32,512 nucleotides of DNA from a virus (IMGVR_UViG_3300012942_000098:1-32512); one strand, 5' to 3'. Counted from the first letter of the stretch, positions 1 through 32,512 are shown. The notes: generated from the letters alone by a model not told the origin. Translations and numbers: made by a program.

Positions 1-1386
1 GAAGAAATTGAAGAACCCCATCCACATGACGTTGTTGTTGACGACGCACGCGGCGTTCCGGCCGATCAGCCCGCAATTATTGGCGATGGAATTGAAGCCA
101 AACACCAGCGGTGGCTCGATATAGTCCATCGCCCAGAGGCCGAGGTCGGTCCAGATGAGTGCCGTCTGCGGCCCCTGCAAACCCCCGACGATGCGCGAGC
201 CGGTCGGGATGCGGAAGCCACCGGCCTGCGTCGTGGTAGAAACCGTCCAGTTGGTGAAATCGCCCGACGATGACCAGTTGATCTGGAGGGGGTCGAGGAC
301 CGGCGAAAACGACGATCCCCACGATACCAGGATTTGCGACGGCTCGGCGACGAAGATGCCGCCATTGATCAGCGGGGCATTGAGGACGCGCACTGCGTCG
401 GTAAAGCCGCCGTCCTGCGACCAGGAATAGATCGGGCCACCGGCCGGAGCCGCCAGCAGGATTTCGCCCCAGTTGTCCATCGACCAGTTGGTCGCCGTGA
501 TCGGCGATCCCGGCGTCGGCGATGGAGACACGCCGATGCCATAGGCGCCCTCGCCATAGCCGCCAAGACCATATCCCGCTGCCGGGGGGGTCGGGGACGC
601 GCCGATATGATAGGTGATGCTGGCCTTTCCACCATTCATCGACGCGCTGTCAGTCGAGGTCGCGGTGTTGGCAGCAACGATGGTGAAATTGTCGGAATCG
701 ACGACGGCATAGACTAGATAATTGCCAGAAAGCGTGAGTCCGCCGACCGAGGTCGGCGTCGAGATCGGGAAACTGTCGCCGACACTCTGGCCGTGCGCAT
801 CCAATTGAACATTGGCGAACGCCGAATCGGCCGTGGTCGAGAAGACAGGGACGGCCCCGCCATCGGCAACGGTCCCGGTCGCCTCGTCCGTGGCAAGGAT
901 GGTATAGGTCGTGGTCGAAACGACGGTGTTCACCTGATAGGTGCCGGAGAGGACAATGCCCCCCACCGAAACCGGCGTCGAGAGATAAATGCTGTCGAAG
1001 ATCGAAACCGTGATGTCAGCGTCGACGATCGTGACTTCGTTGCTGCTCGCCGTGGTGGAGAAATCGACGGTCGGGTTGGTAACCTCAGTATAGGGCGTAA
1101 TGACGGAATTGACGCCGTTGAAGATGACGTTGAGCGAGTCCGTGCATCCGGCCGCGAGCCGGCGGTCCGCGTTGATCCCTTCCCACGCATGAAGCTGGCG
1201 CACGGGCGAGCCGAGCGAGATTGGATAGAACTTCTGCCAGCCGCCGAGCTTTTCTGGCACCACGCCGACGCCTTCCCCAGCATAGCGCCAGCGGATCAGT
1301 TGCGTCGAGACGACCTGGGCAATACCTTGGGTCGGCGTGACTTCGGCGGTCACGCCCGGCAGTAGCTTCACGGATTGCAGAGGCAT
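1..1386 (-). CDS. Virion tail/DNA-stabilization protein (P22 gp10-like nozzle), partial; runs off the left edge
   Basis: Not in the ORF track because it has no stop in the window. ATG at 1386 directly follows the TAA of the upstream gene. Manual translation is open to base 1: MPLQSVKLLPGV...EKLGGWQK...WSMDNWGEILLA...WSSSGDFTNW...QAGGFRIPTGSRIVGG...LIWTDLGLWAMDYIEPPLVFGF. It is beta-rich and sits downstream of the adaptor genes. Confidence 0.75.
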   Translation of the reverse strand, partial: MPLQSVKLLPGVTAEVTPTQGIAQVVSTQLIRWRYAGEGVGVVPEKLGGWQKFYPISLGSPVRQLHAWEGINADRRLAAGCTDSLNVIFNGVNSVITPYTEVTNPTVDFSTTASSNEVTIVDADITVSIFDSIYLSTPVSVGGIVLSGTYQVNTVVSTTTYTILATDEATGTVADGGAVPVFSTTADSAFANVQLDAHGQSVGDSFPISTPTSVGGLTLSGNYLVYAVVDSDNFTIVAANTATSTDSASMNGGKASITYHIGASPTPPAAGYGLGGYGEGAYGIGVSPSPTPGSPITATNWSMDNWGEILLAAPAGGPIYSWSQDGGFTDAVRVLNAPLINGGIFVAEPSQILVSWGSSFSPVLDPLQINWSSSGDFTNWTVSTTTQAGGFRIPTGSRIVGGLQGPQTALIWTDLGLWAMDYIEPPLVFGFNSIANNCGLIGRNAACVVNNNVMWMGFFNFF

Positions 1387-2091
1387 TTAGCCGCGTTGCG
1401 GTTGAGCCGTCGGATAGACCCGACGCGGCGTCCATGAGGCGCCGGCAAAGAACTTCGTCGCTTCCTCGGTTTCCGCCGAGGCTTTGAGCGCCTGATAATG
1501 CGCCTCCCACGAGAGGCCCATCTGCGGATCGCTCGACATAGTGCCCCAATTGCGCATGTATCCGCTCGCAAAGATCATGCTTGCTGCGAAAAACAGGTCG
1601 GGCAGATAGTCGGTCAGGAAGGTGGTCGGATTGTCGGCGGCAAGCGGCGCCGGCCGCTGGGTGCCGATCACTTCAAGCGTATAGGTATCATCAGGGCTGG
1701 GACCAAGGACGAGGTTCCATTGGTCGATCATGCCGAAGATTTCCGGGACGCCGGTCACGACATTGCCCGGCCAGAGCATATCGACCACTTCCGGCGTCGC
1801 CGGGGTTAAGGACACGCGGACGCCGCTCGTGCCGTCCGATCCGGCCGGTGTGAGGAGATTGATCTGGTTGACCACGTAGAACTCACTGGCGATCGCGGCA
1901 TTGCGCGTCGCGGCGGTGAGAACCGTCGAATAGTCCCGGACATCGGTCGCCAATAGGTTGAGCTCGCGGTAAATCCGCTGCTCGGCATCGGTGATGATGA
2001 AGGGCAGGATAGTGTCGAAGGGCGCGTCCGGACTGATCGAAGCGATCATCGTCTGGAGCGCCGTAGTGTAGGTCGAATAGGTGTAGGCCAC
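1387..2091 (-). CDS. Head-tail adaptor/connector protein
   Basis: 234 aa with FIITDAEQRIYREL, PSPDDTY and TTFLTDYLPDLFFAAS segments typical of phage adaptor proteins; lies in the structural operon. Confidence 0.65.
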   Translation of the reverse strand: MAYTYSTYTTALQTMIASISPDAPFDTILPFIITDAEQRIYRELNLLATDVRDYSTVLTAATRNAAIASEFYVVNQINLLTPAGSDGTSGVRVSLTPATPEVVDMLWPGNVVTGVPEIFGMIDQWNLVLGPSPDDTYTLEVIGTQRPAPLAADNPTTFLTDYLPDLFFAASMIFASGYMRNWGTMSSDPQMGLSWEAHYQALKASAETEEATKFFAGASWTPRRVYPTAQPQRG

Positions 2092-2105
2092 CGCGAATGC
2101 CCTCT

Positions 2106-2468
2106 CTATTCCAACGGTGGCGGCGAATCCGTCTCGAGGATCAGGTTCGCGTCGTCGACCTCGGTCACGATCGGCTGCTGATCCTCGGTCGAAATATCGC
2201 TGCTGTTCGCGAGGTCGTAATTGAACGGCCGGGCATTCATCACCGGCATCGGATCAGGCGGCAGAATGCGCGGCTTCAATTGCGGCTGCGGCACGTCCAG
2301 ACAATTGGGACAGACCAGGAGCCGAAGATTCTGCAGGTTCGGCCCATTATATTGGTATTGCCACTGTAGCTGATCGTGGTTCCAGATTTGATCGCAGCGA
2401 TCGCACGCCGCAAATGCTTGAGGATGCTGCGAATTGACCCTAGCTCTGGAATGGAAACGCCATGCCAT
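2106..2468 (-). CDS. Conserved phage protein with two CxxC motifs (putative Zn-binding)
   Basis: AFAACDRC...LLVCPNCLDVPQPQL; TAATG coupling to the upstream HNH gene. Confidence 0.7.
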   Translation of the reverse strand: MAWRFHSRARVNSQHPQAFAACDRCDQIWNHDQLQWQYQYNGPNLQNLRLLVCPNCLDVPQPQLKPRILPPDPMPVMNARPFNYDLANSSDISTEDQQPIVTEVDDANLILETDSPPPLE

Positions 2469-2983
2469 TATATCACCCGCGAGAATTCGCCGAAGTGTTT
2501 TTCCGCCGCTATTTTGTAAGCCATAGCGGCCTCCTCCATGGTATTGAACAGACCAAGGCTGTGATGGTGATGATCGTAATAAATTCTAGCGTGGTATTTG
2601 CCGCTCTCGTGGAGTCTTACTCCCTTAACGCCAAGATTATTATCACGACGGATGGTCTCATTTGTTTTATTCTGGGATGGAGTAGCAATCCGTAAATTAA
2701 TCAATCGGTTATCGTCACGGACACCGTTTATATGGTCAATCAGACCATCGGGCCATACACCATATACCAAAGCCCAGATAACTCTGTGCTCCTGAATCGA
2801 AATACCATCTATTTTCACGCGGCGGTATCCAGAAGGCATCCTGTCGCCGGCGCGTGACCCTACGGGATGTTGATTGTTGGAGCGAAGCCGCGTAAGCCGA
2901 CCGGACGCGGCGTCATATTCAAAAAGCTGCAAAAGATTTGCGGGATCGATCCCCCGTTCATTTTCATGCCAAACCCGCGTCAT
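2468..2983 (-). CDS. HNH homing endonuclease with C-terminal AP2-like DNA-binding domain
   Basis: EHRVIWALVYG..PDGLIDHINGVRDDNRLINLR is the HNH motif; GVKGV...GKYHARI...LGLFNTMEEAAMAY...HFGEF is AP2-like. Visibly more AT-rich than its flanks. Confidence 0.92.
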   Translation of the reverse strand: MTRVWHENERGIDPANLLQLFEYDAASGRLTRLRSNNQHPVGSRAGDRMPSGYRRVKIDGISIQEHRVIWALVYGVWPDGLIDHINGVRDDNRLINLRIATPSQNKTNETIRRDNNLGVKGVRLHESGKYHARIYYDHHHHSLGLFNTMEEAAMAYKIAAEKHFGEFSRVI

Positions 2984-2989
2984 TGCGTA

Positions 2990-3691
2990 CTACCTCGAAT
3001 AGTAGCCGCTGATCTGCGGCGCGAAGTAGAGGGTCGCATTCGCTTCGACGTTCTGGCTGCGGGCGATATCGAGAGCTTCCTTGGCCTTGGCGTCGAGCGC
3101 CACGGCCCTGTCCGGCGCATAGGAGACGGCTAGGCGGGCCGCGAGGCCCCACGCATAGGCGTCCATCCACCATTCGGGCAAATCGAGCGTCTGCCCGTTG
3201 GCGAGCGCCGAATCCTGGATTTGCGTCACCGCGTAGTAATGCAGCTCGTACGGGCCGTTTCCGTCCGGCACCTGCCAGAGCGTAATGGTCGGGGAGAGCA
3301 GCTTATCGAACCAGAAGACGGTCGGGGGTGCCTGCCAGGTCTTGTTCGGGATCGAGGCATATTCCGTCCGGCTGATCGGCCAGATGATGCGATCGTCTTG
3401 CGGATTGCCCTGCTGATCGAAGGTGCGAATGAAGGCGTCGAGCGTCGTGATCGTGCTCGGGTCCACGTCATAGGTCGCAACGCCCTCAATGAGGGTTTGC
3501 ACAACCTCCGAAACCTTCCAGAGGTTAGGCGTGCTGTTACCCCATGCGGAAAGCATGAGGTTGGAGGCGATCGCCGCGTCCGCCAGATGCTCCTGCACTA
3601 GCTCCGTGCGCCGAATGCCGCAGAGCGAATAGGCGTAAGACATCAGCGCCCCGATGGAGGGGTTGAATGTCGTGGTGCCAGAGGGGGCCAT
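2990..3691 (-). CDS. Tail tubular/head-to-tail adaptor protein
   Basis: 233 aa: MAPSGTTTFN..., ISRTEYASIPNK...PTVFWFDK...ITLWQVPD...LDLPEWWMDAYAWGLAARLA; structural module position. Confidence 0.65.
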   Translation of the reverse strand: MAPSGTTTFNPSIGALMSYAYSLCGIRRTELVQEHLADAAIASNLMLSAWGNSTPNLWKVSEVVQTLIEGVATYDVDPSTITTLDAFIRTFDQQGNPQDDRIIWPISRTEYASIPNKTWQAPPTVFWFDKLLSPTITLWQVPDGNGPYELHYYAVTQIQDSALANGQTLDLPEWWMDAYAWGLAARLAVSYAPDRAVALDAKAKEALDIARSQNVEANATLYFAPQISGYYSR

Positions 3692-3693
3692 GG

Positions 3694-4011
3694 TCAGGTA
3701 TATTCGCCCTGAAGCAGCTTGAAGGTTAGCGTGCCGCCGGCAAGAGACGAGACGTTGACCCGGATAAACTGCGCCGGCGACGAAAGGGAGCCCAGCGTCG
3801 TCGTGGTAATCGCCGATGAAGCAATCCAGACTGGGGTGACATTGGGATCATTGACGTTATCGAGCGTGGTATCGACCGTGATGCTGCCGCTCGCTCCGCT
3901 ATCGAACACAACGAGATAGGAAGCCGAGAATGGCACGATGCGCCAGTCGAGCGCGAAAGGCGTCTGGACGCCTGTCGTATCCGCGGCGTAGGTTTTGGAA
4001 ATGGGCTGCAT
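3694..4011 (-). CDS. Hypothetical virion protein (beta-rich)
   Basis: 105 aa from ATG 4011; Thr/Ser/Val-rich; in the structural operon. Confidence 0.6.
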   Translation of the reverse strand: MQPISKTYAADTTGVQTPFALDWRIVPFSASYLVVFDSGASGSITVDTTLDNVNDPNVTPVWIASSAITTTTLGSLSSPAQFIRVNVSSLAGGTLTFKLLQGEYT

Positions 4012-4015
4012 CAAG

Positions 4016-4126
4016 TCACCTTGTGGAGGACGCGCATTGCGCGCAAGCCGGGCTCGGGCCGGCGAGCGGCCGATGACACTTCTTGCAGAGCTTTGGAGCG
4101 GGCTGCGGAGCGGGAATGACCTGCAT
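4016..4126 (-). CDS. Putative 36-aa zinc-ribbon microprotein
   Basis: Manual translation MQVIPAPQPAPKLCKKCHRPLAGPSPACAQCASSTR*; GAGG upstream of the ATG; two CxxC motifs; fills the gap and ends 4 nt before the next ATG. Confidence 0.5.
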   Translation of the reverse strand: MQVIPAPQPAPKLCKKCHRPLAGPSPACAQCASSTR

Positions 4127-4150
4127 GGCGAGCCTCATGGGAATTGAGAC

Positions 4151-4172
4151 GGGGCGGCCCGAAAGCCGCCCC
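4151..4172 (-). terminator. GC-rich hairpin after the capsid-associated genes (terminator or mRNA stabiliser)
   Basis: GGGGCGGC-TTTCGG-GCCGCCCC on the - strand immediately after stop 4177; the U-tract is weak. Confidence 0.45.
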
Positions 4173-4176
4173 GCGC

Positions 4177-4386
4177 TTAATGATGGAAACTGCGAAGCTC
4201 TTCGGCGAAACGGGCTCGCCGCGCCTCCTTCGGATTGTCGGAATGCGTCGCCTTTTCGAGCTTTTTGGCGGGAATCTTCTCGCCTTCCGGGACATGAAGC
4301 TCCCGGTGGAGAGCCCCTGGATGCTTTATGGCGCCGGCAATAAACTTGTCGACGTGACCACCGCGTGCGTAACGGTCGTCAGTCAT
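4177..4386 (-). CDS. Small basic phage protein (AIKHPGALHRELHVPEGEKIP type)
   Basis: 69 aa from ATG 4386 with GGAGG upstream, overlapping the end of the previous gene; the N-terminal extension in the ORF track is probably not real. Confidence 0.7.
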   Translation of the reverse strand: MTDDRYARGGHVDKFIAGAIKHPGALHRELHVPEGEKIPAKKLEKATHSDNPKEARRARFAEELRSFHH

Positions 4387-4672
4387 CCTCCATATCGTCC
4401 TTGGCATCGGGGTCGTTGACCCGCGCGGCCGAGGACAGGGGGGATTTGTCGGCACCGACGCGACCGCCGGTCTTGCGGCCGGGACGATCGAGGCGATGCT
4501 TGGCCTTGGCGCCGGCCATGCGGACTTCCTTCTTGGCCTTGACGGAACCGCCGCGCTTGCGCTCGTCGGCCTCCTTGACGACATTGGAGCCGGCGCCGGC
4601 ATAGACCTCACGCGGCGCGTCGTCCTTATCGACCACGCCACCACCGGCGCGGCACGCTTTCTTGCCCTTCAT
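4379..4672 (-). CDS. Small basic, low-complexity virion-associated protein with GGxV motifs
   Basis: 97 aa from ATG 4672 with AGGAG SD; contains RAGGGV, RKRGGSV and RKTGGRV. Confidence 0.65.
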   Translation of the reverse strand: MKGKKACRAGGGVVDKDDAPREVYAGAGSNVVKEADERKRGGSVKAKKEVRMAGAKAKHRLDRPGRKTGGRVGADKSPLSSAARVNDPDAKDDMEDD

Positions 4673-4682
4673 GGCGTGTCTC

Positions 4683-5123
4683 CTATTCGTTCTGAACGTA
4701 GAGCAGGGTGACTGTGGTCGTGCCTGCCGTGGTTGCGCCGGTCGGCGTGATCGTGGCGACAACCGCCGTGGTCGAGCCGACATCGAGCATGCTGGCGAGT
4801 TGCGCGCCGGTGAAGGTCGGACGCACGCGCCCGGCCGCCGTCGTATCGACGCCGCTGGCATACTGAGTGCCGGCGGCAGCGCTGCCGACCGTCAGGACGG
4901 CCGAGGTGCCGCTGTCCCATGCGGTCGAGGTATCGGCGATGATATCCACGAGCTGGCTGTTCGCCGGCACGTGGAAGGTGTGCGAGACGGCCGTCGTGCT
5001 GTTCTGGGTGAGCGTTGCCACCTGCGACAGCACGACGAGACCCTGATCGGAATAGCCGGACGAGGAACCGTCCGGCTGATGCGTGTAGGTCGCGACCGGA
5101 CCCGAGAAAGCGGTAATGGACAT
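4683..5123 (-). CDS. Putative capsid decoration/spike protein
   Basis: 146 aa from ATG 5123 (MSITAFSGPV...) with AAAGGGA SD; Thr-rich beta protein directly after the major capsid gene. Confidence 0.6.
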   Translation of the reverse strand: MSITAFSGPVATYTHQPDGSSSGYSDQGLVVLSQVATLTQNSTTAVSHTFHVPANSQLVDIIADTSTAWDSGTSAVLTVGSAAAGTQYASGVDTTAAGRVRPTFTGAQLASMLDVGSTTAVVATITPTGATTAGTTTVTLLYVQNE

Positions 5124-5139
5124 GTTGATCCCTTTCCGC

Positions 5140-6054
5140 TCAGGCGCTCGGGAACGAGCCGTAGATCGCCCTCGGATCGTAGTAGCCGAAACTGTAGCGC
5201 TCGTAGCCTTTGACCAGGAGGTTGTCGGTCGTGAAATCGACCTGCATGTCCATCTCGTAGGCGACGCGCTGGAGATAGAGCAGCCCGCGGATGTTGGTCT
5301 TGAGGAACCAGGCAAAGTTACTGGTCAGGAACTCCGACGCCAGATAACCTTCGCTGAGACCGCCGGCGGCCGACAGGATGGCATTGACATCGTTGTCGGC
5401 AGTGCCGGGCCGCAGTTCCGTCTTGGTGAGGCGGATGGCGACCGGCTCGAGCGCGAACGGCACGATAAGCTGCCGCGCACGGGCGAAGGTCTTGAGTCCG
5501 GCATTGTCGACGAAGGTCGTCGGAATCGAGGTCATCGCATTGAGCAGCGATGCCTCGTTTAGATCGACATCCACCGCCGGACGGTTGGCGAAGGTGCCAC
5601 CGTCGACCGGGTGAGCGGTCGAGCACAGCGCCACGCCGTCGCCCGCGATCGACGGATTGTAGGTCGTCGCGGTGTTGAGCACGTTGGCGCCATAGATTTC
5701 CTTCGTCTGGGCGAAGGACTCCATGAGACCGAGGTTCGACGGCTTGAACTGGGACTTGTAGAGGTTGTCGTCGATGGCCTTGCGCGTGATCGCATAGCCA
5801 AGAGCGATTTCGTTGTGCTCCTGGTTATAGATGTAGCGTTCGCCGGCCTGGTTGTCGAAAGCGGTCTGGCCGCCTTCGGTCTTGAGCTGAGCCAGCCCGA
5901 GGAAGCGCATGGACGCCGTGCGTTCGAGGGCCATATTGGAATCGGCCTTCTCGAAGATTTTGTTCCAGCGCGTCGGAATCTGCTCGTATTTCCCCGTGAC
6001 GCCACGGAGTCCGGGCAGCAGAAGGTCGCGGATTTGGGCGAGATTGACAGCCAT
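5140..6054 (-). CDS. Major capsid protein (Mu gpT-like, HK97 fold)
   Basis: 304 aa: MAVNLAQIRDLLLPGL...EIALGYAITRKAIDDNLY...GDGVALCSTAHP...ERYSFGYYDPRAIYGS; AGGAGG SD. Confidence 0.88.
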   Translation of the reverse strand: MAVNLAQIRDLLLPGLRGVTGKYEQIPTRWNKIFEKADSNMALERTASMRFLGLAQLKTEGGQTAFDNQAGERYIYNQEHNEIALGYAITRKAIDDNLYKSQFKPSNLGLMESFAQTKEIYGANVLNTATTYNPSIAGDGVALCSTAHPVDGGTFANRPAVDVDLNEASLLNAMTSIPTTFVDNAGLKTFARARQLIVPFALEPVAIRLTKTELRPGTADNDVNAILSAAGGLSEGYLASEFLTSNFAWFLKTNIRGLLYLQRVAYEMDMQVDFTTDNLLVKGYERYSFGYYDPRAIYGSFPSA

Positions 6055-6066
6055 TCACGCCTCCTT

Positions 6067-6663
6067 TTACTGACCGGTCAGGACGCGGGTGTCGACGTTG
6101 TTGAAGGCGACAACAATCCAGTTGCCGTTCGACGCCGAGTCCGTGCCATTCGCGCCCGGCGGGTTCGTCACGAGATTGACGATCCGGAACGGAAGCGTGG
6201 TGGTGGAGGGGGAGATGGTCGCCTGATTGGCATACGCGCCGGAATGGCCGGTGAGCGCATTGCCGGTGCCGATGGCGAAGTTGATGTTGTCGCCGATATC
6301 GGTCAGGGCGACCGGCGAGCCAGCGTCGCCCGACTGGCAGACGAACTGCGCATTCGGGTCATTGACGATGTAGGCCTTGGCGGTCGTGTTGGCGAGCGCC
6401 GAGCCCGAACCGGGCCAGTAGGGCGACCAGACGACACGATTGAGCGCCGCGCTGACGTATTCGCAGCCGAGGAAAATGCCGGCGATCTGCGTGGTGCCGG
6501 GGCTCGATTGTGCAATCGAGCCGTCGGATTGGGACGTGACGGGATCGCCCGTATAGATGGCGTCGGCATCGAGGTCGATAAAGCGCTCGACCTGCTCATA
6601 GGTGGGAGCGGAGCCATTGCCCTTGTACGGAGCGAACCCGAACGGAGCGAAGGTATTGGACAT
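6067..6663 (-). CDS. Head decoration/cement-type structural protein
   Basis: 198 aa: MSNTFAPFGFAPY...IYTGDPV...GIFLGCEY...VNDPNAQF; immediately upstream of the capsid gene. Confidence 0.65.
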   Translation of the reverse strand: MSNTFAPFGFAPYKGNGSAPTYEQVERFIDLDADAIYTGDPVTSQSDGSIAQSSPGTTQIAGIFLGCEYVSAALNRVVWSPYWPGSGSALANTTAKAYIVNDPNAQFVCQSGDAGSPVALTDIGDNINFAIGTGNALTGHSGAYANQATISPSTTTLPFRIVNLVTNPPGANGTDSASNGNWIVVAFNNVDTRVLTGQ

Positions 6664-6771
6664 CGCTGTTCCATTCGTTGGGGTTGACCGCGCACCGCCG
6701 CCGGGGCAATCGCTTGTCTGGGTTTGCAGAAAACCGCTGCGCCGGGCAGCGGAAAGACGTGATCCGGTCGG

Positions 6772-7299
6772 CTATTCGACCGGGACTTCGATGGAGCGCT
6801 TGACGGAAACCAGAGGAGTCCCCTTGTTCGAGCGCTCGAACTGTCCGACAGGCGCAGAGCTCATCTGCTGCTCCTTGGCGCGCACCGCATTGATCGCCAG
6901 CAGGCGGTCCTCTTCCCGCGCTTCGTCGGTCAACTGCTGCGGACGGTCCATGAGGACGAGACCATCACGTTCGATGGCCCCGTCGTGCCCCTCCGGCATG
7001 AAATATTTGCGCAGCGCCGGATCATCGACCGGTTCCCAGCCCTGCTCGCGCATCTCGACGAGATGGCTGGAATCGGGCTTGCCATAAACAGCCATGCGCT
7101 TCCATTCGTAAGACGTGCCCGGACGCCTCAGATTCTCAGGGATATCGAACTTGTCCTTGCCCTGGCCGCCCTTGCGCATGCGGGCGCGCGTGCGAACACC
7201 ATCGGCCCTCACCGGCTCGCGGACATTTTCCTCGTCGCGGATAATGCGGGGGCGCCCCGGACCGCGCTTGACGGCCGGGTCTTCAGTTTCGTCGGTCAT
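6772..7299 (-). CDS. Conserved hypothetical phage head-module protein
   Basis: 175 aa: PGTSYEWKR...REQGWEPV...IERDGLVLMDRP; AGGAG SD. Confidence 0.7.
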   Translation of the reverse strand: MTDETEDPAVKRGPGRPRIIRDEENVREPVRADGVRTRARMRKGGQGKDKFDIPENLRRPGTSYEWKRMAVYGKPDSSHLVEMREQGWEPVDDPALRKYFMPEGHDGAIERDGLVLMDRPQQLTDEAREEDRLLAINAVRAKEQQMSSAPVGQFERSNKGTPLVSVKRSIEVPVE

Positions 7300-7308
7300 G
7301 ATTGGCTC

Positions 7309-8298
7309 CTAGTTGACCCGAGCGCGGGCCGCGGCCTGCTGCTCCGGGGTCATGCCCTGGTAATATTCGATGTTGGAGACGCCAGAGATGCGCGCGGCTT
7401 CGACCTCGGAAGGGGAAAGGCGGAACTTGCCTCCGCTATTGGAACGGGAGCCGGTTGCCATGGAAACCGATCCTCGGCTGGGCGGAGCGGCTGGGGCGCT
7501 CGCAGACCTCGGCTGTTGCGGCTGCGACTGATCGGGATCGGTCTTGAGGCCGAGCTTGCGTTCGATGTAATCGAAATACTGCCTCGACCCCTCGCGCAAG
7601 CCTTCATCGGTGACGGCCTCGTAATGGGCAGCCACGACCTTGGCGTTCTTTGCCGGCGTCTGGAACCATTCCTTGTGCGCGTTCGCCCACTCGCGCTGTT
7701 CAGCCGGGAGTTGGTCGATGAAGCCTTGGACCGGATCAGCAGCGACGCGGGGCGCGTCTTTGGCGCGTTCGAGTTCGGATTCCAGCGCGTTACGGCCTTC
7801 CTCAAGCCGCTGCTTCTTGACCGACAGGTCGGCCATTTCCTGCTGAACATCGGCCGCCTTGGTCCAGTCTCCTTCCGACATGGCCTCAGCGTAACGGGCC
7901 TTGGCGTCCTTGGTGGAGATTTCATTCGCCGCCAGCATATTGGCGACGGTCTGAATCCGGCTGTCGGAAAGCTGGGTCTGGACCTGGTTCGCCTTCTGGC
8001 TTTCGGCCTCCAGAGCTTCGCGCGTCTTGGCGAGCTCGGCATTGCGGCGTTCAGTTTCCGCCTCCAGCTCCTCGTTGAGCTTCTTGAGTTCTGCGAGCTG
8101 CTGCTGGAGGGATTCAGACGCCTCGAATGCCGCGTCACTATCCTTGGTCTCGGGCGCCGGCGTGGCCTCGGTCGCATCGACCGGCAGAGTGCTAGCGTCC
8201 GGCGCAGCTCTGGCTGGATCGGTGACGCCAAGACCAGCCACATCAGCGTCCGTGATGGCGAATTCGTCGTCTTCAGGTTTCTTGGTCATCGCGCTCAC
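7309..8298 (-). CDS. Putative capsid scaffolding protein (coiled coil)
   Basis: 329 aa with an acidic N-terminus, a long heptad-rich middle and a C-terminal LSPSEVEAARISGVS...Y helix; lies between portal and capsid; GTGA coupling. Confidence 0.65.
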   Translation of the reverse strand: MSAMTKKPEDDEFAITDADVAGLGVTDPARAAPDASTLPVDATEATPAPETKDSDAAFEASESLQQQLAELKKLNEELEAETERRNAELAKTREALEAESQKANQVQTQLSDSRIQTVANMLAANEISTKDAKARYAEAMSEGDWTKAADVQQEMADLSVKKQRLEEGRNALESELERAKDAPRVAADPVQGFIDQLPAEQREWANAHKEWFQTPAKNAKVVAAHYEAVTDEGLREGSRQYFDYIERKLGLKTDPDQSQPQQPRSASAPAAPPSRGSVSMATGSRSNSGGKFRLSPSEVEAARISGVSNIEYYQGMTPEQQAAARARVN

Positions 8299-8705
8299 CA
8301 GATCATTTCGGGATTGGGCACCACGGCGCGCACATGAACGTCCTGCAACAGACGGCAGTGGACGCCGTTCACGTCGAACGACAGGCCGTCATTGACGCCG
8401 TAGAGCACGCACTCGCCGAACGCGGGGCTGAAATCGCCGAAATCGTTGCGATCATCGCTCTTGAAGGCGATCGGTCCCTTCTTGATGACGAAGCCGGTCT
8501 TGCCCTGCCACTTGTCCTCGTCACGGGTCTTCTGCGTGAGGAGGACGCCACCCTTCGTCTTATCGGGCCGCATCCAGATGCCGACCAACACATGGTTGGT
8601 GGCGACCGTCACCTTGTCGAGGTCGGGGCCGATGCCGCTCATGATCTCGTCGAGGGTGGTCTGGGGTTTATCCGAGCCATAATTCCCGGAATCCAGCAAG
8701 CTCAT
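8295..8705 (-). CDS. Phage co-chaperonin GroES-like protein
   Basis: NHVLVGIWMRPDKTKGGVLL (mobile loop KTxGG) ...GFVIKKGPIAF...GECVLY...DVNGVHCRLLQDVHVRAVV matches the Cpn10 pattern. Confidence 0.8.
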   Translation of the reverse strand: MSLLDSGNYGSDKPQTTLDEIMSGIGPDLDKVTVATNHVLVGIWMRPDKTKGGVLLTQKTRDEDKWQGKTGFVIKKGPIAFKSDDRNDFGDFSPAFGECVLYGVNDGLSFDVNGVHCRLLQDVHVRAVVPNPEMIW

Positions 8706-8909
8706 TCATTGCCTCTTTGGCTGTGGTGAATTCATCTCGCGGCAGATGTTCTCCGCCTCGGCGAGCGCGTCTCTAAGGCCGCTGATATAGCCCGCCTCGC
8801 GCGGGTCGGGGTTGGCGAGGAGCCCGTCAATCCGGGCTTCGATCGTCTCGCCGAGCTTGGCACGGAGCCGAGAAAGCAGGAGGTTGTCAGAACCCGTCGC
8901 CTCAATCAT
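8706..8909 (-). CDS. Hypothetical protein
   Basis: 67 aa, ATGA-coupled upstream and abutting the GroES-like gene; GYISGLRDAL helix. Confidence 0.65.
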   Translation of the reverse strand: MIEATGSDNLLLSRLRAKLGETIEARIDGLLANPDPREAGYISGLRDALAEAENICREMNSPQPKRQ

Positions 8910-9475
8910 CGCCGCGCCTTGGCGTTGCCGCCATATTCCTTGATCTTCTCCAGGCGCCCCTCCCCGCTGCCGGCGCCAGCCGTCATCGCGACACGGCCGC
9001 CGCGCTTCCGCATCATCGGTGCCGGAAGACCCGTTGCCGGGGCGCCGGGAGGCACAGCGGGCAGTCCTACAGGACCAGGAGCCGGCGGGGGCGCCGGAAC
9101 AGCCGCCGGAGGCATTACGGGCGCTGGTGAGGCTCCATGACCGGCGACGATGACGTTGACCGTCGTGCCCCTGGACTTCTTCACCCGGCCGCCATCGGCA
9201 TAAGCAGGCCGATCATTGCGCTTGCGGGATTTCTCGCCCGGCACAACATCGCCGATAACGCGCCCGATGGTGCCCTTGGTTTTGCCCGGCGGATTGCCGT
9301 AGCCGGAGGCATAGATGGTCGGATCGGGCGTGCGCTCGCCATCGGGGCCAGGGCCAGTCTTGCCGGCGCCGTAATCCTCGCGCTCATCGGCGGTCGAAAT
9401 CTTAACACCCATATTGCGAGCCTTGGAGGCGCGCGATTCCTTCGCCTCGTCGCGAAGAGAGGACATGTCCGACAT
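8906..9475 (-). CDS. Hypothetical basic/Pro-rich protein with GGRV motifs
   Basis: ATG 9475 with AAGGA SD; YADGGRV, RKRGGRV and GAGSGEGRLEK. Confidence 0.65.
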   Translation of the reverse strand: MSDMSSLRDEAKESRASKARNMGVKISTADEREDYGAGKTGPGPDGERTPDPTIYASGYGNPPGKTKGTIGRVIGDVVPGEKSRKRNDRPAYADGGRVKKSRGTTVNVIVAGHGASPAPVMPPAAVPAPPPAPGPVGLPAVPPGAPATGLPAPMMRKRGGRVAMTAGAGSGEGRLEKIKEYGGNAKARR

Positions 9476-9501
9476 GGTGGTGATCCTTATTGGTCGCGGC
9501 C

Positions 9502-11682
9502 TCAAGCGCCGGACGGGATGGAGGGCTCGGCCATGCGTGCCGCGCGATCCTCGGCGTTGTCCTGATGGTCGATCATGGTCTCTTGGAGATGCAGTTCGGC
9601 GATCTTGAGCCGGTTTTCGCGCTCGGCTGCCTGGTCGGCGCTTTCGTTCTGCTGAAGCTTCAGCTTGACGATATTGTCCTGCTGCTGCGCTTCGCGCTTG
9701 GACTGTTCGGCTTGAGCCTTGGCCGCGAGCTCCATGAGCTGCGGATTGGGCGGCTGTCCCTGCTGCGGCGGCATGAGCAGGCTATCCACATCCTCGACGC
9801 CGATCATGCGCGCCGCCCGGACGGCAATCTCCCGGCTATTGAAGACGCCCTGATAGGCCTTGTCGAGCTGCACCATCGCCATGCCCTTCATGATTCGGTG
9901 CAGATGGCTTGGCGTGTTCGGATCGGCCTTCGGGACGATCGCGGCATTATCGAGCGCGGTGAGAAACGCCCGCTCGTCCCAATCCATCGACCCCTTGCGC
10001 TTTACAGCCGTGATGAAACCTTGCGGGTTTTCCCGGAAGCATTCTTTCAGCAGCGCGAACTCTTCGGCCTGGGCCGCGTGCAGGCGCTTGTGGACCGCGC
10101 CCTCAATCTTGGTCGCCTGTTCGATCAGGGCGAGCGTGGTGCCGACCGGCGCGTTTTGTTGGCCCTCGCCGACGTTCATCTCCGCCGTGCCACCGAGGCG
10201 GCCGGCCATGTCCGAAATACCGGCCTGGAAATTGACGAAACCTTGATCTGGCTGTTTATAGGGCAGCGGCATGACTGCATCGCCGAGCTTCGCCTGCCCG
10301 ACATCGATTCCGACGCCGCCGCCGGGAGGCACCCGAAACTCATTCGTGTTCTGGCGTCCCAGCCCCTTGGCGTAAATGAATCCGGGGAAGCTCGCGAACA
10401 TATAGGCGTCCAGCGTTTCCCGCCATGCCGCCGTCAGCGCGTTGGTCGTGTTCCCGAGGATGTGAACGAGTCCTATGTCATAGAACCCGAAGCCGGGGAC
10501 GAATGAATATTTGACGAAGGGAAGCTTGCGCAGTTTGCGCTCGTCATTGCGATCCCAGCCGCGGCGGATTTCCAGAACAACGCGCGAGTCCTTTTCGATC
10601 ACCACGCGGTACGGCAGCGCAAGGCCAGTTGCGTTGCCGGCCTTGTCCTTATCCTCGAATCCCTTGATGTTCAGTTCGCAGTAGCACTCATAGATCGTGT
10701 ATTCGCGATCTTCGGCCTGAAACTGGTCGGGATTGATGCCCTGAAGCTGGGAAATTTCCTGATTGACAGGATTGGTGTTCGGCGGATTGGGCGTCGACAG
10801 TTCGACATCACGATAGGCGCCGACCATCTGCATGCGCTTTAGCGTCGTTGGCTGCATCATGATCTGATGCGTGACGCGCGGCGAGTTGCGCATGTCGGTC
10901 GAGGCATTGGAGACGATAAGGTCTTTCGCATCGACGCTTTCCGACACCGCGCGCTGGCGGATCGGACAGTTATAGACCTTCTTGAACGAGCAGCCCCGAA
11001 ACCCTGTCCCGAAAAGCGCACGGTCCGTGTCGGGATAATACTCGCTGGCGACCGTGGTCAGGAAATAGTTGCAATCATCCTCGAATGCCTGCGCAACCGC
11101 GTCGAGCTTGCCGGTCTCGTCAAGCTTGTCTTCGACCTTCACCGGCCCTTCCGCCGGCAAAAGCTCGCCGCGCGCGTTGGCCTGGAACCGCAGGCAGGAC
11201 TCCAGCATGAGCGGATGCCGGACGGTGGACTGTCCGGCAACGGCGGTTGACGCATCAGCGCCGGCGGATTCAGGCCTTTCGATCTTGAGCCCAAGGAGCC
11301 GAATGCCTTCTGCCCCGATGTCCATCCATTCCTGGCGCGACTGGATATCGGCTTCGATACCGCGCAGTTGTTCGTCGCTGATGCGCGCGAGTTCGGCATC
11401 GTCAAGCACGAGCGCCAGATTGGCATTGAAGTCTTTGCCATCCTCCGTCCCGGTATCGAGGGAGGGTGAAATATCGACCTCAACGCTGCCATCATCGAGT
11501 GTCGTCTCGATCGCGCCGGTCGCCGGGTCGAGACGCACCGAATCCGGCGCCTGATCCGAGATAATCTCGACCTCAACCTCTTCCTGTGGTGGTGGTGCTG
11601 GCTGATCAAGCCGCAGGGCACGTTCGGACAACAGTCCCGGCGGCATCATCAGAGCGGGCCTGTCATTGCGCGAAGATGCCAT
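9502..11682 (-). CDS. Portal protein (P22-like long portal)
   Basis: 726 aa downstream of TerL: DFNANLA, SRQEW...GIRLLGL, HPLMLESCLRFQANARGELLP, SFKKVY, PGFGFYDIGL and NAPVGTTLALIEQ; Gln-rich coiled-coil C-terminus. Confidence 0.88.
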   Translation of the reverse strand: MASSRNDRPALMMPPGLLSERALRLDQPAPPPQEEVEVEIISDQAPDSVRLDPATGAIETTLDDGSVEVDISPSLDTGTEDGKDFNANLALVLDDAELARISDEQLRGIEADIQSRQEWMDIGAEGIRLLGLKIERPESAGADASTAVAGQSTVRHPLMLESCLRFQANARGELLPAEGPVKVEDKLDETGKLDAVAQAFEDDCNYFLTTVASEYYPDTDRALFGTGFRGCSFKKVYNCPIRQRAVSESVDAKDLIVSNASTDMRNSPRVTHQIMMQPTTLKRMQMVGAYRDVELSTPNPPNTNPVNQEISQLQGINPDQFQAEDREYTIYECYCELNIKGFEDKDKAGNATGLALPYRVVIEKDSRVVLEIRRGWDRNDERKLRKLPFVKYSFVPGFGFYDIGLVHILGNTTNALTAAWRETLDAYMFASFPGFIYAKGLGRQNTNEFRVPPGGGVGIDVGQAKLGDAVMPLPYKQPDQGFVNFQAGISDMAGRLGGTAEMNVGEGQQNAPVGTTLALIEQATKIEGAVHKRLHAAQAEEFALLKECFRENPQGFITAVKRKGSMDWDERAFLTALDNAAIVPKADPNTPSHLHRIMKGMAMVQLDKAYQGVFNSREIAVRAARMIGVEDVDSLLMPPQQGQPPNPQLMELAAKAQAEQSKREAQQQDNIVKLKLQQNESADQAAERENRLKIAELHLQETMIDHQDNAEDRAARMAEPSIPSGA

Positions 11683-11894
11683 CAGCGAACTCGCTTTGCC
11701 TCTATAGCCGTCGCGTAGGTCTCCGGGCGCCGCTGCCAGCAGAGCGGAACGATGCCTTCGATCTGCCCCTCAGCGCGGTCGAAAATCTTCGCGATGGTCG
11801 CATTGGCATTGCGCATGGATTCACCTCGGGTCGGGCGGTCAAAGACAACCCAAGCTCCTCGCTTGAACGAGTAGCAGGCGACAGGAACAGCCAT
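11682..11894 (-). CDS. Hypothetical protein
   Basis: 70 aa, TGATG-coupled to the portal start. Confidence 0.45.
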   Translation of the reverse strand: MAVPVACYSFKRGAWVVFDRPTRGESMRNANATIAKIFDRAEGQIEGIVPLCWQRRPETYATAIEAKRVR

Positions 11895-11937
11895 GTGGAA
11901 TTGCTCTAGATGCGGGCTTGGGCGTGTTGGGCGTCGA

Positions 11938-13563
11938 TCACACCGGATAGAGCGGCTTCGACGATGCGGGCTTGTACGCTAGGCGCGTGCCAAGTTCGCT
12001 CGCCATTTCCGAGCCGTGCAACAGCAAGCCGCCGTCGCGAAGGTGCCGCAGCCCATCGACGAGGCAATCGACCAGATCGTCGTGCGCCGCCTTGGGAAAC
12101 GACTCCGCCTCGGTAATCACCATCTCCGCCCATTCCTTGTCGGGAGCGAAGACCATCTCGTCGGCGAAGATATGCGCCACCGAATGCGCCCGCGCCGTCT
12201 TGTCCTGGCGTCCGGGATCGTAAAGATCAACGATCCATCCGCTTCCGGCATGAAGCCGGTTGAGTTCCTGCGCCACCGATATTCCGGCCGCCTTGGCCTC
12301 GATCCGCAGCCGCTCCACCTTGTAGCGCCGGCATGTGTACGCGACCTTCTCGGCGAGCTCGTGGATCGGCAATCGGTCGCGCCATGCGGTGATGAGCATC
12401 ACCTTCGGCATGTCGTAAAGGTCTTGCCAGACGCCGAGCACAACCATGGCCGATGGATCGTTCTCCTGCCTTTCAGTGTAGGCGGTATCGAGCGAGGCGA
12501 CGATGTAATCGAAAGCCGGGAACTTCAGCGCCTTGGCCTGGTTCCCATCTTCGTCGATCACCGGCTCGCCACGCTTGTTGAACGCCGGCGCGACGCAATC
12601 GTATTTCGCCGCCTCGGTTTCGTCCCACACCCGCCACCAGGCACGCCGTAGGATGCCGCCGCCACGCGGTGCCGGCATCTGCTGATATTGCGAGGCATAG
12701 GCATACGGCCCCATCTGCTTTTTGAGGCCGTGCACCACATGAAGCGGAAACCGTTCCGGCCATGCCAGTTCGGCATCGCTCTCGCGCGGATCGGTCCAGC
12801 CGATGGAGGTCACATAGCGCCTGCCATCCCATTCCATGGGGATCATCAGATGCTCGTAATCGCCATTGGCGATGATTTCGCCGGAAACATCGGCCTCATG
12901 CACGCGCTGCATGATCACAACGACCGCGGATCGCTCCATGTCGTTGAGGCGGTTGGACATGGCCTCCTTGAACCAGCGCACCGTCTCCTGACGCACCGCC
13001 TCGGATTCGGACTCCTTGACGGAATGCGGATCGTCCAGCAGCACGCGGTCTCCGCGCTCGCCGGTGCCCACGCCCCCAATCGAGGTCGCCAGTTTCCAGC
13101 CCATCTTATCATTGGAGACCAGCGTTTCGCCCTGCTTGCGCAAGGCGAACCGATCGCCCCAATCGGCGATGAAATCCGGGTGTCGGATCAAATCGAGGAA
13201 GCGGCGATTGTCTCGTTCGGTCAGTTGTGCCGCATACGAGAACGCCACATACCGCAGATGCGGCGCGCGAAACGCGGTCCACTCCCACGCGGGCCAAAAC
13301 ACGTCCGTCAGCAGCGATTTCATGAACCCCGGCGGCACATTGATCAGCAGACGGGTAATGTCTCCGGCGCTGATCGCCTCCAGATGCTCGCACACCGCAT
13401 CGAGACACCAGCCGTCAACAAACTCCGTGCTCGGCTCCAGAATGTGCCAGTACCGCTCGACGAAGAACTTCAGGCTCCGCTCGCAGCGAACCTTGTCAAT
13501 CTCCCGGATCGTCTCCCGAGGGTTCTGGAGAAATGGCACCAGCGATGGATCGAAGCTGCTCAA
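11938..13563 (-). CDS. terL: Terminase large subunit
   Basis: Walker A LLINVPPGFMKS, GTGERGD, Walker B VLLDDP, IMQR motif, YQQMP, nuclease SLDTA...NDPSA and HDDLVD; TTG start with GAGGA SD. Confidence 0.95.
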   Translation of the reverse strand: MSSFDPSLVPFLQNPRETIREIDKVRCERSLKFFVERYWHILEPSTEFVDGWCLDAVCEHLEAISAGDITRLLINVPPGFMKSLLTDVFWPAWEWTAFRAPHLRYVAFSYAAQLTERDNRRFLDLIRHPDFIADWGDRFALRKQGETLVSNDKMGWKLATSIGGVGTGERGDRVLLDDPHSVKESESEAVRQETVRWFKEAMSNRLNDMERSAVVVIMQRVHEADVSGEIIANGDYEHLMIPMEWDGRRYVTSIGWTDPRESDAELAWPERFPLHVVHGLKKQMGPYAYASQYQQMPAPRGGGILRRAWWRVWDETEAAKYDCVAPAFNKRGEPVIDEDGNQAKALKFPAFDYIVASLDTAYTERQENDPSAMVVLGVWQDLYDMPKVMLITAWRDRLPIHELAEKVAYTCRRYKVERLRIEAKAAGISVAQELNRLHAGSGWIVDLYDPGRQDKTARAHSVAHIFADEMVFAPDKEWAEMVITEAESFPKAAHDDLVDCLVDGLRHLRDGGLLLHGSEMASELGTRLAYKPASSKPLYPV

Positions 13564-14005
13564 GCTGTTCCTCGGTCAGGCTGCGGAGAGCATCGGCATC
13601 AAATGAGGACTTCACCGTCCCAGAGAGCTCCACTTCGCGCTTTTCGCGCCAGTCCTCTGGGCCAGCGTTCTTGAGCGCAAAGATCGTGGACGTAACAACG
13701 GGACCTTGGTCTGCCGAGAGCAACCGGCGCTCTAGGAAAAGCTGCCGCTTTACCTGAGCCAGCCTTATAGTGTCCGCAAACTCTGGGTGCCGCTCGACCC
13801 ATTCATATACGCGCTGACGATGGATATTGAGGTCGGCAGCGGCGGCGGCGAGAGAGAGCCCAGCCTCCATCCGCTCAAGAATCTGCTCTCCCAGCTCCGG
13901 CGTAAAGTCAGTTGGGCGCCCGCCGAGATGACGCGGCTCCTTTCCGACCATCCGATCCGCCGCGTCTTGGATTTCCTCGCCGGTGATCTGGGGCTTGCGT
14001 GGCAT
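13496..14005 (-). CDS. terS: Terminase small subunit
   Basis: GGRPTDFTPEL...HTH...VYEWVERHPEF...IFALKNAGPEDWREKREVELSG; directly upstream of TerL and overlapping it. Confidence 0.85.
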   Translation of the reverse strand: MPRKPQITGEEIQDAADRMVGKEPRHLGGRPTDFTPELGEQILERMEAGLSLAAAAADLNIHRQRVYEWVERHPEFADTIRLAQVKRQLFLERRLLSADQGPVVTSTIFALKNAGPEDWREKREVELSGTVKSSFDADALRSLTEEQLEQLRSIAGAISPEPSGDDPGD

Positions 14006-14009
14006 CGTC

Positions 14010-14138
14010 TCAATCCAACCTATCGCCGCTCACCCATATCGCCACGAGCGCGGCAAGAATGATCGCGCCGATAATCAGCGTGGCGAGAGATATGGCGGTG
14101 GCCTGAGATGAGGATCGGCGGACGAAGACCTCAGGCAC
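14010..14138 (-). CDS. Possible 42-aa single-pass membrane peptide
   Basis: GTG start; MPEVFVRRSSSQATAISLATLIIGAIILAALVAIWVSGDRLD*; ends 4 nt before terS; no clear SD. Confidence 0.3.
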   Translation of the reverse strand: MPEVFVRRSSSQATAISLATLIIGAIILAALVAIWVSGDRLD

Positions 14139-14168
14139 GAAGCCATCTTGCGAACATCGCCGCCGAAC

Positions 14169-14244
14169 TGGTTGCGGAGCACGGAGTTGAACCGGCTAAA
14201 TCCGGGATATGAGCCCGGTGAGCGCACTGGCGCTCTTCTCCGCC
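14169..14244 (-). tRNA. tRNA-Met(CAT), initiator-like, degenerate
   Basis: GGCGGAG AA GAGC-GCCAGTGC-GCTC A CCGGG-CTCATAT-CCCGG ATTTA GCCGG-TTCAACT-CCGTG CTCCGCA A CCA (76 nt, encoded CCA); 1:72 mismatch and three G-C pairs in the anticodon stem, as in tRNA-fMet. Confidence 0.75.
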
Positions 14245-14389
14245 GAAACGAAATGGCCCAATGGTGGAGCAGAATTTTGGGCGCAGAAACCACCGCGCCG
14301 ACCTGCATGGGATCGGCCGGGGAGCGCCGGCGGTCGCCCGCGAACAGAACACGCATCTCGTCCAAGGCGGAAACATAAGGTGATTTGCT

Positions 14390-14941
14390 TCAGGCCGCAA
14401 GCACCGTTAGATCGTCTGGGTTGGTAAATTCCACAGGAGTTTCAGCTCCGGCGAAATCGGCCGCAGCGAGCACCGTCCCTCGCGCCGTAATCTTGCGGAC
14501 CATTGCGACGATGCCGGTGATACGGTTCTCGACCTGGCTCCCCGGCCGAAAACGCTCCTTGAGCGCCAAATTCCGCTCGCCGGTTAACCGGCCTCGGCGT
14601 TCGGCCCGCGCTTCGTGCGTGTCGAATTGCATGGCCCGCTGTGCTCGCATCAGAGCAGCAACATGCTGCCGGGCGAGTTGGTAGGGCTGACCATCGACGC
14701 AAAGGACGCCGCGGACGCCCTGGCATTCCCGCAGCGCGAAGAAATTGGGCATCTCGACAAAGCGGAGGAACACATAGCCAGTCAGCGCAACTCTCCGCTG
14801 CAATTCTGGCCGCTTGGTCCTATGGTGCCGGTAGCAGCGCACCATTTTCGGGAGATAAGCCCGGAAGCCCGCTCGCCTAATTTCGGCGACGGCCTTTGCC
14901 TCGCAATTCGGATTGGTCTGGACGATGTACCAGCAGTCCAT
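14390..14941 (-). CDS. NusG/RfaH-family transcription antiterminator (likely late-gene regulator)
   Basis: WYIVQTNPNCEAKA...GFRAYLP...LTGYVFLRF...CQGVRGVL (NGN domain) and FRPGSQV (KOW-like); sits in the position of lambda Q, upstream of the terminase genes. Confidence 0.88.
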   Translation of the reverse strand: MDCWYIVQTNPNCEAKAVAEIRRAGFRAYLPKMVRCYRHHRTKRPELQRRVALTGYVFLRFVEMPNFFALRECQGVRGVLCVDGQPYQLARQHVAALMRAQRAMQFDTHEARAERRGRLTGERNLALKERFRPGSQVENRITGIVAMVRKITARGTVLAAADFAGAETPVEFTNPDDLTVLAA

Positions 14942-15070
14942 GTTTAGCCCCTGCTCTATCGGGGCAAATAACATCAGCCCCATCGGTTGATACCGTGAGG
15001 CTGGTCAGAACAGCGGCGGGACGGCCCTTTGTGCGCTGATTTGGGGTTGGGGAGCCAGCGAAAAATAATC

Positions 15071-15172
15071 GCGTCCACATATGTGGGCGCCCCCACAAAA
15101 TCAATATTTTGTCGTCCAGCGTCATTTTGTCTCCATTTTCCGCTTGCTTTATGCTGTCTGACCACATATACC
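15071..15172. promoter_or_regulatory. AT-rich divergent promoter region with palindromic operator candidates
   Basis: Palindrome GCGTCCACAT/ATGTGGGCGC (15071-15090); inverted repeat ACAAAAT-N4-ATTTTGT (15095-15112); TTGCTT (15144) 17 nt from TATACC with an imperfect palindrome between them; CCACATAT occurs twice. Confidence 0.5.
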
Positions 15173-15200
15173 AAAGATCGTTGGGCACGGGAGAGAGCAA

Positions 15201-15518
15201 ATGGAACTGAGCTACTGGTCGAAAGGCAACATCGAGCGCATCTATTTCAATGGTGCCGAGGGCTATTTCGAGCGTCGGTTGGCGCGCGCCTATAGCGGAG
15301 AGGCCAACTCGTTCGCGTGTACAGTTCCGGCAGAGATTTTTGAAAAAGTCGTCGCCTTCACGCTCGGCACTCTCAATCGCGATGATGAGAACATCTTTTT
15401 CTCGCTTCGTGGTCATGCGTCGAATTTTCAGCCAGAAGGACTGAGCGCCCGTAGCACCAAAGAAAAACGCGTCGAGCAGAAGGCCCGCGTTGCTGCTTTC
15501 ATCAAGGCTTTCGGCTAA
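15201..15518 (+). CDS. Hypothetical protein (moron gene 1)
   Basis: 105 aa, GGAGAG SD, TAATG-coupled to the next gene; WSKGNIERIYFNG. Confidence 0.75.
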   Translation: MELSYWSKGNIERIYFNGAEGYFERRLARAYSGEANSFACTVPAEIFEKVVAFTLGTLNRDDENIFFSLRGHASNFQPEGLSARSTKEKRVEQKARVAAFIKAFG

Positions 15519-15820
15519 TGGCCTACTCGCTCAAGACCTTCACCACGAAGACCGGCGAGCGCCGGGTTTATGTTGGCGGCACGACGCGCCAGGCGGTCTA
15601 TCTGGTGGCCGCATCGAACGGCAGCGGCGAACTCCGCTGGTCGAGCCGGGGAAACGACACGCCGCCGAAATTCCGCCGGGGCGACCATTACGGCAAGCTC
15701 AATAAGGACGAGACGGCGGCGCGTGCTGTTTGCGAAGCGTTCGGCCTCGAGCTCGGCAAAGTCGGAGATTTCGAGCGCGCTTGGCAGTTGGCGCTCGACG
15801 GCATTGAGAAGGAGATGTGA
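15518..15820 (+). CDS. Hypothetical protein (moron gene 2)
   Basis: 100 aa, coupled start, high-GC3 codon usage; KTGERRVYVGG. Confidence 0.75.
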   Translation: MAYSLKTFTTKTGERRVYVGGTTRQAVYLVAASNGSGELRWSSRGNDTPPKFRRGDHYGKLNKDETAARAVCEAFGLELGKVGDFERAWQLALDGIEKEM

Positions 15821-15823
15821 GAA

Positions 15824-16216
15824 ATGGACTTCTTCGTCGGCGTTTCCGCGGCGAAAAAGGCCGACCGCCCCGGTTATCTCGCCAAGCTGTCGATCGGTGC
15901 GAATGGCAGCCTCGACCGCGCCTTTGCGGAGCGCAGCAAGAGCAAAAAGGGCGGCAGCACGCATCACTGGTCGCTTGTCCTTCGGCCCGGCGAGGCGGCG
16001 GAATGCCGGCATTCGCACTGGGACGGGCAACGTTTCGTCGGCGGCACAAAATGGCTCATCAACGACGGCAACCAGGTGCGGATGGTCGGTCGCGACGAGG
16101 CGATGGAGTTCCTGCGACATCCTCGCCTAGGCGAGGGGGCAACGGCGCTCGCCGAGCAAATCCTGCCCTTTTCCATTCAGATTTTTCCGGAGGACGAAAA
16201 TGACAATGACCAATGA
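15824..16216 (+). CDS. Hypothetical protein (moron gene 3)
   Basis: 130 aa starting 3 nt after the previous stop; overlaps the next gene. Confidence 0.7.
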   Translation: MDFFVGVSAAKKADRPGYLAKLSIGANGSLDRAFAERSKSKKGGSTHHWSLVLRPGEAAECRHSHWDGQRFVGGTKWLINDGNQVRMVGRDEAMEFLRHPRLGEGATALAEQILPFSIQIFPEDENDNDQ

Positions 16217-16670
16217 ACAGTTCGATCAGTTCGTGCTGCGCCGCTTTGGCGGCAACACCAATGCGGCGGCAACCGAGCTCGAAATCCATCGCGATACGGT
16301 TCTGGCGCTCCGCACTGGCAAGACGCGCAAGGGTTCCGATTATCCCGTCCCGCGCCACATCGAGCTCGCGGCCGGCGCAATTGACGCGATCCAACCGCCT
16401 GACGATCCGATGCTTGTAGAGGCTGCCGATTCTGAGGCAGAGCTCGAACTTTACAACGGTCACGGTTGGGTCGACTTCAGCGATGCCTGGTTCGGCCCCG
16501 ACAAGGACACGCTCGGTCGCTGGCGCCGGTTGCGACGCGAATGGCCGAGCGCCGCGAAAATCATCGCCGCCGCGGTGATGGGCTATCCGGTCCGCATAAA
16601 GGGGAAACCGGCGACGGCCGAGCGTGTCGAGCGCATCGGCGGAGACGCTTTCGTCAAGAGATTGCCATGA
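16200..16670 (+). CDS. HTH (XRE-like) domain protein (moron gene 4)
   Basis: MTNEQF...NTNAAATELEIHRDTVLALRTG...PVPRHIELAAGAI is an HTH-like N-terminus; GGAGG SD; extra C-terminal domain. Confidence 0.7.
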   Translation: MTMTNEQFDQFVLRRFGGNTNAAATELEIHRDTVLALRTGKTRKGSDYPVPRHIELAAGAIDAIQPPDDPMLVEAADSEAELELYNGHGWVDFSDAWFGPDKDTLGRWRRLRREWPSAAKIIAAAVMGYPVRIKGKPATAERVERIGGDAFVKRLP

Positions 16671-16930
16671 CCCACTATTCAATCGAGCAATTTGCTGCGC
16701 TTTGTGCGTTCAACGGCGTCTCTCCAAGCGAGGCACCGATCGGCTGGCGCCCCGCGCCGAATGAATGGTGTGTGGCGCCCTGGGACCGCGTCATTGAGGC
16801 CGCAAACAAAGGCGGCGATGCCAGCGACCTATTTCACACATTTCGCAATCATCTCCCGGGCCATCGAACTATCGAGCCGGCTACCCTCTCGGCATATGAC
16901 AGGGTTCGAAAAGCTCTCTCTGAGTTCTGA
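16667..16930 (+). CDS. Hypothetical protein (moron gene 5)
   Basis: 87 aa (MTHYSIEQFAALCAFNG...), ATGA-coupled to the HTH gene and followed by a terminator. Confidence 0.7.
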   Translation: MTHYSIEQFAALCAFNGVSPSEAPIGWRPAPNEWCVAPWDRVIEAANKGGDASDLFHTFRNHLPGHRTIEPATLSAYDRVRKALSEF

Positions 16931-16963
16931 GCGGCCCTCGCTTCGGCGGCGGCTTTTCATTTC
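16931..16963 (+). terminator. Rho-independent terminator of the inverted moron
   Basis: GCCCTCGC-TTCG-GCGGCGGC hairpin followed by TTTTCATTT directly after stop 16930. Confidence 0.6.
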
Positions 16964-17003
16964 AGCCGTACGGATGTGGGGGCGCATGGCAAGATCAGTC
17001 GCA

Positions 17004-17273
17004 TCATGCCTCAGCTTCCGTCAAATCGACCGTCCGGAGCAGAAGATTTGCAGCGGTCAACATCTCAATTGCCACATCGGCCGGCTGCTCTCCGGCCGCT
17101 CTTTTGATCTCGTGAACAGCGCGCATAATGGCAGCCCGAGGCGACCGAAAGCATGCACCGTCGAAATGACAAAACCCATCTGCCATGCAAAATCCGCCCG
17201 CGTGCTGGCACTTGATCGCCGCAGCGGCAAACTTCTCAGGGTCGTCAGAGGACAGCCACGCTTCCCGGCTCAC
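17004..17273 (-). CDS. Hypothetical Cys-rich protein
   Basis: 89 aa, GTG start with GGGGAGG SD; CQHAGGFCMADGFCHFDGAC. Confidence 0.6.
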   Translation of the reverse strand: MSREAWLSSDDPEKFAAAAIKCQHAGGFCMADGFCHFDGACFRSPRAAIMRAVHEIKRAAGEQPADVAIEMLTAANLLLRTVDLTEAEA

Positions 17274-17525
17274 GCCACCTCCCCGAACAAATCCTGCGCC
17301 GCCCTACCCTTCCCCACGCACACTGCCTCACCATTCCTCCACCCACACTGCCTCACCATTCCTCCACCCACACCATGCAGTCTTCTTGCCGGTGAGAGGA
17401 TCGGTCGAGCCGAATGGAGCGCCTTCGTAGCCGCAGGTTTCGCAGGTGCTGATCATGGCACGAGGCGTGACGATCTCGCCGTCGCGCATGAAATCCGGGC
17501 CCGACCTGCGGAGAACGAACGGCAT
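17270..17525 (-). pseudogene. Small Cys-containing (CETC) protein frameshifted by a 25-bp tandem duplication
   Basis: TGATG-coupled start at 17525. As written it stops at 17328. Removing one 25-bp copy gives a 76-aa ORF ending ...GEAVCVGKGRAAQDLFGEVA* whose stop overlaps the next start (GTGA). Confidence 0.7.
17319..17368. repeat. Perfect 2 x 25-bp tandem repeat CACACTGCCTCACCATTCCTCCACC
   Basis: Copies at 17319-17343 and 17344-17368, followed by a further CACAC. Confidence 0.95.
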
Positions 17526-18430
17526 CAGGCGGCTCCTCGCCAATTCGGCGCTGGCCCAAGCTTGACAGCCCTTTCGATTTCGGCCCGGTCGAATGTCCAG
17601 CCGCAGCGCCCATCGAAGTCTTTGTGCGGGAGCGACACTGCGCCGCGAAGGTGAAGGAGGCAGCGCCACGTCTCAGAACCCATAGCCACAAAATCCCGCT
17701 GCGCTTCTGCGTCGGCGGCCTTGATAAACCCGTCGAAACGCCGGTCTGTGATGTAGCGGACAGCGTGTACCGGCCGGTAGTCGGGGTGTTGAGCGCAATA
17801 AGCCCGGAAAGCGGGAATTGAGCGAATAGCGCTGTCCTGGTCCTCGTCCTCGAGCTTGTCGAAGGCAGCCCCGGCCTTCGCCTTCGACATGAGGGCATCG
17901 GTCGGATAATTGGACCAAAATTCTTCAAATCGAGGATGGTACGAATGCCGGCGTTTAGCCGGTTTCGTACAAACATCTGAAGAGACTTCAGATGTTCTTC
18001 CTTCAGTTGGTAGTTGATAGTTGGTGGTTAGTTTTTCCGCAGACAAACCCGTTGCTTTATCGGGCTGTTGATTTTGCTTTGGTTTTTCCCGTGGTCGGCC
18101 ACCTTTCGATCCGTTTTCGGTTGCGATTTGAATACGCTTCGCCGACCTTTCGACCTCACTTTGAGCGCGCTTCTGCGCAAGCTCTCCGGCTTCGGTCATT
18201 TCTATCTTCCCACGGTCCACCAACCGGTCGATGACGCGACGTGCCTCTGCCGGGCGAATTCGGCAAAGACCGGCCACTCTGCGCTCATCGTTTTCGATAG
18301 GTCCTCCCTGGGACATGATCAGGGAGCAAATCATCCAATAGACGCCCTGCTCGGCAGCGGTCAGAACTCCGCCGACGCCGGAGATATATTCATCCGGAGA
18401 ATAATCGACCCTCCGCACCTTCTCGGGCAT
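17525..18430 (-). CDS. Phage replication initiator (DUF1376/YdaU-like N-terminus)
   Basis: DYSPDEYISGVGGVLTAAEQGVYWMICSLIMSQGGPI...ENGSKGGRP; C-terminal FEEFWSNYP...SKAKAGAAF domain. Confidence 0.8.
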   Translation of the reverse strand: MPEKVRRVDYSPDEYISGVGGVLTAAEQGVYWMICSLIMSQGGPIENDERRVAGLCRIRPAEARRVIDRLVDRGKIEMTEAGELAQKRAQSEVERSAKRIQIATENGSKGGRPREKPKQNQQPDKATGLSAEKLTTNYQLPTEGRTSEVSSDVCTKPAKRRHSYHPRFEEFWSNYPTDALMSKAKAGAAFDKLEDEDQDSAIRSIPAFRAYCAQHPDYRPVHAVRYITDRRFDGFIKAADAEAQRDFVAMGSETWRCLLHLRGAVSLPHKDFDGRCGWTFDRAEIERAVKLGPAPNWRGAA

Positions 18431-19084
18431 TTACGATGCCTTCCAATGACACAGCTCAGCAATGAGCTCGTCGGCGTACCGGATAGCGTCTTCGTAAATC
18501 TCCGATCCCTTGAGCCTGAACGTCGGAATATTCCAAGAACCCAAATAGCCGTTCCTGATCCGGTCCCGCGCAGCGTTTTCGTTGCGATGAAACTCGACAC
18601 CATCACATTCGACGGCGACGATCTGGCGATGCTCGTTCCGCTCGAGCACCAATCCGAAGTCTAGGCGATACTTGATAAAGGCCATCTGCGGGACGATGAT
18701 CACATCGCCGACAGGTAATAGCTCGGCAGCGTCTCTCCTCGAATCATGAACACGCGGAGGAACGCTTTCGAAAGCGGCCCAACGTCCAGTGATCAGCGCA
18801 CCGAACATCGTCCGTTCTATTGGGCTTTCGAGTATCGGGATCGCTTTGGCGAACTGCTCTCTAGCGACGCGCTCGACGTATTTGATGCCATCCGGGCTGA
18901 GGCCAAGGTCAGCAGCGTGATGCTGCAACCGAGGTAGCCCGAGTTCGAACGCTGTCCATCCTTTGCCAGGATGGGTCCGAAGGTCCATTTTTGAATTTGT
19001 TTGCTGCGCATAATCATGCGTGGCCGAGCCAAGCGCGTCAGAAACGTGCCTGAGACCGATCAGAGAATCCTTGGGAATGCTCAC
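18431..19084 (-). CDS. DUF559/Vsr-like PD-(D/E)xK endonuclease domain protein
   Basis: ESPIER...PQMAFIKYRLDFGL...IVAVECDGVEFH...RDRIRNGYL...TFRLKGSEI. Confidence 0.8.
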   Translation of the reverse strand: MSIPKDSLIGLRHVSDALGSATHDYAQQTNSKMDLRTHPGKGWTAFELGLPRLQHHAADLGLSPDGIKYVERVAREQFAKAIPILESPIERTMFGALITGRWAAFESVPPRVHDSRRDAAELLPVGDVIIVPQMAFIKYRLDFGLVLERNEHRQIVAVECDGVEFHRNENAARDRIRNGYLGSWNIPTFRLKGSEIYEDAIRYADELIAELCHWKAS

Positions 19085-19584
19085 GGGTGCCCAACCTCCG
19101 CCACACCCATCGATAGCTGATACTTGCGCAGCGCGTTGATAATCGTGGTGTGGTCGCGTCCACCGATACGCCTCCCGATCGCCGGCAAGCTCATCGTGGT
19201 TTCGGTCTTCATTCGGTAAATGGCTTTGTATCTGGCCGGCAAAATCGCGCGGTCGCGGCGCTGGGAAATGATGTCCTTGACCGAGACTTTGTGCTCGATC
19301 GCGACTTCAGCCAGGATGCGCTTCCATGCCGGATAGAGCGGGTCTTCGCTCACCCGATCTATCGGCGACGGCAACGCCGCAGGGATAAGCCAGTCTCTCG
19401 GCGAGACCGTGAGAACCATCGGGACGGGCGCCGGCGGAAGCGCGGCCGGAGGACACGGTGCAGTCGCGAAATGCGCGCGCCGCATGGCCGCGCAAAAACG
19501 CAGGTCTTGCTTGATGATATGCTCCCGGCGTTTTTCATCGGGCGCGAGTTCCCATCCGTAACTGACACGAGCATAGCTTTTCAT
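19081..19584 (-). CDS. DnaA C-terminal (domain IV) HTH protein
   Basis: ILAEVAIEHKVSVKDIISQRRDRAILPARYKAIY...SLPAIGRRIGGRDHTTIINALRK matches the Bac_DnaA_C signature. Confidence 0.88.
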   Translation of the reverse strand: MKSYARVSYGWELAPDEKRREHIIKQDLRFCAAMRRAHFATAPCPPAALPPAPVPMVLTVSPRDWLIPAALPSPIDRVSEDPLYPAWKRILAEVAIEHKVSVKDIISQRRDRAILPARYKAIYRMKTETTMSLPAIGRRIGGRDHTTIINALRKYQLSMGVAEVGHP

Positions 19585-19952
19585 GTCGCGCTCCTGATGA
19601 CGACGGTGCAGGGATCGGCGTCACGGACGACCAGAGCCGAGGCGCTGCGCACGTAACGGTTGTTGTCGTCGATGATGATCCCAAGCGTTTTGAGCAGGTC
19701 GATTGGTGCCTTGAGCCGGTTGTCCGGATCGAACGGGACAGCGTGCGGCGAGCAGAGCTCGACCGTGATGTCTACAAGGCCGGCGAATTTCGGTGGGTGC
19801 TGGCTCTTGAGAATCCAGCCGGCTTCCGCGCGCCATGCGGCATATTCCTTCGACGGCACGCGACCGCGCTTAAGTACATTGACGAACAGGCCATTGGTCG
19901 AGGGCGGCCAAGGAAGCGCTATCCGCGTCTCGGTAATGGTGGAGGCGGTCAT
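19581..19952 (-). CDS. rusA: RusA-family Holliday junction resolvase
   Basis: LPWPPSTNGLF...DPDNRLKAPIDLL...IIIDDN catalytic pattern. Confidence 0.85.
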   Translation of the reverse strand: MTASTITETRIALPWPPSTNGLFVNVLKRGRVPSKEYAAWRAEAGWILKSQHPPKFAGLVDITVELCSPHAVPFDPDNRLKAPIDLLKTLGIIIDDNNRYVRSASALVVRDADPCTVVIRSAT

Positions 19953-20959
19953 GCGGCGGCCGTGGGCTGTAGCATCTCGACAGTGCGCGCCTCGAAAAGC
20001 TCCCCAATGTTTCGCTTTGCCTGCCGGAAATAGCTGGGCTTGAGCTCGAAACCGATGCCCTTACGGCCCATTTCGACGGCGCAATAGACCTCGCTGCCGA
20101 TACCCAAAAATGGGGTAAGGACGGTTTCACCGGGAAGGGACCACAGATCGATACACCGCTCGATTACATCGAGTTGAAGCGGCGCAATGTGGACTTCGTC
20201 CTTTTCGTCGCGACCGCCGCGATATTGCAGGGTGCGGGTTTGATCGATGTCGGTCCAAACCGGATCGGCATAGCGCTGCCATATCAGGATCGACACCCAA
20301 GTCTCGTACGGCCATGGAGTATAAGGCCCTGGACCTGTCCACGCTGCCCGGCGCTCGGCAATATCTGCCTCGTAAGCAGCACGGCTCAGATCAAAATCCG
20401 CGCCAATGAAGTGGTCGAACATGCCGGCGATCGGGCGTGCGTTGTAGCCCGGCTTGTGGAATGTGCAAACATAGTCGGCCAGCCCCTGACCGCTTACCGC
20501 GCTGTCCGAAGCGACTTGCTTATGGAGCAGCCGGATCGACTTCGTGCGCTGCTGGGCGACAACCGGGTCTTTCCCAATCATCACTTCCGAATGGAAAATC
20601 CAGCCGGCGTCTTCCCATGCCCTGATGATTTCGCCGCGGAAGTCGCGCATGCCAATGTGACCGTGATTGATTTTCGTCATCGGCAACTGCATGCAATGGA
20701 CGCAATGCAGGCGGCCGGGCTTCGTCACGCGCAGGAGTTCGGAAATCAGAAAAGCGTAGTGCTCCCAGAACTGGTCGCCCTTGTTGTTCGAGATGTCCCG
20801 GTCGAAATTGCTGAACTTGTAAAGCCCCTCGAAGGGCGGCGAGTGAATGCCGAAGTCGATGCTTTCGGACGGGATCGCGCGGATTAGCTCACAAGCGTCA
20901 CCCTGGTAGATCGCATATTCTGGTTTGATGACTTGTTCGACGGCCTTAATGTCGTTCAT
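19949..20959 (-). CDS. DNA amino-methyltransferase (N4-C/N6-A, beta class)
   Basis: Catalytic HSPPF near the N-terminus and SAM-binding VLTPFLGIGS...GIGFELK at the C-terminus. Confidence 0.92.
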   Translation of the reverse strand: MNDIKAVEQVIKPEYAIYQGDACELIRAIPSESIDFGIHSPPFEGLYKFSNFDRDISNNKGDQFWEHYAFLISELLRVTKPGRLHCVHCMQLPMTKINHGHIGMRDFRGEIIRAWEDAGWIFHSEVMIGKDPVVAQQRTKSIRLLHKQVASDSAVSGQGLADYVCTFHKPGYNARPIAGMFDHFIGADFDLSRAAYEADIAERRAAWTGPGPYTPWPYETWVSILIWQRYADPVWTDIDQTRTLQYRGGRDEKDEVHIAPLQLDVIERCIDLWSLPGETVLTPFLGIGSEVYCAVEMGRKGIGFELKPSYFRQAKRNIGELFEARTVEMLQPTAAA

Positions 20960-22356
20960 GCTACCCTCAGAAATTCCGGCAGCTCCATGGGCTGTGTCGG
21001 GTGATAATCGGGGACGACGCGGGCCGTGCCGGCCACTTCGTGGCGGCTCAGGTCGGCCATGTGGAGGATCATCGCCGCGGCCATGCGGTCGGCGTCAGCT
21101 TCCTTGCGTTTGAGATTGGAAAGGACGGCGCCTTCCGTTTCGGCTGCGATGAAATGGACCGTTACGGGCTTCGTCTGCCCGAAGCGCCAGAAGCGCCTAA
21201 TGGCCTGATAGACCTGCTCGAAACTGTCGCTGAGGCCGACAAACCCCGTGTCGGCGCAGTGCTGCCAGTTCATTCCGAAGCCAGCGATCGACGGCTTGGT
21301 AACCAGCACGCGAATTCGGCTTTCGCTGAAATCGATCAGCTTGCGCTCTTTATCAGCCTCGCTGTCAGATCCCCGAACCTCGACCGCGCCTGGAACGGCA
21401 TTGGCGAGTGCTTCGCTTTCGGCGTTGAGGTTGCACCACCATACGAACGGCCGATCGCTGGGCGTGATAGAGGCGGCAAGGGCGGCCCGCTCGGCCACGG
21501 TGTTTCGTCGGGCGCCAAGACGCTCTTGGAGCGTTCGCGCTTCCATCGGGAACAGCAGACCGGTATCCAGCGACGGAGCATAGTCAGCCGCCACAAGGTG
21601 CTGTACCTGCGTCAGTGGCGGAAGGTCATACCCCGCATTGGCGTATCCAAGGTCGGAGGGCTTGCGGATCATGATGGCCCATGATGCCATCCACTTCCAG
21701 AACTCAGTTTCCGCGTGACCTTTGAGACGCCATTTTTGCGTATCGCCGCCGTCGTGCGTGAAGAACGTCGCCAGCATGTCGGAGTAGGACATGACACCCA
21801 AGAACTCCGCGTGATTGCCAAGCTCCATGAAGTCGTTTGGTGCGGGCGTCGCCGTGGCGGCCAACCGGAATGGGATGGCGCTACACGCTTCGATCAGTTC
21901 CGTGCGATAATGGCCCGTGGTGTTTTTGAGGATTGAACTCTCGTCCAGCACGACACCGGCGAAGGCCGAAAGATCGAAGTGCTCGATCTTCTGGTAATTG
22001 GTGATGTTCGTTCCGGGGCCGATGTCGGCGGAAGACTTTACAGCGCGGGCAGCAATGTTGAATTTGCCGGCTTCCCGGCAAAGCTGAGCCGAAACCGCTA
22101 GCGGAGCAAGTTCAAGGATATCGCCGCCGGTCTCGCGGTGGATGGCGTCGGCCCATGCCAGTTCCATCAGGCTCTTGCCGAGGCCGGTTCCGGCAAACAA
22201 GGCCGCGCGCCCGCGCCGAAGCGCCCAAGCTGTAATGTCGCGCTGAAAATCGAACAGGTCCGGATGGAGGTCCGGAACCCTTGATAGACCGGTCGGCGGG
22301 TCAATAATGCGCTTACGGGCAAGGAAATCCGCGTAGCCGGCGAGCGTGGCGTTCAT
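20956..22356 (-). CDS. SF2 (SNF2-like) helicase/ATPase
   Basis: Walker A AGTGLGKS, Walker B VLDESS, TATP, GFGMNWQ and QAIRRFWRFGQ; ATGA-coupled to the methyltransferase. Confidence 0.9.
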   Translation of the reverse strand: MNATLAGYADFLARKRIIDPPTGLSRVPDLHPDLFDFQRDITAWALRRGRAALFAGTGLGKSLMELAWADAIHRETGGDILELAPLAVSAQLCREAGKFNIAARAVKSSADIGPGTNITNYQKIEHFDLSAFAGVVLDESSILKNTTGHYRTELIEACSAIPFRLAATATPAPNDFMELGNHAEFLGVMSYSDMLATFFTHDGGDTQKWRLKGHAETEFWKWMASWAIMIRKPSDLGYANAGYDLPPLTQVQHLVAADYAPSLDTGLLFPMEARTLQERLGARRNTVAERAALAASITPSDRPFVWWCNLNAESEALANAVPGAVEVRGSDSEADKERKLIDFSESRIRVLVTKPSIAGFGMNWQHCADTGFVGLSDSFEQVYQAIRRFWRFGQTKPVTVHFIAAETEGAVLSNLKRKEADADRMAAAMILHMADLSRHEVAGTARVVPDYHPTQPMELPEFLRVA

Positions 22357-22640
22357 TTATCCCCGCCCTCCCCTGCCCATGCTATCGTTCGTCCATGACC
22401 GAATCCGACCTCATCAAGCGCCTGCTGCACTCCCGCTGCGTCATGGAAAAATACCGGCGATACCCCGGCAGATTTCGCGCGGACCTCGGCGATGAACTTG
22501 CCATCTGCGAGACCGAGATCGGCATCCTCCGCGAGTACCAGCGAGATTTCCCGGCCCGGCACGACCATATCGAGGGCATCGTGCGCGGATGGATGGAAGC
22601 GCAGGCGAAAATCAGGGCAATGATGGATTGAGAGGGTCAT
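22353..22640 (-). CDS. Bridging ORF coupled to both neighbours (may not encode a functional protein)
   Basis: ATG overlaps the C5 MTase stop (ATGA) and its stop overlaps the helicase start; composition resembles an antisense shadow. Confidence 0.4.
   Translation of the reverse strand: MTLSIHHCPDFRLRFHPSAHDALDMVVPGREISLVLAEDADLGLADGKFIAEVRAKSAGVSPVFFHDAAGVQQALDEVGFGHGRTIAWAGEGGDK
22395..22631 (+). CDS. Hypothetical protein nested antisense within the early operon
   Basis: 78 aa, helical and charged, with G/C-ending codons; lies wholly inside the - strand ORF 22353-22640. Confidence 0.6.
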   Translation: MTESDLIKRLLHSRCVMEKYRRYPGRFRADLGDELAICETEIGILREYQRDFPARHDHIEGIVRGWMEAQAKIRAMMD

Positions 22641-24502
22641 TCAGCCGCCACCATGAGTTCGCGCCGAACATTGAGCTCCGCCAGTAGCTGGATCGGCAGC
22701 GGCGGGACGGAATTGCCGACGAGGTGATATTTTTCGGTTTTGGTGAGGCGGCGCGTCACGCCGTCGATGACAATCTCGGCCGGGAGCGCCTTCGGTCCGA
22801 AGCCATGCGCCGCCGCGCCCTCCTCTGGCTCCAGCATCCGGATGCCGATATCGTCGAGGATGCGCGTCTCGCGGGCGACCTTGACCTCAACCAGGCCGTG
22901 CCGGGCTTTGGCGGTCACCGCATGCAGCGGATCGGTCGCCGGCTGGTCCATGCCGCCGGTCCCGTAATATTGCTGCAGGAAGGCCAGGATGAGGTGCGCA
23001 TGGCCGCCGCTGGCAGAGACGGCGGCGAGCGGCTCATCCGGATTGCGCGCAACCGAGGCACCCCGCATTTCGCCGAGCGTAGCGGTCACAATGCCCACCT
23101 GTGGTTGAACCGTCAGCGTCGCCAGCGGCTCCCCGGGCTCGCGGCCCGGATGCACGCCGCCGATGCGGCGGCTGTCGTTGTTGTGCTGGGCAAGGAACGC
23201 CGCGACCAGTGCGGCTTTGCTGCCGCCGGCGACCTGCGTTCCGGCCGGCTCCTCGATGTCGAGCGTGCGCGGCGCTTGGCCATCGCGCTCGCCATAGCCG
23301 GTTTGGATGAGGCTGGCCGCAACGAGGATGCGGTCCTCTTTCGTCGTGCCCGAACCCATCGGCTCTTCGAGATCGCGCGGCTCGGTCTGCGCCGCACGGG
23401 CGCCGGCGCCGACAACAGTCGCCGAGACGAGCGCGAGATTGCCCCCGCCCGCGTGGACTGTCGTCACCGGCTCATCGATTCCATATTCGCGGCGGCTCCC
23501 GCTGTCGCCATGCGCGAGACCGGCCAACGAGGGCACGGCCACGACATTCTCGCCGCCCCGCGCCGTAGTGATCGTTGATAGCGGCAGGTCGGCCGAGCGC
23601 GGCCCGTTGCTGCCGCGCGTGTGGGTGATCGGCACAATGAAGGGCTTCGGCGCTTCGACGACGTAACGCATGACGCCGCGCGCGACGCGGCGCAAGGTCG
23701 CCTCCGCCAGTGGCTTCTGCCGGCCGAAGATCGACTTCACCGGCAGCGACCAGTCGATGATCGTGTGCGCGCCGATCCAGGACTTGAGGCCAAGCCGCTT
23801 GGCGTCCTTGCGCGGCGCGTGCGTCCGCTCCGGCCAGACGATTGGGCCGCCATCGGCGCGCATCACGCCGAAAAGCCGCGTCCGTATCGTCGGCACGCCG
23901 AAGTCGGCGCAGCAGATCACGCGCCACTCGAAGCTGTAGCCGAGGTGTTCCCGAATATGCCGCTCGAAGGCGCGCCAGATTTTGCCCTTTTTCTTCGGGT
24001 CGGGCACGAGCCATTGCTGCTCGACCGGGACGCGCTCGCCCTTGGCCGCGACTGTGCCGTCGAGCTTGAGCACGCGGCCGGTCGCCGGGTCGCGCTTGGC
24101 GATGAGCGGCGACCAGGTCGTGATCTCGCGGACGTTTTCGAGGGTGATCGTCTCTGGCCGCACCTGGCCGGCCCAGCGGCAGATCACCCAGGCGAGCGAC
24201 CGGACGCGCTTGCTGACCGGCTTCGATCCCTTGGCGACCGAGAAATGCCGGCAATCGGGCGAGGCGTGGAGCACTCGCACACCTCGGCCTTTGCAAGCCT
24301 GGCGCGGATCGACCTCGAACACATCGGACTGCAGATGCACCGTGTGCGGATGCCGCTTCTGGTGCACCGCGATCGCCACTGGATCGTGGTTGATGGCGAG
24401 GTGTACCGGGAAGCCGGCCTGCTCTAGGCCATCGCAGCCGCCGCCCATGCCGGCGAACAGCACCACCGTCATCCTATTGTCGAGCGACCATGACGCGTTC
24501 AC
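22637..24502 (-). CDS. C5 cytosine DNA methyltransferase
   Basis: Motifs I (LFAGMGG), IV (ASPDC), VI (LENV), VIII (RTRLF) and X (GNSVPP); long repetitive variable region. Confidence 0.95.
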   Translation of the reverse strand: MNASWSLDNRMTVVLFAGMGGGCDGLEQAGFPVHLAINHDPVAIAVHQKRHPHTVHLQSDVFEVDPRQACKGRGVRVLHASPDCRHFSVAKGSKPVSKRVRSLAWVICRWAGQVRPETITLENVREITTWSPLIAKRDPATGRVLKLDGTVAAKGERVPVEQQWLVPDPKKKGKIWRAFERHIREHLGYSFEWRVICCADFGVPTIRTRLFGVMRADGGPIVWPERTHAPRKDAKRLGLKSWIGAHTIIDWSLPVKSIFGRQKPLAEATLRRVARGVMRYVVEAPKPFIVPITHTRGSNGPRSADLPLSTITTARGGENVVAVPSLAGLAHGDSGSRREYGIDEPVTTVHAGGGNLALVSATVVGAGARAAQTEPRDLEEPMGSGTTKEDRILVAASLIQTGYGERDGQAPRTLDIEEPAGTQVAGGSKAALVAAFLAQHNNDSRRIGGVHPGREPGEPLATLTVQPQVGIVTATLGEMRGASVARNPDEPLAAVSASGGHAHLILAFLQQYYGTGGMDQPATDPLHAVTAKARHGLVEVKVARETRILDDIGIRMLEPEEGAAAHGFGPKALPAEIVIDGVTRRLTKTEKYHLVGNSVPPLPIQLLAELNVRRELMVAAE

Positions 24503-24711
24503 TGCGCAGTCCTCTTGCGCCCGCGGGCACGCTCGGCATTAGCGTTCTGCTTCGCCGTCTCTGCCGCTATTTCAGCCATGAGGCGCATCGTGGTATGCGC
24601 AACATCGCGCCGATAATGCCGGGTCTCGAATTTGCGCAGCCGCTCGCTGTTCTTGACGATGCGCTGCGGTAAGTCGCCGGGCACGCGCCTGATGATCGGT
24701 AAATCGTTCAT
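24499..24711 (-). CDS. Hypothetical protein
   Basis: 70 aa, coupled to both neighbours (ATGA and GTGA overlaps). Confidence 0.6.
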   Translation of the reverse strand: MNDLPIIRRVPGDLPQRIVKNSERLRKFETRHYRRDVAHTTMRLMAEIAAETAKQNANAERARGRKRTAQ

Positions 24712-25571
24712 TGCCGCACCTGCTTGTGCTCAATGCCAGCTTCATCCATCACCGTGGCGATGCGCTCGACGATCTCGAATGTCTTTTTGCGAACGTCCAT
24801 CAGTTCGTCGCTGAGGCGCTCGATGGTGTCCCATCCGCGTCCGGCGAGCCGCATCTTGCGGACAATTTTCAGCGCGGCGACGATCTCCGGAACCTCGAAG
24901 GCGTGGATATAATCGGTGCCAAGATCGGCCTGCAGCTTCTCGACGATCGAAAGCGCTCGCTGCGCTTCTGCCGAATTTCCTTGTCGACGGCGCTTAAGCT
25001 CCTGGTCGTGGAGTTTCGCCGCTTGCTCACGCCATTCCTTCTTTGCTTTTTCGACTGCCGCACCGATTAGTGCCGCGTCGGCTTCGCCAGCGCGCCGCAC
25101 AAGGGCGGCGACGAAGCCCGGCGATAACGGTTCTGGCGTCAATAGCGGCGCCTGCTTGACGGTGCGCAGCGTCCCGCCGTCCCACGTGACGAGCCCCCAA
25201 TTCGGTGGCAGCTCGTCGACTTTGACGAGGCCCGGAGGCGTTGCGAGCGACCAGCGGTGGCAATAGCGAAAGATCGCCTGCGACTTCGCCGGGTCTTTCA
25301 TTTCGTTGAGGAAGTCCGTTCGGGAGATCTTGACTTCAAACCCGTGGACCTGATGACCGGTCGAAGGCCAGATGCCGATTGAAACGGCATCGGCATGGCG
25401 ACTTACTCGCGCGCCAGTATCATTGCCGACCTCAAAGAAAGTCTGATAGCCGGCGCCGCGCGAAGAGCGTATACCGAGCTTAATGTCGGACGACGTAATC
25501 TTCCGGCTCGGTTTTTCGTCTTCATCAGGCAAACCTTCCCCGATCTCGGAATCGAGCATTTTCGTCTCCAT
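24708..25571 (-). CDS. MmcB-like PD-(D/E)xK nuclease domain protein
   Basis: FEV...HADAVSIGIWPS...HGFEVKISRTDFLNE...P.K...ELPPNWGLV followed by a coiled-coil tail. Confidence 0.7.
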   Translation of the reverse strand: METKMLDSEIGEGLPDEDEKPSRKITSSDIKLGIRSSRGAGYQTFFEVGNDTGARVSRHADAVSIGIWPSTGHQVHGFEVKISRTDFLNEMKDPAKSQAIFRYCHRWSLATPPGLVKVDELPPNWGLVTWDGGTLRTVKQAPLLTPEPLSPGFVAALVRRAGEADAALIGAAVEKAKKEWREQAAKLHDQELKRRRQGNSAEAQRALSIVEKLQADLGTDYIHAFEVPEIVAALKIVRKMRLAGRGWDTIERLSDELMDVRKKTFEIVERIATVMDEAGIEHKQVRQ

Positions 25572-25632
25572 AATCTGCCGGTGCCGTCTGCCGGTTGTCC
25601 CGCCGCTGCTGACCAGCCCGGAAATTCAGTCG

Positions 25633-25935
25633 TTAGGCGTCGGCTGGTACGCCTGCGTAGAGCGCGATCGTAGCCTCCAGATCTGCCTCTTCGGCGTCGA
25701 AGGCGCGCATTAGTGCCTCGTGGTGGCGCTCCGCTAGCGCGCGACGCTCGCGAACGGTTTCCAGTTCTGCGACGAAGGCATGGCCGTCGCTCGAAAGTTT
25801 CTGGCGCGACGATTCCGCCCGCGCGATCATCGGCGCCTGGTGCTGCGCCGTCTCGATAAGGACGCGCTCAAGCCCCGGCATATCCGGCTCGGGCTTGACG
25901 ACGTGGAGTTCAGCTTTCTTGGCCGTCATGGTCAT
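25633..25935 (-). CDS. Hypothetical coiled-coil protein
   Basis: 100 aa, ATGA-coupled to the upstream gene. Confidence 0.65.
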   Translation of the reverse strand: MTMTAKKAELHVVKPEPDMPGLERVLIETAQHQAPMIARAESSRQKLSSDGHAFVAELETVRERRALAERHHEALMRAFDAEEADLEATIALYAGVPADA

Positions 25936-26357
25936 TTTCCCTTCGTTGCCGCCTTCTTCGCCTCAAGCTTCGCCACCAGAGCGCGAACCTCAGCTTCAAG
26001 GCTGTCCAAATCATCATCGCCGATGGCCTTCTCGATCGCGATTTCCTGCTGAAGCTTGGTGACCAGGCGCTCACAGAGGTTCAGATAGGCCGCCCGCACG
26101 CGGCCAAAGAGCGCAACGTCACAGGTCTTGGCGCGGCCCTTAGCAAGGTGGATCACCTGCCAGAAGCTCAGGCCCCAGCGCTGCTCAATCGCCGCCGCAA
26201 CATCGTCCGCATCGCGGCCGGGCCGGCTCTCGGCTTCGACCAAGGCGCGCGCCATGCGTGACGCTCGCCCGGTGTTGAATGTGAAATACGGGTCGTACGC
26301 TTCGACGCTCATTCGCTGTACCGACTTGTCTGTTTTTGGGAAGCCCATGCTTTCCAT
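25932..26357 (-). CDS. Putative phage transcriptional regulator (CII-like position, helical)
   Basis: 141 aa; ARALVEAESRPGRDADDVAAAIEQRWGLSFWQVIHL has an HTH-like pattern; GGAG SD. Confidence 0.55.
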   Translation of the reverse strand: MESMGFPKTDKSVQRMSVEAYDPYFTFNTGRASRMARALVEAESRPGRDADDVAAAIEQRWGLSFWQVIHLAKGRAKTCDVALFGRVRAAYLNLCERLVTKLQQEIAIEKAIGDDDLDSLEAEVRALVAKLEAKKAATKGK

Positions 26358-26469
26358 CTCCGGCTACGGTTTGATCCGTCAGACGGAGGGTAGGTATGAA
26401 AACCAACTGGCGACGGCTCGGGAGCGTCCTGGCAGACTTGACGAGCAGTCGTGAAAAGCTTGCGGCGGC

Positions 26470-26770
26470 AGCGGGAGAAACCCGCGCTCAGCCGGAAATA
26501 GACGGCGACCCGTCGCCGAGGGGAGGAAGTCCCGACGACGGATCGCCTATGCGCGCCGAGGGCGTGGGGGACGTAGCGCGCAATGGGAAAGGAAGTGGGC
26601 CGACCGAAGCCGACCCGAGTTGTTATGTCAAAGCAGTAGGAGCAAGCGCCCCTGATGAGCCCAGCCCGACGCCGAAGCGCCGACCTGTCTTGCCACAGCG
26701 GGTGATTTCCGGCGGCAAGTGGCGCGTTGCGAACCCCAGCCGGCCGTCCCCAGCCGGTGCAACGCGCTCC
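26470..26770 (-). ncRNA. Candidate structured RNA with several hairpins, including an anti-SD (cuckoo-like) loop
   Basis: 16-bp stem with G-U pairs and a CUUCCUCCCC loop (26504-26547); two cUUCGg hairpins (about 26597-26616 and 26665-26684); 9-bp stem GCGCGTTGC/GCAACGCGC (26722-26767). Confidence 0.5.
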
Positions 26771-26793
26771 CATTTGCTGCTGGCGGAGAAGCA

Positions 26794-26946
26794 TTACGGC
26801 TCCTCCTTTCCGTCCCAATCGGGATCGAAATCGTCATCGTCATCGTCATCGAATGCGCCTTCGAGGACACCGACGAAGAACGCGACGACCATGACAAGGC
26901 CGATGGCGAGCAGGACGAGGCTGGCGTAGAGCGGGAAGTCCTGCAT
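26794..26946 (-). CDS. 50-aa membrane peptide with a poly-Asp tail
   Basis: MQDFPLYASLVLLAIGLVMVVAFFVGVLEGAFDDDDDDDFDPDWDGKEEP; TGATG coupling. Confidence 0.65.
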   Translation of the reverse strand: MQDFPLYASLVLLAIGLVMVVAFFVGVLEGAFDDDDDDDFDPDWDGKEEP

Positions 26947-28007
26947 CACGCAGCCTTCCCTTCGACCTTGAAGCCGAATAGCTGGAGGATTTCCTCTTTC
27001 CGATGTTCGTTTCCTGGAACCTTGGCGAGCTTGTTCGCGATCTGCTTCTGCTCGTGGAGCGTCAGCAGCCGACCGCCGCTTTCGAGGTTCCACCGGATGC
27101 TGTCCGCGAGAGGATCGTCGCCATGATACTGGACGACCGGATATTCGAGGCCGAGGCCACGCGCAGTCGTGTATCGGCACCAGCCGTCGAGGATTTCATC
27201 GTCGATCTTGACGATGGGCTTGCGGACGCCATGCTCGCGAATATCGTCAGCAAAGATCGCGAGCGGCATTCCCCATCGATCCGGCCAGCACGTGTTGAAG
27301 GCGTGCCGCCGAACGGGGCGCGGAGGACATTTTTCGCGTGCGACAATCTCCGTCCCGAAAATGGCGGCCGGGGCAGCGCTTACGCTCTCCCCGGCCTGCG
27401 CCGGCACGGACACCGGCGAATTGGGGGCGGCTACATCTACCGGCAGAGACCGGTCATCGACATGGCCGCCATCGTCCACCCGGCTCTGCCCGGATTGTTC
27501 CACCGGCTGGGCTTCCGATTTGTTTGCCGTTTCCGGCGAAGTGGTTGCCGGCGAAGGATTCGAACCTTCGTTGGCGGATTCAAAGTCCGCAGTCCTACCG
27601 CTAGACGATCCGGCATTGTGGCCGTCTGCGGAGGACTCCACACGGCCGAGAGAACTTCCGGCGTTCTGGATGCCCGGAACGCCCCCCTGCGCTGCCGTTT
27701 CGGACAGCGGTTCGCCATCGAGGATTTCGCCGGTCAGCGGGGGGGCCTCCTCGCGCGCGTCCCGCGCGTCGCGCGTGAGGCTGGCGACGTAGAGGTCAAC
27801 CAGTGCCTCCTGCTCGGCGACTTCGGCGCTGTCCATGTCACGGACGCGCCTGAACGAAACCCGCAGCGCCTTCGTGTCAAAGCCGCCGGTCTTAAGCTCG
27901 GCAAAAAGCTCTCTGAGGTCGTCGGCAACTTCGGCCTTGGCTTCCTCGAGCCGGAGCCAGCGATTGTAGCCGGAGCGGAGAATGTCATCGGCGATGCCGT
28001 CAGCCAC
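26946..28007 (-). CDS. GapR/DUF2312 domain + disordered linker + ParB-N-like domain fusion protein
   Basis: N-terminus LRSGYNRWLRLEEAKAEVADDLRELFAELKTGGFDTKALR...EQEALVDLY matches DUF2312; C-terminus ADDIREHGVRKPIV...ILDGWCRY...WNL is ParB/Srx-like; GGAGG SD before the GTG. Confidence 0.8.
   Translation of the reverse strand: MADGIADDILRSGYNRWLRLEEAKAEVADDLRELFAELKTGGFDTKALRVSFRRVRDMDSAEVAEQEALVDLYVASLTRDARDAREEAPPLTGEILDGEPLSETAAQGGVPGIQNAGSSLGRVESSADGHNAGSSSGRTADFESANEGSNPSPATTSPETANKSEAQPVEQSGQSRVDDGGHVDDRSLPVDVAAPNSPVSVPAQAGESVSAAPAAIFGTEIVAREKCPPRPVRRHAFNTCWPDRWGMPLAIFADDIREHGVRKPIVKIDDEILDGWCRYTTARGLGLEYPVVQYHGDDPLADSIRWNLESGGRLLTLHEQKQIANKLAKVPGNEHRKEEILQLFGFKVEGKAA
27542..27615 (-). 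tRNA. tRNA-Gln(TTG) embedded in a coding sequence on the same strand
   Basis: TGCCGGA TC GTCT-AGCGGTA-GGAC T GCGGA-CTTTGAA-TCCGC CAAC GAAGG-TTCGAAT-CCTTC GCCGGCA A CCA (74 nt); all arms pair, with only a 7:66 mismatch; encoded CCA; U1-A72. Confidence 0.88.
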
Positions 28008-28340
28008 CTACGCCTCCACCGGCTGGCCGTGGAGGATCGGCGCGAAAAGAGCGATGTCGTCTTCGGCCGATATGTCGCGATCCACCACGGGGTCGAAGCG
28101 CCAGACCGCGAAGCATGGCTCCCAGAAAATGTCTGGTGGTCCCTCGATCCACATGTGACGATTATGAATTTCCACCAGCGTCATCGCCGGTTCGTCGCCC
28201 ACCATCCGAATCTCGCGGACGGTGTACGTGTTCCCCTTTTCCGGCGCCGATACATCGGCTGGCATCATGTCGTGCTTCCATTCCGGATTCGGTCGGACAC
28301 ACACACACCGGACGCCGGGTCTTGCCCATGAATTGTCCAT
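28008..28340 (-). CDS. Hypothetical protein, cassette copy 1 (MDNSWARPGVRCVCV...)
   Basis: 110 aa, GGGGAGG SD, TAATG coupling; paralog of 28580-28867. Confidence 0.75.
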   Translation of the reverse strand: MDNSWARPGVRCVCVRPNPEWKHDMMPADVSAPEKGNTYTVREIRMVGDEPAMTLVEIHNRHMWIEGPPDIFWEPCFAVWRFDPVVDRDISAEDDIALFAPILHGQPVEA

Positions 28341-28483
28341 TACCCCCTCCCCATCATGGTCAGCAGCATGTCCGAAGCGCAGGAGAGCCCCAAAAGCGCG
28401 GCGGCGATGAAGAGCATCGCGGCAGCAAATTGGGCAGCGAAGACGAGGCGCGGGAAGGCGCGGTTGAAAGCGTGCAGCGTCAT
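28340..28483 (-). CDS. 47-aa membrane peptide, cassette copy 1
   Basis: MTLHAFNRAFPRLVFAAQFAAAMLFIAAALLGLSCASDMLLTMMGRG; the frame is also open upstream to ATG 28579. Confidence 0.6.
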   Translation of the reverse strand: MTLHAFNRAFPRLVFAAQFAAAMLFIAAALLGLSCASDMLLTMMGRG

Positions 28484-28579
28484 GCAGCAGCTCCCGCGAA
28501 AGGATCGGAGGTAAAATGGCCGAAGCTGGACAACGCCAGCCGAGGAAACGACGCCCGATTCCATTTCGAGGACTGGCAT

Positions 28580-28867
28580 CTACGCCTCCACCGGCTGGCC
28601 GTGGAGGATCGGCGCGAAAAGGGCGATGTCGTCTTCGATGGGCGTTTCGCGGTCCACTACGGGGCGGAAACCGTCCGCCTGCCAGTAATGGTCAAGCACG
28701 TCGCCCCAGAGGCCGATGCAAATGAGCCCTTGATGCTCGATTACCGAGACGATCTTAAAAACAGGACCACCCTCCGGAGGAGCGCTCCGGGCGCCGGTAT
28801 GGACGTCGTGCCAATACTCCTCGACACATACGCACCGGACGCCGGGCTTTGCCCATGAATTGTCCAT
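28580..28867 (-). CDS. Hypothetical protein, cassette copy 2 (MDNSWAKPGVRCVCV...)
   Basis: 95 aa from ATG 28867; nearly the same N- and C-termini as copy 1 with a different core. Confidence 0.75.
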   Translation of the reverse strand: MDNSWAKPGVRCVCVEEYWHDVHTGARSAPPEGGPVFKIVSVIEHQGLICIGLWGDVLDHYWQADGFRPVVDRETPIEDDIALFAPILHGQPVEA

Positions 28868-29010
28868 TACCCCCTCCCCATCATGGTCAGCAGCATGTCC
28901 GAAGCGCAGGAGAGCCCAAAAAGCGCGGCGCCGACGAAGACCAGCGCGGCAGCAAATTGGGCAGCGAAGACGAGGCGCGGGAAGGTGCGGTTGAGAGCGC
29001 GCGGTGTCAT
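28867..29010 (-). CDS. 47-aa membrane peptide, cassette copy 2
   Basis: MTPRALNRTFPRLVFAAQFAAALVFVGAALFGLSCASDMLLTMMGRG; TAATG-coupled downstream. Confidence 0.6.
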   Translation of the reverse strand: MTPRALNRTFPRLVFAAQFAAALVFVGAALFGLSCASDMLLTMMGRG

Positions 29011-29282
29011 GCAGCAGCTCCCGCGAAAGGATCGGAGGTAAAATGGCCGACACCATCCGAATGACTGAGCCGGTCGCGGTAAGCTGCGTCCTTTGCGAAG
29101 GCATCAGCATCGAGGTTCGCGACGAGATCATCCGAGTTGTCGGTTGGATTGATCTTGAGACCGTCGCCGGCAATGAGCAGGAGCGCCGCATCGTGATGCG
29201 CGCCGCCTTTCCCAGCATGATCGCCAGGGCGCTGATGCGCGATTTGCGGCGAGCGGTGATGAGGCACCAGCATTGATGTCAT
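29007..29282 (-). CDS. Bridging ORF coupled to cro and to the membrane-peptide gene
   Basis: ATGA overlaps at both ends; 91 aa with antisense-like composition. Confidence 0.35.
   Translation of the reverse strand: MTSMLVPHHRSPQIAHQRPGDHAGKGGAHHDAALLLIAGDGLKINPTDNSDDLVANLDADAFAKDAAYRDRLSHSDGVGHFTSDPFAGAAA
29043..29276 (+). CDS. Hypothetical protein nested antisense within the early operon
   Basis: 77 aa (MADTIRMTEPVAVSCVLCEG...) with a strong GGAGGT SD before the ATG. Confidence 0.7.
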   Translation: MADTIRMTEPVAVSCVLCEGISIEVRDEIIRVVGWIDLETVAGNEQERRIVMRAAFPSMIARALMRDLRRAVMRHQH

Positions 29283-29500
29283 GCCGCACTCCTCCGAAGC
29301 TTGCGCTCGGTCGCGATGAACTCGCGAATGCGGTCTTCGGTATCCGGCCATACTCTCGCGGGGCGTCCCCGCGCCGTGGTTTGCGCGCGCAGCCTCTCGA
29401 CAAGGCGCCCATTGCGCACCGCAAGGAAGCCAAAGCGGTATTCGCTCATGCCAGTCTCGCGGAGGAAGGCGTCGATTTCGGAAAGCAAGGATGCGTTCAT
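29279..29500 (-). CDS. Cro-like HTH regulator
   Basis: MNASLLSEIDAFLRETGMSEYRFGFLAVRNGRLVERLR...TEDRIREFI; divergent from the CI-like repressor. Confidence 0.85.
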   Translation of the reverse strand: MNASLLSEIDAFLRETGMSEYRFGFLAVRNGRLVERLRAQTTARGRPARVWPDTEDRIREFIATERKLRRSAA

Positions 29501-29506
29501 GCACCC

Positions 29507-29580
29507 ATTATGCACGCTTATGCGTGTACGTCAACACGCTAAATCGTTCACCACGCAAAAGCGTGCGGCTGCTATAAAAT
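29507..29580. promoter_or_regulatory. cI/cro divergent promoters with three operators (CACGC-N4-GCGTG)
   Basis: CACGCttatGCGTG (29513-29526), CACGCtaaaTCGTT (29535-29548) and CACGCaaaaGCGTG (29552-29565); - strand TTGACG-N16-CATAAT ahead of cro; + strand GCTATAAAAT just before the cI ATG. Confidence 0.75.
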
Positions 29581-29584
29581 TCCC

Positions 29585-30259
29585 ATGCAGGATGAATGGT
29601 TTGAACGTCTAAAGGCCGCGATTGCGAATGACGGACGCTCGTTGCGGGACATAAGCCTCGCGGCGGGCCTTGGGCCGAACTATGTCCAGCAGATGATTAA
29701 GAGAGATCAGCCCCCCAAGATCGCGACCAGGGATAAGTTGCTTGAAATTCTAGAGCCATCTGTGGCCGCTCAGCTTCGCGTAGAGCCGCCGCTCCGCGCC
29801 GCCCCAATTCTCGGTCTCGCGGGCGCAGGCCCAGAGGGGACGGTTTTGTTTGCCGAAGCGCAGGGAAGCTTCGGCGAGGTGCCGGCGCCGCCCGGTTCTG
29901 GCGAACAGGTGGCCGCGCTCGAGGTCAGGGGGAACTCAATGCACGGGCTAGCGGAGGACGGCTGGCTTCTATTTTACGAGGAACGTACCGAGCCGCGCGA
30001 CGAATATATGGGAGAACCCTGTGTCTGCTGGCTTGAGAATGGGCACGTCCTCGTCAAAATACCGGAGCCCACCAGATTTCCTGGTCTCTATAATCTGACC
30101 AGTACGAACGCGCCAACCATGCGAGAGGTCCCCGTCAGCGAAATGGCCTTGGTCATGGACATTCGGCCCAGGCGTGCAGCGCAGCGCTTCATTCGGCGCA
30201 ATCCCGAACAAAAGGTCATCGATGTCCAAAACGGCCAACGTCCAGAGGCGCGGAAGTGA
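29585..30259 (+). CDS. CI-like repressor (HTH + S24 peptidase)
   Basis: HTH SLRDISLAAGLGPNYVQQM; AG cleavage region GLAGAG; catalytic VRGNSM and VLVK. Confidence 0.9.
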   Translation: MQDEWFERLKAAIANDGRSLRDISLAAGLGPNYVQQMIKRDQPPKIATRDKLLEILEPSVAAQLRVEPPLRAAPILGLAGAGPEGTVLFAEAQGSFGEVPAPPGSGEQVAALEVRGNSMHGLAEDGWLLFYEERTEPRDEYMGEPCVCWLENGHVLVKIPEPTRFPGLYNLTSTNAPTMREVPVSEMALVMDIRPRRAAQRFIRRNPEQKVIDVQNGQRPEARK

Positions 30260-30291
30260 GGAGGTGTCGTGCCTTCTCGGGTGCTCCCTGA

Positions 30292-30534
30292 GTGTGGCTC
30301 TGGCGGCTCTTTGTCATCTGGTGCATCCAGCTCGGAGCCTTTGGCACTGTCATCCAATTTATTCTATGGCTCTATGAAGTGGATGAGGCGGTCCGAGACT
30401 ATCTGGATCTTCACCGCGACTGGCTAACCATCGGCCTAGCCTGTTACTTTGTATTTTTCCTTCTATATGCTCTAATGATGGCCGATGCTGAGAAGGTACG
30501 GCGAACGCAGCGCAGGTTGGAACGTGATGAGTAA
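30292..30534 (+). CDS. Small membrane protein (2 TM)
   Basis: 80 aa with two hydrophobic segments; GTG start; downstream of cI. Confidence 0.6.
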   Translation: MWLWRLFVIWCIQLGAFGTVIQFILWLYEVDEAVRDYLDLHRDWLTIGLACYFVFFLLYALMMADAEKVRRTQRRLERDE

Positions 30535-31108
30535 TCTCGCTGAGCCAGGCTTCTGGATTATCATCGCTATTCCGCTGATCGGGCTTCTGCAGGTGATTGG
30601 GGCAGCACTTGCGCGGCCGCATTACCGGCGCTTGAATCAGATCGCGGATACGGTTCTCTCGGACCCGCAGTCCAATGATGCGGATCGATCGTGGCTAAAG
30701 TCTCAGCTTTCCGATGCCACGCTCCGCTGGCCTGTATGGCTTATGGCTGTCGGCGCGCCGGTAATCGGGATTGCAGGGCTTGTATCTGCGGTCGCTGTTC
30801 TGCGCGATCAAAATGACACACCTGCGGATTGGGATGAGTTCGATCGACGAGCCGCGAAGGCGGAAGGGCTGGGCGATCCGAGCGGGGGTGTTTATTGGTC
30901 AACTCCGCTTCGCAGCGAAATGCGTGATGCAGTGTTCAATGCGCAGGTTCTCGCTTCTCCACTTCTATCGGCGTGGATCGCCCTCTGGCTCATTCCCGCG
31001 CTGCTATTACTTGTAGCTTGCGGTGCAGCAACCTTAGCCGCTTCACAGATGCGTCATCTTGTTGAGGAATGGGCGCTCAAGGCCCGATCATCGACGCTTC
31101 GCGTCTGA
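30527..31108 (+). CDS. Membrane protein (about 3 TM)
   Basis: ATG 30527 overlaps the previous stop; hydrophobic segments FWIIIAIPLIGLLQVIGAAL, WLMAVGAPVIGIAGLVSAVAVL and LLSAWIALWLIPALLLLVACGAA. Confidence 0.7.
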   Translation: MSNLAEPGFWIIIAIPLIGLLQVIGAALARPHYRRLNQIADTVLSDPQSNDADRSWLKSQLSDATLRWPVWLMAVGAPVIGIAGLVSAVAVLRDQNDTPADWDEFDRRAAKAEGLGDPSGGVYWSTPLRSEMRDAVFNAQVLASPLLSAWIALWLIPALLLLVACGAATLAASQMRHLVEEWALKARSSTLRV

Positions 31109-31109
31109 T

Positions 31110-31298
31110 ATGGCTCGCCAACTGCACCGTCCTGCCCACGAGCTCGCCGCCCGAGCTCTATGCCGGTTCCACGGGAATCCTGAGGACACGAAGTTCGAGG
31201 GCAAGCCGATGTGGATGAGCTATCTGGCGGAAGCGGATGCGGTGCTGGAGGCGATTGGGTGGAAAGAGCCTATTTCCAAGCCAGATGAATCGCGTTAG
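31110..31298 (+). CDS. Hypothetical protein
   Basis: 62 aa from ATG 31110, 1 nt after the previous stop; ELAARALCRFHG...KPMWMSYLAEADAVLEAIG. Confidence 0.7.
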   Translation: MARQLHRPAHELAARALCRFHGNPEDTKFEGKPMWMSYLAEADAVLEAIGWKEPISKPDESR

Positions 31299-31320
31299 CG
31301 CTTAATCTGGGGGGCATCAG

Positions 31321-32160
31321 ATGACGATTTGCGTTGGGGTGAAGGTCAACGATTGTATCGTTTTTGTCGCCGACAGTGCATCCTCGATGGTGGCTCAGGG
31401 GCCGAGCGGTCCTGTCATATCCCGCGTGTATAACCACGGCGACAAGCTGTTCAATTTGTACCGCGGCCTTCCTGTGGCGGCCATGACATGCGGACTGGGT
31501 GCGTTTGGGCGGGAGTCGATTGCCACGATCGCGAAGGGCATACGCGTCGATCTTATGGCGGAAGACAGCGAGATTACCCCAGAGAACTACGCCATAGAAG
31601 CGATCGCCAACTTCGCTTGCGATCGTTTTAGGGCCAAGTTCGAGGTACTGGACCCGGCTGTCAGGGAAGGATCATCGTTCGAGTTTTTCGTCGGTGGTTA
31701 CTCGGCAAAAGCGACAGACAGCGAAGTGTGGAAATTCCAATTTGGTCCTGGCCAAACAGGCAGTCCAACTTGCATCGCCGGCCACGATCATCCAGATATC
31801 GTTTGGGCTGGGCAGCCGGAAGCTATCGTGCGCCTGGTGTTTGGGATTCCGTCGTCCCTGACGGAAATCCTGAAGGAGACAGGTCTGGCGGACGCGCAGG
31901 TAGCAAATCTCGTCTCGCTAATTCAGCAGCGAGCGCAGGCGCAGTTCCTGGAAGCTGCAATGCCGGTACGCGACGCCATAGAATTGGCACGTTTCTTGGC
32001 ACAAACGGCGGCCTCATACGTTCGTTTCTTGCCAGGAGCGGATACCATCGGCGGTGACCTCGACGTCGCAACGGTAACGAAATTTGAAGGATTCCGCTGG
32101 ATCAGTAGAAAGCACTTCTACTCTCCAGCGCTAAACCCGGAGACCGACCATGTCCGATAA
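31321..32160 (+). CDS. Proteasome beta-subunit-like Ntn hydrolase
   Basis: M-T-ICVGV (Thr1 after Met removal), IVFVADS, downstream KLF, FFVGGY, DAIELARFL and C-terminal TIGGDLDVATV follow the proteasome/HslV/Anbu fold pattern. Confidence 0.78.
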   Translation: MTICVGVKVNDCIVFVADSASSMVAQGPSGPVISRVYNHGDKLFNLYRGLPVAAMTCGLGAFGRESIATIAKGIRVDLMAEDSEITPENYAIEAIANFACDRFRAKFEVLDPAVREGSSFEFFVGGYSAKATDSEVWKFQFGPGQTGSPTCIAGHDHPDIVWAGQPEAIVRLVFGIPSSLTEILKETGLADAQVANLVSLIQQRAQAQFLEAAMPVRDAIELARFLAQTAASYVRFLPGADTIGGDLDVATVTKFEGFRWISRKHFYSPALNPETDHVR

Positions 32161-32329
32161 GGATAAGAAAGCGTCACAAGTAGAGGCCCGGCCACTTCGG
32201 CCGCTGCCTATGCCAGCGTACAGCTATCAGGATCGAGTCCGGAACGAAGTCATCGGCTCGACGCAGAAATCTGATACCAAAAGCGCCGAAAAGCCGGACC
32301 TTTCGCAGGTGACTTTGAACTTCGCATAG
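32150..32329 (+). CDS. 59-aa hydrophilic peptide overlapping the Ntn-hydrolase gene
   Basis: Below the ORF-track cutoff; GGAG SD; MSDKDKKASQVEARPLRPLPMPAYSYQDRVRNEVIGSTQKSDTKSAEKPDLSQVTLNFA*; followed by terminators. Confidence 0.55.
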   Translation: MSDKDKKASQVEARPLRPLPMPAYSYQDRVRNEVIGSTQKSDTKSAEKPDLSQVTLNFA

Positions 32330-32353
32330 AGACGTTGACGATCGGTTGCATGT

Positions 32354-32412
32354 GAGCCTCGCTCCGGCGGGCTTTCTCATTCCTCCAGCCCGGCCAAGCC
32401 GGGCTTTTTGTT
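32354..32412 (+). terminator. Tandem Rho-independent terminator hairpins
   Basis: GAGCCTCGC-TCCG-GCGGGCTT followed by TCTC, then AGCCCGGC-CAA-GCCGGGCT followed by TTTTGTT. Confidence 0.75.
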
Positions 32413-32421
32413 GGGCGCCAG

Positions 32422-32511
32422 CTATTCAGCTATCTGCTCGTTGAGGGCCGCATCGATCATCTGGCGATGAAGATCGGCGATATAGGCCGACCATCCGCCT
32501 TGGCCGTGAAC
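32422..32511 (-). CDS. 3' end of a convergent hypothetical gene (partial)
   Basis: ...VHGQGGWSAYIADLHRQMIDAALNEQIAE*; stop lies next to the terminator. Confidence 0.5.
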   Translation of the reverse strand, partial: VHGQGGWSAYIADLHRQMIDAALNEQIAE

Positions 32512-32512
32512 C

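Follow-up and report, generated by a model that had tools for sequence, protein, structure and literature searches.

A tRNA-Gln(UUG) gene of 74 nt lies on the coding strand, and in frame, within the linker of a 353-residue protein that joins a GapR-like domain to a ParB-like domain. Sequence comparison suggests that this DNA is probably dual-coded: it would specify a protein linker and also a tRNA that is cut from the early transcript, with tRNA supply as the selected function and cleavage of the mRNA as a tolerated cost. Supply of the tRNA is favoured as the selected function because the anticodon type and the CCA end are kept in the family, whereas the presence and the position of the tRNA are not. 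A dual-coded locus had been put forward in the original prediction for this DNA, and it is supported by the conserved fusion, by the coding signature and by the recurrence of the nested tRNA with stem-preserving changes. The window analysed here is the whole 32,512-nt virus record IMGVR_UViG_3300012942_000098:1-32512 (61% GC), the source of which is an alphaproteobacterial temperate phage.

The nested tRNA-Gln gene

The only tRNA that ARAGORN identified in the window is a tRNA-Gln(ttg) on the minus strand (27542-27615), and the same segment matches the Rfam tRNA family RF00005 with 56.5 bits (E value of 8e-10), above the Rfam cut-off. Both results bear out the full 74-nt tRNA-Gln(UUG) with an encoded CCA that had been predicted at this position. 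The gene, which occupies residues 132-155 of the reading frame, has the UUG anticodon, U33, G18-G19 and a T loop, and its D, anticodon and T stems are standard. The expected U1-A72 first pair is present, as is the CCA; this pair is described as the GatCAB element of bacterial tRNA-Gln in the accessible part of PMC2811023. The cloverleaf is less intact than had been thought in one respect: the 7-bp acceptor stem is not fully paired, as pair 7-66 is an A·G mismatch that had been overlooked. The closest free-standing relative (L041; 69 of 74 positions identical) has A-U at this pair, and the nested copy in L159 has a fully paired acceptor stem. In the minimum-energy fold of the window tRNA G66 moves into the T stem. 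Together, the mismatch and this shift suggest that the window copy may be beginning to decay, A7·G66 being a possible early step.

Contigs from sequencing run X1, which is possibly the source sample and so not independent, cover the ORF at 26946-28007 in overlapping pieces with no differences from the window. Low-depth contigs from three other studies (X2-X4) contain all or part of the tRNA, with position 66 among the parts covered, again with no differences, so neither the open frame nor A7·G66 is a sequencing error. Runs X6 and X8 yielded no contig here and X5 just a short one. Sequencing error, which the original prediction had named as a possible undoing, and a one-off read-through are both ruled out by these contigs together with the conserved architecture described below. 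One X1 contig joins 27530 to 27619 (with a side of 30 letters, the letters between not being determined), which is a weak hint of a tRNA-less relative.

The nearest relatives of the tRNA point to other phages as its origin. In both L041 and L306 the free-standing tRNA-Gln is part of a Pro-Gln-Arg cluster, and a pattern search found this tRNA type in one of 401 genomes, as a free-standing cluster, so the type is rare in those genomes. Host Gln(UUG) has a different D arm in all five alphaproteobacterial genomes compared and G37 in four of the five, which makes the window tRNA unlikely to be a host copy or an att remnant. An attP or attL tRNA remnant was considered separately and is ruled against by the full length of the tRNA, by the lack of an integrase among the window ORFs scanned and by the differing host D arm. 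The demand for the tRNA in the window itself is modest, since CAA makes up 55 of the 254 Gln codons in 24 window ORFs.

The GapR-like reading frame

The minus-strand ORF at 26946-28007 is stop-free over 353 residues, with a GTG start that has GGAGG upstream and a TGA stop that overlaps the next ATG. Translation confirmed that the tRNA is read through without a stop in the linker of this ORF, the tRNA-containing peptide being located at residues 131-156. GapR/DUF2312 is a nucleoid-associated protein that binds overtwisted or AT-rich DNA, and the GapR/DUF2312 DNA-binding domain of the ORF (residues 7-77; 27777-27989, minus strand) matches PF10073 with an E value of 1.6e-15 and PDB entry 6cfx with an E value of 1.6e-13. 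It is followed by a linker (residues 88-212; 27372-27746, minus strand) that is predicted to be disordered and is hypervariable and made up of exchangeable modules, as judged by pLDDT, alignments and module sharing. The folded C-terminal domain (residues 222-343; 26979-27344, minus strand) has a possible ParB/sulfiredoxin-like fold according to PHROG, AlphaFold2 and Foldseek, and shows an excess of synonymous changes. The AlphaFold2 model, calculated with a 19-row alignment, has confident helices at residues 5-87, pLDDT values below 50 at residues 88-109, 111-168 and 170-212, and a folded region at residues 222-343.

Of the predicted GapR-ParB-like fusion, the GapR assignment and the fusion itself hold (PF10073, 6cfx), whereas the `ParB-like' identity of the C-terminal domain is weakly supported. 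The match to PHROG has an E value of 0.003 and the top Foldseek matches are Noc, PadC, Spo0J, ParB and KorB, with a best E value of only 1.1e-3; no Pfam ParB match was found in any of the 19 members of alignment A8. The arginine-patch CTP motif of the ParB N-terminal CTPase is GxxRxxA; in A8, residues D274, G275 and R278 are invariant and the arginine patch is reduced. In most other relatives the tail ends in a four-cysteine motif and not in a ParB-like domain.

The domain downstream of the tRNA shows a coding signature. In the C-terminal part, a relative in run X1 has 50 differences, of which 40 were listed; 25 of these 40 are at third positions, and of the 32 codons affected 20 have synonymous changes. 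Between L212 and L162, 29 of 50 differences are likewise at third positions. Every one of the 19 rows of A8 has a PF10073 match as well as the invariant residues of the C-terminal domain, which rules out a local stop loss as the source of the fusion, and the separate genes or one-off loss of a stop that the original prediction had allowed for are not what the relatives show: 18 other proteins have the same architecture.

The database gene call for this contig (P0281, a 185-residue protein) starts after the tRNA, at an internal GTG (V169; 27501-27503, minus strand), and drops the GapR half, probably through overlap resolution. Such a gene call would be expected if gapR and the ParB-like part were separate genes around an intergenic tRNA with the frame open by chance, and stops are scarce in GC-rich DNA. 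We regard this annotation artefact as extremely unlikely, given that 15 of the 18 other single-chain GapR plus ParB-like proteins have no tRNA peptide at all, that linker indels of 72 and 99 nt are in frame and that free-standing tRNA-Gln loci mostly have short open frames. In the nesting frame, 57 of 77 Gln(UUG) genes (a set chosen by pattern) are stop-free compared with 119 of 270 non-Gln tRNAs, and a disordered linker would readily accommodate the small, polar peptide that results.

Recurrence of the nested tRNA and covariation of its stems

A profile search built without the window linker retrieved GapR-tail proteins, which were then compared with 482 translated tRNAs (a Gln-rich library with 107 Gln members). 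Four of these proteins, found without a tRNA query, contain the full 24-residue tRNA-Gln peptide with scores of 35-40.5 bits; the best of 489 shuffles scored 32.0 bits and the next 26.5 bits. At the DNA level, the prophage gapR gene L159 contains, in the frame used in the window, an intact tRNA-Gln(UUG) with CCA that scores 57.1 bits and has standard pairs throughout, and the prophage L212 has an identical tRNA and the same GapR-tRNA-ParB-like order as the window. The window and L159 tRNAs differ by three two-sided stem changes. These are the only two distinct gapR-nested tRNA sequences seen as DNA, the other cases being peptide-based, and with the peptides they indicate that in-frame tRNA-Gln recurs in gapR genes with compensatory stem changes, as the original prediction had suggested looking for. 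T-loop peptides in the nesting frame are likewise enriched in the tails (14 compared with 2.9 after shuffling), with no excess in the other two T-loop reading frames (3 compared with 2.1 and 0 compared with 0.7).

A profile of seven tRNA peptides retrieved 687 proteins, and PF10073 is present in 18 of the best 120. Together with the window and P0184 (which has no Pfam GapR match), these 18 proteins form a set of 20 carriers with 18 distinct peptides. Stem pairing is readable from the residues because the stem strands occupy the first two codon positions. Across the distinct peptides, Watson-Crick pairing is possible at 77 of the 90 pair positions, and at 89 of the 90 when G·U is included; one position is invariant. 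Shuffled controls, which ignore relatedness, averaged 57.2 and reached at most 66 in 10,000 trials. The encoded CCA is compatible in 20 of 20 carriers. All 20 of this selected set also have F at the anticodon codon, which fits UUG or UCG, so that the anticodon is not fixed by the peptide. The start of the module ranges from residue 86 to residue 225 among the carriers, the first 80 residues of which have a median identity of 34%.

Where tRNAs are related or have been captured more than once, covariation can be older than the nesting. In six tRNAs compared at the DNA level (four nested, two free) two-sided changes occur in 12 of 21 pairs; this comparison mixes nested and free copies and would mainly indicate that the sequences are tRNAs. 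Two stem swaps appear to be better evidence for selection after nesting. P0172 and P0175 have common flanks, yet on the two strands of the anticodon stem P/G in one corresponds to A/A in the other, a sign of compensation after nesting. Among HerA-like proteins that have the module at residue 360-361, a swap of S/E for A/A affects the acceptor stem.

The tRNA-Gln module was also observed outside GapR-tail genes. A 561-residue HerA/DUF87-like phage ATPase (L145 1501-3183; also L046, L070 and L075) has an intact in-frame tRNA-Gln(UUG) with CCA in its linker (53.2 bits), and a 57%-identical HerA-like relative has a different, decayed tRNA-Gln in the same place (L148 2580-2653; 27 bits, below the cut-off). 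The HerA-like proteins with the peptide at residue 360-361 are P0173, P0228 and P0243. In-frame tRNA-Gln peptides are further present in linkers or tails of P0196, P0206 (SSB) and P0210 (RecT), and the same peptide is found in P0169, P0177, P0186, P0187, P0190, P0200, P0209, P0249, P0259 and P0270, a probable two-part family (five of the ten were scanned, with no Pfam match). Many short GIY-YIG (PF01541) proteins have a C-terminal end that is the tRNA-Gln peptide.

Optional presence in the GapR family

The full tRNA peptide is present in four of 128 long-tailed proteins, a set not chosen for the tRNA. A nested tRNA was found in one of 17 long-tailed loci in one locus set and in none of the 24 long-tailed loci among the 80 loci of another. 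On a tree of GapR N-termini from 65 sequences (20 carriers and 45 others; 87 columns, poorly resolved) the carrier label needs five changes, at least four of them by well-supported branches; this count is a rough minimum, since the sampling of non-carriers covered part of the family.

A full-protein locus search of viral contigs returned no match, and the first three locus scans found GapR-tail loci and no credible nested tRNA, low-score ARAGORN calls within tails (marked with an asterisk) being treated as noise. The GapR-type tail genes of phiLM21 (p022), RHph_N28_2, RHph_TM3_3_3 and the Devosia SL43 element contain no ARAGORN tRNA. A blastn search of the linker against GenBank phages gave matches in the tRNA region only, none of which is annotated under a CDS (21 records), and an order-wide genome search with alignment A5 found mostly short chromosomal gapR.

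Linker modules

Tail length across the GapR relatives varies from about 10 to more than 300 residues. The 5' hairpin and the 3' flank of the window are both found in locus L019, which lacks the tRNA and is shorter by 72 nt (24 codons), and L020 has a different insert of 99 nt in the slot occupied by the window tRNA; both indels keep the reading frame. L159 and L212 are 99% identical over a linker block of 373 nt but have different N- and C-terminal domains, which suggests that linker modules move by recombination. Of the two hairpins predicted just 5' of the tRNA, both of which were found, the first (27620-27647, minus strand; z -3.29) is shared with the tRNA-less L019 and L020 and the second (27660-27683, minus strand; z -2.70) is not conserved in them, the z-scores (200 shuffles) being inflated because the segments were picked by eye.

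The same tails also occur on helical N-termini that do not score as PF10073 (L019 1617-2366, L021 2983-4041, P0170, P0171, P0175, P0176, P0181, P0188 and P0224), so both ends of the gene are exchangeable. Several further modules were noted in or near GapR tails. P0003, P0010 and P0013 have an in-frame T5orf172/MUG113 nuclease-like domain within the tail. Tail peptides of P0004, P0026, P0081, P0084, P0094 and P0141 resemble the 3' half of tRNA-Met(CAU), and a free-standing tRNA-Met(CAU) (L305 582-658) is present in G775, a related prophage with a GapR-tail gene. Hairpins of the ar14/cuckoo-like type with CCUCCUCCC occur in frame in one GapR tail or slightly downstream of gapR-type genes (L002 3891-3991, also L003, L007 and L008; L021 4388-4487; L023 4082-4180), all below the Rfam cut-off with E values of 0.002-0.06.

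One tentative view, which we hold as possible and short of probable, is that alphaproteobacterial temperate phages may use the disordered linker of the early GapR-tail gene as a recombining in-frame cassette for structured RNA genes (tRNA-Gln(UUG), tRNA-Met(CAU)-like segments and CCUCCUCCC `cuckoo'-type hairpins) and that the same stop-free tRNA-Gln frame may have independently colonised the linkers of SSB, RecT, HerA-like and unnamed phage proteins.

The same exchange of modules bears on a neutral reading, in which tRNAs are repeatedly captured in a permissive linker, are read as spacer only and decay, the window copy being recent. It gains from the patchy distribution (at least four to five changes on the GapR-domain tree), from A7·G66 in the window tRNA and the decayed L148 copy, from the partial Met(CAU)-like modules in the six proteins named above and from the movement of the 373-nt block by recombination; moreover, as most carriers were retrieved through their resemblance to intact peptides, decayed copies would tend to be missed. 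We nevertheless find it doubtful that the tRNA is a mere passenger, because 89 of 90 pairs can pair and the CCA is compatible in all 20 carriers despite the low identity of the first 80 residues, and because the P0172/P0175 compensation lies inside one insertion lineage.

Genomic setting and proposed mechanism

On the minus strand of the window a cro-like gene is followed by early and replication genes and then by terminase and portal genes, with a divergent cI-like repressor. The repressor (29585-30259, plus strand) has HTH and S24 domain matches. The cro-like gene and a sigma70-like promoter match, TTGACG-16-CATAAT, are located at 29279-29534 (minus strand); the cro assignment follows from position, and the promoter match is weak (one site compared with 0.8 expected by chance). 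This promoter is the probable start of an early transcript through the gapR ORF, and a terminator-like site is present between the two. The ORF whose ATG overlaps the gapR stop encodes a hydrophobic/acidic protein of 50 residues by its sequence (26794-26946, minus strand), and possible translational coupling is indicated by the overlap.

Other features of the window were recorded in passing. At 26470-26570 (minus strand), 3' of the gapR ORF, a long hairpin with a CUUCCUCCCC loop (z -3.35) resembles the cuckoo-type anti-Shine-Dalgarno sRNA module, and terminator-like sites are found at 26503-26518 and 26597-26616. The ORFs at 28008-28340 and 28580-29218 (minus strand) have a common duplicated module that starts with MDNSWA.PGVRCVCV and ends with DDIALFAPILHGQPVEA. 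In the early region at 19949-24502 (minus strand), C5 and N6/N4 DNA methyltransferases flank an SNF2-like helicase. In L023, a DUF3800 gene adjacent to the repressor is accompanied by a DUF3800-VII RNA motif (511-599; 50.1 bits), and an unassigned 279-residue window ORF (31321-32160) has a similar accessory position.

In each of the four nested lineages for which DNA was seen (the window, L159/L212, L145 and L148) the CCA is followed by a (C/G)UUC trailer, and we take it to resemble an RNase E site by consensus. With the internal GTG at V169 and the place of the gene in the cro operon, its stop overlapping the next start, the trailer would suit the processing switch for the early operon that had been proposed for this locus. 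The cloverleaf would then be a target for RNase P and RNase E through which the early mRNA is cut, full-length GapR-ParB is lowered and a ParB-like fragment starting at GTG169 may be freed. The same model has been proposed for selB-selC in the accessible text of PMC8124441. We consider a conserved switch improbable here. A cleavage target needs no fixed anticodon type, yet F is present in all 20 carriers of the selected set; the tRNA is missing from most relatives (present in 4/128, 1/17 and 0/24) and its position in the linker varies over residues 86-225; and no stand-alone ParB-like relative of 70-224 residues was found, a weak negative with only four candidates.

Dependence of lysogeny on the tRNA would require that the phage integrates into a host tRNA-Gln gene without rebuilding it and that the nested tRNA complements the loss. 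The mechanism is known (PMC10865867, in the part available), the phage is temperate with cI and cro, and relatives with the nested tRNA have tyrosine integrases. It is very unlikely to apply here, since no tRNA-Gln att core was found at the ends of G772 or G004 (trimmed records; the integration region is absent from the window), the tRNA is in the cro operon, which cI would be expected to repress in a lysogen, and phiLM21-like prophages, which carry related genes, rebuild the target tRNA (PMC12429752).

The dual-coded reading can be set out as a sequence of putative events. Free-standing tRNA clusters of phages would have supplied the tRNA-Gln as a small module, which would have been inserted into a linker that swaps modules by recombination. 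It may have survived there because a Gln cloverleaf in this frame is stop-free and reads as a Gly/Ser/Pro/Asn-rich spacer. Some of the early, cro-operon transcripts would be translated whole and others would be cut by RNase P and 3' nucleases to give tRNA-Gln, with the loss of full-length protein and polarity on downstream genes as a tolerated cost rather than a conserved switch. Supply of tRNA-Gln by the nested gene is plausible, and its most likely role would be to supplement the Gln(UUG) pool in early infection, for instance to offset a putative depletion of tRNAs by the host.

Comparison with known systems

New in this case is a phage gene family in which about 19 diverse proteins share one isoacceptor in one frame, its base pairing being legible in the amino acids. 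Natural pairs with and without the tRNA (the window and L019; L212 and L162), together with prophages in isolate genomes, make the question of tRNA maturation within an mRNA testable. The case also reveals an annotation blind spot, as the database gene call begins only beyond the tRNA and omits the GapR half; phage tRNA counts and gene models may both be affected. If the tentative cassette reading is true, functional tRNAs hidden in coding sequences would be a general strategy for packaging and early expression, and the splitting of genes by annotation pipelines would mask nested tRNAs.

The N-terminal helical domain of about 75 residues is like that of GapR/DUF2312 (PF10073; PDB entries 6cfx, 6cg8 and 6ozx), with the difference that the phage version, for which DNA binding is predicted, adds a tail of 100-300 residues that varies and terminates in either a ParB-like domain or a four-cysteine motif. 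The tRNA resembles free-standing phage tRNAs in being phage-borne and distinct from the host isoacceptor, and temperate rhizobial phages have one or two tRNAs in the accessible parts of PMC10264068 and PMC12429752; its nearest relative (L041) lies in an ordinary Pro-Gln-Arg cluster. Free-standing phage tRNA genes have been proposed to counter tRNA-depleting defences (PMC10264068, available sections), and phiLM21-like prophages are described as having tRNA-Met/fMet genes, with no tRNA-Gln and no tRNA-dependent lysogeny (PMC12429752, available sections). In contrast to the nested gene, the tRNAs in those two papers are separate genes, and their accessible text mentions neither tRNA-Gln nor nesting in coding sequence. 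Phages with tRNA-dependent lysogeny, as described in the available part of PMC10865867, are similar in being temperate and having their own tRNA, with tyrosine integrases in the relatives here; they differ in that the present tRNA is in an early lytic operon and gives no sign of integration into a tRNA-Gln gene.

No description of a tRNA nested in gapR or in other phage ORFs was found in the open-access literature, nor anything relevant on cuckoo RNAs, and for nested tRNA genes in bacterial ORFs the literature searched holds, in the text accessible, one bioinformatic precedent, selC in selB. In that work, selC (tRNA-Sec) was predicted inside the selB ORF of Alphaproteobacteria, was presented as the first case of a tRNA gene nested within a bacterial ORF, and its processing was proposed to compete with translation on bioinformatic grounds only (Mukai 2021; PMC8124441, accessible text). 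The two cases are alike in that a whole tRNA lies on the coding strand and in frame, the ORF stop overlaps the next start, remnants are present in some lineages and the case is bioinformatic only. As far as the accessible text of that paper goes, selC is read as an extension at the C terminus of its own elongation factor; the tRNA-Gln described here belongs to a phage, has no known link to the protein that contains it and is placed mid-linker, 5' of a folded domain, as an optional module at varying positions.
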